The position numbers and the translations under genes were made by a program. A stretch of 64,000 bases of DNA from Rhodobacterales bacterium. GTDB lineage: Bacteria > Pseudomonadota > Alphaproteobacteria > Rhodobacterales > Rhodobacteraceae. Below are positions 1-64,000 of this stretch, in pieces. Each line of letters opens with the position of its first letter. Positions within the stretch are counted from its first letter, which is position 1. The notes beneath the pieces are model-generated. The model did not search any database and was not told the DNA's origin. It saw nothing but the letters and a program-made list of their open reading frames with translations. The stretch is taken from assembly GCA_002748265.1 (NCBI GenBank), contig PDRY01000014.1, positions 134,418 through 198,417 on the forward strand. Reading direction: 5' to 3'.

Positions 1-374
1 CCCACGCCGTGCAGACCGCCGGAGACCTTGTAAGAGTTGCTGTCGAACTTACCGCCCGCGTGGAGCTGGGTCATGATGACCTCGGCGGCCGACACGCCCT
101 CTTCGGGGTGCATATCAACCGGGATCCCGCGTCCATTGTCGCGCACCGACACGGAGCTGTCGGCATGGATCTTCACATGCACATAGTCCGCGTGACCGGC
201 CAGAGCTTCGTCGATGCCGTTATCGACGACCTCGTAGACCATATGGTGCAGGCCCGATCCGTCATCGGTGTCACCGATATACATGCCGGGGCGCTTGCGG
301 ACGGCCTCCAGCCCCTTGAGAACCTTAATAGAATCTGCGCCGTACTCTTGCGACGGCTGCTGGTCTTCGGACAT
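1..374 (-). CDS. gyrB: DNA gyrase subunit B, N-terminal ~124 aa (gene continues beyond the left edge)
   Basis: The minus-strand reading from the ATG at 374..372 gives [57 protein letters not shown]..., a canonical GyrB GHKL ATPase N-terminus. The plus-strand ORF at 9..395 in the track is its antisense shadow. The position after recF matches the dnaA-dnaN-recF-gyrB order. Confidence 0.9.
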
Positions 375-479
375 GCGGATTTCCCTTGGTCTTGATCCCC
401 AAGATATACGGTTTTGCCGGGGTAATGTCACGTCTGTGACGCTAGATTTTGAGCGCGCCACAGCGTTCCCTGGTGGCGC

Positions 480-1101
480 CTACACCCATGGGATCACCAA
501 CCCGACAAGGATCAGCAAGGCCCCCGCCGTCAGGTTCGTGCGGCGCAGCGCCCGCGGGGATTTCAAAAGCGCCCGCACCCGGTCGATGGAGCCCGCAAGG
601 ATCAGGTTGCCGATCAATGGCACCACCGCTGCCAGCCCGCACACCGCCGCCATGTCAGCCGAGGTCAGCGCGGTGAGATCGAAGAACCCCGGCAGCATCC
701 CCATGTAGAACAGAACCGCCTTGGGGTTGGCGAGGATCACCGTCAGCCCCGCAGCGAATCCGGCCCACATGCCGGGCCGGGTCAGGCGGGAATCCCCAGC
801 GATGGTCTTGTCTGCGTTGCGGATGATCAGAACGCCCATGGTGACGAAGACCGCACAGGCCACCCATCTCAGGGCCTCAAGGAAACCGCCGTAAACGCCG
901 ACGATCCAGCTCACGCCCTTGATCGCGAGCAGGCACCACAGAACATCGCCCACCGCCACGCCGAGCGCGAGAGGCCATGCGGCGTGGAAGCCGCCCGCCA
1001 TGGCCCGCGCCGTCAGCCCGACCCACACCGGACCCGGTGTCAGGAAGAGGATAAACAGCGCGCCGGCGAACAGAGCCAGCTCTGCAAAGCCAAGGGTCAT
1101 G
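480..1101 (-). CDS. LysE/RhtB family amino-acid exporter
   Basis: The protein MTLGFAELALFAGALFILFLTPGPVWV... has multiple TM segments and the LTPGP motif typical of LysE-type translocators. The start at 1101 was chosen because its ATG overlaps the recF stop (ATGA); the longer 241-aa ORF extends into recF. Confidence 0.7.
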
Positions 1102-2158
1102 CCACGCTCCTGATTATTGATGCGCCGCCATCTTCGGTCACCTCGAACTGCTGCGCCCGCGCGCCGAGGTCGGAAAACAACTCCGCCCCCGTGCCGGTCA
1201 TCCACGCCTGAACGCCCAGGGCGCAGACCTCATCATAGAGCGCGGCGCGGCGCCCGGCGTCCAGATGCGCGGCCACCTCGTCCAGTAGCACGATGGGCCG
1301 CCGGGGCAGGGCCCGCGCATTGGCCAGGATCAGCGAGACCAGCAATGCTTTCTGCTCCCCGGTGGAGCAGTCCCGCGCGGCCACGCCCTTGGCGCGCCAC
1401 ACGGCCTCCAGATCACTGCGATGCGGCCCGGTCAAAGCTCGCCCTGCGGCCATGTCCTGCGCGCGCCCGTCCGCAAGCGCCGCGCGCAGGGCGTCAGGAG
1501 TTTCAGTCAGATCCGCTTGGATTAAGGTCAGCTCCGCCGCTGGAAATGCGGTCTCCGCCGCGCCCTGGGCGTCCATCAAGGCGGCAATCGTAGCCTGCCG
1601 CGCCGCCGTGATCTGGGCCCCGGACTCGGCCATCTGCTGCTCTAAGGCATCGTACCAATGAGCATCGCGCACCTGGTCTTTCAGCAGGCGATTGCGCTCC
1701 CGCATCGCCTTTTCATAGCGCAGAACCGCGTCGCCGTGGCTTGCATCAAAACTCAGCGCTGCACGGTCCAGGAACCGCCGCCGCCCGTCGGCCCCTTCGA
1801 TCCACAGCCGGTCCATGCTGGGCACCAGCCACAGCATTCCGCCAATGCGGCCCAGATCGGTCTGGCTTGCGGCCTTGTCATCAATCCGAACCTGCCGCGC
1901 CGCACCGCCCTCAGAGAAGGTTTCGATCTCGTGCCCGGCCAAATCGGCCTTGATCTTCCATCCCAAAGACTCGGGGCGTCGCCCCATTTCTGCCGCCGCC
2001 GCGCGTCGCATTCCCCGGCCGGGTGACAGTAGGGACACCGCTTCCAGAACATTGGTCTTGCCTGCGCCGTTGGGTCCGAACAGCGCCACGGGGCGTCCGT
2101 CCACCTCCATCTCCCCGCGCCGATGCGAGCGGAAATGGGACAGCAGAAGAGAGGACAC
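1097..2158 (-). CDS. recF: DNA replication and repair protein RecF
   Basis: It has the Walker A motif GPNGAGKTNVLEAVSLLSPGRG and an SMC-like ABC ATPase layout, and sits immediately downstream of dnaN. The GTG start at 2158 (VSSLLLSHFRSHR...) fits the RecF N-terminus; an ATG at 2197 is the alternative. Confidence 0.85.
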   Translation of the reverse strand: MSSLLLSHFRSHRRGEMEVDGRPVALFGPNGAGKTNVLEAVSLLSPGRGMRRAAAAEMGRRPESLGWKIKADLAGHEIETFSEGGAARQVRIDDKAASQTDLGRIGGMLWLVPSMDRLWIEGADGRRRFLDRAALSFDASHGDAVLRYEKAMRERNRLLKDQVRDAHWYDALEQQMAESGAQITAARQATIAALMDAQGAAETAFPAAELTLIQADLTETPDALRAALADGRAQDMAAGRALTGPHRSDLEAVWRAKGVAARDCSTGEQKALLVSLILANARALPRRPIVLLDEVAAHLDAGRRAALYDEVCALGVQAWMTGTGAELFSDLGARAQQFEVTEDGGASIIRSVA

Positions 2159-2269
2159 CGCATGGCTCACGGCGCACCATCCCCTTCTCTTTTGCAAAAA
2201 TACCTCCGCCGGAGGCTCCGCAGCCTCAACCCGAACAGGCCCGGCAGGGCGTAGCCCTCAGGCGCGCCC

Positions 2270-3388
2270 TCAGACACGCATTGGCATGACGACATAGATC
2301 GCGCTGTCGTCGGAGCCCTCTTGCATCAGGGTCGGATCCCCAGAGGAATTGAACAGGAACACCGCGTTTTCGCGATCCACCTGATCCGCGATCTCCTTGA
2401 GGTATTTCGCGTTGAACCCGATCTCCAGCGGATCATCGGCATAGGCGACGGCCAGCTCTTCTTCGGCGTTGCCGCTGTCAGGGGCGTTCACGGACAGGAC
2501 CAGCCGGTCTTCGTCCAGAGCCATCTTCACGGCACGGGACCGCTCCGACGACACGGTGGAGACCCGGTCCACGGCGCGCGCGAACTCGGAGGCGTCCACC
2601 TCCATGCGGCGGGTGTTGGCCTGCGGGATAACGCGGGAATAGTCGGGGAAGGTGCCGTCAATGACCTTCGAGGTCAGGGTGATGGCTTCGGTGGCGAAGC
2701 GCACCTTGGTTTCCGACACCGATACCGCGATCGGGGTGTCGTCTTCTTCCAGCAGCTTGCGCAGCTCGCCGACGGTTTTGCGCGGCACGATCACGCCGGG
2801 CATGTCTTCCGCGCCTTCGGGGAGCGGCGCGTCAATCCGTGCCAGCCGGTGGCCATCGGTCGCCACGCAGCGCAGCACCCGGCCATCGGGGCCTTCGGCG
2901 ACATGCATGTAAACGCCGTTCAGGTAATAGCGGGTCTCTTCGGTCGAGATCGCAAAGCGGCTCTTGTCAAAAAGGCGGCGCAGCACCTCGGACTTGGCCG
3001 AGAAATTCGCCGTGTAGTCCGAAGACGCCATCACCGGGAAATCTTCCCGCGGGAGCGTGGCAAGCTGGAACTGAGACTTCCCGGCCTCGATCACCAGTCG
3101 CCCCTGGGCGCCGTCTTCGGACAGGGACACAAGCGCGCCATCGGGCAGCTTGCGGACAATCTCGTTGAGCGTCATGGCCGATACGGTGGTGGCACCTGCG
3201 CGTTCCACCATGGCGGGGGCCTGGTCCAGAACCTCGATGTCCAGATCGGTCGCCCGGAAATGGACCTTATCGCCTTCGGCCTCGATCAGCACGTTGGCGA
3301 GGATCGGGATCGTGTTGCGCCGCTCCACAACAGATTGCGCCTGTGCGACAGCTTTCAGAAGCGCGCCCCGTTCGATGCTGATCTTCAT
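2270..3388 (-). CDS. dnaN: DNA polymerase III beta sliding clamp
   Basis: MKISIERGALLKAVAQAQSVVERRNTIPILANVLIEAEGDKVHFRATDLDIEV... is a typical DnaN of ~372 aa, located between dnaA and recF. Confidence 0.92.
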   Translation of the reverse strand: MKISIERGALLKAVAQAQSVVERRNTIPILANVLIEAEGDKVHFRATDLDIEVLDQAPAMVERAGATTVSAMTLNEIVRKLPDGALVSLSEDGAQGRLVIEAGKSQFQLATLPREDFPVMASSDYTANFSAKSEVLRRLFDKSRFAISTEETRYYLNGVYMHVAEGPDGRVLRCVATDGHRLARIDAPLPEGAEDMPGVIVPRKTVGELRKLLEEDDTPIAVSVSETKVRFATEAITLTSKVIDGTFPDYSRVIPQANTRRMEVDASEFARAVDRVSTVSSERSRAVKMALDEDRLVLSVNAPDSGNAEEELAVAYADDPLEIGFNAKYLKEIADQVDRENAVFLFNSSGDPTLMQEGSDDSAIYVVMPMRV

Positions 3389-3550
3389 GTCTCTCTCCGT
3401 CACTCGCCGGTCCGGTTCAGGTTCCGGCAAGGTGGTGCAAACCAACCCTCCGGGGCGCCGACCCTACCCGGATCTTGCGCCAGAACAAGCGTTTTCAGTG
3501 CAAAATCGAACGGTAACGCTGCGGGGTCAAGCCCCACAGCGATCCTTCGG

Positions 3551-4888
3551 TCAGCTTTCCAGCGACCGGCGCAACAGCTCCAGATCATCTGCGATCTGGC
3601 TGTCGGTGGCTTTCAGCTCTTCGATCTTCTTGACGCCGTGCAGCACGGTCGTGTGATCGCGCCCGCCAAAGCGCCGCCCGATCTCGGGCAGGGAGCGGGA
3701 TGTCATCGTCTTGGACAGGTACATCGCCATCTGGCGAGGCCGGGCAAAGACGCGCTGACGGCGCGGGCCGATCATGTCCGCAAGGCGGATGTTGAAATGC
3801 TCGGACACTTTCCGCTGGATCTCTTCGATCGTGATCTTGCGATCCGAGGCGCGCAGAATGTCTGAGAGGCATTCCTGCGTCAGGTCCAGATCAATCTCGC
3901 GGCCCACAAGATGCGCAAAGGCAAAGAGCCGGGTCAGCGCGCCTTCCAGCACGCGCACATTGGTCGAAATCCGGTGGGCGAGGAATTCCAGCACGCCTTC
4001 ACCGATCTGCACATCGGGGTAGAAGTCGCGCTGCTGCTCGACCTTGGTGTGCAGGATACCAAGCCGCAGCTCGTAGTCGGTGGGGTGCAGGTCCACGACC
4101 AACCCGCATTGCAGGCGCGACGTGATCCTGGCCTCCAGGTCCTTGATCTCATCGGGGGCGCGGTCGGCGGAGATCACGATCTGCTTGCCGGCATCGACCA
4201 AAGCATTGAAGGTGTGGAAGAATTCTTCCTGAGTGGAGTTCTTCCCGGCGATGAACTGGACGTCATCGACCATCAGAACATCGACCGACCGGAAGAGCTG
4301 TTTGAAGTCGATCATCGCGTTGGAGCGGATCGCGGTCACAAAACGCACGATGAACTGATCGGAGGTGAGGTAGAGCACCTTCAGCTCGGGCCGCTTTTGC
4401 CGCATCTCATTGGCGATGGCGTGCATCAGGTGCGTCTTGCCGAGCCCGACACCGCCGTACAGGAACAGCGGATTGAAGGTCACGGGGCTGCCTTCCGCCA
4501 CGCGCAGGGCGGCCGAATAGGCCAGCTGGTTGGGCTTGCCGACGACGAAGCTGTCAAAGGTGAAGCGCGGGTCCAGGGGCGATCCCTCTTCGGCCTGCGC
4601 GGTGGGCTGGGTCGGAGCTGCCGCGGGCGCCTCGGGCGCGCTCGGCGCGGGTTGGCGCGCGGCGGCAAAAGACAATCGCCCGGCCTGCGCGCCAGAGCGA
4701 TTGATGTGATAGAGGATCTGTTCCCCAAAATTCTGGTTCACGTAGTTCCCGATGAAGGTTGTGGGCACTTCGAACTGTGCCACCCCATCTACCAGACCCT
4801 TAAAGTTCAGCGGCGCGATCCAATTGGAGTGATTGCTCTGTCCAACGGTGGCCTTGATGTCGTCGCTGACCTTGTCCCAGTTCACCAT
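3551..4888 (-). CDS. dnaA: Chromosomal replication initiator DnaA
   Basis: It has the AAA+ Walker A ([16 protein letters not shown]) and a C-terminal DnaA-box-binding HTH ([29 protein letters not shown]). The start at MVNWDKV (4888) was chosen; the 27-aa upstream extension lacks DnaA-like sequence. Confidence 0.92.
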
Positions 4889-5379
4889 TCTCGTTCGTCC
4901 CGTCCCATCGATCCATGGCCGTGGCTGTTGCCATTCGGCCTGCGCTTCGTTCGTCACTCTCAATCGCCACAAATAACCTGGCCGGCCGAAAGCGAGATCG
5001 GCCAGAAAACAGGTCAGCCCTGTGGCGGGCCGAAAGGCGCGAGCTCAGAAGATCTGAGCTGCCTGCGCCTCACGGCTCCGGGTTATAGGACACCAGACCT
5101 GCCGGAGCAGATCATTGCAGACATCCCCACTTCGGCTTTGCCGAAGCATTAAGCGGCGCGATGCGTTTGCCGAGTGATCCGTCCCTTGATCGTTTCGGCG
5201 GTGCTCTGGCCGCTTCCCCTAGAGCGATGTGAATCGCTCAAGCACGCTAGCAAGTCGGTCGGCGACGCATCAACACCAACATATGACTTGACGGGCCCGT
5301 GGATGAAAAAGAATCTCCGCCATTCTTTCAGGTGTCTGAAAATAAAGGAGATTGCTCTTCGTGCGACATTTGGCACACC

Positions 5380-5407
5380 AAAAAGGCGCGGGGTCTCCGC
5401 GCCTTTT
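5380..5407 (-). terminator. Rho-independent terminator of rpsT
   Basis: A perfect 7-bp GC stem (ggcgcgg / ccgcgcc) with a 5-nt loop is extended by A4/T4, and on the minus strand it is followed by a TTTTT run 45 nt downstream of the rpsT stop. Confidence 0.8.
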
Positions 5408-5451
5408 CAACAGACGATAATCTAGCGATTTGTTGGGAAAACAGCCCGGCT

Positions 5452-5715
5452 TTAGCCGAGCGCTTTGACCCGTGCGCTCAGGCGCGACATTTTGCGCGCT
5501 GCGGTGTTCTTGTGCATCACACCCTTGGTCACGCCGCGCATCAGCTCGGGCTGGAACGCGCGCAGAGCGGTTTGAGCAGCGTCAGAGCTGCCGGAGGCGA
5601 TCGCCTCTTCAACCTTGCGCAGGTAGGTGCGGATGCGCGAACGACGCGCTTTGTTCACTTCGGTGCGACGCTCCGCCTGGCGGGCGCGCTTTTTGGACTG
5701 GGGCGTATTGGCCAT
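5452..5715 (-). CDS. rpsT: 30S ribosomal protein S20
   Basis: [39 protein letters not shown]... is a basic 87-aa protein and a classic S20. Confidence 0.95.
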
Positions 5716-5799
5716 GCTGGTGCGGGCTCTCTGAGTCGTCTATCTGAAACCTGAAGCCGCGTCCTTAAGGGCGCGGCGGCAGGCTGTCAACAGGTTGCG

Positions 5800-6576
5800 T
5801 TACTTGTCGCGGAACTGAGGTTCGCGTTTTTCGCGGAAAGCTTCCATGCCTTCCTTCTGGTCTTCGGTCGAAAACAGCGCCTGGAACAGCCGCTTTTCGA
5901 ACCGGATCCCTTCGGCCAGGCTGGTTTCCAGCGCCGTGTTCACGGCCTCTTTCGCGGCCATGGAGGCGATCAGGCTCTTCCCGGAGATGCGGTTGGCGGC
6001 GTTAAGAGCTTCTTCTTTCAGCTTTTTACCCGGCACCACGCGGCTCACGAGGCCGGAGCGTTCGGCCTCTTCGGCGCCCATCATGCGGCCGGTCAGGTGC
6101 ATATCCATGGACTTGGCTTTGCCGATGGCATGGGTCAGGCGCTGCGTGCCGCCGATCCCGGCGATCACGCCCAGATTGATCTCGGGCTGGCCGAATTTGG
6201 CGTCTTCGCTGGCGATAATGAAATCGCACATCATGGCCAGCTCGCAGCCGCCGCCCAGAGCATAGCCGGACACTGCAGCGATGATCGGCTTGCGAATCGC
6301 ACCGACGCGGCGGTCGAAGCTGCCGAAGGATTCGTTGCGATACATGTCCACGAAGGACTGCTCTGCCATCTCGGTGATGTCGGCGCCGGCCGCAAAGGCC
6401 TTCTCCGATCCGGTGATGACAATCGCGCGCACCTTGTCGTTGGCGTCGGCGTCTTCCAACGCGTCGGCCAGCTCTCCCAGCAGGGCGGCGTTGAGCGCAT
6501 TGAGCGCGTCCGGTCGGTTGAGTGTGATCAGCGCCACGTGGTCGCTGATATCGACGATAATCGTCTCATAGGCCAT
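5800..6576 (-). CDS. Enoyl-CoA hydratase / crotonase family
   Basis: It has the crotonase fold signature AFAAGADI...VSGYALGGGCELAMMCD. The start at MAYETIIVD (6576) was chosen. Confidence 0.85.
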   Translation of the reverse strand: MAYETIIVDISDHVALITLNRPDALNALNAALLGELADALEDADANDKVRAIVITGSEKAFAAGADITEMAEQSFVDMYRNESFGSFDRRVGAIRKPIIAAVSGYALGGGCELAMMCDFIIASEDAKFGQPEINLGVIAGIGGTQRLTHAIGKAKSMDMHLTGRMMGAEEAERSGLVSRVVPGKKLKEEALNAANRISGKSLIASMAAKEAVNTALETSLAEGIRFEKRLFQALFSTEDQKEGMEAFREKREPQFRDK

Positions 6577-6639
6577 TTGTGGCACCTTTTTCTGTCCCGT
6601 CGAGGACTCAGCCTTACCAGCCAAGGCGCGGCGATCAAG

Positions 6640-7491
6640 CTATCTTTGGCACTTTGGGCAGGCATAGGTGGAGCGCCCGCCATGAGCGGTCCGCCGGATC
6701 GTGCCGCCACATCCGTCGCGCGGACAGGGGGCGCCTTCGCGGTCATAGACGCGGAAGCTGTGCTGGAAATATCCAAGCTCTCCATCAGCTTGCCGATAGT
6801 CGCGCAAGGATGACCCGCCCGCCGCGATGGCGTCCTGCAAGGTGGTTCGGATTTCCTGCACCAGCGTTTCAAGCCGCGCGTCGGAAATTCGGCCTCCCGC
6901 CCGGTTCGGATTGATCCCGGCACGGTGCAGAGCCTCGCAGACATAGATATTGCCCAGCCCGGCCACGATTCGCTGATCCAGCAGGAGCGTCTTGATCGGC
7001 GCGTTACGCCCGGCCAGCTTTGCGCCCAGCGTGGCCGCGTCAAAGCCGTTGCCCAAAGGTTCGGGCCCCAGCACCGCAATCAGCTTATGCGTGGTTTCCT
7101 GAGCGGTTGGAAACATGTCCATGGCCCCGAACCGGCGCGGGTCGTTGAACACGACTTTCGCGCCGCCTTCGATGTCCAGAATGACGTGATCGTGCTTTTG
7201 CGGCGCCGCGTGGTCGTGATGGAACAGCCCAAGCGGATCGCCCGAGACGGTGATGCGCCCCGACATGCCCAGATGGATCAGCAGCGTCTCATCCCCGTCC
7301 AGATCGGCCAGGATGTATTTCGACCGCCGCCGCAACCGATCAATCCGGCGCCCGGTGAGCCGCTCGGCCATCCGGTCGGGGAACGGCCAACGCAGGTCGG
7401 GCCGGTTGACCTGTGCACGCGCGATGCGGGCGCCGGTCAGGACGGGCTCAAGCCCCCGGCGGACGGTTTCGACCTCTGGTAATTCGGGCAT
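6640..7491 (-). CDS. mutM: Formamidopyrimidine-DNA glycosylase
   Basis: It has the N-terminal MPELPEVE catalytic motif with Pro2 and a C-terminal zinc finger ([27 protein letters not shown]). Confidence 0.92.
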
Positions 7492-7576
7492 GGTGCGACC
7501 TTATTCCTGTTCGACCCGGACTGTCCCCCGCGCCAGATGCCCTGTAAAGAGCTGGGGACAGATAAGGACAGGCGCG

Positions 7577-8326
7577 ATGAGCGACGATCAGAACACCACC
7601 CATTTCGGCTTTGAGACCGTGCAGGAGGCCGAAAAGGCCCCCCGCGTGCGCGGCGTCTTTGAAAGCGTCGCCTCGCGCTACGACGTCATGAATGACGCCA
7701 TGTCGATGGGGATTCACCGGCTCTGGAAAGATGCGATGATGGATTGGCTGTCGCCGCGTCCCGGTCAGCGTCTTTTGGACGTTGCGGGGGGCACCGGGGA
7801 CATTTCCTTCCGGTTCCTCAAACGCGCCGGTCATGGTCACGCCACCGTCCTGGACCTGACCGAACCCATGCTGGTCGAAGGCCGCAAACGCGCCGAAGCA
7901 GACCAGATGGCGGACAGTCTGGACTGGGTCGTGGGCGATGCCATGGCACTGCCCTTCGAAGACAACAGCTTTGATGTCTATACGATCAGCTTTGGCATCC
8001 GAAACGTGACCCGCCCGCAAGAGGCGCTCAACGAAGCCTACCGCGTGCTGCGTCCGGGGGGGCGGCTCATGGTGCTCGAATTCAGCCAGGTTCCGGTGCC
8101 GCTGCTGCAGAAGGTCTATGACCTCTACTCCTTCAATATCATCCCGCGCATGGGGCAGGCGATCGCCGGAGATCGCGACAGCTATCAGTATCTGGTCGAA
8201 TCCATCCGCCGTTTCCCGGATCAGGAGACGTTCCTGGGTATGGTCCGCACGGCCGGGTTTGAAAATGCTGCCTATCGGAACCTGACCATGGGCATTGCCG
8301 CGCTCCATTCCGGGTGGAAAATCTGA
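7577..8326 (+). CDS. ubiE: Ubiquinone/menaquinone C-methyltransferase UbiE
   Basis: [51 protein letters not shown]... carries the SAM-binding motif LDVAGGTGD. The longer ORF from 7250 overlaps mutM and is rejected. Confidence 0.9.
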
Positions 8327-9858
8327 TGCGCGGGCCGCACAATCTGTTTCGCCTGATCCGCGTCGGAGCGACGCTCGAAGCCAACGGCGCCATGGGCGAC
8401 GTGCTGGACGCGATGGAAGCGCCGCCGCTGCTGCGCACCGTGGCGCGTGTCTTTGCCTGGCCGTTCCGCTGGCTGGGCTATCGGGGTGATCCGTCGCTTC
8501 CGCCGGTAACGCGGGCGCTGACGGCGATGGGGCCCGCCTATATCAAGCTGGGACAGATCCTTTCGACCCGCCCGGATGTGGTGGGCGACACGATGGCGGG
8601 TCAGCTGCGCGTGCTTCAGGACAAGCTGCCCGCCTTCCCGCGCGACGTGGCCGAAAAGACCGTTGCGGCTGAGCTGGGGCAGCCGGTGAGCGAGGTGTTT
8701 TCGTCCTTCTCCGAGCCCGTGGCGGCGGCATCCATCGCGCAGGTCCACAAGGCGCATCTGGCCTCTGACGGCCGCGCCGTTGCCGTGAAAGTGCTGCGCC
8801 CGGGGATCGAGCGCGCCTTCCGCCGTGACATCGACGCATTCTATGCCGCGGCGCGTATGATCGAAGTGCTCGCCCCGTCCGCGCGCCGACTGCGCCCGAT
8901 GGACGTGATCACCCATTTCGAAGAAGTGGTGAAGGGCGAGCTCGACCTGCGGGTAGAAAGCGCCTCTGCCGACGCGTTCCGGGCGGGCACGCTGGACGAC
9001 GAAGGGTTTCGCGTTCCGGCAGTGATCTGGCCCGCGTCGGCCCGCCGGGTGATGACACTGGAATGGGTCGAAGGGCTGAGCGCCACCGACCTGGCTGGCA
9101 TTGACGCCGCTGGTCATAACCGTGCCGCCATCGCGGCCCGCGTGCTTCAGATGTTCCTCCGCCATGCGCTGCGCGACGGGTTCTTTCACGCGGACATGCA
9201 CCAGGGGAACCTGCGGATCGGGCCGGAAGGCGATCTGATTGCGCTCGATTTCGGGATCATGGGGCGGATCGACGACTACACGCGGCGTGTCTATGCCGAG
9301 ATCCTCTATGGGTTCATCCAGCGGGACTACCAACGGGTCGCGGAAGTCCATTTCGAAGCGGGCTACGTGCCCGCCGATCAGGACGTTGATGCCTTTGCTC
9401 TGGCTTTGCGCGCGGTGGGTGAGCCGATCTTTGGCATGGATGCGACGGGCATCTCTATGGGGCGGCTTTTGTCCTACCTGTTCGAAGTGACCGAACGGTT
9501 CGGGATGCAGACCCGCACCGAGTTGATTTTGCTTCAACGCACCATGGTGGTGGTGGAGGGCGTGGCGCGCAGCCTTGATCCGCATATCAACATCTGGGAG
9601 GCCGCGCGGCCTGTGGTCGAAGACTACATTCGAACCTCTATCGGTCCGGTGGCATTGGCCCGCGATGCGGCGCGCACGCTGCGCATTCTGTCGCGCTTTG
9701 GCCCCCGCCTGCCGCAGATGGCCGAAGCCGCGATCATCGCACGGTCTGCGCCGCCCGCCAAAGCACCTCGGCGCGCGCGCAGCGTTGGGCTTCTGGCCAC
9801 GGGTGCTGCGGGCGGGGCCGCGTTGGCTGCTGTGCTCACCGCGCTGATTCTGGGCTGA
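8326..9858 (+). CDS. ubiB: Ubiquinone biosynthesis protein UbiB (ABC1 atypical kinase)
   Basis: It has an ABC1/ADCK kinase domain (AAASIAQVHKA, HADMHQGNL). The ATG at 8326 overlaps the ubiE stop (TGATG); an in-frame ATG at 8314 is also possible. Confidence 0.88.
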   Translation: MRGPHNLFRLIRVGATLEANGAMGDVLDAMEAPPLLRTVARVFAWPFRWLGYRGDPSLPPVTRALTAMGPAYIKLGQILSTRPDVVGDTMAGQLRVLQDKLPAFPRDVAEKTVAAELGQPVSEVFSSFSEPVAAASIAQVHKAHLASDGRAVAVKVLRPGIERAFRRDIDAFYAAARMIEVLAPSARRLRPMDVITHFEEVVKGELDLRVESASADAFRAGTLDDEGFRVPAVIWPASARRVMTLEWVEGLSATDLAGIDAAGHNRAAIAARVLQMFLRHALRDGFFHADMHQGNLRIGPEGDLIALDFGIMGRIDDYTRRVYAEILYGFIQRDYQRVAEVHFEAGYVPADQDVDAFALALRAVGEPIFGMDATGISMGRLLSYLFEVTERFGMQTRTELILLQRTMVVVEGVARSLDPHINIWEAARPVVEDYIRTSIGPVALARDAARTLRILSRFGPRLPQMAEAAIIARSAPPAKAPRRARSVGLLATGAAGGAALAAVLTALILG

Positions 9859-9885
9859 ACGGGTTGGGCTGGGCCCGGCACCGTG

Positions 9886-10542
9886 TCAGCCCGGTCGGAT
9901 CGCTTGCACCTTTTCGGGGGAGATGGTCGTCCCCGACTCAAGCACGATCTGGGCGCCGGTCGGACCAGTTCGAACTTCTCTGACCTCCTGATAGACCGCA
10001 GTGGTTTGCCGCGCGATCTCCGCATCGCCTTTGTAGCCAACGGTTTCAAAGACGTATTCTCCGGTGAGGTAGGCGGTTCCGTCCGGGGAACGCCCCTCCC
10101 ATGTGACAGGCCCCGATTCTAAGGGCAACTCAATCCGCTCAATGATGGAGTCCCCACCAGCTTTGACTTCGATGACGGCGCGGGTGGCGTCTGCGGGATA
10201 GTCCGGCAGCAAGGTCAAAGGCGCACCTTCGAAACTGGCGGACGCCGGTGCGGCGACCTGTTGGCCGATCCATTCGGCATAGTCGGACAATGTGCCGCCG
10301 CCGATCCGGCCCGCGATCTGCTCAAGAAGTTCGTTGGATCGGGTCTGCTGTTCTACCCCGGCGAAGGTGGCAAGCTGCACGGCGTAGTCGGCCGATTCGA
10401 TGGGGTTCAGGGGATCCTGGTTCTTCATCTGGACAGTCAGCATGGTCAGAAATGCATCGAAGTCGCTGGCGATCCCCTTGCTTGAACTTGTTGACGGGGT
10501 GGGCGTGGACGTCGCCTGAGTCACAGGTGAGATCTGGGTCAT
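9886..10542 (-). CDS. flgD: Flagellar hook capping / assembly protein FlgD
   Basis: The FlgD N-terminal signature is present: DFDAFLTMLTVQMKNQDPLNPIESADYAVQLATFAGVEQ. Confidence 0.88.
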   Translation of the reverse strand: MTQISPVTQATSTPTPSTSSSKGIASDFDAFLTMLTVQMKNQDPLNPIESADYAVQLATFAGVEQQTRSNELLEQIAGRIGGGTLSDYAEWIGQQVAAPASASFEGAPLTLLPDYPADATRAVIEVKAGGDSIIERIELPLESGPVTWEGRSPDGTAYLTGEYVFETVGYKGDAEIARQTTAVYQEVREVRTGPTGAQIVLESGTTISPEKVQAIRPG

Positions 10543-10551
10543 AGCGTTCTC

Positions 10552-11808
10552 CTAAAGTCGCAGGTCCAACGAATCCGATGGTGTCCCCTGTTCGGAGAGG
10601 CGGATGGTGACGGACCCGTCCGCGGGGGCATGCCCACCAGTTCCGTGCCGGACGCCCTCTGGCTCCGGGTTGCTTTGCTGCCCCTGCCCTCCGTAGTCGC
10701 CAAAAGAGAGGGTCGCGCCGGACATTCCTGCGTCTTTGAAAGCGTCCAGCAATTGCTCGGCGTGGCGGCGAATCAGGTCGCCCGTTTCGGGGCGTTCGGT
10801 CAGAATGACGACCTGCATGCCGTTCTCCGACGGAGAAAGCGTCATCCGCACGCGGCCAAGCTCCGCAGGGGAAAGCTGGATTTCGGTCGTTCCGTCAGAG
10901 TTTCGCGTCGCGAGCGCGGTAAGCTGGTCGGTGAAGGCGCGTGGCCCGGCGCCTGGAGTCGCAACGGGGATAACCGGACCCGCCGCCGTGCTGGCCGAGG
11001 AGGAGGCGAGCGAAGCGGAGCCCGCTGGCAAAGCGGTGTCGTGGTCCAGCACCGGCGCTGCAGAATCAGATGAGTGCTCCGACGTTGGGATCTCTATTGG
11101 GGCCAGTTTGGCAGGTGCCATGGCGCCCGCTGGAGGAGGGCTCGTCGGCTGGGCGGTAGGAGACGGAGCCGCATTGGCCGGCGGGTTCTGCGTCTCCACG
11201 CGCGCGTCCCGAGGGGCGCGTTGCGCCTCGTTTGACCCTGGACTCGGGTCTGCCCCTGCTGGCTTCGCAGCGAGCCGACGATGGTCCGGAGCCGCCTCGG
11301 GGGGAGGTGTTTCCGGTGCCGCATCAAGAGTTAAAGACGCCTCCCGACGAGGAGCCGATTCAGGCGGGACAACCTGTTCGGGCCGCGTCGACGGCAGAGC
11401 GACTTGGATGGGCGCGGTTGGCGCATCTTTTGGCATGGATGCCGTTGAAGGGGCTGCAGGATCGGATGGTAGCGCCGTCATGGCTGCTCGCGGATCGGGA
11501 GGAACCAGTTTTTCGGCGGGCTCCTCCTGGGTCGCGTCGATCGGCGTAGCCAGAACAATGTCCGCCTCCGCACCCTCCGGGGTGTCGACATCTACAGGTG
11601 GCTCCGATGTTTGATCTTGCTTGGGATCGGACTCTTTCTGAGGCTCCGATTCACCGGTGCCGTCCGCGATGACGTCCGGGACCACTTCAGGCGCGCCCTC
11701 AAAAATGGCGGCAAAGCACGGGCCGGTTTGATCCGGCGCCTTGCTTTCGCATGGAGCCTGCACCTGCGTCGGCTGAGTGGGTGTGATTGCGATCATCATG
11801 GGGCTCAC
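10552..11808 (-). CDS. fliK: Flagellar hook-length control protein FliK
   Basis: A long Pro/Ala/Thr-rich low-complexity N-terminal region is followed by the FliK C-terminal domain (IQLSPAELGRVRMTLS...GMQVVILTERPETGDLIRRHAEQLLDAFKDAG). It lies immediately upstream of flgD. Confidence 0.75.
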   Translation of the reverse strand: MSPMMIAITPTQPTQVQAPCESKAPDQTGPCFAAIFEGAPEVVPDVIADGTGESEPQKESDPKQDQTSEPPVDVDTPEGAEADIVLATPIDATQEEPAEKLVPPDPRAAMTALPSDPAAPSTASMPKDAPTAPIQVALPSTRPEQVVPPESAPRREASLTLDAAPETPPPEAAPDHRRLAAKPAGADPSPGSNEAQRAPRDARVETQNPPANAAPSPTAQPTSPPPAGAMAPAKLAPIEIPTSEHSSDSAAPVLDHDTALPAGSASLASSSASTAAGPVIPVATPGAGPRAFTDQLTALATRNSDGTTEIQLSPAELGRVRMTLSPSENGMQVVILTERPETGDLIRRHAEQLLDAFKDAGMSGATLSFGDYGGQGQQSNPEPEGVRHGTGGHAPADGSVTIRLSEQGTPSDSLDLRL

Positions 11809-11860
11809 TCTTGCATCAAGGGCTTACCATTTCTTTACCGCCGAACGGTAAGTCAGGGGC

Positions 11861-12136
11861 ATGTTGACGAATTCAGTTTCACCCATGCCGCCGGGCGGTC
11901 CGTCTCAAATCTCACCCCTGCGCCGCGCCGCGCAGGAGCTGGAGGCCCAGTTTCTGGCGCAAATGCTGGAGGCCGCCGGTCTTCATGAGACAGAGGGCCA
12001 GTTCTCTGGCGGAGCGGGCGAATCGCAGTTCGCGTCGCTCCTGCGGCAAGAGCAGGCGCGAGGTATGGTGCAGGCCGGTGGAATCGGCCTCGCAGAAGCG
12101 ATCTTTAGATCTATGGGAGGGTCTGATGACGCCTGA
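11861..12136 (+). CDS. Flagellar rod-binding protein (FlgJ-like, muramidase-less)
   Basis: AAQELEAQFLAQMLEAAG... matches the N-terminal rod-binding domain of FlgJ and is divergent from fliK-flgD. An alternative start lies at MPPGG (11885). Confidence 0.6.
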   Translation: MLTNSVSPMPPGGPSQISPLRRAAQELEAQFLAQMLEAAGLHETEGQFSGGAGESQFASLLRQEQARGMVQAGGIGLAEAIFRSMGGSDDA

Positions 12137-12467
12137 TCCGATGTACCACCTGACCTGTCTCATTGAGGAGGAGCGGCAAGCGCTCTTGAGCGGGCAATAT
12201 GACTTGTTGGAGCGTCTCTCACGTCGCAAAGACACGATTCTGGACGGCATCGATTTTGCGCAGTGCGATCCGTCCGATCTGGCTACGCTGCAAGGCGAAA
12301 CCGCCCGCAATGAATCGCTTCTCAAGATCGCTCTGGACGCGATCCGCGAGGCAAGTGCAGACGCCCAGTCCGTGCGGGACCGGTTTGGGCGGCTTGAAAC
12401 CTATGGCCCGGCAGGGGAGCGTCGAAGCCTGAGCGCCCCGGTCGCGACCGCGATCCGCCGGGCCTAG
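12126..12467 (+). CDS. Hypothetical protein in the flagellar cluster (FlgN-like helical protein?)
   Basis: The ATG overlaps the upstream stop (translational coupling). The protein is ~113 aa, predicted helical, and rich in L/E/R (LIEEERQALLSGQYDLLERLSRRKDTILDGI). The assignment is by context only. Confidence 0.35.
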   Translation: MTPDPMYHLTCLIEEERQALLSGQYDLLERLSRRKDTILDGIDFAQCDPSDLATLQGETARNESLLKIALDAIREASADAQSVRDRFGRLETYGPAGERRSLSAPVATAIRRA

Positions 12468-12530
12468 CTGCTCTCTTGCCGCGCGAGCGCGGACGGGTCA
12501 TCCTTGGGGGACGACTTCCGGGGAGCCTCC

Positions 12531-13217
12531 ATGTCCGACAGCTACCAACCCATTCCTCTGCCGCATCGCCGGGATCTTTCGCCAGAGCGGATGCAGCAGG
12601 AAGCACAAGCCTTTCGGGCCCTTATGGCGCAGCGCCATTCGATCCGCGATTTCGCACCGACCTCTGTGGACCAATCGGTGATCGCGGATTGCATCGCGGC
12701 TGCGGGACTGGCGCCGTCCGGCGCGAACCAGCAGCCTTGGCATTTCGTCGCGATCTCCGATCCTGCCATGAAATCGCAAATTCGGGCTGCGGCCGAGGCG
12801 GAAGAAGAAAAGTTCTACGCTGGCGGCGGAGGGGACGTCTGGATCCGTGCGCTTGAGCCCATCGGGACCGGAGCGAACAAGCCGCATCTGGAGATCGCCC
12901 CCTGGCTGATCGTCATCTTTGCTCAGCGCTATGGCGTCGCCGCCGATGGCAGCCGGGTGAAGCACTACTATGTTCCCGAAAGCGTCGGCATTGCGACCGG
13001 TGTCCTGATCACCGCGCTCCATCACGCGGGCCTGTCGTGCCTGACCCACACGCCCAACCCGATGGGGTTTCTCAATGCGATGTGTCAGCGGCCTGAATCG
13101 GAAAAACCGGTGATGATCCTCGCGGTTGGGCACCCTGCGGAGAACGCGACTGTTCCCGCCGCAGCCAAACGCAAGAAACCGCTCGACCAGATCTCAACTT
13201 TCTGCACCAAGGATTGA
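12531..13217 (+). CDS. Nitroreductase family protein
   Basis: RHSIRDF...SGANQQPWHFVAI is the nitroreductase / NADH oxidase fold signature. The start at MSDSYQPI was chosen. Confidence 0.8.
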   Translation: MSDSYQPIPLPHRRDLSPERMQQEAQAFRALMAQRHSIRDFAPTSVDQSVIADCIAAAGLAPSGANQQPWHFVAISDPAMKSQIRAAAEAEEEKFYAGGGGDVWIRALEPIGTGANKPHLEIAPWLIVIFAQRYGVAADGSRVKHYYVPESVGIATGVLITALHHAGLSCLTHTPNPMGFLNAMCQRPESEKPVMILAVGHPAENATVPAAAKRKKPLDQISTFCTKD

Positions 13218-13220
13218 CCC

Positions 13221-14051
13221 ATGGAAATCATAAGTGAAAACAAATGTTTTGGTGGCAATCAGCTCGTCGCTTGCCATGACTCGGGCGCCACGAAGACAAA
13301 GATGACCTTCGGGCTCTTTCTCCCCGAAGAGGCCCGCGACGGGCCGGTGCCGCTGCTGTGGTATCTGTCGGGCCTGACCTGCACCCATGAAAACGCCATG
13401 ACCAAGGCGGGCGCGCAGGCCTGGGCGGCCGAGGCGGGGATCGCGCTGTGTTTCCCCGACACCTCCCCGCGCGGGGAGGGTATTGCGGATGATGGCGCCT
13501 ATGATCTGGGGCAGGGCGCCGGGTTCTACCTGGACGCCACGCAGGACCCTTGGGCACCGCATTTCCAGATGCGCCGCTACATCACCGAAGATCTTCCCGC
13601 GCTCCTGTTCGAAGAATTCGCGCTCGACCCGGAGCGGCAGGCGATCACCGGTCATTCCATGGGCGGCCACGGCGCTTTGACCTTGGCGCTGTCACAGCCC
13701 GGGCGCTACCGGTCGGTGTCGGCCTTTGCGCCGATCTGCAACCCGACCGAGTCGGAGTGGGGGCGCAAGCAGTTCCAAGCCTATCTGGGCGATGAGAGCC
13801 CCGCCTGGGCCGCCCATGATGCGACGATTCTGCTGCGGGAGACCGGGCTCGATGCGCCGCTGCTGATCGACACCGGCACCGAAGACCAGTTCAGCGATCA
13901 CCTGGGCACCGGCGCCATGGCGCAGGCTCTGGCCGAAACGCGCACCCCGGCCACGCTGCGGCTGCAGGACGGCTATGATCACAGCTATTTCTTCGTCTCC
14001 AGCTTCATGGCGGATCACGTCGCCTTCCACGCAGAGGCGCTCTGGGCGTGA
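13221..14051 (+). CDS. fghA: S-formylglutathione hydrolase (esterase D family)
   Basis: The [10 protein letters not shown] serine-hydrolase motif and overall esterase D/FrmB similarity ([21 protein letters not shown]...DTGTEDQF...YDHSYFF) support the call. Confidence 0.88.
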
Positions 14052-14506
14052 TCTATGTCGATGCCGATGCCTGCCCCGTGCGGGAGGAGACCATGCGCGT
14101 TGCGACCCGGCACCGGGTCCCGGTGAAGATGGTCTGTGACGGCGGGATCCGGCCTTCGGCCAACCCGTTGGTGGAGGTCGTGATCGTCGCCCAGGGCGCC
14201 GACGCGGCCGATGACTGGATCGCGGAACGGGTGGCGCCGGGCGATCTGGTCATCTCGGCCGACATCCCTTTGGCGGATCGCTGCGTGAAGGCGGGGGCCG
14301 AAGTGCTCAAACCGGACGGCACCGTTCTGGACGCCACCACCATCGGCCCGGCGCTTGCCACGCGCGATCTCATGGCGGACTTGCGCAGCGCCGATCCTTT
14401 CCGGCAAGGAGGCGGCAAAGCCTTCACCAAGGCCGACCGCAGCCGCTTCCTGAACGCGATGGAAAACGCCCTGCGCCGCGCCAGTTCCAAAAGGACCACC
14501 CCATGA
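14048..14506 (+). CDS. YaiI/YqgE-like UPF0178 (DUF188) protein
   Basis: (M)[10 protein letters not shown]... is the conserved N-terminus of the UPF0178 family. The GTG start overlaps the fghA stop. Confidence 0.7.
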
Positions 14507-15123
14507 CCATCGAAGCTGTCGTGTTCGACATCGGCAATGTGCTGATCCGCTGGGCGCCCGAGGCGTTCTATGACCGTGCGATCGGGCAGGACCGGCGTTT
14601 GCGCCTGTTCCAGGAGGTCGATCTGACCGGCATGAATGAGGGCGTCGATCTGGGCGCCGATTTCCGGCAATCGGTGTCGGATCTGGCGGATGCGCATCCC
14701 GATTGGGCCACAGAGATCCGCATGTGGGAAGAGCACTGGCTAGAGATGGCGAGCCCGGCCATCGACCGCTCCGTCCGGCTGCTGCGCGCTTTGCGCCGGA
14801 CCAAGATACCGGTCTATGCCCTGTCGAATTTCGGTCGCGAGACGTTCCGCATCGCCGAAGGCAACTACCCGTTCCTGGAGGAGTTCGACATCCGCATCCT
14901 GTCGGGTGAGCACAAAATGATGAAGCCCGACCCGGCGATCTACCACCTGCTCGAAGAGCAATCCGGCGTGGCGCCGGAGGCGTTGTTCTTCACCGACGAC
15001 CGGCCCGAAAACATTGACACCGCGAAAGAGCGGGGCTGGCAGACGCACTTGTTTGAGGGCGCCAAGGGGCTAGCAGAGCGGCTGGTCGAAGAGGGGCTTT
15101 TGACCGAAGAGGCCGCTGAATGA
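14503..15123 (+). CDS. HAD-superfamily hydrolase (haloacid dehalogenase-like)
   Basis: It has HAD motif I (VVFDIGNVL) and motif III/IV ([17 protein letters not shown]). The start overlaps the upstream stop. Confidence 0.75.
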
Positions 15124-16013
15124 TCGACATCATTCCTTTCGAGGCCGAAGCAAAGCTGGACTGGATCGCCCTGACCGATGCGCTTGCCGCCGGGCATGAC
15201 CTGCCACGGGCCGAGGTCGCGGACAGCTTCCTTTATCGCGGCGATGACACCTTGCTGAACCGGGCGGCGTGGATCGACGGGCTCGGGCTGGCGGTAAAGG
15301 CCGCAACGATCTTTCCGAACAATGCAGGGCCGTCCGTGAATGGGGGCATCAGCCTGTTCTCTGATACCGACGGAACGCTTGAGGCGGTGGTCGATTTCCA
15401 CCTGGTCACCAAGTGGAAAACCGCCGGAGACAGCCTTTTGGCCGCGCGCCGTCTGGCCCGGCCCGACAGCCGCACGATCCTGATCGTGGGCGCGGGGACC
15501 GTGGCGGCCTCTTTGCGCGCGGCCTATGGCGCCGCCTTCCCGGATGCCCATTTCCTGGTCTGGAACCGCAGCCCTGCGGGGGCGGAGGCTCTGGCCGCGC
15601 AGGCCGCCAACACTGAGGCCGTGACCGATCTGGAAGCCGCCGTGGCGCGGGCCGACATCGTCACCTGCGCCACGATGAGCAACACGCCGGTGCTGCGCGG
15701 GGCGTGGCTGCGGCCCGGTCAGCATGTCGATCTGATCGGCGCTTATCGCCCCGATATGCGTGAGGCCGATGACGATGTGCTCACACGCGGGGCGCTGTTC
15801 GTGGACAGCCGGGCCACGACCATCGGCCATATCGGAGAAATCCAGGACCCTCTGGATCGGGGCGTGATCTCGGAAGCCGACATTCGCGCGGATTACTACG
15901 ATCTGCCCGCCTTCACCCGCGCGCCCGAGGACATCACGGTCTTCAAGAATGGCGGCGGCGCCCATCTGGACCTGATGACCGCGCGCTACATCCTTGAGGC
16001 GTGGCGGGGCTGA
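15120..16013 (+). CDS. Ornithine cyclodeaminase / mu-crystallin family protein
   Basis: The Rossmann motif LIVGAGTVAASL and OCD/mu-crystallin family architecture support the call. The start overlaps the upstream stop. Confidence 0.75.
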   Translation: MIDIIPFEAEAKLDWIALTDALAAGHDLPRAEVADSFLYRGDDTLLNRAAWIDGLGLAVKAATIFPNNAGPSVNGGISLFSDTDGTLEAVVDFHLVTKWKTAGDSLLAARRLARPDSRTILIVGAGTVAASLRAAYGAAFPDAHFLVWNRSPAGAEALAAQAANTEAVTDLEAAVARADIVTCATMSNTPVLRGAWLRPGQHVDLIGAYRPDMREADDDVLTRGALFVDSRATTIGHIGEIQDPLDRGVISEADIRADYYDLPAFTRAPEDITVFKNGGGAHLDLMTARYILEAWRG

Positions 16014-16053
16014 ACTCACGTCCTTCGTCAGAACGGCGAAGGGCAACCTGCGC

Positions 16054-17085
16054 CTAAAGCGATGCTTCGACCCTGAATCCCTCGGGGATCGTGTCGCGGC
16101 CCTCCAGCACCAGATCGGCCATCGCTTCTCCGGCGGCGGGTGCCATGCCGAACCCGATCTTGAACCCGCCATTGGCGATGAACACGCCGCTTCGTAGAGG
16201 GTGCGGCCCCAACATCGGCGCGCGGGATCGGGCGCGCGGGCGCAGCCCGGCCCAGCGGGCGATTTCGGGCGCATCGCGCAGGGCGGGCACGGCGGCGCGG
16301 GCGCGGGCCACCACATCGTCCAGCAGAGCATCAGTGCCAAGCCCGTCGAACTCCCGCTCTGTGGTCGATCCGATCGCGACGGTGCCGTTCAGATGCGGGA
16401 TCACGTGCAGCCCGTCCGCGAAAAGCTGCGGCGCGCCTGCGCGGTTCTGCTCTAGAAGCGCGGCCTGCCCCTTGATCGGTTGGCCGATGGTGCGGCCCAT
16501 CTCGCGGGACAGGTCCTCCAGCCCCGCCGCGCCGGTGGCGAGCACGAGGGCACCCTGTTCGGGGCCTTCGGTCACGATCTCGCCGCCCTTGGCGATGATC
16601 GCGCGGGCGAGCGCATCGCAGGCGCCCGCCGGGCTCAGATGGGCTGAGAGCGTGTCGCGGATCCACCAGCCGGAGGGGCTCTGCGGCGCCCAATCGCTTT
16701 CAGTGCGGATGACGTCCCAAAGCGCATGGCCCTGCCACAGCTCCGCCGCGCCTGCCGCTCGCCCGCGGGCCAGCTCCAACGCGTGGTCATCCGCCACGGG
16801 CTGCAACCGCCCGGCATTGACATAGCCGGGATCGCCGCCGCCGGTGGCGGCCACCTCGGGCCACCAGTCGCGCGCCATCAGCAGGGATTTGAGCTGAAAC
16901 GCCTTCTTGTCGTTCCAGTTCTCGGGCACATGGGGCGCTAGGGCTCCGACGATCCCGCCAGACGATCCTGCGCCCGGTCCGCCCGGGTCGATCACCCGGA
17001 CCTTTGCCCCGCGTTTGACGCAGGCCCAGGCCACGGACAGGCCAAAAGCCCCCGCTCCGCGTATGGTCACGTCGATCATTGCCAT
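16054..17085 (-). CDS. FAD-dependent oxidoreductase (DAO family; possibly the MnmC oxidase-domain equivalent)
   Basis: It has the N-terminal dinucleotide-binding motif VTIRGAGAFGLSVAWA...VRVID and DAO-type length. It is divergent from an MnmD-like methyltransferase gene. Confidence 0.7.
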   Translation of the reverse strand: MAMIDVTIRGAGAFGLSVAWACVKRGAKVRVIDPGGPGAGSSGGIVGALAPHVPENWNDKKAFQLKSLLMARDWWPEVAATGGGDPGYVNAGRLQPVADDHALELARGRAAGAAELWQGHALWDVIRTESDWAPQSPSGWWIRDTLSAHLSPAGACDALARAIIAKGGEIVTEGPEQGALVLATGAAGLEDLSREMGRTIGQPIKGQAALLEQNRAGAPQLFADGLHVIPHLNGTVAIGSTTEREFDGLGTDALLDDVVARARAAVPALRDAPEIARWAGLRPRARSRAPMLGPHPLRSGVFIANGGFKIGFGMAPAAGEAMADLVLEGRDTIPEGFRVEASL

Positions 17086-17137
17086 TGCCTGTCCTCGCGG
17101 TCACTCTGTGCGCCGGACCCTAGCCGGAGCGCCCCCC

Positions 17138-17794
17138 ATGGACCAGAGCAGCGACACCACCTGGAACGGCCCTGTGCCGGTCTCTCGCCGGTTCGATGAT
17201 CCGTATTTCAGCCTTGAGAACGGACTGGAGGAGACGCGGCACGTCTTTCTTGACGGAAATCGGCTGGGGGATCGCCTGACCGAACCCTTGCGCATCGCAG
17301 AGCTGGGATTTGGCACCGGGCTCAACCTGTTGGCCACCTGGGCTCTGTGGGAGCAAGGCCCGCGCGCGCCGCTGTCCTTCACCAGCTTCGAAGCCTTCCC
17401 GATGGCCCCGGCGGATCGCACCGCTGCCCTTGCCGCCTTCCCCGCCCTGGCCGACAAGGCCGCGCGATTGGAGGCGGCCCTGACCTCGGGCGCAGAGCTG
17501 GCCCCGAACCTGACGCTGACCCTGATTGAAGGCGATGCACGCGCAGCCCTGCCCGCGTGGGAGGGTTGCGCGGATGCCTGGTTCCTTGACGGGTTTGCCC
17601 CCGCCAAGAACCCAGAACTGTGGGAGCCCGCCCTGATGCAGGCCGTCCACGACCACACCGCACCGTGTGGCACGTTTGCCACCTATACGGCGGCGGGGGC
17701 AGTGCGCCGTGCGTTGACCGATGCGGGGTTTGCCGTGACACGGGTGCCGGGCTTTGGCCGCAAGCGTCATATGACCATTGGCGCCCGTCCGTGA
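17138..17794 (+). CDS. tRNA mnm5s2U34 biosynthesis methyltransferase domain protein (MnmD / MnmC N-domain-like, DUF752)
   Basis: It has a SAM-MTase motif (ELGFGTGLN) and the conserved FLDGFAPAKNPELW motif characteristic of the MnmC N-terminal domain. The start at MDQSS was chosen; the ORF from 16907 overlaps the divergent gene. Confidence 0.7.
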   Translation: MDQSSDTTWNGPVPVSRRFDDPYFSLENGLEETRHVFLDGNRLGDRLTEPLRIAELGFGTGLNLLATWALWEQGPRAPLSFTSFEAFPMAPADRTAALAAFPALADKAARLEAALTSGAELAPNLTLTLIEGDARAALPAWEGCADAWFLDGFAPAKNPELWEPALMQAVHDHTAPCGTFATYTAAGAVRRALTDAGFAVTRVPGFGRKRHMTIGARP

Positions 17795-18660
17795 GCCAGG
17801 ACCAGAACACAAAGCTGGGCATCTGGCTGATGGTGGCCACCACGCTGGTCTTTGCCAGCCAGGACGGGATCAGCCGCCATCTGGCCAGCACCTACAATGT
17901 GCTGATGGTGGTGATGATCCGCTACTGGTTCTTTGCCGCCTTCGTGATCGTTCTGGCCAAACGGCAAGTGGGCTCTGTCCGCGCTGCGGCAGCGACGAAG
18001 CAGCCGGTCCTGCAAGCGGTCCGAGGCGTTCTTCTGGTGGCCGAGGTCTGCGTGATGGTGCTGGGTTTCGTCCATCTCGGGCTGGTCGAAAGCCAGGCCG
18101 TGTTCGGCTGCTATCCGCTTCTGATCGCGGCGCTGTCGGGTCCGATCCTGGGCGAATCCGTCGGCTGGCGCAGATGGGTGGCCATCGGCATCGGAGCCGT
18201 CGGGGTGATGGTGATCCTCAACCCCGGATCGGGCGTGTTCGCCCCTGCGGCGGTGCTGCCTCTGGCGTCGGCCTTCATGTTTGCGCTCTACGGCCTTCTG
18301 ACGCGCTACGCGGCCCGCAAGGACAGCGCGGCGACATCGTTCTTCTGGACCGGCACCACCGGGGCCGTGGCAATCACCTTGGTTGGGCTGTGGGTCTGGG
18401 AGCCCATGACCGCCCACGATTGGCTGTGGATGGCGCTGCTTTGCGTCACTGGCGCGGGTGGGCATTTCCTGCTCATCAAGACCTACGAGGTCGCGGAGGC
18501 AAGCGCAGTGCAGCCCTTTGCCTTCCTCCAGATCGTGTTTGGCGCGCTGATCGGCATCACCGTGTTCGGAGAGATCTTGCGGCCCAACGTGGCTTTGGGC
18601 GCCGCCATCGTCGTGGGGGCGGGGCTGTTCACCCTGATGCGGGCGCGGCGCCGGGCCTAG
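17791..18660 (+). CDS. DMT-superfamily (EamA-like) transporter
   Basis: It has ~10 TM helices in a duplicated EamA-type arrangement. The GTG at 17791 overlaps the upstream stop; an alternative ATG lies at 17830. Confidence 0.7.
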   Translation: MSQDQNTKLGIWLMVATTLVFASQDGISRHLASTYNVLMVVMIRYWFFAAFVIVLAKRQVGSVRAAAATKQPVLQAVRGVLLVAEVCVMVLGFVHLGLVESQAVFGCYPLLIAALSGPILGESVGWRRWVAIGIGAVGVMVILNPGSGVFAPAAVLPLASAFMFALYGLLTRYAARKDSAATSFFWTGTTGAVAITLVGLWVWEPMTAHDWLWMALLCVTGAGGHFLLIKTYEVAEASAVQPFAFLQIVFGALIGITVFGEILRPNVALGAAIVVGAGLFTLMRARRRA

Positions 18661-19163
18661 CGGCGATGCTCCGGGCGGTGGCGCCCCGGCGCGAAGCGTT
18701 CCCGGGAACGGAGCTCACGCTCCAGCCGGTCGGCAAAGGCGGCGCGCTCCTCGGCAGGCATGGCGGAGAGCCGCGCGCTCAGCGCGCCCGTGCCCGCCTG
18801 GGCCCAATTGTCGGCGCGGGCGCGCTGCCGGGCCAGCAGCTCTGTGAAGGCGGCGTCATCGAACGGATCGGCGCGCAGAAGCTCCAGCATCTTGGCCAGC
18901 TCGCCGCCCCGAGCGCTGCGCGTCTGAGGGCTGGGCCGGTCGCCGCGGGCGATTTCGGCGCGGATGGTCTGGCCGATGGCGCGGCGATCATCCTCGCTCA
19001 GCGCGCGGGTGAGGGGGCCAAGGCTCAGGTCCACGGCGCGGGGATTGCGCCCGTCGGGGCCGTTGAGAATCGCGCCGAGGATCAGCCCGATCACCAGAAC
19101 GTTCAGGGCCAGAGAAATCGGCAGGATGATGCGCCGCAGGCGCGAGGGCTTGGGGGGCTCCAT
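18657..19163 (-). CDS. Periplasmic heavy-metal-sensor/Spy-CpxP-like protein (third gene of the ECF sigma operon)
   Basis: It has an N-terminal TM/signal (ILPISLALNVLVIGLILGAIL) followed by a helical region with repeated L/R/E/A motifs (LTRAL...RAEIARG...LLARQRARADNWA) typical of the CpxP/Spy-like periplasmic sensor family. The position after the anti-sigma gene supports the call. Confidence 0.55.
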   Translation of the reverse strand: MEPPKPSRLRRIILPISLALNVLVIGLILGAILNGPDGRNPRAVDLSLGPLTRALSEDDRRAIGQTIRAEIARGDRPSPQTRSARGGELAKMLELLRADPFDDAAFTELLARQRARADNWAQAGTGALSARLSAMPAEERAAFADRLERELRSRERFAPGRHRPEHRR

Positions 19164-19165
19164 TC

Positions 19166-19513
19166 TTAGTCCTCCAGGCTCAATGCGCCATCGCTCAACA
19201 CGGTGAGGCTAACGCTGTCGCCCATCATGCGGGCAGTGATGTCTTGGACCATGACGGGGGGCATGATTCCGATCCAGAGCCCAGCCACCCCCGCCACGGC
19301 CATGCCGCCCAGAGACGGCCAACCCCCGACAGCCGCCCGGATCGATTCCCAAAGCGAGCGCGGCGCGGGAGCGGGTTCAAGCGGCGTGGGCATTTCGCGC
19401 AGGGCATCGCCCATGATCCGGGCCGAGAGCGTTTCGCTCATCTCGGGCGCGGGTTCTTCCGCGATCTCCGCGAAGAGCGCGTCGAGCTGATCCATATCCG
19501 TGCGGTCCGTCAT
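19166..19513 (-). CDS. Putative anti-sigma factor (single TM)
   Basis: It lies immediately downstream of the ECF sigma gene (start 1 nt after the sigma stop). It has an acidic N-terminal region and a single TM (GGMAVAGVAGLWIGIMPP). Confidence 0.5.
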   Translation of the reverse strand: MTDRTDMDQLDALFAEIAEEPAPEMSETLSARIMGDALREMPTPLEPAPAPRSLWESIRAAVGGWPSLGGMAVAGVAGLWIGIMPPVMVQDITARMMGDSVSLTVLSDGALSLED

Positions 19514-20092
19514 CTAAAGAACCCCCAATTCTGTCCTGCGCGGCGATAGCGCCGCCGCCAGAGCCCGTTTGCCCCGGGCCGTCAGACTTTCGACGGCTTC
19601 GGGCGTGATGTCCATGATCGCGGCAATTTCGGAATTGCCCAGACCTTCGAAGTGGCGCAGCGCTACCGCCTGTGCCTGCCGTTCGGGCAGATCGGCGAGT
19701 GCGGTTCGCAGAGCCTGTGCCCGGGCATCGCGCTGCAGTTCCTGCATCGGCGTGGCCGCTTCGTCCACCGGCTCTGGTGCAGCGTCAAGCGCCACATTGC
19801 GCCCCCCGCGCCGCAGCCGGTCCGTGCATAGGTTGGCCGTCACCCGGTAGAGCCAGGTCGACACCTGTGCGCCCTCCTCCACCCAGTCGGGGGCGGCGCG
19901 CCACAGGCGGAGCATGGCCTCCTGGGTCACGTCCTCTGCCTCGGCCTGCTGACCCAGCATGCGCCGGGCCTGAGCCAGAACGCGCGGCGCGAGGCGGCGG
20001 GTCAGTTCCGCCGCCGCACGCGCATCACCCGCCGCATAGGCGGCAAGCAAGTCCCCGTCCGAGGGGGAAGGCGTGTTGGAGCCATCGGTCAT
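19514..20092 (-). CDS. RNA polymerase ECF-type sigma-70 factor
   Basis: Sigma region 2 (EDVTQEAMLRLWRAAPDWVEEGAQVSTWLYRVTANLCTDRLRR) and region 4 (LPERQAQAVALRHFEGLGNSEIAAIMDITPEAVESLTARGKRAL) are both present. Confidence 0.9.
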   Translation of the reverse strand: MTDGSNTPSPSDGDLLAAYAAGDARAAAELTRRLAPRVLAQARRMLGQQAEAEDVTQEAMLRLWRAAPDWVEEGAQVSTWLYRVTANLCTDRLRRGGRNVALDAAPEPVDEAATPMQELQRDARAQALRTALADLPERQAQAVALRHFEGLGNSEIAAIMDITPEAVESLTARGKRALAAALSPRRTELGVL

Positions 20093-20137
20093 ACCGGGAT
20101 CGTTTGTGCCCGCTCCGTCGGACGGGGTCCATCCGCG

Positions 20138-20644
20138 TCAGTTATGACCGCCGCGATAGCCGTGGCCGCCATGACCGCGCCGGTCGCCCCGACGATCATC
20201 CCGACGGTCGCCGCGCTGCATCCGATCGGCGAGAGCCTCGAACTCCTCTTCGCTGATGGCGCCATCGCCATCTTTGTCGAGCCGTTCGAACATCGTGGTC
20301 TCATTCTGACCCTTGGGGCCGACCATCTCTTCGATCTGGATCAGACCGTCATCGTTCTCGTCCATCATCTCGATCATCCGCTCCGCGCGGCGCGCCTGGC
20401 GGTTCGCGATGATCTCCTCTGCGCTCAGCCCGCCATCGTTGTTGCTGTCGACTTCTGCGAAATCGGCCTCTTTCTTGGCCATCAGCTCGGCCGGGGTGAT
20501 CTGGCCGTCGCCATTGGTGTCGAGATCAGAGAAGCTGGGAGGGGCCTGCCGCGACATGCCGCCGAACGGGTCGGCCGACGCGGCGCTGACCAGCAGCCCG
20601 GCGGAGATGGCAGAAATCAGAAGCGTGGTTTTCAGCTTGGTCAT
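20138..20644 (-). CDS. Secreted EF-hand calcium-binding protein
   Basis: It has a signal peptide (MTKLKTTLLISAISAGLLVSAASA). Four EF-hand-like loops are present (DTNGDGQITPAE, DSNNDGGLSAEE, DENDDGLIQIEE, DKDGDGAISEEE). The tail is RGD/RRD/His-Gly-rich low complexity. Confidence 0.8.
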   Translation of the reverse strand: MTKLKTTLLISAISAGLLVSAASADPFGGMSRQAPPSFSDLDTNGDGQITPAELMAKKEADFAEVDSNNDGGLSAEEIIANRQARRAERMIEMMDENDDGLIQIEEMVGPKGQNETTMFERLDKDGDGAISEEEFEALADRMQRGDRRDDRRGDRRGHGGHGYRGGHN

Positions 20645-20763
20645 GGGGATGTCCTATGTGTTTGCCTCACTCCCCGCCCGTTTTGAGCGAGGATACTAGT
20701 CACACGCGGCACGCAGGTCATTCCGTCGCTGAAAATCGAAAAAAGTTTAAAAAAGTTTTGAGG

Positions 20764-22845
20764 CTATTGCCCGGCGGGCCGTGGGGCTGCCGGAGCGACC
20801 GGAGCCGAGGGCCGCGCAATGGGGCGCGGTGCCGATTGTGGATCCAGGGCGGGGCGCTCTGCTGCTGGGGCAGGGACCACGACCTGACCCAACCCGGACG
20901 GACGTGGTCGCGGGCGCACAAGCGCTTCCTTGCCGATCAAGAGAGGGGTGAACGCCACGGGCCCGGTCTTCCCTGACAGGCGCGCGCGGTAGATCGGGAC
21001 CGATTCCGTCACGCGCTGCACGTAATTGCGGGTTTCACGGAAGGGGATGTGTTCGATCCAGTCCACGGGGTCGAGCTCCCCTTCGCGTGGATCGCCTCGC
21101 AGGGCCATCCACTCATAAGCTCGCCCCGGTCCGGCGTTGTAGCTTGCGGCAACCAGAACGGGGCTGTCTCCGAAATCTTCGATCAGACCGGCAAGGTAAG
21201 CACTGCCGAGCCGCGCATTGTAGCTCCAGGAGCTGGTGAGCATCGGGTAGGAATAGCCAATGCCCAGCCTGCGAGCGACCTCGCGCGCCGTGCCGGGCAT
21301 GAGCTGCATGAGCCCCTGCGCCCCGACCGGGCTGCCCGCATCTGCGCGGAACTCGCTCTCCTGCCGCGCGATGGACAGGGCAAGCGCGGGGTCCACGGGC
21401 AGCGGCTCCGCGGCGAGCGGGTGCAACGGGTGATAGCCGGGCGCGATGAGCAGGCCGCGCCGCGCGGCAGCTTTTGCCACTTTCAGAGCCAGGAAGTGCT
21501 CCTCTCGCTCCAGCAGCATTGCAATCGCACCCTGAAGGTCTGTCTCCGGGGCGCTTTCTCCGAGAGCGATAGCAAACCGGTAGGCATAACCGCGCTGCTC
21601 GGCGGTTAGCAGCAGGTCGAGCGCCTGAACCATGTCGTTGCGCAGCGCGTCGCTCTCTCGCCAGTCCTCGGCGGGGAGCGGATCCGCGTAGGACGCATCC
21701 AATGGCAGCCCCGCGCGTTCGGACGACAGCAGGCCGTAAAAGGCCGTTTGGTACCGAGCGCCTTCACGCCAGGCCGCCATCGCACCTTCCTGGTCGTCGG
21801 TGGCTGCTCGAGCTTCCCCGATCCAGAACCAGGCCCGGCCCAGCGAAATCGGCGTCTCGACCTCTGTGCGGAACTGTTCGAAATGGCGCAGTGCGCGGGC
21901 CGGATCATCCAGCTTGCGCAGGGCAATATAGCCCGCAAGCCATTCCAGATCGGCATGGTTGTAGCCGTCTTCAGGGGTCGTGCCGTTCTGGGTCGCGAGG
22001 CGGTAGGCCCGGTCGGGATCGCCTTGCCGCATCTCCCAGCGGGCGAGGCTCCGCCGCCAGCCGGACCAGCGGAACGGATCGCCCAGCCGGTCCGGAGACT
22101 GTGCCTCGGCCAACGTGATTGCCTCGCGGTAGCGGCCCTTCGCGGCCAGCCAGTCGAACCGCGCATAGGCCACGCCCGGCACGGAGCGGAGCGCCTCGGG
22201 CTCCTGCCCGGCGGTCGAAAGATTGCGAATGTAGGCGATGCGCGCCTGCGCAATGGCGCGCTCCTCCGGTGAGAGCTTTGGCAGGATGCGCAGCGCATCG
22301 TTCACCCGTTCCGCAAACAGCAGGCGGTCCACGCGCTCGGCGTGGTGCGGCCCCAGAAGGAGCCCGAACTGCGCCAGCATTCTGGCTTCTGTCTCGGCAT
22401 CGGCGTTCAGCTCGATCCAGGCGCGGATCAGCATTCTGGCCCGGTTCGGATCAAGCGGAGACGTGACATCGGCAAGCGCAATCGCCCCGTCCATGGTGCG
22501 CGGGCTGTCTCCGACAAAGGCGCGCACGCGCGCGGCATCGGTGTCCTTGGTAATGGCACGCTCTGCCGCGCGCATCAGGCGGTCCTGTTCGGGCCAGTCC
22601 GGGCGACGGGCGACAAAGGCGTCGATCTCTTCGAAACTGCCGTTCCCGTCGCGCAGGCGGGCCCAGTCGATCAGATCGCTGGCCGCCGTCCCCAGAGGCA
22701 GGGCGAGCGATTCCGCCAAAGCCGTGTCACCCCGCGACAGCGCGGCAAACGCATCCTTGATCGCATCGTTTTGAGGGCGATCCTGAGCCAGCCCGCCCAG
22801 AGGCAGGAGCGCGACAAGGGCGGCAAGAATAAGCGATCGGACCAT
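20764..22845 (-). CDS. Soluble lytic murein transglycosylase (Slt family)
   Basis: It has a signal peptide (MVRSLILAALVALLPLGGLAQ), a long superhelical N-terminal domain, and a C-terminal SLT catalytic motif (ESEFRADAGSPVGAQGLMQLMPGTA...AASYNAGPGR). The start at 22845 was chosen; the track ORF extension to 23808 overlaps dapA. Confidence 0.88.
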   Translation of the reverse strand: MVRSLILAALVALLPLGGLAQDRPQNDAIKDAFAALSRGDTALAESLALPLGTAASDLIDWARLRDGNGSFEEIDAFVARRPDWPEQDRLMRAAERAITKDTDAARVRAFVGDSPRTMDGAIALADVTSPLDPNRARMLIRAWIELNADAETEARMLAQFGLLLGPHHAERVDRLLFAERVNDALRILPKLSPEERAIAQARIAYIRNLSTAGQEPEALRSVPGVAYARFDWLAAKGRYREAITLAEAQSPDRLGDPFRWSGWRRSLARWEMRQGDPDRAYRLATQNGTTPEDGYNHADLEWLAGYIALRKLDDPARALRHFEQFRTEVETPISLGRAWFWIGEARAATDDQEGAMAAWREGARYQTAFYGLLSSERAGLPLDASYADPLPAEDWRESDALRNDMVQALDLLLTAEQRGYAYRFAIALGESAPETDLQGAIAMLLEREEHFLALKVAKAAARRGLLIAPGYHPLHPLAAEPLPVDPALALSIARQESEFRADAGSPVGAQGLMQLMPGTAREVARRLGIGYSYPMLTSSWSYNARLGSAYLAGLIEDFGDSPVLVAASYNAGPGRAYEWMALRGDPREGELDPVDWIEHIPFRETRNYVQRVTESVPIYRARLSGKTGPVAFTPLLIGKEALVRPRPRPSGLGQVVVPAPAAERPALDPQSAPRPIARPSAPVAPAAPRPAGQ

Positions 22846-22950
22846 GGTGGGCAGAGTGCAGGTCAGCCGATTCTTGGCAAGGGGAGAAAACCCGACTAGT
22901 GTCCGCGCGGATCCGCGATGGGCGGGTCTTTGCCAGTTCAGGAGAACGCG

Positions 22951-23826
22951 ATGTTCAAAGGATCCATCCCCGCGCTTGTCACGCCCTTCGGTCAGGACGG
23001 CAAACCGGACATGGCAGCGTTCAAGGACCTGATCGACTGGCAGATCGAAGAGGGATCGTCCGGTTTGGTTCCCGTTGGCACCACGGGCGAAAGCCCGACT
23101 CTGACCCATGACGAACATGACGCGGTTGTCGCTGCGGCCGTGAAATACGCCGATGGCCGTGTGCCGGTCATTGCCGGTGCGGGCTCCAACAACACCTCCG
23201 AAACGGTCAAGCTGGTGCGCGGAGCACAGGCCGCTGGGGCCGATGCCGCCCTGATCGTGACGCCCTACTACAACAAGCCGACCCAAGACGGCCTGATCGC
23301 CCATTATGAGGCCGCCGCCGAGATTGGCCTGCCGATCATCATCTACAACATCCCCGGCCGGTCGGTTGTCGATATGACGCCCGAAACCATGGGCCGTCTG
23401 GCCAAGCACGAGATGATCGTGGGCGTGAAAGATGCGACCGGCGATCTGGCCCGCGTGCCGCGCACCCGCATCACCTGTGGCACCGATTTCGTGCAACTGT
23501 CCGGCGAAGATGCCACGGCTCTGGGCTTTAACGCCCATGGCGGGGTGGGCTGCATTTCGGTGACCGCGAATGTCGCGCCGCGTCTGTGCGCTCAGTTCCA
23601 GGCCTGCACCGCGCGCGGGGACTATGCCGCCGCCCTGGAAATTCAGGATCGCCTGATGCCGCTCCATGAGGCGATCTTCCTGGAGCCGGGCGTTGTCGGT
23701 GCCAAATACGGCCTGTCCCTTCTGGGCCGTGTCAGTGCGGATGTGCGTCTTCCGCTGGTGCCTGCAACCGATCCGGTCAAGCAGGCCATCAAGGATGCGA
23801 TGATCCACGCCGGGCTTCTGTCCTAA
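22951..23826 (+). CDS. dapA: 4-hydroxy-tetrahydrodipicolinate synthase
   Basis: [13 protein letters not shown]...[14 protein letters not shown]...IIYNIPGRS is the DapA signature. It is divergent from slt, as in many alphaproteobacteria. Confidence 0.92.
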
Positions 23827-23907
23827 GGGGCCGGACCGGGCCCGACCGCGATCTGATGACTGCCGCGCATTAACGCTTCGCTAACCATCGTGTCCCCATG
23901 GTGGGGC

Positions 23908-24666
23908 ATGACGCGCGACTCCGCCTTTTCCGAAGCTCCGGCGCTGTTTCCACTGGATGTGGATGAAGCCCCCGTGCCCAAGGGCGCGAAGGCCCCGTCC
24001 TATATCCGCGATCACCGTGCCCGGCTTCGGGAAAGGTTTCTCTCTGGCGGCGCCGATGCCGTGCCGGAATACGAACTGCTTGAGCTGCTCTTGTTCGCCG
24101 CGATCCCGCGCCGGGATGTGAAGCCTTTGGCCCGCCTGCTGCTTGAGACCTTCGGGGATCTGAACGCTGTCTTGTCTGCCCCCCGTGCCCGGCTGGAGCA
24201 GGTCGAAGGCGTCGGCCCCGCCGTCGTTGCGCAGCTCAAGATCACCGAAGCCTGCGCGCATCGCATGGCGCGCGCGCGGGTGCTGCGTCATCAGGTGCTG
24301 TCCTCCTGGGACGCGCTGCTGGACTATTGTCATACGGTCATGGCGCATCGCGACACCGAACAGTTCCGCGTCCTGTTTCTGGATCGCAAGAACGTTCTGA
24401 TTGCCGATGAGGCGCAGGCGCGCGGCACTGTGGATCACGTCCCGGTTTACCCGCGCGAGGTCGTCAAGCGCGCGCTTGAGCTGAACGCATCGGCTCTGAT
24501 CCTGGTCCACAACCATCCGTCGGGCGATCCGACGCCGTCGGAATCGGACATCACGATGACCGCGCAGATCGAACGGGCGGCGCAGGCTTTAGGGATCGTC
24601 GTGCACGATCATCTGATCATTGGCCGCTCGCGCGAACTGAGCTTTCGCGCGGAAGGGTTACTGTAG
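23908..24666 (+). CDS. radC: RadC-family (JAMM/MPN) DNA repair protein
   Basis: It has an N-terminal HhH region and a C-terminal JAMM motif (HNHPSGDPTPSESD). The ATG at 23908 was chosen; a GTG lies at 23890. Confidence 0.85.
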   Translation: MTRDSAFSEAPALFPLDVDEAPVPKGAKAPSYIRDHRARLRERFLSGGADAVPEYELLELLLFAAIPRRDVKPLARLLLETFGDLNAVLSAPRARLEQVEGVGPAVVAQLKITEACAHRMARARVLRHQVLSSWDALLDYCHTVMAHRDTEQFRVLFLDRKNVLIADEAQARGTVDHVPVYPREVVKRALELNASALILVHNHPSGDPTPSESDITMTAQIERAAQALGIVVHDHLIIGRSRELSFRAEGLL

Positions 24667-26262
24667 CGCGCCCTGCGCGACCCACAGCTCCACCCGCCGG
24701 TTGGTCTGCCGTCCCCAATCGCTGTCGTCGCAGGCCAGCGGAAGCGCTTCGCCAAAGGCGTCGATCTCCAGCGAAACGCCGTCGGGCAGCCCGTCGCTCA
24801 GCACGTTCAGAAGCTGCCGCCGGACGCTTTCCGCCCGCGCCAGAGACAGGCTGCGATTGGCTTCGGCCGGGCCCACGCCGTCGCTGAACCCCACAAGGAA
24901 CAGCCGGGCGCCTTGGTATTCGCCATCGCGGATCGCCCGGCCCAGTTGCAGCATGTTCGATCGGGACTGCGCGTCCAGCCGGGTCGATCCGGGCGTGAAG
25001 CGGAACGTGGTGGAGAGCCTCTGACGCCGCGAGAGCTTGCCCACCATGTCCTGCAGGTTGGCCAGGCTGATCTCTTCGCCCGCGACAAGGATTGCGCGGG
25101 CCAGCCGGTCCCCTTGCCGAGAGAGCGGCACTGGCACCGGACCGCGATCCACGAACCCGGCGCGGCGCACGATCTTCTGGGCTTCGCTGCTGCGTAGCCA
25201 GGCGAGCCACGCGCTTGCCTCCGGGGCCATGCGGCGCTCCGGGAGGTAGATGAACAGAGGGCGGGTGAGCGTGTAATCTTCGGTCTTGAGCGACAGAAGA
25301 TTTGCGTCCGACACCATGCCGCAACTGCCGCCCAGAGGCAGCGGCCGCGCCAGCCCGTGATTGCGATAGGGCGCCACGCCCACGGCGCCCGCGTCTTGCG
25401 CGACGGCGGTGGTCATGGCGTCGGTCGTGTCGTGGAACTGGACAGTGTCCGACAAGGTCACGCCTGCCGGGGTCAGCACCCCGTCGATGAACCCTTGCAC
25501 GTCGCCCGACTGCTCAGGCCCGAGGTGCAGCTTGACCGGTCCGGGGGCCAGCCCAAGCTGCGCCCAATCGGTGATCGTGCCCGCGAACAGGCCCGCCAGC
25601 TCCGTGGGGGTCAGCGGGCGTAGAAGCCTGCGGGGCGATCCCACCGGCACAAGCGCATCAAGCGCGACGATCTCGCTCCGGCGGGCGTCGGACAACCGGC
25701 CCAGCCCGGCTTCGGAGCCCTGGCGCGCCTCTTCGGGGCGGATCTCGCGCACGGAGAGCGCGGCGTCCGCCTGGTTGGAGAACAGGTCAGCAAAGCCTTC
25801 GTCGCTCGTGCCGACATGGAAGCTGAACCGCAGCACCGGCAGTCCGCTGCTCGCGTCTTCGACATCGTATTCGAAGTGGAGCGGGTCGACCTCCCGCCGC
25901 ACGGCGCGCAGGCCGCGCGTGCGGGCGTAGCCTTCGATCAGTGCGGGCATCAGAACGTCCGACATGCGCGCGGCGCCAGACAGGCGCAGGCGAGGGACGT
26001 AGTCCTCGGGATCGGGGCACAGGGCGCCCTCGCATTCCGTATGATCGTAACGCAGCGTCACCTCTCCGGCATCGGTCATGAGCCGCAGGAAGGTGCCGTC
26101 AAACCCCAGGATATCGCCCGAGACGGCGGTGCCGCCGTGGGTGATCGTCACCGGCTCTGCCCGCGCAGGGGCGGCGCTGACCGCAAGTGTGCAAAGAAAA
26201 AGTGCGGCGAACTGAGTCGCCGCACGTCCAAACCGTCTGTGCCAGGGGTCGTCGCGCGTCAT
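24658..26262 (-). CDS. Phosphate-binding (PstS-like PBP) domain / OmpA C-terminal domain fusion protein
   Basis: A signal peptide is followed by a central PstS/PBP-like domain (TDAMTTAVAQDAGAVGVAPY). The C-terminal OmpA-like peptidoglycan-binding domain is GFSDGVGPAEANRSLSLARAESVRRQLL...NRRVELWV. Confidence 0.7.
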   Translation of the reverse strand: MTRDDPWHRRFGRAATQFAALFLCTLAVSAAPARAEPVTITHGGTAVSGDILGFDGTFLRLMTDAGEVTLRYDHTECEGALCPDPEDYVPRLRLSGAARMSDVLMPALIEGYARTRGLRAVRREVDPLHFEYDVEDASSGLPVLRFSFHVGTSDEGFADLFSNQADAALSVREIRPEEARQGSEAGLGRLSDARRSEIVALDALVPVGSPRRLLRPLTPTELAGLFAGTITDWAQLGLAPGPVKLHLGPEQSGDVQGFIDGVLTPAGVTLSDTVQFHDTTDAMTTAVAQDAGAVGVAPYRNHGLARPLPLGGSCGMVSDANLLSLKTEDYTLTRPLFIYLPERRMAPEASAWLAWLRSSEAQKIVRRAGFVDRGPVPVPLSRQGDRLARAILVAGEEISLANLQDMVGKLSRRQRLSTTFRFTPGSTRLDAQSRSNMLQLGRAIRDGEYQGARLFLVGFSDGVGPAEANRSLSLARAESVRRQLLNVLSDGLPDGVSLEIDAFGEALPLACDDSDWGRQTNRRVELWVAQGALQ

Positions 26263-27206
26263 CTTGCGGCAACAGTCCGGTCCGACACCATGTTTTGCAA
26301 GATCAAAAACTCGCCCACGGAATCGCAGCCGGGAACCGTCATTGTGAGGTCACGGGTCTCGAGCCCGGACGGCCCGGTTTGCAGCGATTGGGCCGCGATT
26401 TCGCCGCCGCAGGTGGCGTCGATAACCTCGGCTTCGACGCTCAAGGCGATCTGCCCGTCGCGGGGAGAGGTTTCGGCAGGGTAGGTGTAGACCTCAGCCA
26501 GAAGCGCGCGCTCCAGCGTCGGATCGCCAAGCTGGGTAAACACGCCGCCGGACATGCTCGCATCGGGCGCATCGCGCCACACGTGACCGGCGGTGAAGTA
26601 GGCGGCGCCGAATTCGCGCGCATGAAGCTGAAGCCCGGTTTCCCCCTGCCATTGCAGAGCGACCCGGTCCAGATCCGCCATGTCGGGCAGGGAAAGCCGC
26701 GCCACGGCGCCTTCGCCGTCGCTCAGGGCAACGATGAAGCTGGCGTCTTCGGTCAGGGCGGGGACGGACAATTCTGCCGCGCCTTGGTCGTCCAAGGCGA
26801 TGGCGAACATCATGCCGCGATGGTGGATCGTGGCGCGCTGTCCGGCATGGCACGGGGCTGAAACGTCGAGCTCGGCAAAGGCCAGCGGCGCGGCTGTTGC
26901 GGAAAGCGCCACTGTGCAGTCCAGCTCGGCCACGGGTGCGGCTGCCATGTCCTCCGGCAGAGCGGCGCTCAGGCCCTTGGGCAAGGCGGCCAGCACGAGC
27001 GGCAGCGAGGGGAGGGGCAAGGCGGGCAGAAGGTCCGCACCCAGCACGAAAGACGCGTGCTGCGGCGGCGTGCTCAGGTTTTCCGGCAGCACCGGCGCAA
27101 CGCTCAGGCGCTCCGCCTGTGCTTCGCCATTTTGCATGGTGAAGCCGATCCCGACCGCCACGGCAAATGTGCCTGCGGCAACAGCAAGCTTCTTGAGACC
27201 TGACAT
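26259..27206 (-). CDS. Hypothetical exported protein (operon partner of the PBP-OmpA fusion)
   Basis: A signal/TM after MSGLKKLAVAAGTFAVAVG is followed by an Ala/Leu-rich region with no recognisable domain. Its stop overlaps the start of the downstream gene (ATGA). The start at 27206 was chosen because of the AAGGGA SD-like element upstream. Confidence 0.5.
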   Translation of the reverse strand: MSGLKKLAVAAGTFAVAVGIGFTMQNGEAQAERLSVAPVLPENLSTPPQHASFVLGADLLPALPLPSLPLVLAALPKGLSAALPEDMAAAPVAELDCTVALSATAAPLAFAELDVSAPCHAGQRATIHHRGMMFAIALDDQGAAELSVPALTEDASFIVALSDGEGAVARLSLPDMADLDRVALQWQGETGLQLHAREFGAAYFTAGHVWRDAPDASMSGGVFTQLGDPTLERALLAEVYTYPAETSPRDGQIALSVEAEVIDATCGGEIAAQSLQTGPSGLETRDLTMTVPGCDSVGEFLILQNMVSDRTVAAR

Positions 27207-27332
27207 GATTCTATCCCTTCGCATATTGCGACGGTGCTAGAATGCTCCCCTTCGGTGGCGTCCGAAGGACGGACGGAAGAAGAAGGCGAGGTCAAATCAG
27301 GGCGAAGTTGTGACAGGCCGGGTCGCGGCCGG

Positions 27333-30056
27333 TCACAGGCGGCCATGGCAGTGCTTGAACTTCTTGCCCGATCCGCAGGGGCACAAGGCGTTGCGGCTGG
27401 GGTTGCCCCAGGTCGAGGGATCGGTTTCGTCGAACCCTTCTATGGCGGCACCGCTGGCGGCCGTGGCTGCGCCCGCCGCTGCAGCGGCGGTGGCGGCGCT
27501 GTGCTTCTCCAGTTCGCGCCGCATCCGCTCCTGTTCGGCCAGCTGCGCCTGACGCATCTGCTCAAGCTCCGCTTCGGTCAGCGGGCGGATATTGTTCAGC
27601 TTTTCGGTCACATCGAAGCGCAGCCCGTCCAGCAGGCCTTCGAACAACTGGAAGCTCTCGGTCTTGTATTCGTTCAGAGGGTCGCGCTGCGCATAGCCGC
27701 GAAAGCCCACGACCGATCGAAGATGTTCCAGCGTCAGAAGATGCTCGCGCCATTTGGCGTCGATCGTGCTCAGGATCACCTGCTTTTCGACGCTGCGATA
27801 GGTGTCCGAGCCGAACTCTTCTTCCTTGGCGCCGGTGAAGGCGTCGGAGGCCTCAACGAGGCGCTCGTAGATCACGTCGTCATCCACGCCTTCTTCTTCG
27901 ACCCAGGCCAGAATCGGGGCGTCGACGCCCAGATGCTTCAGCGCATCGGCATAGAGCCCCTCACCGTCCCACTGGTCGGCATAGCTGCGTTCCGGGATGT
28001 GCCGGGCCACGAGGTCTTCGATGACCTGGTGACGCATGTCGGTCGCGATCTCCGAAACGTCCTCGGCTTCCATGATCTCGCGGCGCTGACCGAAGATCAC
28101 CTTCCGCTGATCGTTCATCACGTCGTCGAATTTCAGAAGCTGCTTGCGGATGTCGAAGTTGCGGGCTTCGACCTTGGTCTGAGCGCGCTCCAGCGATTTG
28201 TTTACCCACGGGTGCACGATGGCTTCGCCGTCCTTCATGCCCAGCGTGCTAAGCACCTTTTCCAGACGCTCGGATCCAAAGATCCGCATCAGGTCATCTT
28301 CCAGCGACAGGAAGAAGCTGGACCGGCCCGGATCGCCCTGACGGCCCGACCGGCCGCGCAGCTGGTTGTCGATCCGGCGGCTTTCGTGCCGTTCGGTCGC
28401 CAGAACGAACAGACCGCCGGCGTCCAGCACCTTTTGCTTTTCTTCGGCATGTTCGGCTTCGATCTTGGCGCGCAGCTCGTCGGGGTTTGCCTCGGGATTG
28501 GCGGCCAGAGCCTCCATCACCTTCATCTCGACATTGCCGCCCAGCTGAATATCGGTGCCGCGCCCGGCCATGTTGGTGGCGATGGTCACGGAGCCCATCT
28601 TCCCGGCCTCGGCCACGATATGGGCTTCGCGCTCATGCTCGCGGGCGTTGAGCACGTTATGCGTCACACCGGCTTCGGTCAGAAGCTGGCTGAGCATGTC
28701 GGATTTCTCGATCGAGGTGGTGCCGACCAGGATCGGCTGGCCCTTCTCGTGGGCGGCCTTGATCTCTTCGACGATGGCTTCGTATTTCTCGCGGCCTGTG
28801 CGGTAGACTTGGTCATGCTCATCTTCGCGGGAGATGGGGCGGTTGGTGGGCACTTCGACCACGCCCAGCCCATAGATATCCGCGAATTCCTCGGCCTCGG
28901 TGATCGCGGTGCCGGTCATCCCGGCGAGCTTCTCGTAGAGGCGGAAATAGTTCTGGAAGGTCACGCTGGCGTGGGTGACGTTTTCCGGCTGGATCTGGGC
29001 GCCTTCCTTGGCTTCGAGAGCCTGGTGCAGCCCGTCCGACAGGCGGCGGCCATGCATCATGCGGCCGGTGAATTCGTCGATCAGAACAACCTGCCCGTCG
29101 CGGACGATGTAGTCCTTGTCCTTGGTGTAGAGCTTGTGCGCGCGCAGGCCCTGGTTCACGTGGTGGACCAGTGTGGTGCTTTCCGGGTCGTAGAGCGTGT
29201 GCTCATCGTCCAGCAGTCCGGCCGAGCGCAGGCGCTGCTCCAGGAATTCATTGCCGTCGTCGGTGAAGGTCACCTGACGAGTTTTTTCGTCCATCTCGAA
29301 CATTTCGTCCGTCAGCTCAGGGATCAGCGCGTCGATGGCGACGTAAAGATCGCTGCGGTCCTGGGCCGGGCCGGAAATGATGAGCGGCGTGCGCGCTTCG
29401 TCGATCAGGATGCTGTCCACCTCGTCGACAATGGCGAAGTGGTGGGGCCGCTGGACCATCTCCTTGAGAGAGCCCTTCATGTTGTCGCGCAGGTAATCGA
29501 ACGCCAGCTCGTTATTCGTGGCATAGGCCACATCGCACTGATAGGCGTTGCGCTTTTCGTCATCGGGCTGGTTGGGATAGATGGCGCCGGTGGTCATGCC
29601 CAGCTGGGCGAACACCTTGCCCATCCATTCGGCGTCCCGCTTCACGAGATAGTCGTTCACGGTGACGATATGCACGCCTTTGCCGGTCAGCGCGTTCAGA
29701 TACGCGGCGAAGGTGGCGACGAGCGTCTTGCCCTCGCCGGTCTTCATTTCCGCGATATTGCCTTCGTGCAGGAACGCCCCGCCCATCAGCTGCACGTCAA
29801 AGGCGCGCAGGCCCAGAGCACGGCGGGCGCCCTCGCGGCAGTTGGCGAAAGCTTCGGGCAGCAGCGCGTCGAGCTTCTCGCCCTCGCTGTAGCGGCGCTT
29901 GAGCTCTTCGGTCTTGTCGATCAGCCCCTGATCGGACAGCGCCTCGTATTCGGGCTCCAGGGCGTTGATCTTGGCGATAAGCGGCTTCGTGGCCTTAACC
30001 TTGCGGTCATTCGGCGTGCCAAACACCTTTTTGGCGATCGTTCCAAGACCCAGCAT
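27333..30056 (-). CDS. secA: Preprotein translocase ATPase SecA
   Basis: [20 protein letters not shown]... is followed by the DEAD-like motor ([13 protein letters not shown]). The C-terminal zinc-binding motif is [14 protein letters not shown]. The start at 30056 was chosen. Confidence 0.95.
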
Positions 30057-30231
30057 ATCCGCTCCTTCGGCGCGATTTCGGTTCACGGGATCAAGAGGCT
30101 GGTTGCCCCGGCGGGGCGCGCCCCCTAAATCTTGGGGCAATCCGGCCCCTCGGGACCCGCAAGGCTAGGTAAGGGCCGCATATCATAGTGTCAACGCCGC
30201 CCCCGAAGGCGTGACGGAAAGGAACGAACCT

Positions 30232-31068
30232 ATGCTCCGCTTCACCCGCCCGCTGACTGCTGTCGCTCTGGCCCTTGGCGTTGCCACTTCGGCCCCGGCT
30301 CAATCGCTTGATACCGTGGTCGCCACCGTCGGAGAGACCGAGATCACCCTGGGTGAAATGCTGATCGCGCGGCTCCAGCTGCCGCAGCAATATCAGCAGA
30401 TTCCCGAAGACGCGCTGTATGAGGGCGTGCTCAACCAGTTGATCCAGCAGCAGGTTCTGGCGGACAGCCTGGACGCGTCGCCCAAGCGGCTTGAGCTGGC
30501 CATCGCGAACGAGACCCGCTCGCTGCGCGCGGGTGAGGCGGTCGAGGCAATCGGTGCCGCCGAGGCGACCGAAGACGCGATCCGTGCCGCCTATGAGGAA
30601 CAGTTCGGCACCCCCAGCGGCGAAATGGAGTATCGCGCGCGTCACATTCTCGTGGAGACCAAGGAAGAAGCCGAAGAGCTGGTCGCCCTGCTCGACGACG
30701 GTGCCGATTTCGCCGAGACCGCGAAAGAGCATTCGACCGGCCCGTCTGGCCCGTCCGGCGGTGATCTGGGCTGGTTCGGCGCGGGCATGATGGTGCCGGA
30801 ATTCGAAGAGGCCGTGATGGCGCTAGAGCCGGGCCACGTGTCGGACCCGGTGGAGACCCAATTCGGCTGGCACGTGATTCTTCTGGAGGAGAGCCGCGAG
30901 AAGCCCGCACCGACGCTCGAGGATGTGCGTCTGGAGATCGAGGGTGAGCTGGTGCGCAAAGCCGTCGAAGCCCGCATCGCGGAGCTGGAAGCGGGCGCCG
31001 AGATCACCCGCGTCGATGGCATCGACCCGGCTGGCATTTCTCAATTCGAACTGCTGGAGCAGGAATGA
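30232..31068 (+). CDS. Parvulin-type peptidyl-prolyl cis-trans isomerase (periplasmic, SurA/PpiC-like)
   Basis: It has a signal peptide (MLRFTRPLTAVALALGVATSAPAQS) and a PpiC domain (ARHILV...AKEHSTGPSGPSGGDLGWFGAGMMVPEFEEAV). The ATG at 30232 is preceded by AAGGAA 8 nt upstream. Confidence 0.8.
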   Translation: MLRFTRPLTAVALALGVATSAPAQSLDTVVATVGETEITLGEMLIARLQLPQQYQQIPEDALYEGVLNQLIQQQVLADSLDASPKRLELAIANETRSLRAGEAVEAIGAAEATEDAIRAAYEEQFGTPSGEMEYRARHILVETKEEAEELVALLDDGADFAETAKEHSTGPSGPSGGDLGWFGAGMMVPEFEEAVMALEPGHVSDPVETQFGWHVILLEESREKPAPTLEDVRLEIEGELVRKAVEARIAELEAGAEITRVDGIDPAGISQFELLEQE

Positions 31069-32279
31069 CCGTATCGCCTCTCGCTCCCGCGCAGTTTCCC
31101 GATCTGCCCCGCATCGACGGCGTGCGCTTTGCCGCCGCCGAGGCCGGGGTGCGCTACACGGGCCGGCTCGATGTGATGCTGGCCGTGCTCGATCCCGGCA
31201 GCACCGTGGCGGGGGTGTTCACCCGTTCCGCCACGCGCTCGTCCCCGGTTCGGGACTGCGAGGCCAAGATCCGTGGGCCGCAGGACGGTCCGGCGGCGAT
31301 CCTTGTGAATTCGGGCAACTCCAACGCTTTCACCGGCAAGGCCGGGGACGGATCGGTTGAGGCCATCGTCACGGCGGTGGCCAAAGCCACGGGCTGCGCG
31401 GCGGAGCGGGTTTTCACCGCCTCCACCGGGGTGATCGGGGAACGGCTCCCCGATGATCGGATCGTGGCGGTCACCGATGATCTGGCGGCCTCACTGGACC
31501 CGGACGCGGCAGAGCAGGCGGCCCGCGCGATCATGACCACCGACACCTTCCCCAAAGGCGCCTGCGCCGAGGTTGAGGTGAACGGCACCCCGGTCAAGAT
31601 CATGGGGATCGCGAAGGGCTCTGGCATGATCGCGCCAGATATGGCGACGATGCTGGTCTATATCTTCACCGATGCCGTGCTGCCGCGTGAGGCCGCGCAA
31701 GAGATGCTCGGGCGGCTCACCGACCGGACGTTCAACTGCATCACCGTGGATGGCGACACGTCCACGTCGGACACGCTTCTGTTCGGCGCGACTGGCGCGG
31801 CGGGCGTGGATGCCTCGGGCGATGCCGGGTTCGAAGCGGTGCTGCACGGCGTGATGCTCGATCTGGCGCAACAGGTCGTGCGCGACGGTGAGGGGGCGAG
31901 CAAGTTCCTGACCGTCTCCGTGACCGGCGCGGCGGATGATGCCGACGCCCGCAAGGTGGCCATGTCCATCGCTAACTCTCCGCTGGTGAAGACCGCGATT
32001 GCGGGCGAGGATCCCAACTGGGGCCGCGTGGTGATGGCCGTTGGCAAATCCGGAGCGCAGGCGGATCGGGATACGCTCACGATTCGGTTCGGAGACGTCA
32101 CCGTCGCCCGCGAGGGCTGGGCCGACCCGGACTACCGCGAAGAACAAGGCGCCGCGCTGATGAAACAGCCCGAAATCGACCTGAGCGTTGATCTGGGGCT
32201 GGGTCGCGGCACGGCAACCGTCTGGACCTGCGATCTGACCCACGACTACATTCGCATCAACGCGGATTACCGGTCGTGA
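31065..32279 (+). CDS. argJ: Bifunctional glutamate N-acetyltransferase / amino-acid acetyltransferase ArgJ
   Basis: It has ArgJ family sequence including the self-cleavage and active-site region ...MLVYIFTDA... and a length of 404 aa. Confidence 0.88.
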   Translation: MTVSPLAPAQFPDLPRIDGVRFAAAEAGVRYTGRLDVMLAVLDPGSTVAGVFTRSATRSSPVRDCEAKIRGPQDGPAAILVNSGNSNAFTGKAGDGSVEAIVTAVAKATGCAAERVFTASTGVIGERLPDDRIVAVTDDLAASLDPDAAEQAARAIMTTDTFPKGACAEVEVNGTPVKIMGIAKGSGMIAPDMATMLVYIFTDAVLPREAAQEMLGRLTDRTFNCITVDGDTSTSDTLLFGATGAAGVDASGDAGFEAVLHGVMLDLAQQVVRDGEGASKFLTVSVTGAADDADARKVAMSIANSPLVKTAIAGEDPNWGRVVMAVGKSGAQADRDTLTIRFGDVTVAREGWADPDYREEQGAALMKQPEIDLSVDLGLGRGTATVWTCDLTHDYIRINADYRS

Positions 32280-32674
32280 AGATCGTTCTAGTTTCGGCGG
32301 TCGCCCTGATCGACCCGGATGGCCGCGTGCTTTTGGCACAGCGGCCGGAAGGGAAGTCGATGGCGGGGCTGTGGGAATTCCCCGGCGGCAAGGTCGAGCC
32401 GGGGGAATCGCCCGAAGCGGCCTTGGTGCGCGAGCTGCACGAAGAGCTTGGCATTGAGACCTGGGGGAGTTGCCTGGCCCCGCTCACCTTCGCGAGCCAC
32501 AGCTACGACGATTTCCACCTTTTGATGCCGCTCTTTGTCTGCCGAAAATGGGAGGGAACGCCAGTAGGTAAGGAAAATCAACAGCTTGCCTGGGTGCGCG
32601 CAGCCGATCTGCGCAGCTATCCGATGCCGCCTGCGGATATTCCTCTGATCCCCATCCTGCGCGACTGGCTCTAG
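32276..32674 (+). CDS. mutT: 8-oxo-dGTP diphosphatase MutT (NUDIX)
   Basis: It has the NUDIX box GKVEPGESPEAALVRELHEELGI. The GTG start overlaps the argJ stop. It continues the conserved secA-ppiase-argJ-mutT arrangement. Confidence 0.85.
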   Translation: MKIVLVSAVALIDPDGRVLLAQRPEGKSMAGLWEFPGGKVEPGESPEAALVRELHEELGIETWGSCLAPLTFASHSYDDFHLLMPLFVCRKWEGTPVGKENQQLAWVRAADLRSYPMPPADIPLIPILRDWL

Positions 32675-32787
32675 CGACGATAAGCAGGAATGAGCCGGTT
32701 CCGGCCAAAAAGCTTGCGCTGTTTTCACGCCTCGCGTTAACCTTGCGTCAGCAATTCAACTCGCAGTTTCATTGGGGAGGTGCTGCC

Positions 32788-32949
32788 ATGTTGACGACGA
32801 TTTCGATCGGAACTTGCGTGACGGTTCAAGGCATTCTCGTGAAGATGCTCTCTGACGGACGATTGACCGTCAGAGTGGGTGATTCTGTCTACTGTGGGCG
32901 CCCCGTTCGGGAACCAGAGACGGTTGCGCCCGCATCGACACCGGCCTGA
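32788..32949 (+). CDS. Small hypothetical protein (53 aa) with a strong SD
   Basis: GGGGAGG lies 6-7 nt upstream of the ATG at 32788. The protein MLTTISIGTCVTVQGILVKMLSDGRLTVRVGDSVYCGRPV... looks like a small beta-rich domain. It is not assignable to a named family from sequence alone. Confidence 0.4.
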   Translation: MLTTISIGTCVTVQGILVKMLSDGRLTVRVGDSVYCGRPVREPETVAPASTPA

Positions 32950-32967
32950 GCTCTGCCGGAGCCATAC

Positions 32968-34467
32968 TTACCCGTCGAACTGAGCCTTGAACCTGTCGCG
33001 CAGCGCGGCTTTTTGCACTTTTCCCATCGTATTGCGGGGCAGGGATTCGACGGTCTCAAGGTGCTTGGGTCGCTTAAAGGCGGCAAGCTGGTCCTTCAGG
33101 GCCTCTGACAGTGTCCCGTGATCCGGCGTCACCCCCGCCTCGGGCACGATAACTGCCACCACGCCCTCTCCGAAATCGGGATGCGGCACGCCGATCACGG
33201 CGCTCTCCAGAACGCCGGGCTGTGCGTCCAGAACGTCTTCGACTTCTTTCGGATAGACGTTGAACCCGCCGGAAATGATCAGGTCCTTGCCGCGCCCGAC
33301 GATGGTGACGTAGCCGTCCGGCGCCTGCACGGCCAGATCGCCGGTGATGAAGAACCCGTCCGCGCGCAGCTCTGCAGCCGTCTTTTCGGGCATCTGCCAA
33401 TAGCCCTTGAACACGTTCGGCCCGCGGACCTCGAGCGTCCCGATCTCTCCGCGCGGCAGCTCTTGTCCCTCCGCGTCGCAGACCTTCAGCTCCACATCGG
33501 GGAGCGGAAGGCCCACGGTCCCGGCGCGGCGGTCTCCGTCATAGGGGTTGGACGTGTTCATGTTCGTCTCGGTCATGCCGTAGCGCTCCAGGATGCGGTG
33601 ACCGGTGCGCGATTCGAACTGCCGGTGCGTTTCGGCCAGAAGCGGGGCAGAGCCCGACACGAACAGCCGCATATTGGCGCAGGTGTTGGCCGTGAAATGC
33701 GGATCGTCCAGCAGGCGGGTGTAGAAGGTCGGCACGCCCATCATCGCCGTGGCGCGGGGCAGATGGCGCAGCACCTCTTGCGTGTCGAATTTCGGCAGCA
33801 GGATCATCGCGCCCCCGGCCTGAAGCGTGACATTGGTGGCCACGAACAGCCCGTGGGTGTGATAGATCGGTAGCGCGTGCAGCAGCACGTCTTCCGCCGA
33901 GAAGCGCCACAGATCGGCCAGGGTCTGCGAGTTGGACAGCAGATTGCCCTGGGTCAGCATCGCGCCCTTGCTGCGCCCCGTGGTGCCCGAGGTGTAGAGG
34001 AACGCGGCCAGATCGTCCGCGCTGCGCTCCACAGTGTCGAACTGCGTCGGCTGGGCCTTCGCCAGATCGGCCAGAGTGCCATCCCGCGCGGTGCCGAGGG
34101 TCTCTACACGCGGGGCAAGCGCGGCGAGCGTCTCGTGGTCCTTAGGATCGCAGACAAACAGCCGGGCGCCGCTGTCTTCGACGAAATAGCGCAGTTCTGT
34201 CGCCGTGTAGGCGGTGTTGAGCGGCAGAAAGATCGCGCCGGTCTGCACGCAGGCGGCGTAAAGCGCGAGGTTGTCCGCGCTCTTCCCGATCTGAACGGCC
34301 ACGCGGTCGCCCGTTTCAACGCCGCAGGCGGTCAGGGCGTGGGCGAATTGCGCCGCGCGTCCCAGAAAATCGCTGTGGGTGAGGGTGGTGCCGTCGGGCA
34401 AATGCAGGAACGGCGTGGTCTGGCCTGCGTGCTTGCCGAAGAAGGCGTCAAAGAGCGGGTTGGGCAT
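32968..34467 (-). CDS. Malonyl-CoA synthetase-like AMP-dependent ligase (MatB family)
   Basis: It has a MatB-like N-terminus (MPNPLFDAFF...). The AMP-binding motifs are LYTSGTTGRSKGA, YGMTE and GDLAVQAPDGYVTIVGRGKDLIISGGFNVYP. The start at 34467 was chosen. Confidence 0.8.
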   Translation of the reverse strand: MPNPLFDAFFGKHAGQTTPFLHLPDGTTLTHSDFLGRAAQFAHALTACGVETGDRVAVQIGKSADNLALYAACVQTGAIFLPLNTAYTATELRYFVEDSGARLFVCDPKDHETLAALAPRVETLGTARDGTLADLAKAQPTQFDTVERSADDLAAFLYTSGTTGRSKGAMLTQGNLLSNSQTLADLWRFSAEDVLLHALPIYHTHGLFVATNVTLQAGGAMILLPKFDTQEVLRHLPRATAMMGVPTFYTRLLDDPHFTANTCANMRLFVSGSAPLLAETHRQFESRTGHRILERYGMTETNMNTSNPYDGDRRAGTVGLPLPDVELKVCDAEGQELPRGEIGTLEVRGPNVFKGYWQMPEKTAAELRADGFFITGDLAVQAPDGYVTIVGRGKDLIISGGFNVYPKEVEDVLDAQPGVLESAVIGVPHPDFGEGVVAVIVPEAGVTPDHGTLSEALKDQLAAFKRPKHLETVESLPRNTMGKVQKAALRDRFKAQFDG

Positions 34468-34589
34468 GGAAGACTCCGCGTTGAACTTGCGGGATTCTTC
34501 CCAGTTTCTGAATGAGGGTTCAAGCTGGCTGTCCGAGTCGCTTTGCGGCTCGGACACGCGCCCGCCCGGGCAGGCGCGTGTCCTGCTGT

Positions 34590-36560
34590 TTACCCCCGGT
34601 TCATCCGGTTCTCGATCAGGTCATCCACCACTTCCGGCTCTGCCAGCGTGGAGGTGTCGCCCAAGGCGCCGTAATCGTTTTCCGCGATCTTGCGCAGGAT
34701 ACGGCGCATGATCTTGCCGGAGCGGGTCTTGGGCAGGCCCGGAGCCCACTGGATCAGGTCAGGCTTGGCGATCGGGCCGATCTCCGTGCGCACCCAGGTC
34801 TCCAGTTCTTTGCGCAGCTCGTCCGACGGCTCGATCCCGTTCATCAAAGTGACGTAGCAATAGATGCCCTGACCCTTCAGGTCATGCGGATAGCCGACGA
34901 CAGCGGCTTCGGCGACCTTGGCATGGGCGACGAGAGCCGATTCGACCTCTGCCGTACCCATCCGGTGACCGCTGACGTTGATCACGTCATCCACGCGGCC
35001 CGTGATCCAGTAATAGCCGTCTTCATCCCGGCGACAGCCATCGCCCGAGAAGTAGTAGCCCTTGTATTGCTGGAAATAGGTCTCTTGAAAGCGGTCGTGA
35101 TCGCCCCAGACGGTGCGCATCTGGCCCGGCCAGCTATCTGCGATGCACAGAACACCTTCCACGCCATTGCCTTCGATCACCTTGCCCGATGTCGCGTCCA
35201 GCACCACCGGCTGCACGCCAAAGAACGGGGTCGTCGCTGATCCCGGTTTGGTCGGGGTCGCGCCTGGCAGCGGGGTCAGCATGTGGCCGCCGGTTTCGGT
35301 TTGCCACCAGGTGTCCACAATGGGCACGGAGCCCTTGCCGACCACCTCATTATACCAGTTCCAGGCCTCGGGGTTGATCGGCTCGCCCACGGTGCCCAGC
35401 ACTTTGATGGAGCTGAGATCGTATTTCTCGACCCACTCGTTGCCTTGGCCCATCAGCGCGCGGATCGCGGTGGGGGCGGTGTAGAATTGGTTGACGTTGT
35501 GCTTCTCGCAGACGGCCCAGAACCGGCCCGCATCGGGATAAGTCGGAACCCCTTCGAACATCAGCGTGGTGGCGCCGTTCGCCAGCGGGCCGTAGACGAT
35601 GTAGCTGTGGCCAGTGACCCAGCCGACATCGGCGGTGCACCAGAAGATATCGCCATCCTTGTAGTCAAAGACCAGCTCATGGGTCATCGCTGCCCAGGCC
35701 AGATACCCGCCAGAGCTGTGCACCACACCCTTGGGCTTCCCGGTGGAGCCGGAGGTGTAGAGGATAAAGAGCGGGTCTTCGGCATTCATCGGGCGCGCGG
35801 GGCAGGTCGGGGCGACCTTGTCCATCAGGTCCAGAACATCGACATCGCGGTCCTGGATCCAGGTCGTCTGGTCGCCGGTGTGCTTCACGACAAGGCAGCG
35901 CACCTTGTCCGAACAGTGCAGCAGCGCGGCGTCCGTGTTGGACTTCAGAGCGGTGACCCGGCCTCCGCGCGGGGCGGTGTCGGCGGTGATGACGATCTTC
36001 GCGTCACAATCGTTGATCCGGTTGCCCAGAGCATCCGGCGAAAAGCCCGCGAACACGACTGAATGGATTGCGCCGATCCGCGCACAGGCGAGCATCGCAT
36101 AGGCTGCTTCGGGGATCATCGGCAGGTAGATCACCACCCGGTCCCCGCGCATCACGCCCTGCGACAGAAGCACATTGGCCATGCGGCAGACCTTTTCGTG
36201 CAGCTCCTTGTAGGTGATGTGCTGGGCTTCGGCGTTGGGATCGTCGGGCTCAAAGATGATCGCGGTTTGCAGCGCGCGGTCCTGCAGGTGCCGGTCGATG
36301 CAGTTTTCGGAGACGTTGAGGATCCCGTCCTCGAACCATTTGATGCTGACACGGCCAAAGTTGAAGTTGGTGTTCTTCACCCTGGTGTAGCGCTCCATCC
36401 AGTGCAGGCGCTTGCCTTGCTCCGCCCAAAAGCTCACCGGGTCGTTGATGCTTTCGGCGTACATCTCTTTGTAGCGCGCGGCATCAACATGGGCATTGGC
36501 TGCAAAATCCATCGAGGGCGCGGTGATCTTCACCTCGCCCGCACTGTCCTGAGTGCTCAT
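34590..36560 (-). CDS. acs: Acetyl-CoA synthetase
   Basis: The Acs hallmark regions are [28 protein letters not shown] and [26 protein letters not shown], with a length of ~656 aa. The start at MSTQDSAGE was chosen. Confidence 0.92.
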
Positions 36561-36794
36561 CACTATCCTCCCTGGCACGCGGATGATCCGCATATGCAAA
36601 CAGGCGCCTCCCCGCGCCTGACCGTATGTTTATCACGGCAAAAGGATATGTCGCGGGAGCGTGGCTCCGCGAAAGACTCTTCTGTGAAAAACTTATCAGT
36701 GCGCCGCAGCATTCAGTAAACCAGTTTACCGCCCTTGCCGCCCGCCGTCTCTCGGGGCAGCGTGCGCCGAAACACGGGAAAGGACGGGCTGCAA

Positions 36795-37627
36795 TGGACA
36801 GCGCAATGATGATTCAGCTTCTGGCGGTGGCGCTTGGGGCCGGGGCGGCGGGCGGCATTCTGGCCGGGCTGATGGGCGTGGGCGGCGGCATCGTGATCGT
36901 GCCTGCGCTTTACTTTGCGCTTGGTCTCACGGGGATGGAGCCGGGCCTCACCATGCAGCTGGCCGTCGGTACGTCCTTGGCGACCATCGTCTTTACCGCG
37001 CTGTCCTCCGCCAGCGGGCACTATCGGCGCGGCGCGATCGACATGGCGCTTCTGCGTCGCTGGGCGCCTTGGATCCTGATCGGTGTCGTGCTGGGCAGCC
37101 TTGCGGGCGGGATCGTTTCCGGGGTCGTGCTGATGGCGGTGTTTACCGTCGTGGCCCTGTTGGTCGGGCTGGACATGGTTCTGCGCCGCCCCTCTGAAAC
37201 CAGCACACCGCGCGATTTCGCGCCGCCAGTCTGGGCGGGGCTTGGCATGGGGGCTGGGGCCATCTCGGCCATGATGGGAATCGGAGGCGGCACGGTTTGT
37301 GTGCCGGTCCTGTCCTTTCTCGGCTACGACATTCGCCGCGCCGTGGGCACATCTGCGGCAATCGGGTTCCTGATCGGGCTGCCGGGCGCGGTGGTCTATG
37401 CCGCGACAGGTTTTGGTGTCGAGGGGCTGCCGCCCTTTTCGCTGGGCTTCGTGAACCTGCTGGCGGCGGCGGTCATCATTCCGATGACGACGCTGTTTGC
37501 CCGTGTCGGTGTGCGGATCGCCCACGCGATCCCGCGCTCTGCGCTGCGCCGGGCCTTTGGGCTGTTCCTGCTGCTGACGGCGGTTCGGATGGGCCGGGAT
37601 CTTTTGGGGATTCTGGCGCAGGCGTAG
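36795..37627 (+). CDS. TauE/SafE (DUF81) family sulfite/anion exporter
   Basis: It has the duplicated 4-TM modules with VGGG/IGGG motifs (GLMGVGGGIVIVPAL; MMGIGGGTVCVPVL). The start at MDSAMM was chosen. Confidence 0.8.
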
Positions 37628-37647
37628 CGGTCCGGGGGCTTGCTCGC

Positions 37648-38013
37648 CTAGCTCTCGCCCTTGGGCTCTTTGTGCTCTTCGGGCAGATCCGGTAGCGCCG
37701 CGCCGGTCGAGGCCAGCAGGTCATGCATGTAGATCAGCCCGCCATGGGGCTGGCCCACGCCCGCTTCGTGATAGACATGGGTGAAGATCTCATCCGCCTG
37801 CGCGGCGGGCACGGCAAAGCTGACGATCACCCGTTCCGAGGTTTCCCCCGCACCGCGGTTTTTGAGAGGCGTCATCCGCCCGACCCCGCGCGCAAAGTTC
37901 ATGTCGATCTCGGTGATGCCTTTCTCGCGGGCCAGGTGTTTGACCAAGGGCAGGCCGCGATCCTTGGGCAGGATGCAGGTGATGACCTTTTCGGATCTCA
38001 GGCGCGGATCCAT
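37648..38013 (-). CDS. PII-like (GlnB-superfamily fold) protein A, 121 aa
   Basis: A beta-alpha-beta-beta-alpha-beta pattern with a T-loop-like insertion is present (KVITCILPKDRG..LVKHLAREKGITEIDMNFARGVGRMTPLKNRGAGETSERVIVSFAVPAAQADEIFTHV). It is the last gene of a three-gene minus-strand operon. Confidence 0.6.
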   Translation of the reverse strand: MDPRLRSEKVITCILPKDRGLPLVKHLAREKGITEIDMNFARGVGRMTPLKNRGAGETSERVIVSFAVPAAQADEIFTHVYHEAGVGQPHGGLIYMHDLLASTGAALPDLPEEHKEPKGES

Positions 38014-38016
38014 GGC

Positions 38017-38475
38017 TTAGTCCTGTTTCGGGCTGTGGCGGATGCCGTGGTCGTCCTGATAGTCCTCCAGCGAGGGCAGATGCGGCGCCTCGCGATCATC
38101 GCCGCGCAGCTCTCCGCGCGCTTCCAGGCGGCGCAGGATCTCGGCGGGGACATAGGTTCCGGCCTTCTCCAGAGGGGTCACCCACATGAACCCCATCCCC
38201 GGCGTGTCGAGGTTCCCGGCCAGATACATCGCCTCAAAGATCCGGTCGAGCTGATCGGAGGACACGACAAGGTTGATGATCTCTTTCTCCGCCTCGATGG
38301 CCAGGCCCCAAACGCCAAGCCGCTCGCGCACCCCGCGCCCATAGGCGTAGTGGATCGACGCGCCTTGGGCTCCGGCCTCTTGCGCGGCTTTCACCATGCG
38401 GTCGGCATTGCCGGAGGGGACAGAGGCGGTGATCAGGGACACGTCTGTCAGAACGACGATCTCGCGGGTGCTCAT
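38017..38475 (-). CDS. PII-like (GlnB-superfamily fold) protein B, 152 aa
   Basis: A double beta-alpha-beta pattern is present (VSLITASVPSGNADRMVKAAQEAGAQGASIHYAYGRG...EKEIINLVVSSDQLDRIFEAMYLAG). It is translationally coupled to the upstream membrane gene (start overlaps stop). Confidence 0.6.
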   Translation of the reverse strand: MSTREIVVLTDVSLITASVPSGNADRMVKAAQEAGAQGASIHYAYGRGVRERLGVWGLAIEAEKEIINLVVSSDQLDRIFEAMYLAGNLDTPGMGFMWVTPLEKAGTYVPAEILRRLEARGELRGDDREAPHLPSLEDYQDDHGIRHSPKQD

Positions 38476-40250
38476 GCGGTGGCCTCCTTCGCGGCTGCGA
38501 CAGCTTCGTCAATGCGCCGCCGTTTGCGGTTCAGTTTCCAGCGGACCCAGAGCCCGGTCAACAGCACCGACAGGATCGGGCAGATAGACGCCATGGCGAG
38601 AATGCCAAAGCCTTCGACCGCTTCCATCGCGCCGCCAAAGCCCAGCCCCATGGCCAGGACCAGTGGCACGGTGATCGGCCCGGTGGTCACGCCTGCGCTG
38701 TCCCAGGCGATGTTGACGAATTCCTCGGTCGACAGCGCCGTGATGATCAGCGCCACAAGGTAAAGCGGCCCCAAAAGCAGCGCGATGGAGAACCCGAAGA
38801 TGATCTTCACCACGCCCAGAGCGATGCCGAAGCCCACCCCGATGGAGACGGCATACATCAGCATCGGCTTGCGGAATGCACCGTTGGTCAGGGTCTGAAC
38901 CGTGGTGCCCAGAGCGTTGAGCGCCGGCTCCGCCAGCGTGGCGCCAAAGCCCAGAACCCAGGCAAAGCCCAGCGAAATCCAAAGCCCGGCGCGCGGTCCG
39001 AACAGTGGATCGCCCTCGACCCCGTCGATATCCGTGAACGCCGCAGGGACGAGCCCGCCGGACTGACCGCCCAGCTTGGACAGGCCGTAGGTCAGGCCCA
39101 GATTGAAGACGATCATCCCGATGACCGACAGCACGATGCCGTAAGTGACGGCTCCGGGCCGCGGAAGGCGCGAGCGCAGGACCACGATCAGCACCAGAAA
39201 CAGGAACAGGATCAGCGGCACGATGGCGCGCACGCCGCCGATGATTTCGAGCCATGGGGTTTGCATATGCCAGGCCGGGATGGCTTCCGCGTGCAGCGTT
39301 TCCTGCGCGACCGAGGCGGCAATGATCTCTGTCGGTGTGGTGGACAGGGAGACGACCACCGAAAGCAGCAGCACCCCGATGATCGGGAACAGCGAGGCCA
39401 GCGTGACGATCCCGAAGCCGGAGAGGGAGTTCTGCCCTTTCCCCGCCGCGCCCGCGATGCCGATGCCCAGGGACAGCACCAGCGGGACGGTGACCGGCCC
39501 CGTTGTGACCGCGCCGCAATCCCACGCCAGCCCGAGGATCGGGCGCAGGGCCGGATCGGCATAGACATAAGCGGTCAGCGCCAGCGTCGGTATCAGCGTG
39601 GCATAGATCAGCAGCTTGAGGCTCCAGCCATAAAGAAACCGCATCGTGCCCAGAACGGCGGCGGCGCCGACACCTACCCCGACACAGAGCACCATGACCC
39701 CGGACCAATCGTTCAGCAGCGCATAGAGATAGGGCGCATCCCGCACACTCACGAGCCCGCCCGCGATCTTGAGCGCCCCGATGGCCGGTTCGGCAAAGGT
39801 GACCCCGATGCCCAGCATGAAGGCGATCAACAGCACCACGGCGAGCGCGGCCTTGGCCGGAAGGGTCGATCCGATGATCTCTCCGAACGGCATGAGCCCG
39901 ACCTTGAGCCCTTCCATGAAGAGCATGAGCCCCACGATCACCGCCATCAGCCCGGCAAGGATCACACCGGTCTCCTGGATCGGCTGTCGCAGGATCAGGT
40001 ACTGGAACATGATCAGGTAAAGCGCGAGCGGCAGCACGGCGCGAAGCTGTTCGCGAAAGCGCACGTCCAGATAGGGCCGCACGATGCTCAGGACTTCGCG
40101 CCCCTCCAGCCGCATCTTGGGCGCGACGTAGGGCAAATCATTCCCGGCGCCATCGGTCGCGGGTTTCGGGGTCAGGATATTGTAGGACAGCTCTCGCTGC
40201 TGGACTGCCGCCTCGCGGGAAAAGGCGGCAAATCTGACCTCGGTCGGCAT
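38472..40250 (-). CDS. Tandem-duplicated DUF1538-type integral membrane protein (putative transporter)
   Basis: It is 592 aa with about 14-16 TM segments. There is a clear internal duplication with a conserved re-entrant-like motif in each half (AWDCGAVTTGPVTVPLVLSLGIGIA and AWDSAGVTTGPITVPLVLAMGLGFG). Confidence 0.65.
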   Translation of the reverse strand: MPTEVRFAAFSREAAVQQRELSYNILTPKPATDGAGNDLPYVAPKMRLEGREVLSIVRPYLDVRFREQLRAVLPLALYLIMFQYLILRQPIQETGVILAGLMAVIVGLMLFMEGLKVGLMPFGEIIGSTLPAKAALAVVLLIAFMLGIGVTFAEPAIGALKIAGGLVSVRDAPYLYALLNDWSGVMVLCVGVGVGAAAVLGTMRFLYGWSLKLLIYATLIPTLALTAYVYADPALRPILGLAWDCGAVTTGPVTVPLVLSLGIGIAGAAGKGQNSLSGFGIVTLASLFPIIGVLLLSVVVSLSTTPTEIIAASVAQETLHAEAIPAWHMQTPWLEIIGGVRAIVPLILFLFLVLIVVLRSRLPRPGAVTYGIVLSVIGMIVFNLGLTYGLSKLGGQSGGLVPAAFTDIDGVEGDPLFGPRAGLWISLGFAWVLGFGATLAEPALNALGTTVQTLTNGAFRKPMLMYAVSIGVGFGIALGVVKIIFGFSIALLLGPLYLVALIITALSTEEFVNIAWDSAGVTTGPITVPLVLAMGLGFGGAMEAVEGFGILAMASICPILSVLLTGLWVRWKLNRKRRRIDEAVAAAKEATA

Positions 40251-40385
40251 CGGGGGCTCCTCTTTGGGGCGACTATAGACCGGCGGTTGGCACAGGAAAA
40301 TGACGAAGCGGGGGCGCGGATGGCGAGGTTGGACGTTTCACCCTCCGCGATCACCGCACTGGATTTGACCGAAAAATGCGCCAAG

Positions 40386-41087
40386 ATGGTCAAAACCAGC
40401 CGGGAGCCCGCCATGTCCTATTCCGCCGCCACAGTGCCTGCCCGCGAAACGACACAGGCTGCTTTGATCTTCCGGCTGATCGTGTTTGCTCTGGCGGCGT
40501 TCTACGCGGTGCGGATGGTCGTCGCGAACCCGCTGATCGAAGAGCCCTTCGGCCCGTTTCGCTGGCTGACCTACTGGGCCAATCTTGCCGCTCTGGCCTG
40601 CGCGTGGTTCATGCTGGGCCGCTCGCGCGGCACCCATGTGCGCCGTCATGACGGGCTGGTGAGCGCAACGGCGGTCGTTGGCGCGATGGTCGTCTATCTC
40701 TACTGGTCGCTCTATTTCGACGATCCTCTGAGCGTGAACAGCGAGCAGCCCGGCCCCGCCTGGACGGAATACTACTACCACCTCGCCGGGCCGCTGCTGC
40801 AATGGATCGACGCCCTGTTCATCCTGCGCGCCTTCCGCGCGCCGCTGCGGGCTGTGGGCTGGCTCGTCGGGCTGATTGCGGCGTGGCTCACGTTTATTGA
40901 ACTGGCGGTGCAGCCGCTCAACGACACGCCCGCCGGGAGCGTGACTTCGGGTCTGCCTTACCCGTTCCTCAACAACATGACGCTGGATGAGCGGCTTCCG
41001 TTCTATGCGATGAATATCGCCGTCGCGCTGGGGCTATTGGTGGTGTTTTCGCTGCTGGCCTTTGCGATCAGGCGCCTGATGCGATGA
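40386..41087 (+). CDS. Hypothetical integral membrane protein (6 TM, Far-17a/AIG1-like?)
   Basis: It has hydrophobic segments and Trp/Tyr-rich loops (RWLTYWANLAALACAWFMLG...YWSLYFDDP). The start at 40386 is just after the divergent DUF1538 gene; an alternative ATG lies at 40413. Confidence 0.5.
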   Translation: MVKTSREPAMSYSAATVPARETTQAALIFRLIVFALAAFYAVRMVVANPLIEEPFGPFRWLTYWANLAALACAWFMLGRSRGTHVRRHDGLVSATAVVGAMVVYLYWSLYFDDPLSVNSEQPGPAWTEYYYHLAGPLLQWIDALFILRAFRAPLRAVGWLVGLIAAWLTFIELAVQPLNDTPAGSVTSGLPYPFLNNMTLDERLPFYAMNIAVALGLLVVFSLLAFAIRRLMR

Positions 41088-41913
41088 TCGCCCTCAGACC
41101 GGCGCGGTAGTCGGGATAGGCGGGCGCCCAGCCCAGATCGGCCTTGGCCTTCGCGTTCGAAACCCTTCGGCTTTGGCTGTAGAAATCGCGGCCCATGGGC
41201 GACAGGCCAGCGGTGTCGAGCGGCTCTTCCGGGGGCGGGGCGATCCCCAGCAACCGCGCGGCTTCCGCCACCACATCGGCATGGGCGGCGGGTTCGTCAT
41301 CCGCGATGTTCCAGACGGCGCCGGGCATCGGGCGGGCCATCGACAGGCGCAGGGCCGCGCAGATGTCATCGACATGGATCCGGCTGAACACCTGGCCCGG
41401 CTTGACGATCCGCCGGGCGGTGCCATCGCGCAGCTTGTCGACGGCAGAGCGACCGGGGCCGTAGATGCCGGGCAGGCGGAAGACGTGCAGCGGCAGGGGC
41501 AGGGCGCCCCAGGCCCGTTCGGAGGCCAGCCGCGCCGCGCCGCGCGGGCCGGTGGGATCGGGGGACGTTTCCTCATCGACCCAGCCGCCATCGGTGTCGC
41601 CGTAAATCCCGGTCGTGGAGAAATAGCCGACCCAATCGGACCCGGCCTGAGCGATCTTTTCGCCCAAGGCTGCCGCAACCGGACAGGAGCCGCCCGCAGG
41701 CGGGACAGAGACCAGCACGTGACTGGCCTGAGCGATTGCCGCGTCGATATCCCCGCCCGGCCAGAGCAGCCCGGTGTCGCCCAAAGTGTCGATCTCGCGC
41801 AGGCCATCGGCGCGGCGCGAGGTGCCGATCACCTGCCAGCCCAGCGGGCGCAGGGTATCGGCCAGATGGCGGGCCACATATCCGTGGCCGATGCTCAGCA
41901 GGGTTTTGCTCAT
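41068..41913 (-). CDS. NAD-dependent epimerase/dehydratase (atypical SDR) family protein
   Basis: It has a Rossmann N-terminus (LLSIGHGYVARHLADTLRPLGWQVIGTSR) and an SDR-like core. Confidence 0.7.
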   Translation of the reverse strand: MSKTLLSIGHGYVARHLADTLRPLGWQVIGTSRRADGLREIDTLGDTGLLWPGGDIDAAIAQASHVLVSVPPAGGSCPVAAALGEKIAQAGSDWVGYFSTTGIYGDTDGGWVDEETSPDPTGPRGAARLASERAWGALPLPLHVFRLPGIYGPGRSAVDKLRDGTARRIVKPGQVFSRIHVDDICAALRLSMARPMPGAVWNIADDEPAAHADVVAEAARLLGIAPPPEEPLDTAGLSPMGRDFYSQSRRVSNAKAKADLGWAPAYPDYRAGLRAIIASGA

Positions 41914-42025
41914 GCCCCCTTCGTGCCGCCGGGCGCGCTATGGTGCAAGCGCGGTTTGTCTTGCTCCTGTCGTCAACTTCCTGTCCGATAGCGCAAACCG
42001 CAAAGACAAGAACAAGAGGTGCCCC

Positions 42026-43510
42026 ATGCCGCTCAGCGATCCGCAGCAGTCCGTCCTGACCCCCGATATGCCCGCGCCAGAGCAGTTCACCGACGCGCGC
42101 GCCGCCGTAGACCGGCTGATGGAACTCTATGAGATATCGACGGATTTCCTGGCCAGCCGCTTTGCCGAGGCCGTTGGGCAGGACGTTCGCCCCGAAGGTC
42201 GGTTCCGCGCCTTCTACCCCGAGATCCGCCTGACCACGACCAGCTATGACCATGCCGACAGCCGCTTGGCCTTTGGTCATGTGTCCGATCCGGGCACCTA
42301 TAAGGCGACCGTTACCCGGCCCGATCTGTTCAAGCACTACCTGCGCCAGCAAGTCGGGCTCTTGATGAAGAACCACAATGTCCCGGTGCAGGTTGGCCCG
42401 TCTGATACGCCGATCCCGGTGCATTTTGCTCTGGCCGGGAGCGACGTGACCGTGCCGCAGGACGGGGCGCTGACCTTTTCCCTGCGCGATGTGTTCGACG
42501 TGCCCAACCTGGAGACAACCCATGACGGCATCGTCAACGGAGACGTTCTGACCCACCCCGATGGCACGGGATTCCTGTCGCCCTTCACGGCGCAGCGGGT
42601 GGATTATTCGCTGGCGCGGCTGAACCACTACACCGCCACGCGCCCCGAGCATTTCCAGAACCACGTTCTGTTCACCAACTACCAGTTCTACGTGGACGAG
42701 TTCGAAGCCTATGCCCGCAAGATGCTGGCCGATCCCGAAAGCGGCTACACCAGCTTTGTCGCGCCCGGCAACGCAGAGATCACCACGGCCGATGGCGATC
42801 TTCCGGCACTGGCCAAGATGCCTCAGATGCCCGCCTACCACCTCAAACGAGGGGAGCAGCAGGGGATCACGCTGGTCAATATCGGTGTCGGTCCGTCCAA
42901 CGCAAAGACCGCGACGGATCACATCGCGGTTCTGCGCCCCCATGCCTGGCTGATGGTCGGCCATTGTGCCGGGCTGCGCAATTCCCAGCGGCTGGGGGAT
43001 TTCGTTCTGGCTCATGCCTATCTGCGCGAGGACAAGGTGCTGGACGATGATCTGCCTGTCTGGGTGCCGATCCCGGCGCTTGCGGAGATCCAGGTTGCCC
43101 TGGAACAAGCCGTCGCTGAGGTCACGCAGCTTGAGGGCTTTGAGCTCAAGCGGATCATGCGCACGGGCACAGTGGCCACGTTGGACAACCGCAACTGGGA
43201 ATTGCGCGAGCACTCCGGCCCGGTGGCCCGCCTGAGCCAGTCCCGCGCCATTGGGCTCGATATGGAAAGCGCGACCATCGCGGCCAACGGGTTCCGGTTC
43301 CGGGTGCCCTATGGCACGCTCCTGTGCGTGTCTGACAAGCCGCTCCACGGGGAGCTGAAGCTGCCTGGCATGGCGAGTGACTTCTATAAGACTCAGGTCG
43401 CGCGGCATTTGCTGATCGGCGTGCGGGCCATGGAAAAGCTGCGTGAAATGCCGCTGGAGCGCATTCACAGCCGGAAATTGCGCTCATTTCAGGAGACAGC
43501 GTTTTTGTGA
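42026..43510 (+). CDS. amn: AMP nucleosidase
   Basis: It has an N-terminal Amn-specific domain plus a C-terminal PNP/MTA-nucleosidase-like catalytic domain (TLVNIGVGPSNAKTATDHIAVLRPHAWLMVGHCAGL...GLDMESATIAA). The start at MPLSDPQQ was chosen; the longer ORF overlaps the upstream gene. Confidence 0.88.
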   Translation: MPLSDPQQSVLTPDMPAPEQFTDARAAVDRLMELYEISTDFLASRFAEAVGQDVRPEGRFRAFYPEIRLTTTSYDHADSRLAFGHVSDPGTYKATVTRPDLFKHYLRQQVGLLMKNHNVPVQVGPSDTPIPVHFALAGSDVTVPQDGALTFSLRDVFDVPNLETTHDGIVNGDVLTHPDGTGFLSPFTAQRVDYSLARLNHYTATRPEHFQNHVLFTNYQFYVDEFEAYARKMLADPESGYTSFVAPGNAEITTADGDLPALAKMPQMPAYHLKRGEQQGITLVNIGVGPSNAKTATDHIAVLRPHAWLMVGHCAGLRNSQRLGDFVLAHAYLREDKVLDDDLPVWVPIPALAEIQVALEQAVAEVTQLEGFELKRIMRTGTVATLDNRNWELREHSGPVARLSQSRAIGLDMESATIAANGFRFRVPYGTLLCVSDKPLHGELKLPGMASDFYKTQVARHLLIGVRAMEKLREMPLERIHSRKLRSFQETAFL

Positions 43511-43521
43511 CGCTGGGAAAA

Positions 43522-43545
43522 CTTCCGGAAAACCGGAGTTTTTCG
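43522..43545 (+). terminator. Putative intrinsic terminator after amn
   Basis: A short hairpin (ttccgg aaaa ccggag) followed by TTTTT lies 12 nt after the amn stop. Confidence 0.45.
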
Positions 43546-43640
43546 ACCCAAAAAGGCCTGTGTTTGTTGTGTGGGTCCACAAGATGGCGTTAAATGCCAC
43601 GTCATAAGACCCATGATCTGGGCTAAACGGAGACTGTTAC

Positions 43641-43928
43641 ATGACCAAACCGCTGACCAAGACCCAGCTCGTCGCCGCGCTGGCTGAGCAGATGGACGCC
43701 GACAAGAAGTCCGCTTCCGCCGCTCTGGACGCGATCACCGCCGTTATCACCAATGAGGTGAGCGGTGGCGGTGCGGTGACCCTGCCCGGCGTTGGCAAGA
43801 TCTACTGCCGCGAGCGTCCCGCTCGTATGGTGCGCAACCCCGCCACCGGCGAGCAGATGCACAAGGACGCTGACAAGGTGGTGAAGATGACCATCGCCAA
43901 GGCGCTCAAGGACAGCGTGAACGGCTAA
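43641..43928 (+). CDS. HU-family nucleoid-associated DNA-binding protein
   Basis: MTKPLTKTQLVAALAEQMDADKKSASAALDAITAVITNEV...GVGKIYCRERPARMVRNPATGEQM is a 95-aa HU/IHF-fold protein. Confidence 0.9.
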   Translation: MTKPLTKTQLVAALAEQMDADKKSASAALDAITAVITNEVSGGGAVTLPGVGKIYCRERPARMVRNPATGEQMHKDADKVVKMTIAKALKDSVNG

Positions 43929-43991
43929 GGCCATGCGCCCGCCCCCAGGGCGGGTGTGCGCTATAGGGTTTGCTTTTCGGCAATCCATCAG

Positions 43992-44027
43992 AAAGGGTCG
44001 CTCCACAGGCGACCCTTTCTTTTTTTA
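43992..44027 (+). terminator. Rho-independent terminator after the HU gene
   Basis: A 10-bp stem (aaagggtcgc / gcgacccttt) with a 7-nt loop is followed by a T7 run. Confidence 0.85.
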
Positions 44028-44040
44028 CGGAGCACAGATT

Positions 44041-44907
44041 ATGGAACCGCGCGCGATGGGAATGGGCCTGATTTTCGCGCTCATGTGGTCTTCCGCGTTC
44101 ACCTCGGGGCGGGTGATCGTCCAATACGCACCGCCCTTGTCGGCCTTGTCGCTGCGGTTCTTCATCTCGGGGCTGGTGGGCGTTCTGATCGCACGGGCGC
44201 TTGGGCAGAGCTGGCATCTGAGCAAGTCCCAATGGCGGTCCCTGGCCATCTTTGGCGTGTGCCAGAACGGGCTTTATCTGGGGCTCTTGTTCGTTGCGAT
44301 GCAGTGGGTCGAAGCCTCTATGGCTGCGATCATCGCCTCGACCATGCCGCTGCTGGTGGCCTTCGCCGGGTGGCTGCTGTTTCGAGAGCGGATTGCGCCG
44401 CTTGGTATTGCCGGGCTTGTCGCGGGGATGGTCGGGGTGGCCATCATCATGGGCGCGCGCCTGTCGGGAGGCGCCAACCTTGTGGGCGTCGCCCTCTGTG
44501 TGGTGGCCGTGTTGTCCCTGACGATCGCCACTTTGGTCATCCGGGGCACGCAGTCTCATGGCAACGCGCTGATGATCGTGGGGCTTCAGATGCTGGTGGG
44601 CAGCGCTTCGCTATTGCCCGCCGCCCTGTTGTTCGACGATGGCGCTGTGACGTGGAGCTGGCAGCTCTTCGTGGCCTTCGCCTACACCACGCTGGTGCCC
44701 GGCCTCGCGGCGACGCTTGTCTGGTTCCTGCTGGTCAACCGGATCGGCACGGTGCGCGCCGCGGTGTTCCACTTCCTGACGCCGTTTCTGGGCGTGACCA
44801 TTGCCGCGATCCTGCTGGGCGAAGCGCTCGGTCCGCTTGACCTGTTGGGGGTCGCGGTGATCGCCGGAGGCATCTTCGCGGTGCAGGTGTCGAAACAGAG
44901 CAGCTAG
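44041..44907 (+). CDS. DMT-superfamily (EamA-like) transporter
   Basis: It has ten predicted TM helices in two EamA-type halves. The start at [12 protein letters not shown] was chosen. Confidence 0.75.
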
Positions 44908-46007
44908 CCGATCCGGCCCCGCTGGCCTCCGGTCTGTCCTCGGTCCAGCAGAAGGTGGTCCAGCAGAACACAGGCCACCATCGCTTCGGCGACGGGCACC
45001 GCGCGGATGCCGACGCAGGGGTCGTGGCGGCCCTGGGTCACCACGTCGGTCGGGCTGCCATCCTTGAGGATCGACCGGCGCGGGCTGAGGATCGAAGAGG
45101 TCGGCTTCACCGAGAACCGCATGACGATCTCTTGCCCGGTGGAAATGCCGCCCAGGATGCCGCCCGCGTGGTTCGATCCATAGACCGGCCCGTCCGGGCC
45201 CATCTCGATCTCGTCGGCATTGTCGCGGCCGGTGAGGCTCGCGGCGGCCATTCCTGCGCCGATCTCCACGCCTTTCACGGCGTTGATCGACATCAGCGCC
45301 GCGGCCAGTTCGGTGTCGAGCTTGCCATAGACCGGAGCGCCGAGCCCCGCCGGCACGCCGCGCGCGACGACTTCGATCATGGCGCCGACCGAATTGTGGT
45401 CCTTGCGGCGCAGATAATCCATGTAGTCTTCCCACTCATCCACGACCGCCGGGTCGGGGCACCAGAACGGGTTACGCTCGATCTCGGCGGGGTCGAACCG
45501 GCTGCGGTCGATATGCTTGGCGCCCATCTGGATCATGTAGCCGCTGATTTCGACCTGAGGCGCCAGATCGGCCAGCACGCGCCGTGCCAGCCCACCGGCG
45601 GCCACACGCGCAGCCGTTTCGCGCGCGGATGAGCGCCCGCCGCCACGCGGATCGCGGATCCCGTATTTCTGCCAATAGGTGATGTCGGCGTGACCGGGAC
45701 GGAAGGTCTGCTCGATCTTGCTGTAATCCTTGGACCGCTGATCCACGTTGCGGATCAGAAGCTGCACGGGGTGCCCGGTGGTCTTGCCCTCATAGACCCC
45801 CGAGAGGATTTCGACCTCATCAGGTTCCTTGCGCTGCGTGGTGTGGCGCGACTGGCCGGGGCGGCGGCGGTCCATCCAGTGCTGGATCTGCTCGGGGGCG
45901 ACTTCCACCCCCGGAGGGCAGCCATCCACGGTCGCTCCCAACGCGGGCCCGTGGCTTTCGCCCCAGGTGGTGACGCGGAACAGGTGACCGAATGTGTTGA
46001 ATGACAT
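44904..46007 (-). CDS. aroC: Chorismate synthase
   Basis: [33 protein letters not shown]...[16 protein letters not shown] is the AroC signature. Confidence 0.93.
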
Positions 46008-46135
46008 GGGCGCGCCCTCCTCTTTGAGTGTCTCGATACGCGGGGGCGGGCAGGGGCATCAACCCCGGCTTTTCTGTGGGGTCCAATTATCCCGGCGGGA
46101 AAGCGCCGTCTGGCGGAGGGGGGCGGGGCCAGTGA

Positions 46136-47677
46136 CTATGTCAGAAGGGCTTCGATCTGGTCCACATAAGGGGCAAAGCCCCCTTGCTCCGCCGCCATCT
46201 TGCGCAGCATTCGCCGCCGGGCGGGGGGCCAGGCCTCAAGCGTTTCAAGCGCTGCGCGGACATAGGCGTCTTGATCGCCGGGCGTGATAAAGGTGCCCGC
46301 GGGCTTGGCCAGATCGAGGATCCCCAGATCGGAGCGATATCCGACGAAAGGCGTGCCGCAGAACGCGGCATCGAGCACGGTCGCCGGACCGGGGTCTTGC
46401 CGCGACGTGAGCAGGTAGACATCCGCCTGCGCATACCAAGCGGGCGCATCCTCTACGAAGCCGGGAAGGATCAGGTCGAGATCGGGCGCGGCGGCGGCCA
46501 GTTCCTGCGCCCAGCCCGTCAGAGCGCCCAGCCAGACAAAGCGCGCCTCCAAACATTGCGCCTGAATGGCTCGCGCGGCGTCAAGGAACAGATCGAACCC
46601 CTTGCGGTGGTCCGCGTGACCGGCCCCCAAGAACACCGGCCCGCCCCCGATCCGGTCGCGCACTGCCCGCCGCGCCGCCAGCCCGGCGGGCTGCACCGCG
46701 ATGCCGGGGCGGATGATCGTCGTCGGCGCGTTCAGCATCGGCGCCAGCCCATCGGCCACCGCCGGGAAAGACGCCACGATCCGCGCGCCCGCGGCTTCCG
46801 CGCCGCGCAGCGCCGCGCCCAGATCGCGGGCTTCGACATGCGCTGCCATTTCATGGACCAGAAGCGCCCCTACCCGGTCGCCAGACAGGAGATCCGGCGC
46901 AAATCGTGCTGTTTCGACAGAGTTCAGCAGCACTGTCACCTCGGGCGGGATCCCTTGCGCCAGCCCTGGCACGTCCCAACCTTCCGCAATGATAAAGCAG
47001 GGTCCGAGCGCGCGGAACTCCGGCAGCAGCGGACCGGCCTGATCCAGAAGGAAGACCGGCGACCAGCCCCGTTCGCGTAGCGCCAAGGACAGGTTGCGCA
47101 GCAGGATCGGGGCGCCAGCCTTTCGGGCATCATGGGCGACCATGACGACGACGCGGCCATCGGGCAAAGCCGCGCGCATCGCTTCCGCCGATTGCGCGGC
47201 ATCCTTTGGCTCTGGCCGGGGCAGAAACCCGGCCTGTGCGCCGTGTGTCACGTAGTGTCGGAAGGCCTGCCCGGTTTCCAGCGGCAGATAGGCGCGCGCG
47301 TAGAAAACGGGATCGAACCCGTGGGAGGGCGCGCGGCCTTCGCGGTCTCCGTGGCGGATGAAGTGCAGCAGGAGCGGATCGGCCAGACCGGCGAGGTCTG
47401 GATTGAGCGCCCGGTATTCGTCCGGCACGAAGAGCGGATGCGGCTGGCGTTCTTCCCCGCGTGTGAGCCGCCTGAGGTAGTCATCCATCGCCGTGGGCGC
47501 GCCCTGGTCGGCCCAATCGGGATAGCGCGTCTTGTAGAAGGTGGTCGAAAAATAGGGCGAGGGGTCGCGTCCCTCCGCATCCCCTTCCCGCCGGAAATGT
47601 CGCAGCGGGGCCGACACGGCCGCGCCCGCAAGGCTGGACAGGTAGAATTCCGTGTCGAACAGGGGGTGGTTGGTCAT
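46136..47677 (-). CDS. Glycosyltransferase (GT4-like C-terminal domain) with an N-terminal domain of four ~38-aa tandem repeats
   Basis: The C-terminal half has a GT-B/GT4-like donor-binding region (FVWLGALTGW...YAQADVYLLTSRQDPGPATVLDAAFCGTPFVGYRSD). The N-terminal ~150 aa consist of four repeats of the form P-x-F-x(3)-(F/Y)Y-x(4)-(Y/N)PD-x(7,9)-P-L-x-H(F/Y)-x(3)-G-x(2)-EGR-x-PS. Confidence 0.65.
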   Translation of the reverse strand: MTNHPLFDTEFYLSSLAGAAVSAPLRHFRREGDAEGRDPSPYFSTTFYKTRYPDWADQGAPTAMDDYLRRLTRGEERQPHPLFVPDEYRALNPDLAGLADPLLLHFIRHGDREGRAPSHGFDPVFYARAYLPLETGQAFRHYVTHGAQAGFLPRPEPKDAAQSAEAMRAALPDGRVVVMVAHDARKAGAPILLRNLSLALRERGWSPVFLLDQAGPLLPEFRALGPCFIIAEGWDVPGLAQGIPPEVTVLLNSVETARFAPDLLSGDRVGALLVHEMAAHVEARDLGAALRGAEAAGARIVASFPAVADGLAPMLNAPTTIIRPGIAVQPAGLAARRAVRDRIGGGPVFLGAGHADHRKGFDLFLDAARAIQAQCLEARFVWLGALTGWAQELAAAAPDLDLILPGFVEDAPAWYAQADVYLLTSRQDPGPATVLDAAFCGTPFVGYRSDLGILDLAKPAGTFITPGDQDAYVRAALETLEAWPPARRRMLRKMAAEQGGFAPYVDQIEALLT

Positions 47678-47757
47678 GCGCGGCCCTGTCTGCTTGCCTT
47701 TGCGCCGGGGCGATGCGACGCTTCGTAACCCAACCTCGCTAGCATGGAGAGCCCGCC

Positions 47758-48441
47758 ATGGTCCACTATGATGAAATCGTCTGCTACGGCGGCGCGGGCC
47801 ACGCGATGGTGATGCTCCATGCGGGCGAATATCACTGGAAGGGCAAGGTTAAGCTGCGCGCCGTCGTGGATGATCGGCACAATGGCATGATCCACCCCCA
47901 GCTTGGCGTGCCGGTGATTTCGGCTGAAGACCGGCTGGAGAGCTATGCCGACGTGCCTGTCTTCATGGGGGTGGGTAGCCCATCTGCTTGTGCCCGGATC
48001 GGCGCCCGGCTGCGCGGCGAAGGCGCGACATTTGCCAGCGTTCCGGGGCGGCCCGAGCTGGTGCACCCGACGGTGAAGCTTGGGGAAGGAGTGATCGTTG
48101 CGCCGCATACGCGGATCGGTCCGAACGTTAGGATCGGAGATTTCTGCCAGCTTCTGGGCGATCTGATCGCCCATGATGTCACGGTCGGGGATGCCTGCCA
48201 CCTGGGCGTTCATTCCAGCGTGCTGGGCAATGTGACGATCGGAGCGCAGACCAACATCGCGCCCCATGCGGTGATCTGTAACGGAGCCCCGGGCGCGCCG
48301 CTGACGATCGGATCGGGCGCCACCGTCGCCGTGGGCGCGGTCGTCAGCCGCGATCTGCCGGATGGGTCCAAAGTGATCGGCAACCCGGCCATGCCCGTCG
48401 AGGACTGGGCCAAGCTCAAAGCTTTGATCGCGGATCAATGA
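47758..48441 (+). CDS. Hexapeptide-repeat sugar O-acyltransferase (NeuD/PglD family)
   Basis: It has an N-terminal Rossmann-like region and a C-terminal left-handed beta-helix of hexapeptide repeats (IGDFCQLLGDLIAHDVTVGDACHLGVHSSVLGNVTIGAQTNIAPHAVI). Confidence 0.75.
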   Translation: MVHYDEIVCYGGAGHAMVMLHAGEYHWKGKVKLRAVVDDRHNGMIHPQLGVPVISAEDRLESYADVPVFMGVGSPSACARIGARLRGEGATFASVPGRPELVHPTVKLGEGVIVAPHTRIGPNVRIGDFCQLLGDLIAHDVTVGDACHLGVHSSVLGNVTIGAQTNIAPHAVICNGAPGAPLTIGSGATVAVGAVVSRDLPDGSKVIGNPAMPVEDWAKLKALIADQ

Positions 48442-49328
48442 TCGCCAAGCTTGAGATGCTCATCGCGCTCGCCAAGGAGCGCCACTTCGGCCGTGCCGCC
48501 GATAGTCTTGGCATCACTCAGCCCAGCTTGTCCGCCGGGATCAAGCAGTTGGAAGGGCAGTTGGGCGTGCAGCTGGTGCAGCGCGGATCCCGCTATGGCG
48601 GCCTGACGCCCGAGGGCCTGCGCACGCTGGACTGGGCACGGCGGATTGTCGGCGATGCCCGCGCCCTGCGGGAGGAAATGCGCGCTTCGCGGAGTGGTCT
48701 TTCAGGGCATCTGCGGTTGGCGGTGATTCCCACCGCACTGTCCATGGCCTCTGATCTGGTGGCGGGGTTCCAGACGCGCCATCCCGAGATTCGCTTCACC
48801 GTGCTGTCGCGATCCTCGCGGATGATCCACGAGATGCTCAGAAACCTGGAGATTGATGGCGGCGTGACCTACTTGGATGGCCCTGCTCCGGCGCGGCTCA
48901 CCCAGGTGCCGCTTTACCGTGAACGCTATGTGCTGATCTGTAAGCCGGGACATGCGTTGTCCGGGGCCGCGCATCTGGATTGGGCCGGGCTTGGCGCTGT
49001 GCCGCTTTGCCTGCTTTCGGATGACATGCAGAACCGCCGCATCATCAACCGGGCCTTTGCCGGGGTCGGGGTGGATCCGAACGTCCATCTGGAGAGCAAC
49101 TCCACTGTTCTTCTGGTGGCCCATGCCGCGCGCGGGGGCTGCGCGACGATCCTTCCGCAAGAGACAGCGCGGCTTCTGACACGTGGCACCGATCTGCGCC
49201 TGATCCCGATCCACAGCGCCGATGATCCGCCCGATGTGGGACTGATCGCGCCGTATCGCGCGCCGCACACGCCACTGGTGGCGGCGCTCCTGGAAGAGGC
49301 AGAACGATTGAGTATCTCTATCGACTGA
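48438..49328 (+). CDS. LysR-family transcriptional regulator (likely regulator of the downstream fds operon)
   Basis: It has an N-terminal HTH (LIALAKERHFGRAADSLGITQPSLSAGIKQLE) and a C-terminal LysR substrate-binding domain, and lies immediately upstream of fdsG. Confidence 0.85.
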   Translation: MIAKLEMLIALAKERHFGRAADSLGITQPSLSAGIKQLEGQLGVQLVQRGSRYGGLTPEGLRTLDWARRIVGDARALREEMRASRSGLSGHLRLAVIPTALSMASDLVAGFQTRHPEIRFTVLSRSSRMIHEMLRNLEIDGGVTYLDGPAPARLTQVPLYRERYVLICKPGHALSGAAHLDWAGLGAVPLCLLSDDMQNRRIINRAFAGVGVDPNVHLESNSTVLLVAHAARGGCATILPQETARLLTRGTDLRLIPIHSADDPPDVGLIAPYRAPHTPLVAALLEEAERLSISID

Positions 49329-49394
49329 CGAAAAAACGATATTGATATGCGATCAATTTGGGCTCAGATCGGAGGACTTCCCAAGGAGCGCCAG

Positions 49395-49850
49395 ATGACT
49401 GCCGAGCTTGACTCCATTTCCGCGCTGATCGCGCCGCACCTGGGCCGCGAAGGCCCACTTCTGCCGATCCTGCACGACATTCAGGGCGCCTATGGCCACA
49501 TTCCTGACGCGGCGCTGCCGGTGATTGCCGATGCGCTGAACCTGATCCGTGCCGAAGTGCATGGCGTGGTCAGCTTTTACCACGATTTCCGCGAGGCGCC
49601 TGCGGGTAAACATATGCTCAAGATCTGCCGTGCGGAGGCCTGTCAGGCCATGGGCGGAGCGGCCAACGCCGATGCGCTGCTTAAGGCACTTGGCACCGAT
49701 TGGCACGGGACGACCGCGCAGGGCGTGACGGTGGAGCCGGTCTATTGCCTTGGCCTGTGTGCCTGTGCCCCGGCGGCGATGCTTGATGACCGGGTGATCG
49801 GGCGGGCCACGCCCGCTCGGGTGCAAAAGGCTCTGGAGGGCACGGCATGA
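49395..49850 (+). CDS. fdsG: NAD-dependent formate dehydrogenase gamma subunit (NuoE-like 2Fe-2S)
   Basis: It has a NuoE/thioredoxin-like [2Fe-2S] module (CRAEAC...CLGLCACAP). The start at 49395 is preceded by AAGGAG. Confidence 0.8.
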   Translation: MTAELDSISALIAPHLGREGPLLPILHDIQGAYGHIPDAALPVIADALNLIRAEVHGVVSFYHDFREAPAGKHMLKICRAEACQAMGGAANADALLKALGTDWHGTTAQGVTVEPVYCLGLCACAPAAMLDDRVIGRATPARVQKALEGTA

Positions 49851-51361
49851 AGATCTGGCTGTCTCAGGATGCAAGCGCCAAGGCCCTGGGTGCGGAGCAG
49901 GTCGCAGCCGCGATCCGCGACAGTGCCCCGGAGGCCGCCCTGACCCGCACCGGATCGCGCGGGATGGTCTGGCTGGAGCCCCTGCTGGAGATCGAGATCG
50001 ACGGCACCCGCCACGCCTTTGGCCCGATGGAGCCCCATGAGATCCCCGGCCTGCTGAACGACCCGGAGGGCCATGCCAAGGCTCTGGGCCCGACGGAGGA
50101 GATCCCGTTCTTTGCGCGGCAGAACCGCCTGACCTTCGCCCGCTGCGGTGTGATCGACCCGCTTTCGCTGGCCGATTACGAGGCCCATGGCGGGCTTACC
50201 GGCCTGCGCCGCGCGCTTGGCATGATCCCGGAATGCGTGGTCGATGAGGTCAAGGTCTCCGGCCTGCGGGGCCGCGGCGGAGCGGGTTTCCCGACCGGCA
50301 TCAAATGGGACACCGTGCGGCTTGCCCCCGCCGATCAGCGCTACATCGTCTGCAACGCCGATGAAGGCGACAGCGGCACCTTTGCCGACCGGATGATCAT
50401 CGAGGGCGATCCGTTCTCCTTGATCGAGGGCATGGCCATCGCGGGTCACGGGGTCGGCGCGACCAAAGGGTATGTCTATCTGCGCAGCGAATATCCCGAC
50501 GCGATTGCGGTGCTTGAGGATGCGATCCAGATCGCCCGTGCCGCCGGGCTGCTGGGCACGGATGTGCTGGGCTCGGGCGTGGTGTTCGATATGGAGGTTC
50601 GCGTCGGCGCCGGGGCCTATATCTGCGGAGAAGAGACCTCGCTGCTCAATTCGATGGAGGGCAAGCGCGCCGTGGTGCGGGCGAAGCCGCCGCTGCCTGC
50701 TCTGGAAGGGTTCCTGGGCCGCCCGACCGTGGTGAACAATGTGCTGAGCCTCGCCACCGTGCCGGTGATCTTTGAGAAAGGCGCCGCGCATTACGCCAGC
50801 TTTGGGCTGGGCCGGTCCAAGGGCACGATGCCGGTGCAGATCGCGGGCAATGTCGCGCGCGGCGGGCTGTTTGAAATGGCGTTCGGCCTGCCTTTGGGTG
50901 AGCTGGTGAACGATGTCGCGGGCGGCACCGCGACGGGGCGGCCGGTGAAGGCGGTGCAGGTGGGCGGGCCTTTGGGCGCCTATTTCGCGCCGGAGCAGTT
51001 CGACACCGCCTTCGGCTATGAGGAGTTCGACGGTGCGGGCGGGCTGATCGGCCATGCCGGGATCACGGTGTTTGACGACAGCGTAGACATGGCTGCGATG
51101 GCCCGCTTTGCGATGGAATTCTGCGCGATAGAGAGTTGCGGCAAATGCACCCCCTGCCGGATCGGAGCCGTGCGCGGGGTCGAAGTGATCGACCGCATGA
51201 TCGGCGGCGATGAGGAGGCCGCGCATATCCTCACCGATCTGTGCGAGACGATGAAGGATGGCTCGCTCTGCGCGCTTGGCGGGTTCACGCCTTACCCGGT
51301 GATGTCGGCGCTGACGCTCTATCCCGAAGATTTCGCGCCCAAGCGGGAGGCGGCGGAGTGA
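49847..51361 (+). CDS. fdsB: NAD-dependent formate dehydrogenase beta subunit (NuoF-like, FMN/NAD/4Fe-4S)
   Basis: GLRGRGGAGFPTGIKW (FMN/NAD site) and ESCGKCTPCR (4Fe-4S) give a NuoF-like core with an N-terminal extension. Confidence 0.9.
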   Translation: MKIWLSQDASAKALGAEQVAAAIRDSAPEAALTRTGSRGMVWLEPLLEIEIDGTRHAFGPMEPHEIPGLLNDPEGHAKALGPTEEIPFFARQNRLTFARCGVIDPLSLADYEAHGGLTGLRRALGMIPECVVDEVKVSGLRGRGGAGFPTGIKWDTVRLAPADQRYIVCNADEGDSGTFADRMIIEGDPFSLIEGMAIAGHGVGATKGYVYLRSEYPDAIAVLEDAIQIARAAGLLGTDVLGSGVVFDMEVRVGAGAYICGEETSLLNSMEGKRAVVRAKPPLPALEGFLGRPTVVNNVLSLATVPVIFEKGAAHYASFGLGRSKGTMPVQIAGNVARGGLFEMAFGLPLGELVNDVAGGTATGRPVKAVQVGGPLGAYFAPEQFDTAFGYEEFDGAGGLIGHAGITVFDDSVDMAAMARFAMEFCAIESCGKCTPCRIGAVRGVEVIDRMIGGDEEAAHILTDLCETMKDGSLCALGGFTPYPVMSALTLYPEDFAPKREAAE

Positions 51362-51557
51362 TGGCGGAGCTTCGAGGCAAAAGGGCCGCGCCCGACCCTG
51401 GGAGGGCGCATTCGGACCAGCTGGTCTGTGCCGTTTATTTGGAAAGCCCGCGTGACGCGCGTGCTGTGCATGACATCGCCAAAGCGCCCTCCCGGGGGGA
51501 GGGTCGGGCGCGGCCCGGGCTGGTCGCCCGTGCCATGAGCGGATCGGAGATCACACC

Positions 51558-54437
51558 ATGAAAGATTTCATCATCCCCTGGGACGACGACCGCGACATGG
51601 GCACTCCCGCCCGCACCGGCAAACCCGTCACCCTGACCATCGACGGGGCCGAAGTGACCGTGCCCGAAGGCACCTCCATCATGCGCGCTGCCGCCATGAT
51701 GGGCACCCAGATCCCCAAGCTCTGCGCCACGGACAGCGTCGAGGCGTTCGGATCGTGCCGCCTGTGCCTGGTTGAGATCGAAGGCCGCCGGGGCACCCCG
51801 GCCTCCTGCACCACGCCGGTCCATCCCGGCATGGTCGTTCGCACCCAGTCCGAAAAGGTCCGCCGCATCCGCAAGGGGGTGATGGAGCTCTATATCTCCG
51901 ATCATCCGCTCGATTGTCTGACCTGCGCCGCCAATGGGGATTGCGAGCTTCAGGACATGGCCGGCGCCGTGGGCCTGCGCGACGTGCGCTATCAGCCGAA
52001 AGACACCCATTTCGAGCCCCGCCAGAACGGTGAGGCCAATCCGCTCTTTATCCCGAAGGATGAGAGCAACCCGTATTTCACCTATGATCCCAGCAAATGC
52101 ATCGTGTGCTCCCGCTGTGTGCGGGCCTGCGAAGAAGTGCAGGGCACCTTCGCGCTGACCATCGAAGGCCGGGGCTTTGATAGCCGCGTATCCGCGGGGG
52201 CGGGCTGGGACGATTTCCTGTCATCGGATTGCGTGTCCTGCGGGGCCTGCGTGCAGGCCTGCCCGACCGCCACCTTGCAGGAGAAATCGGTGATCGAGCT
52301 GGGCACCCCCGACCAGTCCGTCATCACCACCTGCGCCTATTGCGGCGTTGGCTGTTCCTTCAAGGCCGAGATGCAGGGCGACGATCTGGTCCGCATGGTG
52401 CCGTTCAAGAACGGCCCCGCCAATCGGGGCCACAGCTGTGTGAAGGGGCGCTTTGCCACGGGCTATGCCAACCACCCGGATCGCATCCTGAACCCGATGA
52501 TCCGCGACAGCATTGACCAGCCCTGGCGCGAGGTGTCGTGGAAAGAGGCTTTGTCCTTTGCGGCCCGGCGCCTGCGCGGCATTCAGGAGCAGCACGGGAC
52601 GCGCTCCATCGGCGTGATTACGTCGTCGCGCTGCACCAACGAAGAGACGTTCCTCGTCCAGAAGCTGGCCCGCGCGGTGTTTGGCAACAACAATACCGAC
52701 ACCTGTGCACGCGTGTGCCATTCTCCGACCGGCTATGGGCTGGGCCAGACCTTTGGGACATCCGCCGGGACGCAGGATTTCGATTCGGTGGAGCACACCG
52801 ATGTCGTGATCCTGATCGGGGCCAACCCGACGGACGCGCACCCGGTCTTTGGTTCGCGCCTGAAAAAGCGCCTGCGCGACGGAGCCAGGATTATCGTGAT
52901 CGACCCGCGCCGGATCGACCTGGTGAAATCGCCTCATATCGAGGCCGCCCACCACCTGCCTTTGCGTCCCGGCACGAATGTGGCGGTGGTGACGGCTCTG
53001 GCCCATGTGATCGTCACCGAAGGGCTGGCGGATGACGACTTCATCAAGACCCGCTGCGATCTGGACGCCTTTGAGGACTACAAAGCCTTTGTCAGCGATC
53101 CGCGCCACGCGCCCGAAGCGGTCGAGGCGCTGACCGGCGCGCCCGCAGCGGACCTGCGCGCCGCCGCGCGGTGCTTTGCCACCGGCGGCAATGGCGCGAT
53201 CTATTACGGGCTGGGCGTGACGGAGCATTCTCAGGGCTCCACCACCGTGATCGGCATCGCCAACCTCGCCATGCTCACCGGCAATATCGGGCGCCCCGGC
53301 GTGGGGGTGAACCCGCTGCGGGGGCAGAACAATGTGCAGGGCTCCTGCGATATGGGATCCTTCCCCCATGAGCTGCCCGGCTATCGCCACGTGAAGGGCC
53401 CCGAAGTGCGCGCGATCTTCGAAGAGGCCTGGGGCGTGACCATCGACCCGGAGCCGGGCCTGCGCATTCCCAACATGCTGGACGCCGCCGTGGATGGCAC
53501 GTTCAAGGGGCTCTATTGCCAGGGTGAAGACATCCTGCAATCCGATCCCGACACGCATCACGTTGCCGCCGGTCTGGCCGCGATGGACTGTGTGATCGTC
53601 CATGACCTGTTTCTGAACGAAACCGCCAATTACGCCCATGTCTTCCTGCCCGGATCGACCTTCCTGGAGAAGGACGGGACCTTCACCAACGCGGAGCGCC
53701 GCATCAACCGCGTGCGCAAAGTGATGGCGCCCAAGGCGGGGCTGGCCGATTGGGAGGTCACGCAGGCTCTGGCCAAGGCCATGGGGGCGGATTGGGGCTA
53801 CACCCACCCGCGCGAGATCATGGCCGAGATCGCCGCCACCACCTCCAGCTTTGCGGGGGTCAGCTATGAGCTTCTTGATGAAAAGGGCTCGATCCAGTGG
53901 CCGTGCAACGACGCACAGCCGAACGGCACGCCTTTGATGCATGTGGATGGGTTCGTGCGCGGCAAGGGGCGGTTCATCGTGACCGAATATGTCGCCACCG
54001 ATGAAAAGACCGGCCCGCGCTTTCCGCTCCTGCTCACCACCGGGCGCATCCTGTCGCAGTATAACGTTGGCGCTCAGACCCGGCGGACGGAGAACACCGC
54101 CTGGCACGATGAGGATGTGTTGGAGATCCACCCCCATGATGCCGAACTGCGCGGCGTGAAGGAGGGGGATTGGGTCAAGCTGGCCAGCCGGGCCGGGGAA
54201 ACCAGCCTGCGCGCGAAGATCACGGATCGGGTCAGTCCGGGCGTGGTCTACACGACCTTCCACCACCCTGACACGCAGGCCAATGTCATCACCACCGACT
54301 ATTCCGACTGGGCCACGAATTGCCCGGAATACAAGGTGACGGCGGTGCAGGTGGGGCTGTCGAACGGCCCGACCGAATGGCAGGAGGACTACCGCGCCCA
54401 GGCGGAGCGCTCGCGCCGGATCGACGCCGCCGAATGA
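51558..54437 (+). CDS. fdsA: NAD-dependent formate dehydrogenase alpha subunit (Mo-bisMGD catalytic subunit)
   Basis: It has N-terminal 2Fe-2S/4Fe-4S ferredoxin-like cysteine clusters (CRLCLVEIEG; CLTCAANGDCELQ; CIVCSRCVRACEE; CVSCGACVQACP). These are followed by a molybdopterin oxidoreductase domain (CAYCGVGC) and a C-terminal MGD-binding domain. The length is 959 aa. Confidence 0.92.
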   Translation: MKDFIIPWDDDRDMGTPARTGKPVTLTIDGAEVTVPEGTSIMRAAAMMGTQIPKLCATDSVEAFGSCRLCLVEIEGRRGTPASCTTPVHPGMVVRTQSEKVRRIRKGVMELYISDHPLDCLTCAANGDCELQDMAGAVGLRDVRYQPKDTHFEPRQNGEANPLFIPKDESNPYFTYDPSKCIVCSRCVRACEEVQGTFALTIEGRGFDSRVSAGAGWDDFLSSDCVSCGACVQACPTATLQEKSVIELGTPDQSVITTCAYCGVGCSFKAEMQGDDLVRMVPFKNGPANRGHSCVKGRFATGYANHPDRILNPMIRDSIDQPWREVSWKEALSFAARRLRGIQEQHGTRSIGVITSSRCTNEETFLVQKLARAVFGNNNTDTCARVCHSPTGYGLGQTFGTSAGTQDFDSVEHTDVVILIGANPTDAHPVFGSRLKKRLRDGARIIVIDPRRIDLVKSPHIEAAHHLPLRPGTNVAVVTALAHVIVTEGLADDDFIKTRCDLDAFEDYKAFVSDPRHAPEAVEALTGAPAADLRAAARCFATGGNGAIYYGLGVTEHSQGSTTVIGIANLAMLTGNIGRPGVGVNPLRGQNNVQGSCDMGSFPHELPGYRHVKGPEVRAIFEEAWGVTIDPEPGLRIPNMLDAAVDGTFKGLYCQGEDILQSDPDTHHVAAGLAAMDCVIVHDLFLNETANYAHVFLPGSTFLEKDGTFTNAERRINRVRKVMAPKAGLADWEVTQALAKAMGADWGYTHPREIMAEIAATTSSFAGVSYELLDEKGSIQWPCNDAQPNGTPLMHVDGFVRGKGRFIVTEYVATDEKTGPRFPLLLTTGRILSQYNVGAQTRRTENTAWHDEDVLEIHPHDAELRGVKEGDWVKLASRAGETSLRAKITDRVSPGVVYTTFHHPDTQANVITTDYSDWATNCPEYKVTAVQVGLSNGPTEWQEDYRAQAERSRRIDAAE

Positions 54438-55204
54438 GCCTTCCGACCGCCCGCATTGCCCTGTCCGATGGGCCGCGCACCCTGCCGCAGGAGACCCCCG
54501 TGGCCATGGTGTTCGATGGCGTGACCCATGCCGTGATGATGGCCTCTCCCGCCGATCTGGAGGATTTCGCGGTGGGCTTTGCCCTGACCGAGGGGATCAT
54601 CACCGCCCGCGATGAGATCACCGAGCTGGAGCTGGTGCCCCAGCCGGACGGGATCGAGGCCCGGATGTGGCTGGCGATGGATCGTAGTGCGGCGCTGACG
54701 GCGCGGCGCCGGACGCTGGCCGGGGCGGTCGGCTGCGGGATGTGCGGGCTCGACAGCCTCGCCGCTGCCAACCGCGATCTGCCGCAGGTGGGCGGGTCGC
54801 TGCGCCTGACCCGTGCGCAGGTGGCCGGGGCGCTTGACCTGCTTCACACTGCCCAGCCTTTGCAGGATGCAACCCGCGCCGTCCACGCAGCCGGGTTCCT
54901 GACCCCGGATGGCGCCATGACCGTGCGCGAGGATGTCGGGCGGCACAACGCTCTGGACAAGTTGATCGGTGCGCTGCTGAGGGCCGGGATGGACCCGGCG
55001 GGCGGGGCCATCGTCATCACCAGCCGCGTGTCGGTCGAGATGGTCCAAAAGACGGCCATGGCCGGAAGCCCCATCCTGATCGCCGCCTCTGCCCCCACCA
55101 GCTATGCGCTGTCGCTGGCCGAAGGTGCGGGGATCACGCTGGCCGCCTCCGCGCGGGGCGCGACATTCGACCTTTTCACCCATCCCAACCGGATCGAGGA
55201 CTGA
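54434..55204 (+). CDS. fdhD: Formate dehydrogenase accessory sulfurtransferase FdhD (FdsC)
   Basis: It has FdhD family sequence with the active cysteine motif GCGMCG. The ATG overlaps the fdsA stop (ATGA). Confidence 0.88.
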   Translation: MSLPTARIALSDGPRTLPQETPVAMVFDGVTHAVMMASPADLEDFAVGFALTEGIITARDEITELELVPQPDGIEARMWLAMDRSAALTARRRTLAGAVGCGMCGLDSLAAANRDLPQVGGSLRLTRAQVAGALDLLHTAQPLQDATRAVHAAGFLTPDGAMTVREDVGRHNALDKLIGALLRAGMDPAGGAIVITSRVSVEMVQKTAMAGSPILIAASAPTSYALSLAEGAGITLAASARGATFDLFTHPNRIED

Positions 55205-55205
55205 C

Positions 55206-55421
55206 ATGGACCACGCCAAGATGATCCGCATGGCGAATCAGATCGCCACGTTCTTCCGCTCTCAGCCGGAGGGAGACCGGGTTGACCGGGTCGCGGCGCA
55301 TATCAACGATTTCTGGGAACCCCGGATGCGCGCGCAGCTTCTGGCTCATCTGGATGCGGGCGGCGCCGGGCTGGATGATCTGGTTGTGCGGGGTGCCGAT
55401 CAGATTCGGACACCCGCCTGA
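55206..55421 (+). CDS. fdsD: Formate dehydrogenase delta subunit FdsD
   Basis: It is a 71-aa protein (MDHAKMIRMANQIATFFRSQPEGDRVDRVAAHINDFWEPRMRAQLL) in the FdsD position, 1 nt after the fdhD stop. Confidence 0.75.
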   Translation: MDHAKMIRMANQIATFFRSQPEGDRVDRVAAHINDFWEPRMRAQLLAHLDAGGAGLDDLVVRGADQIRTPA

Positions 55422-55497
55422 GCAGAGGTGGTTGAAACGGCTCCGCCGGGCCCCACCTACGGATCAGTGATGTTCCACTGACCAGGGGACTGCCCCT

Positions 55498-56700
55498 ATG
55501 AAACGGCTCAAGATGGCGCTGATCGCGCTTGTGGCTCTGGCCTTGGCAGGGATCGCGGCGTTTGCGCTCCTGCGCCCTCCGGCAACTTTCGATGCGCGCG
55601 TCGCCTTCGTGAATGATCTGATCGACAAGGGCGCCCGTGCGGGCACGTGGCCGGGCGTGATGTGGGCCGTGATCCAGGACGGAGAGATCGCCGCAAGCGG
55701 GGCGGGCGGCTTTGCCGATCTGGAGGCGCAGCGGCCGATGACCCCGGACACCACGATGCCCATTGCGTCCATCTCCAAGGTGATCGTCGGCTTGGCCGGG
55801 GCGCAGGCCATTGAAGACGGCGCGTTGGACCCGGATCGCCCGATTACCGATTATCTGAGCTTCTCCCCTGCGTTTCCTGATGGCGCCCCGCGCAGTTTCG
55901 CGCATCTTGCGACCCACACATCGGGCGTGCGGGACAGCGATGCGGGCTACGAGGCGAAGGCGTATCATTTCGGATCTGTCCGCCACCCGGTCGCGCTGCA
56001 GGACTTCCTGGAGAGCTATCTGGCCGCGGGCGGAGCGCTGTTCGACCCGGAGGAGAACTTCACCGGCCTCGCGCCCGGCGCGCAGTATGAATACTCCAAT
56101 GTCGGCGCAGGGCTGGCCGCGCAGGTCATCGCGGATGCCACCGGAGAGGATTTCGGCGCCTACAGCACCCGGACCATCGTGCAGCCCTTGGGTCTTAGCG
56201 GGTTCTGGGGGCCGGAGCGCGAAAGCCCCGGACCGCAGGCTGCCAAGCTTTACACCCGCGGCGACAGCGGCGCGCTGATCCCGTTCGAACCCTATGGTCT
56301 GGCGACCTGGCCGGATGGACAGTTCAACGCCTCAGCGCATGATCTGGCGCGGCTGCTGAGCGCGGTCATCAATGACGGCTCCGTGCCGGATGGCACCGGG
56401 TTGTCGCCCGAAGTCATCGCGCGGCTCACCACGCCGTTGGCCGAGGACGTTCCGGGCATGGGAGCGCCGGGTGATGCGGTCGGCTTGTTCTGGAGCCGCG
56501 AGACCCTGAACCTGATTGTGTTTTCGCTGCGCGGCGAAGGTCACAATGGTGGGGATCCCGGCATTGCGACCTTCATGTATCGCAAGCCCGGAACGGATGA
56601 CGGCTTTGTCGCCATGATGAACACGGAGCCCGACAGCCCCTTGCAGATGCTGCAGGCGATCAGGCTGCTGAACGCCCTGTCCGGGTTTCCTGCGCGCTAG
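55498..56700 (+). CDS. Serine hydrolase (beta-lactamase/PBP4-like, class C fold), exported
   Basis: It has a signal peptide, an S-x-x-K motif (ASISKVIVG), and a Y-x-N-like motif (YEYSNVG). Confidence 0.78.
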   Translation: MKRLKMALIALVALALAGIAAFALLRPPATFDARVAFVNDLIDKGARAGTWPGVMWAVIQDGEIAASGAGGFADLEAQRPMTPDTTMPIASISKVIVGLAGAQAIEDGALDPDRPITDYLSFSPAFPDGAPRSFAHLATHTSGVRDSDAGYEAKAYHFGSVRHPVALQDFLESYLAAGGALFDPEENFTGLAPGAQYEYSNVGAGLAAQVIADATGEDFGAYSTRTIVQPLGLSGFWGPERESPGPQAAKLYTRGDSGALIPFEPYGLATWPDGQFNASAHDLARLLSAVINDGSVPDGTGLSPEVIARLTTPLAEDVPGMGAPGDAVGLFWSRETLNLIVFSLRGEGHNGGDPGIATFMYRKPGTDDGFVAMMNTEPDSPLQMLQAIRLLNALSGFPAR

Positions 56701-56739
56701 AGGCTTGCGCTGACGGACGCGCCCGCCCAAGCTGAAACC

Positions 56740-57168
56740 ATGGAGTTCATTGGCGCCAAGCTTGCCCTGTTCATCGGAAACCGGCTGCCGCTGATCCGGC
56801 GCGATGACCGGCCCGATATTCCCTTCCCCGACCACTGGGATTTTCCCGGAGGCGGGCGCGAAGGGCGCGAAACCCCATGGCAGACCGCCGCGCGGGAAAC
56901 GTTCGAGGAACTGTCGCTGGACTTGAGCGGTGTTGATCCAAGCTGGCACATGGAGAGCGAAGCCGCCCATCTGCCCGGCGCGCGTGTGCATTTCTTTGTC
57001 GCGCATCTTCCCGAAGCGGCGCGGGCGCAGATCCGGCTGGGCGATGAGGGGCAGGAATGGCGGCTGTTCTCTGCGCGCGAATTGCTGGAGCTTCCGAAAA
57101 CCGTTCCCTCTCAGATCGAACGCCTGCGGCTTTATCTGGCGCGCGGGGCTGGCAGCGCCTATCTATAG
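56740..57168 (+). CDS. NUDIX hydrolase
   Basis: It has the NUDIX box GGGREGRETPWQTAARETFEELSL. Confidence 0.75.
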   Translation: MEFIGAKLALFIGNRLPLIRRDDRPDIPFPDHWDFPGGGREGRETPWQTAARETFEELSLDLSGVDPSWHMESEAAHLPGARVHFFVAHLPEAARAQIRLGDEGQEWRLFSARELLELPKTVPSQIERLRLYLARGAGSAYL

Positions 57169-57199
57169 GGCAACGATTTCAGGATAAGGGTCCGCCTTC

Positions 57200-58075
57200 A
57201 TGGAAGACTTCATCGGTCAGAATTCGGTTCTGCTGTTCCTTGCCGCGTTCATTTTTGTTGCGATCATGCTGGGCGTGCGGATCGTGCCGCAGTCGGAAAA
57301 ACATGTGGTCGAACGCTTCGGACGTCTGCGCAAGGTGCTGGGGCCGGGCATCAACTTTATTGTGCCGTTCCTGGACCGCGTGGCGCATAAGATCTCCATC
57401 CTTGAGCGGCAGTTGCCGACCCACAGCCAGGACGCGATCACCAGCGACAACGTGCTGGTGGAGGTCGAAACCTCTGTATTTTACCGCATCCTCGAGCCGG
57501 AAAAGACGGTCTACCGGATTCGCGACGTGGACGGCGCGATTGAAACCACCGTTGCCGGGATTGTCCGGGCCGAGATCGGCAAGATGGAGCTCGACGAAGT
57601 GCAATCCAACCGCGCGCAGCTGATCGGGGCGATCAAGGAACACCTGGAAGCGCAGGTGGACGATTGGGGGATCGAGGTGACGCGCACCGAGATCCTCGAT
57701 GTGAACCTGGATGAGGCGACCCGTGCAGCCATGCTTCAGCAGCTTAATGCCGAACGGGCCCGCCGGGCGCAGGTCACCGAGGCCGAAGGCCAGAAGCGCG
57801 CTGTCGAGCTGGCCGCCGACGCGGAGCTTTACGCCGCCGAGCAGACCGCGAAAGCGCGACGCATCGCGGCAGAGGCCGAGGCCTACGCGACTGAGGTCGT
57901 GGCGGAGGCCATTGCCAAGAACGGGCTAGAAGCGGCGCAGTATCAGGTCGCCCTGAAACAGGTCGAGGCGCTCAACAAGTTGGGCGAAGGGCAGGGCAGC
58001 CAGACCATCGTTGTGCCCGCCAATGCGATGGAAGCCTTTGGCGACGCGTTCAAGATGCTGAAAGGGCGCTCGTAA
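57200..58075 (+). CDS. SPFH/band-7 (stomatin-like) protein
   Basis: It has an N-terminal TM and an SPFH domain (VERFGRLRKVLGPGINFIVPFLDRV...SDNVLVEVETSVFYRI), with a C-terminal coiled coil. Confidence 0.88.
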   Translation: MEDFIGQNSVLLFLAAFIFVAIMLGVRIVPQSEKHVVERFGRLRKVLGPGINFIVPFLDRVAHKISILERQLPTHSQDAITSDNVLVEVETSVFYRILEPEKTVYRIRDVDGAIETTVAGIVRAEIGKMELDEVQSNRAQLIGAIKEHLEAQVDDWGIEVTRTEILDVNLDEATRAAMLQQLNAERARRAQVTEAEGQKRAVELAADAELYAAEQTAKARRIAAEAEAYATEVVAEAIAKNGLEAAQYQVALKQVEALNKLGEGQGSQTIVVPANAMEAFGDAFKMLKGRS

Positions 58076-58347
58076 TGTTGTGGTCTGCGTGGTGGGTCTG
58101 GGCCGTGGCCGCTTTGGCCAGCGGCATTCTGGAAATGCTGGTTCCCGGCTATTTCTTCCTGGGCTTCGCGGTCGGCGCGGCTGTGGTCGCGCTTGGCCTG
58201 GCGGCTGGGCTGGGGCCGTTCAGCCTGCCGATCCTGCTGGTGATCTTCGCGGTGCTGTCGCTGATCGCGTTCCTGGCGCTACGGCGGGTGTTTCCCGATT
58301 CCAGCGGCAGCGTGAAGATCTGGACCGACGACATCAACGACGGGTGA
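58075..58347 (+). CDS. NfeD-like short membrane protein (stomatin operon partner)
   Basis: It is 90 aa with two or three TM helices and a short C-terminal beta region. It is translationally coupled to the SPFH gene (TAATG overlap). Confidence 0.7.
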   Translation: MLWSAWWVWAVAALASGILEMLVPGYFFLGFAVGAAVVALGLAAGLGPFSLPILLVIFAVLSLIAFLALRRVFPDSSGSVKIWTDDINDG

Positions 58348-58393
58348 GGGCAGTCGCCGCCTCTTGGGCGGGCGCTGCCCGTTGCCGTCTCGC

Positions 58394-59110
58394 TTAACTG
58401 TTCGCTCGCTGAGCCTGCGGGGAGTTCATTTCCGCGACAACGGCCTGCGCCGCGGCTTTCGGGTCCGGGGCGCGGTGGATCGGGCGGCCGACCACCACAT
58501 GATCGGCGCCCGCCGCGATGGCCTGGGCCGGGGTCATCACCCGTTTCTGATCGCCCAGATCGGCGCCTGCCGGGCGCACGCCGGGGGTCACGATCAGCTT
58601 GCCCTCGGCTTCGGGCAGGGCGCGGATCAGCGCGGCCTCCTGCGGGGAGCAGATCACCCCGTCCGCGCCATTGGATAGCGCGATGCCCGCACGCTCCTGC
58701 ACCAGATCGGTGATGTCGCCGGGCTTGATCAAAGACGCGTCCAGATCAGCCCGATCCAGAGAGGTCAGGATCGTCACGGCAAGGATCTTGAGATCCTTTC
58801 CGCCCGCGCCTTCCTTGGCCGCGCGCACGACATGGGGGTCGCCATGGACCGTCAGGAAATCCAGATCGAACTGCGCCAGCCCGCGCACCGCGGCTTCGAC
58901 TGTGGCGCCGATATCGAACAGCTTCATGTCCAGGAAGATGCGCTTTCCGTGCTCGGCCTTCAGCTCATTCGCGAGCGCAAGCCCGCCGCCGGTCAGCATC
59001 CCCAGCCCGATCTTGTAGAAGGACACGGCATCCCCCAGCGTTTCGGCAAGCTGGAGCCCTTCGAGTGCGTTGGGCACATCGAGGGCGACGATCAGGCGGT
59101 CATCGGACAT
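58394..59110 (-). CDS. pyrF: Orotidine 5'-phosphate decarboxylase
   Basis: MSDDRLIVALDVPN...IFLDMKLFDIGATV...VTPGVRP is the PyrF signature. The start at 59110 was chosen; the upstream extension in the track ORF is non-homologous. Confidence 0.92.
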   Translation of the reverse strand: MSDDRLIVALDVPNALEGLQLAETLGDAVSFYKIGLGMLTGGGLALANELKAEHGKRIFLDMKLFDIGATVEAAVRGLAQFDLDFLTVHGDPHVVRAAKEGAGGKDLKILAVTILTSLDRADLDASLIKPGDITDLVQERAGIALSNGADGVICSPQEAALIRALPEAEGKLIVTPGVRPAGADLGDQKRVMTPAQAIAAGADHVVVGRPIHRAPDPKAAAQAVVAEMNSPQAQRANS

Positions 59111-59201
59111 TTGGGCTCTCCTTATATATAGCGCGCTTTTTTCCCAGCCTTGCGAAAGCGTCAAGCGGTCGTAGCATTGCGTGGACAATCTTGCGCAGCC
59201 T

Positions 59202-59230
59202 CTTGGCAGAACACAGGGTGGTGCCCATAT
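59202..59230 (+). promoter_or_regulatory. Sigma-32 (RpoH)-type heat-shock promoter for clpB
   Basis: CTTG at 59202-59205 and CCCATAT at 59224-59230 match the alphaproteobacterial sigma-32 consensus (CTTG-N17/18-CYTATNT). The motif lies ~75 nt upstream of the clpB ATG. Confidence 0.55.
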
Positions 59231-59306
59231 GTCACAGTGAGGCCCGCATGGGCCGCTGTGCCGAATGCGGGCGGCGGCGAAGACGGGTGCTAAAAGGAGA
59301 GACGAC

Positions 59307-61922
59307 ATGAACCTTGAGAAGTTCACCGAACGCGCACGCGGTTTCATCCAGGCCGCTCAGACCATCGCGATGCGCGAGAACCACCAGCGGCTGACGCCGG
59401 AGCATCTGCTCAAGGCGCTGATGGATGACGAAGAAGGCATGAGCGCGAATCTCATCACCCGTGCCGGCGGCGATGCCGCCCGTGTGCGCGAGGCCGTTGA
59501 TCTTGCCGTGGACAAGCTGCCGAAAGTGTCGGGCGACGCGGGCCAGGTGTATCTGGACAGCGCGACAGGTCGCGTGATCGACGAGGCCGAGAAGGTCGCC
59601 AAGAAAGCCGGTGACAGTTTCGTGCCGGTGGAGCGGATGCTCACCGCGCTTGCCATGGTCAAGAGCGCCGCGAAGGACGCAATGGAGCAGGGCGGCGTGA
59701 ACGCGCAGGCTCTCAACGGCGCGATCAACGATCTGCGTCAGGGCCGGACCGCCGACACCGCCTCTGCTGAGGACCAGTATGAGGCGCTCAAGAAATACAC
59801 CCGCGATCTGACCGAGGCCGCTCGCGAGGGGAAGATCGACCCGATCATCGGCCGCGACGAAGAGATCCGCCGCGCCATGCAGGTGCTGTCCCGCCGGACC
59901 AAGAACAATCCGGTTCTGATCGGGGAACCCGGTGTGGGTAAGACTGCGATCGCGGAAGGGCTGGCCCTGCGGATCGTCAATGGCGATGTGCCCGAGAGTC
60001 TGCGTAACAAGCGGCTCCTCGCGCTCGACATGGGCGCGTTGATCGCGGGCGCGAAATATCGCGGTGAGTTCGAAGAGCGTCTGAAAGGCGTTCTGAACGA
60101 AGTCGGCGCCGCCGCCGGTGAAATCATCCTGTTCATCGACGAGATGCACACTCTGGTCGGAGCCGGGAAGACCGACGGTGCGATGGATGCCGCCAACCTC
60201 ATCAAACCGGCGCTCGCCCGCGGGGAGCTGCACTGCGTCGGTGCCACCACGCTGGATGAATACCGCAAATATGTCGAGAAGGACGCTGCTCTGGCCCGCC
60301 GGTTCCAGCCGCTGATGGTCGAAGAGCCGACGGTGGAGGACACCGTGTCGATCCTGCGCGGCATCAAGGAGAAGTACGAGCTTCACCACGGCGTGCGGAT
60401 TTCGGACCGTGCCCTGGTGTCTGCGGCGCAGCTGTCCAATCGCTACATCACGGACCGGTTCCTGCCGGATAAGGCCATCGACCTGATGGACGAAGCCGCA
60501 AGCCGTCTGCGCATGGAGGTGGACAGCAAGCCCGAGGAGCTGGATGCTCTGGACCGCGACATCCTGCAAAAGCAGATCGAGGCCGAAGCCCTGCGCAAGG
60601 AGGACGACAACGCCTCGCGCGACCGGCTTGAGAAGCTGGAGAAAGAGCTGGCCGATCTGCAGGAGCGCTCCGGGGAGCTGACCGCCCGCTGGCAGGCCGA
60701 ACGGGACAAGCTGGAAGGCGCCCGCGAGATCAAGGAGAAGCTGGACCACGCCCGCGCGGAGCTGGAGATCGCCAAGCGCAAGGGCGATCTGGCCAAGGCC
60801 GGGGAGCTGTCCTACGGCGTCATCCCGTCGCTGGAGAAGCAGCTGGCCGATGCCGAAGGTGCCGAAGCCGACGTTCTGGTCGAAGAGGCCGTGCTGCCCG
60901 ATCACATCGCGGCGGTGGTGGAACGCTGGACCGGCGTGCCGATGTCCAAGATGCTGGAAGGCGAGCGCGAGAAGCTGCTGCGCATGGAAGACGAGCTGCA
61001 CAAGCGCGTCATCGGCCAGAGCGGCGCCGTGACCGCCGTGGCGAATGCCGTGCGCCGGGCGCGGGCCGGGCTCAATGATCCGAACCGTCCGCTGGGCAGC
61101 TTCCTGTTCCTGGGCCCGACCGGCGTGGGTAAGACCGAGCTGACCAAGGCGGTGGCCGACTTCCTGTTTGACGATGACAGCGCGATGGTCCGCATCGACA
61201 TGTCAGAGTTCATGGAGAAGCACTCCGTCGCGCGTCTGATCGGGGCGCCTCCGGGCTATGTCGGTTATGACGAAGGCGGCGTGCTGACCGAAGCCGTGCG
61301 GCGGCGCCCTTATCAGGTTGTGCTGTTCGACGAGGTCGAGAAGGCGCACCCCGATGTGTTCAACGTGCTGCTTCAGGTGCTCGATGACGGGATCCTGACC
61401 GATGGTCAGGGCCGGACCGTCGATTTCAAGCAGACCTTGATCGTGCTGACCTCGAACCTTGGGTCTCAGGCGCTGAGCCAGTTGCCTGAAGGCGGGGATG
61501 CCGCCAAGGCCAAGCAGGATGTGATGGACGCGGTGCGGGCCCATTTCCGTCCCGAGTTCCTGAACCGTCTGGATGAGATCATGATCTTCGACCGCCTCTC
61601 GCGGGAGAACATGGACGGGATCGTGGATATTCAGCTCGCCCGTTTGGCAAAACGTCTGGCCGCGCGGAAGATTGCTCTGGAGCTCGATGACAGCGCCAAG
61701 ACCTGGCTGGCCGATGAAGGCTATGACCCGGTGTTCGGGGCGCGCCCGCTCAAGCGGGTGATCCAGAAGGCGCTGCAGGACCCGCTGGCGGAGATGATCC
61801 TGTCCGGCGATGTTCTGGATGGGGCCGTGATCCCGGTCAGCGCCGGGGCGGATGGTTTGATCCTGGGCGATCGGGTGGGCGCCACCCACAAGGAGCCGCC
61901 CAGCGACGCGGTGGTTCACTAA
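59307..61922 (+). CDS. clpB: ATP-dependent chaperone ClpB
   Basis: It has two AAA+ modules ([15 protein letters not shown]; [15 protein letters not shown]), a middle coiled-coil domain and a Clp N-domain ([18 protein letters not shown]). The AAGGAG SD lies 8 nt upstream of the ATG. Confidence 0.95.
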
Positions 61923-61936
61923 CCTGACACTATAGA

Positions 61937-61968
61937 GGGGGCGGCCAATCGGTCGCCCCTTCGTTTTT
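61937..61968 (+). terminator. Rho-independent terminator after clpB (possibly bidirectional with the convergent fasciclin gene)
   Basis: A ~10-bp GC-rich stem (gggggcggcc / ggtcgccccc with one G.U) with an aatc tetraloop is followed by TTCGTTTTT. Confidence 0.7.
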
Positions 61969-61979
61969 GCGCGTCAGTC

Positions 61980-62471
61980 TTACTGGGTCGAGGAGGCGGT
62001 CGGCAGAAGCACGGTGTCGATCACGTGGATCACGCCGTTGCGGGCCTCGATGTCGGCGGTGACGACTTTGGAGTTGTTCACCATGACGCCGTTATCCAGA
62101 TCGACGGTCACGGTGGCACCGGCGTTCAGGGTCGGAGCCTTCATGTCATCCACCAGGTCGGTGGACATCACCTTCCCGTCCACGACGTGATACAGAAGGA
62201 TGCCCTTCAGCGTATCGGTGTCTTCGAGCAGGCCCTCAACGGTCCCGGCCGGAAGCTTGGCGAACGCGTCATCGGTCGGAGCGAAGACGGTCAGCGGACC
62301 ATCCCCGGTCAGCGCACCCACGAGCCCTGCGGCTTCGGCCGCGGCGAGCAGGGTGGTGAAGCTGCCGGCCTCCTGGGCGGTCTCCACGATATTCTTGCCG
62401 TGACCATCCGCAGCGGCGGCGCCGGCGATCAGGGTGGCCGCAGCGGCGGTCAGTGCGATTTTGCGAAGCAT
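61980..62471 (-). CDS. Fasciclin (FAS1) domain protein, secreted
   Basis: It has a signal peptide ([21 protein letters not shown]) and a FAS1 domain ([22 protein letters not shown]...[11 protein letters not shown]). The start at 62471 was chosen. Confidence 0.85.
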
Positions 62472-62726
62472 GTCATTTCTCCCTTGGTGACTGCGGGGCA
62501 GGGAACCCCGCCGGTACACTAAGGGTGGCGCTGCGCTTGCCCTTGGGGAAGGAGCCTCTCGGGAATGTCAGCTCAATAAACTGTCATGGAACCATCCGGC
62601 GGCTGCACGCGTTGATAAGGCCTTACCAGACAATTTTGCCCCCCGCTGACGCTTCGTGCGGGTGCCCCCCGTCTGCAGAATCTCGCGTATACATATAAGG
62701 AGTGCTCCCGGAGGCCGCTGTGAGGG

Positions 62727-62932
62727 GGATTCTGCACGAGGCGGAGCGATTCATTACATCAAGCGACTCGGAATCGGGGCGACTCGTCGTGAATCGTCGG
62801 CCGCCTCCCCCTGAATCGGGGGGCTCTTCGATTTTTTTTCGTGAATCAGGCGGTCGAACGAGTCGGAATCGGCCGACTGACTCGCGCGATTCACGTCTTT
62901 CGAGTCGGATTCTTGTAGTTGCTTGTGGATAA
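62727..62932. promoter_or_regulatory. Dense GANTC (CcrM methylation motif) cluster with repeated CGTGAATC motif, T8 tract and a perfect DnaA box
   Basis: Fourteen GANTC sites were counted between 62727 and 62911. CGTGAATC occurs at 62787 and 62839, and inverted at 62887, with a CTGAATC variant at 62810. A T8 tract lies at 62831-62838. TGTGGATAA (62924-62932) is the perfect DnaA-box consensus and is followed by a degenerate repeat TGTGGGAAA. Confidence 0.6.
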
Positions 62933-63092
62933 CTCTGTGGGAAACCCAAAATCTGGGATTTGGCCCATGCTGCGCCCGCGAAGAAAGTTGCGTCGTGACC
63001 CGGGGTCGGTGAAACATGCTTAATCCAACCCCCTGAAAAACAGGGAAAAACGGGGTTTGTCACAAAAAATGCGAATTTCTTGAAAAAAGCTC

Positions 63093-63121
63093 TTGCGGGG
63101 TCCGGCCGCAAACCGTAGATA
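63093..63121 (+). promoter_or_regulatory. Candidate sigma-70 rRNA operon promoter with upstream A-tract (UP-like) element
   Basis: TTGCGG (63093-63098), a 17-nt spacer and TAGATA (63116-63121) lie ~420 nt upstream of the 16S 5' end. They are preceded by the A-rich segment aaaaaatgcgaatttcttgaaaaaag. Confidence 0.4.
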
Positions 63122-63282
63122 CCCCCTCACCGGCGGCGCTGAGGCGCCAACGGGACGCCCACCGGGCCAGACGGAAACGCTCTTCGGAGCCACCCAGACG
63201 GAAACGAGGCGGACGAGATCGGAAGCAATCAAGGCGGGGCGCGCCGAGAAGTTAGGGCGCACTCAGTCGGTTTTTGGTCTCA

Positions 63283-63293
63283 CGCTCTTTGAA
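63283..63293 (+). promoter_or_regulatory. boxA-like antitermination element in the rRNA leader
   Basis: GCTCTTTGAAA resembles the boxA consensus GCTCTTTAACAA and is located in the leader between the candidate promoter and 16S. Confidence 0.45.
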
Positions 63294-63542
63294 ATCGCAA
63301 GTATCTGAAGAGATATGTGGGCGGTTTGGTTCATTTCGATGAACAAACAACTGCATATCACACTACCTAGGGCAAGGGCTTCGGTCTGACCCCGATGATG
63401 GATAGTCAGCTTCACTGTTTGGCGGCTTTCGGTTTTCTATGAAAACCAGAAGCACAACAAACAGATGACAACGACAAGTTTGAACAGCTTGTCGGTGATG
63501 TGCAGAGGTTCGAACGTCAAGGATACATCGGTAACGATGTTT

Positions 63543-64000
<458 letters not shown>

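Follow-up and report, generated by a model that had tools for sequence, protein, structure and literature searches.

Two PII-family paralogues encoded with a double-DUF1538 membrane protein point to an undescribed PII-controlled transport system

The window analysed here, a stretch of 64,000 nucleotides from a Rhodobacterales genome (contig PDRY01000014.1 of assembly GCA_002748265.1), carries three consecutive minus-strand genes whose products are a membrane protein of the DUF1538 family and two small proteins that we refer to as PII-1 and PII-2. The features of the locus are as follows.

40251..40337, minus strand: short 5' intergenic region common to the operon and a divergent gene (sequence)
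38472..40250, minus strand: gene 1, ORF of 592 aa, double-DUF1538 membrane protein (ORF, Pfam, NCBIfam, AF2 model)
39342..40076, minus strand: DUF1538 repeat 1, aa ~59-303, predicted 7 TM running in to out (helix map, K+R counts)
39474..39527, minus strand: motif AWDCGAVTTGPVTVPLVL, aa 242-259 of repeat 1, with the invariant Asp244 and a predicted helix break at GVTTGP
38517..39257, minus strand: DUF1538 repeat 2, aa ~332-578, predicted 7 TM running out to in (charge counts)
38655..38708, minus strand: motif AWDSAGVTTGPITVPLVL, aa 515-532 of repeat 2, with the invariant Asp517 and a predicted helix break
38472..38475, minus strand: ATGA start/stop overlap of genes 1 and 2, with GAAGGAGG just upstream (read from the sequence)
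38017..38475, minus strand: gene 2, ORF of 152 aa, PII-1, a divergent PII-family protein (Pfam, family profile)
38281..38340, minus strand: T-loop region of PII-1, GRGVRERLGVWGLAIEAEKE, aa 46-65, with almost no variation between phyla (alignment)
37648..38013, minus strand: gene 3, ORF of 121 aa, PII-2, a highly divergent PII paralogue (AF2, Foldseek, profiles)
37837..37887, minus strand: PII-2 T-loop region, aa 43-59, GVGRMTPLKNRGAGETS, of low pLDDT and conserved sequence

The tight linkage of these genes, and the overlap of the stop codon of gene 1 with the start codon of gene 2, had been claimed in the earlier sequence-only reading of this DNA and are borne out by the ORFs. The ATGA tetranucleotide would couple the translation of genes 1 and 2, while genes 2 and 3 are set apart by a gap of 3 nt (TAA-gcc-ATG); on account of the overlap, the short gap and the Shine-Dalgarno sequences, the three genes form one operon. 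The ribosome-binding site of gene 1, AAGAGGAG, is found at 40257-40264. A scan for sigma-70 promoters in the region upstream of the operon returned 0 sites, and the terminator-like sites at the locus were not usefully above expectation. Further, an Rfam search at the gathering threshold, covering the window and four distant loci, recovered no riboswitch or other RNA element upstream that could hint at a ligand, its sole match being a 16S rRNA fragment.

The 592-aa product of gene 1 matches DUF1538 (PF07556) twice (E 1.1e-105, 352 bits against a gathering score of 22.6), and its halves align with each other at 31% identity (E 2e-26), so that the two homologous, motif-bearing halves proposed earlier are indeed present. 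The model of the protein (AF2; pLDDT 81.3, pTM 0.80) and the helix map predict 14 transmembrane helices, and charge counts place both termini in the cytoplasm, the N-terminal ~58 aa being an extra, presumably cytoplasmic, segment. These counts show 0 K/R and 4 D/E in the linker (aa 300-339), 3 K/R in the loop after TM1' and 8 K/R in the C-terminal tail; by the positive-inside rule, this distribution of K and R indicates that the two repeats are inverted in the membrane in a 7+7 arrangement. Inspection of the alignment of 119 homologues reveals that the AWDCGAVTTGPVTVPLVL motif is invariant, and in the model this stretch is unwound between the helices H238-248 and H254-268. Both repeats carry the hallmarks of DUF1538, namely (F/W)D(S/A)xG(V/A)(T/A)(T/S)GP and an AEPA motif (aa 153-156 and 440-443); these Asp- and Glu-containing motifs are family-wide, and distant members also keep the counterparts of AWDCGAVTTGPVTVPLVL and AWDSAGVTTGPITVPLVL. 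A direct sequence search of the PDB with the protein yielded no meaningful match and its model has no structural relative there, on account of which a mechanism class, such as elevator or rocker, is not assignable.

PII-1 can be placed in the PII superfamily on the basis of profile comparisons: it scores 24.7 bits against the Pfam P-II model, just under the gathering score of 25, PF00543 is found on almost all of its homologues among the matches listed, and its family profile aligns over the full length with GlnB structures in the PDB (E 5.8e-7). In databases its homologues go by the name 'P-II family nitrogen regulator'. The alignment of 26 homologues contains 49 invariant columns; PII-1 shows ~80% identity between phyla, and the C-terminal tail (aa ~125-152) is clade-specific. 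The T-loop is ~5 residues shorter than that of GlnB in the alignment, and the protein contains 0 cysteines.

PII-2, whose genes are annotated merely as encoding a hypothetical protein, found no match in Pfam, NCBIfam or PDB sequences by direct search. Its AF2 model (pLDDT 85.7), in contrast, displays a β-α-β-β-α-β arrangement with a flexible loop between β2 and β3, and the 50 best Foldseek matches of this model are all GlnK, GlnB or GlnZ (top E 6.5e-7), including GlnK bound to AmtB (2ns1). Model and structural matches thus predict a PII fold with a T-loop, and the family profile reaches PII proteins of the PDB at E 3e-3. While residues 41-60 are modelled at a pLDDT of only 60-65, R42, G43, V44, G45, G54 and E60 are invariant in the alignment; the single cysteine lies in β1. 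HMM searches recovered 296 representatives at E<=1e-10; a word-index search had pictured a tiny family of 63 proteins, a view given up once the HMM searches showed the sensitivity limit of that approach.

Comparison of PII-2 with the PII-1 family by hhalign (98.4%, E 4e-15) shows that the two are paralogues. Taken together with the profile match of PII-1 to GlnB and the PII-2 model, this agrees with the earlier assignment of both small proteins to a PII-like fold with T-loops, as opposed to an ACT or DUF190 fold. The T-loops rank among the best-conserved segments of both families. However, the equivalents of the residues that bind 2-oxoglutarate and MgATP have been replaced: Q39 is an arginine or deleted, R101 and R103 are absent, and the position of K90 is occupied by F in PII-1 and L in PII-2, although the K58 equivalent (K64), the G87 and G89 equivalents and the GxG at the T-loop base are kept. 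In light of these replacements, PII-1 and PII-2 probably sense a signal other than MgATP and 2-oxoglutarate, the canonical ligands. Additionally, two PROSITE-type signatures of canonical GlnB/GlnK, one for the uridylylation motif at Tyr51 and one for the C-terminal B-loop motif [ST]xxxG[DY]G[KR][IV][FW], match 0/26 members of the PII-1 family and 0/41 of the PII-2 family, while both match the E. coli GlnB control.

The order DUF1538, PII-1, PII-2 is preserved in all 76 of 76 complete loci, each from a different species, spanning Gammaproteobacteria, Nitrospinota, Alphaproteobacteria, Opitutales and Oligoflexia; this near-absolute co-conservation, which extends across genomes the linkage proposed from the window, is far beyond chance. 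At least one PII domain lies directly downstream of DUF1538 in 67 of 80 diverse metagenomic loci, with most of the other 13 ending at contig ends, and a PII gene sits directly 3' of DUF1538 in 7/7 distant plasmid loci. Throughout the family DUF1538 comes with a single PII domain or with two, which may be separate or fused; hence, the two PII paralogues remarked upon earlier are present as described, but are not special to this locus. In Clostridia both PII domains reside in a single chain, while in P0307 PII-2-like domains stand in tandem, fusions which suggest that the PII domains act together. The close clade, in which the fused double DUF1538 of the 592-aa type is universal, comprises at least 573 species-level genomes and displays 61-70% identity across phyla. 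Its hosts are mostly marine, as judged from organism names and isolation sources in record titles, and many are chemolithoautotrophs (Chromatiaceae, Thiothrix, Nitrospina, Mariprofundaceae).

When the flanking ORFs of 80 loci in other genomes were clustered, no other conserved flanking gene was detected, and neither amtB, glnA or nif nor RuBisCO, carboxysome or carbonic-anhydrase genes were found as conserved neighbours in them. The TauE/SafE, acs and acyl-CoA synthetase genes adjacent to the operon are real, but the metabolic context they had been thought to hint at has to be abandoned, none of them being conserved beside the module in these 80 genomes. A lineage-specific gene for a ~826-aa tRNA-synthetase-like protein flanks the module in 18 of the clustered loci.

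The sequence-only reading had regarded both the transporter family and its substrate as uncharacterised, a statement that does not wholly hold for the family, since one DUF1538 member, UmpAB from Halomonas zhaodongensis, was shown in complementation and vesicle assays to be a Na+(Li+,K+)/H+ antiporter of two subunits (PMC5484666). Within the common Pfam family, the N-terminal half of the gene 1 protein matches UmpA (NF041627; 3.2e-65) and the C-terminal half UmpB (NF041628; 2e-50), and in UmpAB, too, two homologous 7-TM units sharing the family-wide motifs work as a pair (PMC5484666). However, UmpAB is a heterodimer of separate subunits as opposed to one fused 592-aa chain with an additional ~58-aa N-terminus, and the scores of 219.8 and 171.6 bits, against equivalog cut-offs of 490 and 500 respectively, mark the gene 1 protein as not being a UmpAB equivalog. 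These scores permit a transfer of the substrate at the family level only. The UmpAB assignment itself derives from one heterologous study in E. coli KNabc, in which antiport was observed with a 4.2-kb clone that ended at umpB and carried no PII gene; the paper makes no mention of a PII gene (PMC5484666). Homologues of UmpAB have been invoked in salinity adaptation (PMC12093952), and a machine-learning study flagged DUF1538 among features of pH adaptation (PMC13255231). That antiport by UmpAB in E. coli required no PII implies that PII is dispensable for basal transport; this is compatible with PII being a regulator but is no proof of it.

Few signal transducers are as widespread as the PII proteins, which typically have several targets; AmtB, a trimer of channels, sequesters GlnK at the membrane. 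To our knowledge, few transporter partners of PII proteins are understood, notably AmtB and SbtA. As with GlnK and AmtB, the DUF1538 operon places a PII-family gene with a conserved T-loop directly 3' of, and in apparent translational coupling with, a membrane transport gene. However, the partner is DUF1538 and not Amt, there are two PII paralogues in lieu of one, the uridylylation site and ATP/2-oxoglutarate residues of GlnK have been lost, and the predicted pseudo-two-fold inverted repeat differs from the AmtB trimer. A second comparison is offered by the PII-like regulators of inorganic-carbon transporters, such as SbtB with the Na+/bicarbonate symporter SbtA, which likewise combine a non-nitrogen PII-like protein of altered ligand specificity with a secondary transporter (PMC9974498). 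PII-1 and PII-2, in contrast, are no closer to SbtB or CPII than to canonical PII in sequence or structure and lack the C-terminal redox R-loop (CGPxGC) of SbtB; further, DUF1538 is a different transporter family from SbtA, with no solved relative, and comes with two PII proteins. Two distinct PII paralogues side by side, as in the 76/76 DUF1538 loci, are also known from methanogens, where NifI1/NifI2 form a heterotrimeric couple that binds ADP and 2-oxoglutarate and targets the nitrogenase NifDK (PMC12439982). PDB entry 9p1x, with two P-II chains (12:6), appears among the sequence matches of both the PII-1 and PII-2 profiles. The NifI target is soluble, whereas here it would be a membrane protein; the lack of nif genes near the DUF1538 module indicates that the targets differ, and a PII-1/PII-2 heteromer is suggested by analogy. 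A literature search found no paper linking DUF1538, PF07556 or UmpA/B with PII.

The most reasonable reading of these observations is a PII-gated membrane transport module. The gene 1 protein would be a secondary transporter of the DUF1538/UmpAB type, with two fused 7-TM units in opposite orientations, each contributing one intramembrane Asp and one Glu from a helix broken at (A)WDxxGVTTGP and from the AEPA motif. From homology to UmpAB and the buried carboxylates, the substrate is most likely a monovalent cation that is swapped for protons (Na+/Li+/K+ : H+), and such exchange would serve ion and pH homeostasis. PII-1 and PII-2 might come together at the cytoplasmic side of the transporter, forming a mixed oligomer like NifI1/NifI2 or two trimers, and we infer a ligand-gated plug in which their conserved T-loops would open or block the transporter upon a small-molecule signal. 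We give somewhat better than an even chance to the view that a cation/proton-type secondary transporter is gated at its cytoplasmic face by the PII pair, possibly as a hetero-oligomer. Counting against the mechanism is a mismatch in symmetry between a pseudo-two-fold transporter and three-fold PII. A bolder version, which we entertain as possible while considering it rather doubtful, would make DUF1538 with PII a third, undescribed paradigm beside AmtB-GlnK and SbtA-SbtB: a structurally novel inverted-repeat cation transporter gated asymmetrically by a dedicated heteromeric PII pair that would have given up ATP/2-oxoglutarate sensing for a new ligand (e.g., a cation or pH, or else a cyclic nucleotide or bicarbonate), universal in DUF1538 and common among marine bacteria of both chemolithoautotrophic and heterotrophic habit.

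Several other explanations have to be weighed against cation transport under PII control. The autotroph-rich composition of the close clade, with Chromatiaceae, Thiothrix, the gammaproteobacterial symbionts of the lucinid clam Ctena orbiculata, Nitrospinota and Mariprofundaceae, would also fit a DUF1538 protein that imports bicarbonate, perhaps coupled to Na+, and is shut off by the PII pair according to carbon or energy status in the manner of SbtA/SbtB or the DAB-associated CPII; the precedent of PII-like regulators for such transporters and the loss of canonical 2-oxoglutarate/ATP residues, as expected of a non-nitrogen PII, point the same way. However, the module is also found in heterotrophs (the Rhodobacterales MAG studied here as well as OM182, Pseudohongiella, Halieaceae, Opitutales and gut Clostridia), genes of carbon fixation are not conserved beside it, the buried Asp/Glu pairs favour cations, the structural matches of PII-2 are GlnK and GlnB, not SbtB or CPII, and the SbtB-type C-terminal Cys-containing loop is absent from both proteins; we thus consider inorganic-carbon uptake unlikely. 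The annotation of PII-1 homologues as nitrogen regulators, and GlnB and GlnK being the closest solved structures, could be taken to support classical nitrogen regulation, in which a GlnK-like pair would control a carrier of ammonium or of nitrogen compounds. This we regard as very improbable, given the signature counts of 0/26 and 0/41 with a positive GlnB control, the replaced Q39, K90, R101 and R103 equivalents, the lack of adjacent amtB, glnA or nif in the 80 clustered loci and a partner that is DUF1538, not Amt.

The membrane protein could also be a transceptor that senses an external or membrane signal and sequesters or releases the PII proteins, which would have their real targets elsewhere, among soluble enzymes or regulators. 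The multi-target nature of PII proteins and the holding of GlnK at the membrane by AmtB provide a model, the 80 clustered loci offer no conserved enzymatic neighbour, and the ~80% identity of PII-1 between phyla exceeds what a simple plug might need. Against this, operon linkage that is strictly 1:1, together with the fused variants, indicates a dedicated partner, the broken helices and buried carboxylates are conserved just as strongly, and UmpAB displays real transport activity (PMC5484666), leaving the transceptor with little probability. We hold a comparably dim view of the PII-like proteins as obligatory structural or assembly subunits, a cytoplasmic cap as opposed to ligand-responsive switches: the missing ligand-residue equivalents in both families, the near-absolute co-occurrence and the gene fusions would fit, but UmpAB alone gave antiport in E. 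coli (PMC5484666), and retention of the T-loop base GxG, the K58 equivalent and flexible T-loops is typical of signal-responsive PII.

The co-conserved trio thus points to an undescribed PII-controlled transport system. Across the whole DUF1538/UmpAB family, the transporter gene is nearly always accompanied by one or two PII domains dedicated to it. This suggests that the sole functional study of the family, that of UmpAB, looked at the transporter in the absence of the regulator that it probably has in nature. The PII-2 genes currently labelled 'hypothetical protein' can be re-annotated. Further, the module provides a testable system for how PII proteins evolve new ligands and how two paralogues share one target, as well as for how metabolic state may be linked to ion and pH homeostasis in marine oxidisers of sulfur, iron and nitrite.

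Three consecutive minus-strand ORFs lie at exactly the coordinates that a sequence-only reading had given for a DUF1538 membrane protein and two PII-like proteins, and they constitute one operon:

38472-40250, minus strand: gene 1, ORF for the fused double-DUF1538 membrane protein (592 aa)
38017-38475, minus strand: gene 2, ORF for PII-1 (152 aa)
38017-38100, minus strand: the part of gene 2 encoding the PII-1 C-terminal tail (aa ~125-152), from the alignment of homologues
37648-38013, minus strand: gene 3, ORF for PII-2 (121 aa)

The overlap claimed for the first two genes is borne out by an ATGA common to the gene 1 stop and the gene 2 start (38472-38475), with GAAGGAGG a few bases 5' of it; gene 2 stops with TAA, gene 3 starts 3 nt further with AGGA in front, and gene 1 is preceded by AAGAGGAG. 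The GC content over the module region (0.64-0.66) is the same as in the flanks. In the source, a metagenome-assembled genome (MAG) of a Rhodobacterales bacterium, gene 1 is annotated as 'hypothetical protein' (PIE11069.1); gene 3 bears the same label and is given a start that makes it four codons shorter.

Pfam matches DUF1538 twice in the gene 1 product (E 1.1e-105), and its halves align with each other at 31% identity (E 2e-26), each carrying the motif reported from the sequence alone (AWDCGAVTTGPVTVPLVL, aa 242-259; AWDSAGVTTGPITVPLVL, aa 515-532). That reading had taken the transporter family to be uncharacterised; however, one member is characterised, the UmpAB system of Halomonas zhaodongensis (PMC5484666). 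Its two DUF1538 proteins, of 7 TM each, rescue the E. coli KNabc strain, devoid of Na+/H+ antiporters, only when co-expressed, and in everted vesicles they then exchange Na+(Li+,K+) for H+ in a pH-dependent manner. NCBIfam matches the N-terminal half to UmpA (3.2e-65) and the C-terminal half to UmpB (2e-50), with scores far under the equivalog cut-offs (219.8 bits vs 490 and 171.6 bits vs 500, respectively): the gene 1 protein is of a subfamily other than that of UmpAB.

From 119 homologues, AlphaFold gave a model of reasonable confidence (pLDDT 81.3, pTM 0.80) with seven membrane helices per repeat, the sixth of which is broken exactly at GVTTGP. Charge counts place both termini in the cytoplasm (10 K/R in the N-terminus, 8 K/R in the C-tail), while the inter-repeat linker (aa 300-339) has zero K/R and four D/E, and in repeat 2 three K/R lie in the loop following the first helix. 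Because of this distribution, the positive-inside rule suggests that the two 7-TM units are oppositely oriented in the membrane as a classic inverted repeat. Further, the Asp of (F/W)D and the Glu of AEPA are invariant in the 119 close homologues and are kept in Clostridial and alphaproteobacterial DUF1538 members at 26-36% identity; each repeat therefore has two carboxylates within the membrane, which is consistent with cation or proton binding.

PII-1 reaches 24.7 bits on the Pfam P-II model (threshold 25) and directly matches archaeal GlnB structures (E 1e-3); PF00543 is found on almost all of its homologues among the matches listed, and a profile of 26 homologues aligns with GlnB from end to end (E 5.8e-7), its T-loop being some five residues shorter. 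The protein is extraordinarily conserved, with 49 invariant columns and a core ~80% identical to Chromatiaceae proteins. Its last ~28 residues form a tail confined to the nearest relatives. In the Rhodobacterales clade this tail (REAPHLPSLEDYQDDHGIRHSPKQD) is acidic and His-containing; it is common only to the closest homologous proteins (P0066, P0069 and P0070) and is missing from the ~125-130-aa PII-1 proteins of other phyla.

PII-2, annotated solely as hypothetical, found no match in Pfam, NCBIfam or a direct PDB sequence search, and its family profile weakly matches PII structures (E 3e-3). Its AlphaFold model (pLDDT 85.7) comprises b1 (8-16), a1 (20-31), b2 (36-42), a low-confidence loop (43-59), b3 (60-69), a2 (70-83) and b4 (93-98), and all 50 best Foldseek matches are GlnK, GlnB or GlnZ (best E 6.5e-7, probability 1.0). 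Profile, model and structural matches together place PII-2, as predicted, in the PII superfamily. In a profile-profile comparison, the PII-1 and PII-2 families align across 106 columns with no gap (98.4% probability, E 4e-15); they are paralogues of equal T-loop length. The predicted PII fold and T-loops in both proteins therefore exclude plain ACT or DUF190 folds lacking a T-loop, the outcome that had been named as refuting the PII assignment. Both classic PII signatures are absent from every member of the two families, the GlnB control being positive. Among the equivalents of the MgATP/2-oxoglutarate ligands, only K58 and G87/G89 survive in the PII-1 and PII-2 alignments, and those of Q39, K90, R101 and R103 are substituted.

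An exhaustive profile search yielded 296 PII-2 family representatives at E<=1e-10, headed by the 244-aa P0307, in which two PII-2-like domains are fused in tandem. In another protein (P0428, 213 aa), the N-terminal third of a DUF1538 sequence runs straight into the C-terminal half of a PII-2; a deletion or an assembly chimera probably accounts for it.

At one genome per species, the fused transporter has a close relative in at least 573 genomes, the best 80 of these being 61-70% identical. The hosts of these 80 include Gammaproteobacteria (Chromatiaceae, Thiothrix, symbionts of the lucinid clam Ctena orbiculata, OM182, Pseudohongiella, Halieaceae, Motiliproteus and Aestuariirhabdus), many Nitrospinota, Rhodobacteraceae, Rhodospirillaceae, Opitutales and Oligoflexia. 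HMM searches on six-frame ORFs of the 80 loci recovered DUF1538, PII-1 and PII-2 adjacent, in this order and on one strand, in 76; the remaining four terminate within or just past PII-1, and the gene trio is hence co-conserved across genomes. Thioflavicoccus and one Mariprofundaceae genome share this gene order. The 61-70% transporter identity between Gammaproteobacteria, Nitrospinota, Alphaproteobacteria, Opitutales and Oligoflexia (loci L006-L085) is unusually high for distant phyla; constraint may be very strong, the cassette may have moved horizontally, or some MAGs may be mis-binned.

The linkage extends across the wider family. tblastn identified nine distant DUF1538 loci on plasmids, and a PII gene lies directly downstream in all seven examined. 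Methylocystis and Chelativorans have split UmpA/UmpB-like genes with one PII, and five Clostridia combine a fused ~500-aa DUF1538 protein with a 222-224-aa 'P-II family' protein, in which a divergent PII-like domain at the N-terminus is followed by a PII-1-like one at the C-terminus. On the Chelativorans plasmid (L086), the first split gene (4480-4752, plus strand) is annotated at 90 aa as a 'DUF1538 family protein' and adjoins a full-length second subunit and the PII; this could mean that the copy carried by the conjugative plasmid has been truncated or is decaying.

With split-type subunits as seeds, a scan of metagenomes gave 80 diverse DUF1538 loci, 67 of which have at least one PII domain directly downstream (one detected in 44, two in 22, three in 1). 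In six, the contig ends within 330 nt, and no PII was detected in seven, five of them with <700 nt of sequence remaining. Two metagenome loci (L106 and L144) are the sole ones with >1 kb downstream and no PII by profiles, and are either genuine PII-less exceptions or have a PII too divergent for the profiles. The repeated independent fusion of two PII domains hints, as a Rosetta-stone-type sign, at one joint complex. A known precedent for two PII paralogues in one complex is the heterotrimeric NifI1/NifI2 couple (PMC12439982), and PDB 9p1x, with two P-II chains at 12:6, is among the matches of both the PII-1 and PII-2 profiles.

Around the module, the 80 close-clade loci have no other conserved gene, bar a lineage-specific ~826-aa tRNA-synthetase-like gene in 18. 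The TauE/SafE, acetyl-CoA synthetase and second acyl-CoA synthetase genes, proposed earlier as metabolic context, are real; however, they are unconserved beside the module and incidental. Other features in the window are:

36626-37627, plus strand: TauE/SafE gene, converging on the module with ~20 nt between stops
40338-41087, plus strand: FAR-17a/AIG1-family membrane protein gene (Pfam E 1.9e-7), divergent from the module
41990-43507, plus strand: AMP nucleosidase (AMNp_N + PNP_UDP_1), upstream neighbour
43641-43928, plus strand: HU-type DNA-binding protein, upstream neighbour
43933-44907, plus strand: EamA transporter, upstream neighbour
63543-64000, plus strand: 5' part of a bacterial 16S rRNA gene (model positions 1-506), running past the window end

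The longest TauE/SafE ORF is 333 aa and gene callers give 277 aa; the true start is therefore probably downstream of the first ATG. FAR-17a/AIG1 is a mainly eukaryotic family, and the protein here also has a weak match to TrgA (tellurite resistance); its gene and the module have a promoter region of <90 nt in common, a pairing unconserved elsewhere among the 80 loci. An AMP nucleosidase beside a module that might sense adenylates invites a connection; however, this neighbourhood is likewise unconserved in those loci. The 16S rRNA fragment is usable for taxonomic placement of the MAG.

The analysis establishes a single operon in which an UmpAB-family transporter, an inverted repeat with 14 TM, has near-absolute genetic linkage to two paralogous PIIs with conserved flexible T-loops. 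The transporter would exchange monovalent cations for protons, to which the family-level homology with UmpAB, the buried carboxylates, the hosts and the literature point: close-clade hosts appear largely marine from their record titles, and DUF1538 appears among pH-adaptation features (PMC13255231) and figures in discussions of salinity adaptation (PMC12093952). By analogy with GlnK-AmtB and SbtB-SbtA, the PII pair would dock on its cytoplasmic face and gate it through the T-loops, the ligand sensed likely differing from the canonical ATP/2-OG pair. Speculatively, a mixed PII trimer could reconcile the three-fold symmetry of the regulator with a transporter that is pseudo-two-fold and intrinsically asymmetric.

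The main rivals assign other roles to the same components. A module for bicarbonate uptake would sit well with the many hosts that are autotrophs; alternatively, it could act as a sensor or sequester PII, the PII domains could have a purely structural role, or the system could belong to classical nitrogen control. Weighing these, we lean, by a little, towards the whole picture of a cation/proton transporter gated by a PII pair with a non-canonical ligand.

Separately, it is already known that PII proteins control transporters, that PII couples exist and that DUF1538 is an antiporter family; no description of the DUF1538 and PII combination was found in the literature. The picture that emerges is of an entire family of transporters paired with dedicated PII proteins of a non-canonical kind, in many cases two, and of a DUF1538-PII system that is well defined, widespread and experimentally tractable.

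Follow-up and report, generated by a model that had tools for sequence, protein, structure and literature searches.

The locus

The window analysed here is a stretch of 64,000 nucleotides from a Rhodobacterales bacterium (contig PDRY01000014.1), and all coordinates refer to it. It ends inside a 16S rRNA gene, which is the only known RNA family that an Rfam scan found. Upstream of this gene are the rrn leader and core promoter, a candidate second promoter, a pair of predicted DnaA boxes and a cluster of sites for the CcrM-type motif GANTC. The features are as follows.

61980..62471, minus strand: fasciclin-domain gene, a neighbour outside the element
62678..62682, no strand: outlying GANTC site (GAATC), 46 bp upstream of the array
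62728, 62748, 62765, 62771, 62781, 62791, 62813, 62843, 62860, 62866, 62879, 62888, 62902, 62908: starts of the 14 GANTC sites
62764..62775, no strand: double site CGACTCGGAATC, copy 1 of 3, with two GANTC 6 bp apart
62788 and 62840: 8-mer CGTGAATC, two direct copies
62803..62839, plus strand: terminator-like hairpin with GANTC in the loop, then the T8 tract (pattern scan)
62811: CTGAATC variant
62832-62839: T8 tract
62859..62870, no strand: double site CGAGTCGGAATC, copy 2 of 3, a two-GANTC unit
62888: GATTCACG, the inverted copy of CGTGAATC
62901..62912, no strand: double site CGAGTCGGATTC, copy 3 of 3, the promoter-proximal end of the array
62924..62932, plus strand: perfect DnaA box TGTGGATAA (other strand TTATCCACA)
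62936..62944, plus strand: degenerate DnaA box TGTGGGAAA, second of the pair (12-bp register)
62945..62958, plus strand: conserved block CCCAAAATCTGG after the DnaA boxes (consensus cCc..a.At.t.G in a 17-locus alignment)
62988..63015, plus strand: candidate upstream promoter P1 (TTGCGT at 62988-62993, 15 nt, GTGAAAC at 63009-63015)
63035..63090, plus strand: A-tract-rich, UP-element-like region upstream of P2, with GAAAAACAGG twice in tandem
63093..63121, plus strand: rrn core promoter P2 (TTGCGG at 63093-63098, 17-nt spacer, TAGATA at 63116-63121)
63123..63139, plus strand: conserved rrn leader 17-mer CCCCTCACCGGCGGCGC, the positional anchor for every comparison
63543..64000, plus strand: 5' part of the 16S rRNA gene, truncated by the window end (Rfam RF00177, 438.6 bits)

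P2 is strongly kept in every related locus that we compared. P1 is a candidate for a second, upstream rrn promoter, suggested by its sequence: about 10 of the 17 aligned loci have a block aaaGTTGCG, which is like the -35 context of P2, and its distance to the boxes is constant. A scan with the E. coli-type sigma-70 consensus returned nothing, and both promoters were defined by conservation instead. The array ends 181 bp before the -35 element of P2 and 76 bp before that of the candidate P1. Short-read contigs of the source and of related strains end at P2 or right after it.

A preliminary description of this DNA placed the element upstream of a predicted rrn promoter. This agrees with the position of P2, roughly 170 bp downstream of the DnaA box. 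The same description took the fasciclin gene to be convergent, but this gene is on the minus strand and divergent from rrn. The GANTC block is therefore upstream of both the fasciclin gene and rrn.

A dense cluster of GANTC sites

The core of our finding is that 14 GANTC sites occur within 185 bp (62728-62912), the same number on recounting as was first reported. Local base composition predicts 0.66 sites in a stretch of this length, and the window's own background rate predicts 0.23. The earlier estimate of less than one site by chance thus holds (0.2-0.7 per 185 bp), and the Poisson tail for 14 sites is about 1e-20. The supposition that GANTC is normally depleted is matched in the window, which contains 95 sites in total, a three-fold depletion relative to the 294 +/- 16 in dinucleotide-preserving shuffles, and each of 100 shuffles of the whole window exceeded 95. 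Against this background the array is a clear outlier in density, given that any other 185-bp stretch in the window has at most three sites.

The 12-nt double sites, present in three copies, are the only recurring units in the array. Their copies are 95 and 42 bp apart, which corresponds to approximately nine and four helical turns. The 8-mer copies (two direct, one inverted), the CTGAATC variant and the T8 tract that had been listed before were all located, as were the perfect DnaA box and the degenerate repeat, at 62924 and 62936. The outlying site is GACTC in strain L083, a substitution at the free N that keeps the site.

Conservation among relatives

We gathered 31 rrn-upstream regions by means of the leader 17-mer or the fasciclin gene, and never by means of the array. 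In this array-independent sample, most Roseobacteraceae loci have an equivalent array upstream of the rrn promoter, with 3-17 GANTC sites at the same distance to that promoter. The proposed check in related genomes therefore found the array at orthologous positions. Between -200 and -350 from the anchor, the 31 loci have about two GANTC per 50 bp per locus, as compared to 0.04-0.1 upstream of -350. From -150 to 0 the number is close to zero, and one locus alone has any. GANTC is the most enriched gapped pentamer in the array zone (7.5-fold, with the runner-up at 2.9-fold).

The array is kept without alignable sequence between its sites. Median identity of array zones between loci is 0.60, versus 0.59 in a shuffled control. 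Near-identical strains differ by 6-7 substitutions within the array; all existing sites survive these, and one substitution adds a new site. A small ORF or sRNA inside the block was rejected as a candidate for lack of sequence conservation between the sites. Some lineages have a smaller array; for example, Jannaschia sp. KMU-145 and Silicimonas have 3-4 sites and no boxes.

Nearly all arrays that we found belong to one orthologous locus, with the order clpB-fasciclin-msrP-msrQ-array-rrn. In relatives, msrP, msrQ and sometimes an MFS transporter are located between the fasciclin gene and the array. The idea that all rrn copies have such an array was considered and rejected, since most of the seemingly distinct contexts proved to be the msrQ locus with inserted genes. 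Partial modules occur upstream of rrn on the plasmids pSMR1-2 and pRSMBA and on the TM1040 megaplasmid. The array is missing from most plasmid-borne Roseobacteraceae rrn copies and from two metagenomic rrn loci in other contexts. Ten outgroup plasmid-borne rrn copies (Thioclava, Haematobacter, Rhodobacter, Cereibacter, Ensifer, Phyllobacterium, Rhizobium, two Azospirillum and Acetobacter) have neither an array nor a positioned DnaA box. An array required for rrn promoter activity in general would be expected at every copy.

Helical phasing and register

Spacings between pairs of GANTC sites peak at 10-12, 20-23, 32-33, 42-43 and 53 bp. At a period of 10.6 bp the mean cosine is 0.36 (z = 12-15); two null models gave about -0.04, and 2000 null runs all stayed below the observed value. 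Given this period and about one site per turn, the GANTC sites are on one face of the DNA. Tandem duplication was rejected as the source of the periodicity, since a search within the array found no tandem repeat.

The sites also share a register with the promoter anchor across loci (R = 0.43, p ~7e-18). Their register relative to the DnaA box gives R = 0.56. Arrays that lack a box, including one on a plasmid, have this same promoter register (V-test p = 2.5e-5), and the phase also recurs in other genomic contexts. GASTC and GAWTC sites are in phase with each other (p ~1e-6), and the phased unit is the GANTC class itself. Outside GANTC, A/T dinucleotides are weakly phased (R = 0.165, n = 1055) and share the register of the sites, with G/C-rich patterns in antiphase.

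DnaA boxes

The box at 62924 is the sole perfect DnaA box in 64 kb, and a scan of the window found none upstream of dnaA. Beyond the pair, no further box with at most one mismatch is present in the region, and no IHF consensus was apparent by eye downstream of the boxes. A DnaA box with at most one mismatch occurs at -185 to -222 from the leader anchor, in constant orientation, in 20 of the 31 loci, and 11 of these 20 boxes are perfect. The tandem pair in 12-bp register is found in 16 of the 31 loci, and which member of the pair is perfect differs from locus to locus. About a third of the arrays in the 31 loci have no recognisable DnaA box.

Motif flanks and GcrA

Across 204-230 sites, information is confined to GANTC and to a weak Y at -1 and R at +5, i.e., a palindromic YGANTCR. 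All four bases occur at the centre, and there is no orientation bias. Given the palindromic flanks and the lack of such a bias, we rejected the idea that the GANTC sites are directional weak DnaA boxes.

In Rhodobacteraceae, GANTC is m6A-methylated (PMC8919816, PMC5583230, PMC5786225), and Rhodobacterales have both ccrM and gcrA (PMC2877005). For methylation of the array sites, these m6A reports and the depletion of GANTC in the window are indirect evidence. GcrA is a dimer that binds methylated GANTC, contacts RNA polymerase via sigma-70 and covers more than 40 nt of fully methylated DNA (PMC3667746, PMC4647560). Its preference is for YGAKTCK (PMC4647560). The sites studied here match this preference only in part: 78% have Y at -1 and 44% have K at +5, and most GAGTC sites match, whereas most GATTC sites deviate. 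CGATTCA, the form seen most often, is similar to sites that rank low in Caulobacter.

The Caulobacter promoters regulated by CcrM and GcrA (ctrA P1, mipZ and others) have in common with the array the motif GANTC and the occurrence of its m6A form, ccrM and gcrA in the respective taxa (PMC8919816, PMC2877005). The logic by which origin distance sets the duration of hemimethylation at a site also fits here (PMC3667746), and how strongly a site is methylated in alphaproteobacteria with CcrM varies with its origin distance and with growth rate (bioRxiv 10.64898/2026.05.23.720832). The arrangement differs, however. GcrA-activated Caulobacter promoters have GANTC within or beside the -35/-10 elements (PMC4647560) and one to few sites, whereas here 3-17 phased sites are located 90-400 bp upstream of the candidate promoters and no GANTC lies within or beside these elements of P2 or P1. 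We found no report of an rRNA promoter as a CcrM/GcrA target in the literature searched.

Position relative to the replication origin

The genes dnaN and dnaA are at 2270-4972, and the distance from the array to dnaA is ~55-60 kb. GC skew is below zero at 1-3 kb, and between about 8 kb and 64 kb it is positive. After removal of the gene-strand effect, the replication component of the skew over 8-62 kb is positive (bootstrap 95% CI 0.007-0.034), also at third codon positions (95% CI 0.009-0.065) and in both halves of this region. The positive skew implies that forks traverse the region from the left. The change of sign is at ~3-8 kb, next to dnaN and dnaA, and genes diverge in orientation there as well; the proposed GC-skew check therefore puts the array off the switch.

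Interpretation

With moderate confidence, we interpret the block as an upstream control region of the origin-proximal rrn operon in this marine Roseobacter-group bacterium, a region that is read by a GANTC/m6A-binding factor together with DnaA. One part would be the GANTC array of ~190 bp, on one face and in a fixed register with the rrn promoter, and the other part two predicted DnaA boxes in 12-bp register at the end of the array that is nearer to the promoter. A reader of methylated or hemimethylated GANTC would bind cooperatively along this face and bend or wrap the DNA. The sigma-70 cofactor GcrA is the sole known candidate for this role. The reader complex and DnaA, if bound to the boxes, could then raise or lower transcription from P2 and the candidate P1. 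At ~55-60 kb from dnaA, the array should be replicated early and, if methylated, should therefore be hemimethylated for most of S phase, and it could thereby signal the state of replication or the growth rate to the rRNA promoter. Of the readings first proposed for this DNA, a methylation-dependent switch that couples rRNA transcription to replication is the best supported. Its structural part stands: relatives keep the array upstream of rrn, with helical phasing and a common register to the promoter. The methylation of these sites, the reader and the effect on transcription are parts that we infer.

Some observations fit this control-region reading poorly. The array is ~215-400 bp upstream of the P2 start site, in contrast to the -35/-10 position of GANTC in GcrA-activated Caulobacter promoters, and the fit to YGAKTCK is partial. 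Nearly all arrays are at one orthologous locus, most plasmid-borne rrn copies and two metagenomic loci have none, and some lineages have just 3-4 sites and no boxes.

E. coli SeqA binds GATC clusters at oriC and the dnaA promoter that have helical spacing, are near DnaA boxes and are hemimethylated after replication. The array likewise consists of dense sites of a maintenance adenine methylase, clustered at helical-repeat spacing beside DnaA boxes. The motif and the methylase differ, however, and the array is upstream of rrn instead of at the origin or the dnaA promoter. SeqA homologues are not known from alphaproteobacteria. Tentatively, roseobacters could have a SeqA-like GANTC system, in which a new protein, or GcrA oligomerising in a new mode, binds one face of the phased hemimethylated array cooperatively, and the wrapped nucleoprotein complex so formed gates the box pair and the main rRNA promoter. 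If so, the replication state near the origin, and so growth rate, would be read out as rRNA synthesis, DnaA availability or both.

The main rival is a DnaA-regulating locus near the origin, similar to datA or DARS, which we consider rather unlikely. The box pair, aided by a nucleoprotein structure on the phased array, would titrate, inactivate or reactivate DnaA, with timing set by hemimethylation after early replication, and the adjacent rrn would be incidental or merely a source of strong transcription nearby. The locus may also be an auxiliary DnaA-titrating element, which was the weaker form of an earlier origin proposal. E. coli datA, DARS1 and DARS2 and the B. subtilis DnaA-box clusters are intergenic and tens of kb away from the origin, and their high-affinity boxes have a conserved arrangement. 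Here, position and orientation of the box pair are strongly kept in 20 of 31 loci, the pair includes the only perfect box of the window, where none precedes dnaA, and the array is phased a little more closely with the boxes (R = 0.56) than with the promoter anchor (R = 0.46). The module is also essentially limited to one orthologous locus ~55-60 kb from dnaA, and most secondary or plasmid-borne rrn copies are without it. However, datA and DARS have at least three DnaA boxes in defined arrangements plus IHF or Fis sites, whereas this locus has two boxes, no recognisable IHF site, a methylation array and a fixed distance to a promoter. Moreover, about a third of the arrays are box-less and nevertheless in promoter register, the distance of boxes and array to the rrn promoter is conserved, and the GANTC sites, with their palindromic flanks and unbiased central base, do not behave as directional weak boxes. 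A purely structural element is improbable. Modelled on the curved DNA upstream of E. coli rrn P1, phased GAWTC and A/T dinucleotides would bend the DNA to wrap RNA polymerase or a nucleoid protein, and methylation would have no role. The weak phasing of A/T dinucleotides outside GANTC in the same register, the antiphase of G/C-rich patterns and the location upstream of a strong promoter with A-tracts would be expected of such an element. By contrast, GASTC, which lacks the central A/T step, is equally phased in the same register, and the enrichment is specific to GANTC (7.5-fold, against at most 2.9-fold for other gapped pentamers). GANTC is also an odd choice for bending, because it is avoided in the rest of the genome. 

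The E. coli rrnB P1 upstream region, with phased Fis sites, an UP element and curved DNA, resembles this locus: in both, repeated sites are located upstream of an rRNA core promoter with A-tracts and are helically phased with it, and the array locus may also have tandem P1 and P2 promoters. The repeated unit of rrnB P1 is a Fis site, whereas that of the array is a methylation site; the array extends much further upstream, and it is mainly at one rrn locus (msrQ-adjacent), not at all copies.

Two further proposals of the preliminary description fare worse. That the array region is the chromosomal oriC, with boxes, a methylation cluster, an A+T-rich stretch and a strong adjacent promoter, is very unlikely. 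Caulobacter Cori combines DnaA boxes, GANTC sites, CtrA boxes and a strong adjacent promoter, and apart from the CtrA boxes the locus shares this combination. Its boxes are a pair in 12-bp register, the locus is conserved and near dnaA, and an A+T-rich stretch occurs between the boxes and P2 in several relatives, although it is weak in this window. Box-based origin predictors, as in PMC6699656, could well pick the region. However, the replication skew is positive over 54 kb to the left, in both halves, and switches near dnaA instead of at the array. In addition, partial modules occur beside plasmid-borne rrn operons, whose plasmids have replicons of their own, DnaA boxes are missing from a third of the loci, and no CtrA box (TTAA-N7-TTAA, at most one mismatch) was found near the element. 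In Dinoroseobacter shibae, the origin has been placed between dnaA and parA (PMC5786225). The other proposal, a binding array for a regulator that recognises CGTGAATC, we regard as scarcely credible. The window does contain the 8-mer three times without mismatch, twice direct and once inverted, plus one variant, and GAKTCAC-type sites recur in some relatives. These sites nevertheless amount to just ~15% of the total, and CGTGAATC is not conserved across the 204-230 sites; relatives keep only GANTC with the weak YGANTCR flank, all four central bases occur, and GASTC has the same phase.

Regulation by GANTC methylation in alphaproteobacteria has so far been known from single sites within promoters. 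In the literature searched, we found no prior description of a conserved, phased GANTC array of up to 17 sites, nor of one located next to both the main rRNA operon and a positioned pair of DnaA boxes. If functional, the array would join CcrM epigenetics, DnaA and growth-rate control of ribosome synthesis, mostly treated as separate subjects, in the Roseobacter group, which is among the most abundant marine bacteria, and it would do so in a compact, testable piece of DNA of ~250 bp. In Rhodobacteraceae genomes, origin predictors based on DnaA boxes may wrongly call this region oriC.

A hairpin within the array

The hairpin at 62803-62839 matches the pattern of an intrinsic terminator, but its fold is no stabler than that of shuffled sequences (z = -0.9), and we rejected it as a terminator. 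L006 has a terminator hairpin 3' of msrQ at the equivalent position, again with GANTC in the loop. The hairpin in the window may be a relic of the terminator of msrQ, the upstream gene having been lost here.

The GANTC array and its neighbourhood

Fourteen GANTC (CcrM-type) sites occur within the 185 bp from 62728 to 62912, upstream of an rrn core promoter. The base composition of this stretch predicts 0.66 sites and the background rate of the window predicts 0.23; elsewhere in the window, no more than 3 fall within any 185 bp. The whole 64-kb window contains 95 sites versus 294 ± 16 in dinucleotide-preserving shuffles, so GANTC is avoided about three-fold. Such depletion typically marks alphaproteobacteria with CcrM, as reported, for example, for Ensifer (PMC8725594). 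The preliminary description, which had noted an extreme GANTC cluster, was correct. The elements that it listed are also present: the 8-mer CGTGAATC at 62788 and 62840, an inverted copy at 62888, a CTGAATC variant at 62811, a T8 tract at 62832-62839, the perfect DnaA box TGTGGATAA at 62924 (the sole perfect one in the 64-kb window) and the degenerate repeat TGTGGGAAA at 62936. By contrast, the fasciclin gene had been described as convergent with rrn, which is wrong.

Features around the array
61980-62471, minus strand: fasciclin gene, divergent from rrn
63093-63121, downstream of the array block: rrn core promoter (TTGCGG at 63093-63098, 17-nt spacer, TAGATA at 63116-63121)
63123-63139: conserved rrn leader 17-mer
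from 63543, downstream of the array block: 16S gene

We compared positions 62472-62727 with six related loci (L006, L225-L229), in which a glutamate-synthase-like gene, msrP and msrQ lie between the fasciclin gene and the array. These three genes are lost or moved in the window genome, so that the fasciclin gene directly abuts the array. In L006, the msrQ terminator hairpin (4060-4110) has a GANTC in its loop.

Conservation in related bacteria

A first set of loci was gathered via the fasciclin gene. The exact fasciclin protein was found only on one short Logan contig, which matches the window exactly and stops at 63156; the nearest named relatives are Pseudooctadecabacter, Jannaschia and Gymnodinialimonas (69-74% identity). 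Two near-identical strains (L082, L083) have 15 GANTC sites each, and L084, a relative at 85% identity, has 5 sites plus a pair of DnaA boxes. There are 11 sites in Cognatiyoonia, 9 in Yoonia maricola, 6 in Y. tamlensis, 10 in an uncultured isolate, 8 in one MAG, and 7 sites with DnaA boxes in L228 and L229. Silicimonas (4 sites) and Jannaschia sp. KMU-145 (3 sites) lack boxes. The order is msrP, msrQ, sometimes other genes, array and rrn, and in all of these loci the cluster lies upstream of rrn rather than beside fasciclin.

For sampling independent of the array, metagenome contigs were scanned for the leader 17-mer, which yielded around 27 matches in a Rhodobacteraceae rrn promoter context. 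The other matches were unrelated coding sequence, with 0-4 GANTC per 200 bp. Conservation, which the preliminary description had proposed as a check, is evident when 31 non-redundant regions upstream of rrn, from related Roseobacteraceae, are pooled. Relative to the leader 17-mer (the anchor), GANTC is concentrated at -150 to -400; each locus averages about 2 sites per 50 bp between -200 and -350, 0.04-0.1 further upstream and approximately zero from -150 to 0. Among gapped pentamers, GANTC is the most enriched in the array zone (7.5-fold; the runner-up reaches 2.9-fold). Median identity between loci in this zone is 0.60 versus 0.59 when shuffled, so the sites were maintained while their surroundings diverged. 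Among three near-identical strains, the 6-7 substitutions in the array include none that removes a site, one that creates a site and one that changes the free central base of an outlying site.

With few exceptions, the arrays sit at a single orthologous locus with the order clpB, fasciclin, the glutamate-synthase-like gene, msrP, msrQ, in some cases an inserted gene, array and rrn. Several seemingly different genomic contexts proved to be this same locus. Other rrn copies were as follows.

Other rrn copies
Pseudosulfitobacter plasmid pSMR1-2: 6 GANTC, phased and in register; no DnaA boxes
Rhodovulum plasmid pRSMBA (L210): 2 GANTC; tandem DnaA-like pair TGTGGAAAA-CTC-TTGGGATAA
Ruegeria sp. TM1040 megaplasmid (L214): 2 GANTC; two TGTGGGTAA, 21 bp apart
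Five other Roseobacteraceae plasmid copies: no array; no DnaA boxes
L173 (other context): array of 6 GANTC; no DnaA boxes
L124 and L139 (other contexts): none, or 3 dispersed GANTC; no DnaA boxes

In ten further plasmid-borne copies (Paracoccaceae, Rhizobiales, Azospirillum and Acetobacter), both the array and a positioned box are missing. Short-read contigs of the window strain, L084 and Y. tamlensis end at the core promoter, from which it follows that other rrn copies (their own or those of other sampled species) share sequence only from the promoter onwards.

Helical phasing and the recognition unit

Distances between GANTC pairs within arrays peak at 10-12, 20-23, 32-33, 42-43 and 53 bp, and the strongest Fourier component of the spacing is 10.5-10.6 bp, a periodicity that the preliminary description did not mention. 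The phasing statistic is 12-15 SD above two nulls (jittered gaps and random placement within an equal span), and 0 of 2000 runs reached the observed value. No tandem repeat was found in the array. Across loci, sites pile up at about -193, -204, -214.5, -225, -236, -247 and -257 from the anchor (R = 0.43, p ~7e-18), and arrays without DnaA boxes, including a plasmid-borne one, share this register (V-test p = 2.5e-5). Coherence is R = 0.56 relative to the promoter-proximal DnaA box and 0.46 relative to the anchor, so coupling to the box and coupling to the promoter are inseparable.

GASTC and GAWTC sites share one phase (p ~1e-6). From -400 to -180, across the array zones of all loci, A/T dinucleotides outside GANTC have a weak 10.6-bp periodicity that coincides with the phase of the sites, and G/C-rich patterns run in antiphase. 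The pattern suggests DNA that bends in a preferred direction around a protein surface and matches that seen in DNA wrapped around a protein.

Outside the pentamer, the sites show no more than a weakly preferred palindromic flank (YGANTCR), and their central base is not biased in orientation. The recognized unit is therefore the CcrM site itself. It is not CGTGAATC, the 8-mer for which an unknown regulator had been suggested, nor a directional weak DnaA box. In the upstream region of another locus (L203), a perfect palindrome (GATTCACCCGG...CCGGGTGAATC) has two GANTC sites as its arms.

DnaA boxes and promoters

A DnaA box with at most one mismatch occurs at -185 to -222 in 20 of the 31 loci, always in the same orientation, and is perfect in 11 of these 20. 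A tandem pair in 12-bp register is present in 16 of 31, and which member is perfect varies. An alignment of 17 loci defined four conserved blocks.

Conserved blocks
Block 1: box pair, then CCCAAAT.T.G
Block 2: aaaGTTGCG about 40 bp further on (62988-63015 in the window), candidate second promoter
Block 3: A-tracts
Block 4: core promoter and leader

The conserved aaaGTTGCG, together with the GTGAAAC after it, may act as an additional rrn promoter (P1) upstream of the core promoter; the two would then be arranged in tandem as in E. coli. Within the A-tract region, GAAAAACAGG is a 2.1-copy tandem repeat (63035-63055). The leader (63123-63160 and all related loci) opens with CCCCTCACCGGCGGCGC, which hardly varies between loci, and continues with a short GC-rich inverted repeat, GGCGGCGCTGAGGCGCC; together they may be a processing or antitermination signal.

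Position relative to the replication origin

Genes at the left end of the window
2270-3445, minus strand: dnaN
3551-4972, minus strand: dnaA
after dnaA, minus strand: rpsT, enoyl-CoA hydratase, mutM
from 7578, plus strand: ubiE, ubiB (stretch considered ends at 8326)

GC skew is negative at 1-3 kb, flat at 3-8 kb and positive from 8 kb to the window end. We separated replication and gene-strand components using 22 plus-strand and 15 minus-strand genes at 8-62 kb. Replication contributes +0.020 across all positions (bootstrap 95% CI 0.007-0.034) and +0.037 at third codon positions (CI 0.009-0.065), and its contribution is positive in each half, so the plus strand is the leading strand throughout. 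Forks reach the array from the left, and the array lies ~55-60 kb into the right replichore.

The skew sign change at 2270-8326 and the divergence of gene orientation at ~7.5 kb indicate that the true origin probably lies within this stretch or immediately to its left. For Dinoroseobacter shibae, an origin between dnaA and parA has been reported (PMC5786225). The gene content of the window includes no parAB, hemE or gidAB between the dnaA region and the array, and the 479 bp that separate rpsT from dnaA (4973-5451) contain no DnaA box that differs from TGTGGATAA by at most one base.

Possible functions of the array

As a cis-element, the array region is conserved and geometrically precise, and it is linked to the origin-proximal rrn operon. 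Likely components are described in the literature: GANTC is m6A-methylated in Rhodobacteraceae (PMC8919816, PMC5583230, PMC5786225), ccrM and gcrA are present in Rhodobacterales (PMC2877005), and the GcrA dimer binds methylated GANTC, extends across >40 nt when the DNA is fully methylated and contacts RNA polymerase via sigma-70 (PMC3667746, PMC4647560). How strongly a site is methylated varies with its distance from the origin and with growth rate (bioRxiv 10.64898/2026.05.23.720832). Our preferred model, to which we give roughly even chances, is that a methylation-reading nucleoprotein complex would form on one face of the array and, together with DnaA at the box pair, would match the transcription of rRNA to growth rate or to the state of replication.

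The array lies far from the core promoter and is absent from most secondary rrn copies, and both observations speak against a role as a simple promoter activator. They leave in contention a DnaA-regulating locus resembling datA or DARS, a reading that we consider rather improbable. The remaining readings are less likely than either of these. That the array is purely structural and only bends the DNA seems unlikely. That it is the true oriC, as the preliminary description had offered, is very unlikely given that forks arrive from the left, that the replication skew is positive in both halves of 8-62 kb and that the skew switch falls beside dnaN and dnaA (3-8 kb), away from the array. Least credible is a regulator recognizing CGTGAATC, since the 8-mer is not the recognized unit.

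Regulation via methylation sites and DnaA boxes is known, whereas the architecture and target of this array are unreported in the literature searched; full-text searches found no description of a comparable GANTC array.

Other genes in the window

Three minus-strand ORFs with coding-like third-position G+C (18657-19163, 26259-27224 and 46136-47677) have no NCBIfam match. A small protein encoded at 20138-20644 (minus strand) exhibits weak matches to the calcium-binding EF-hand families XopAW and lanmodulin.
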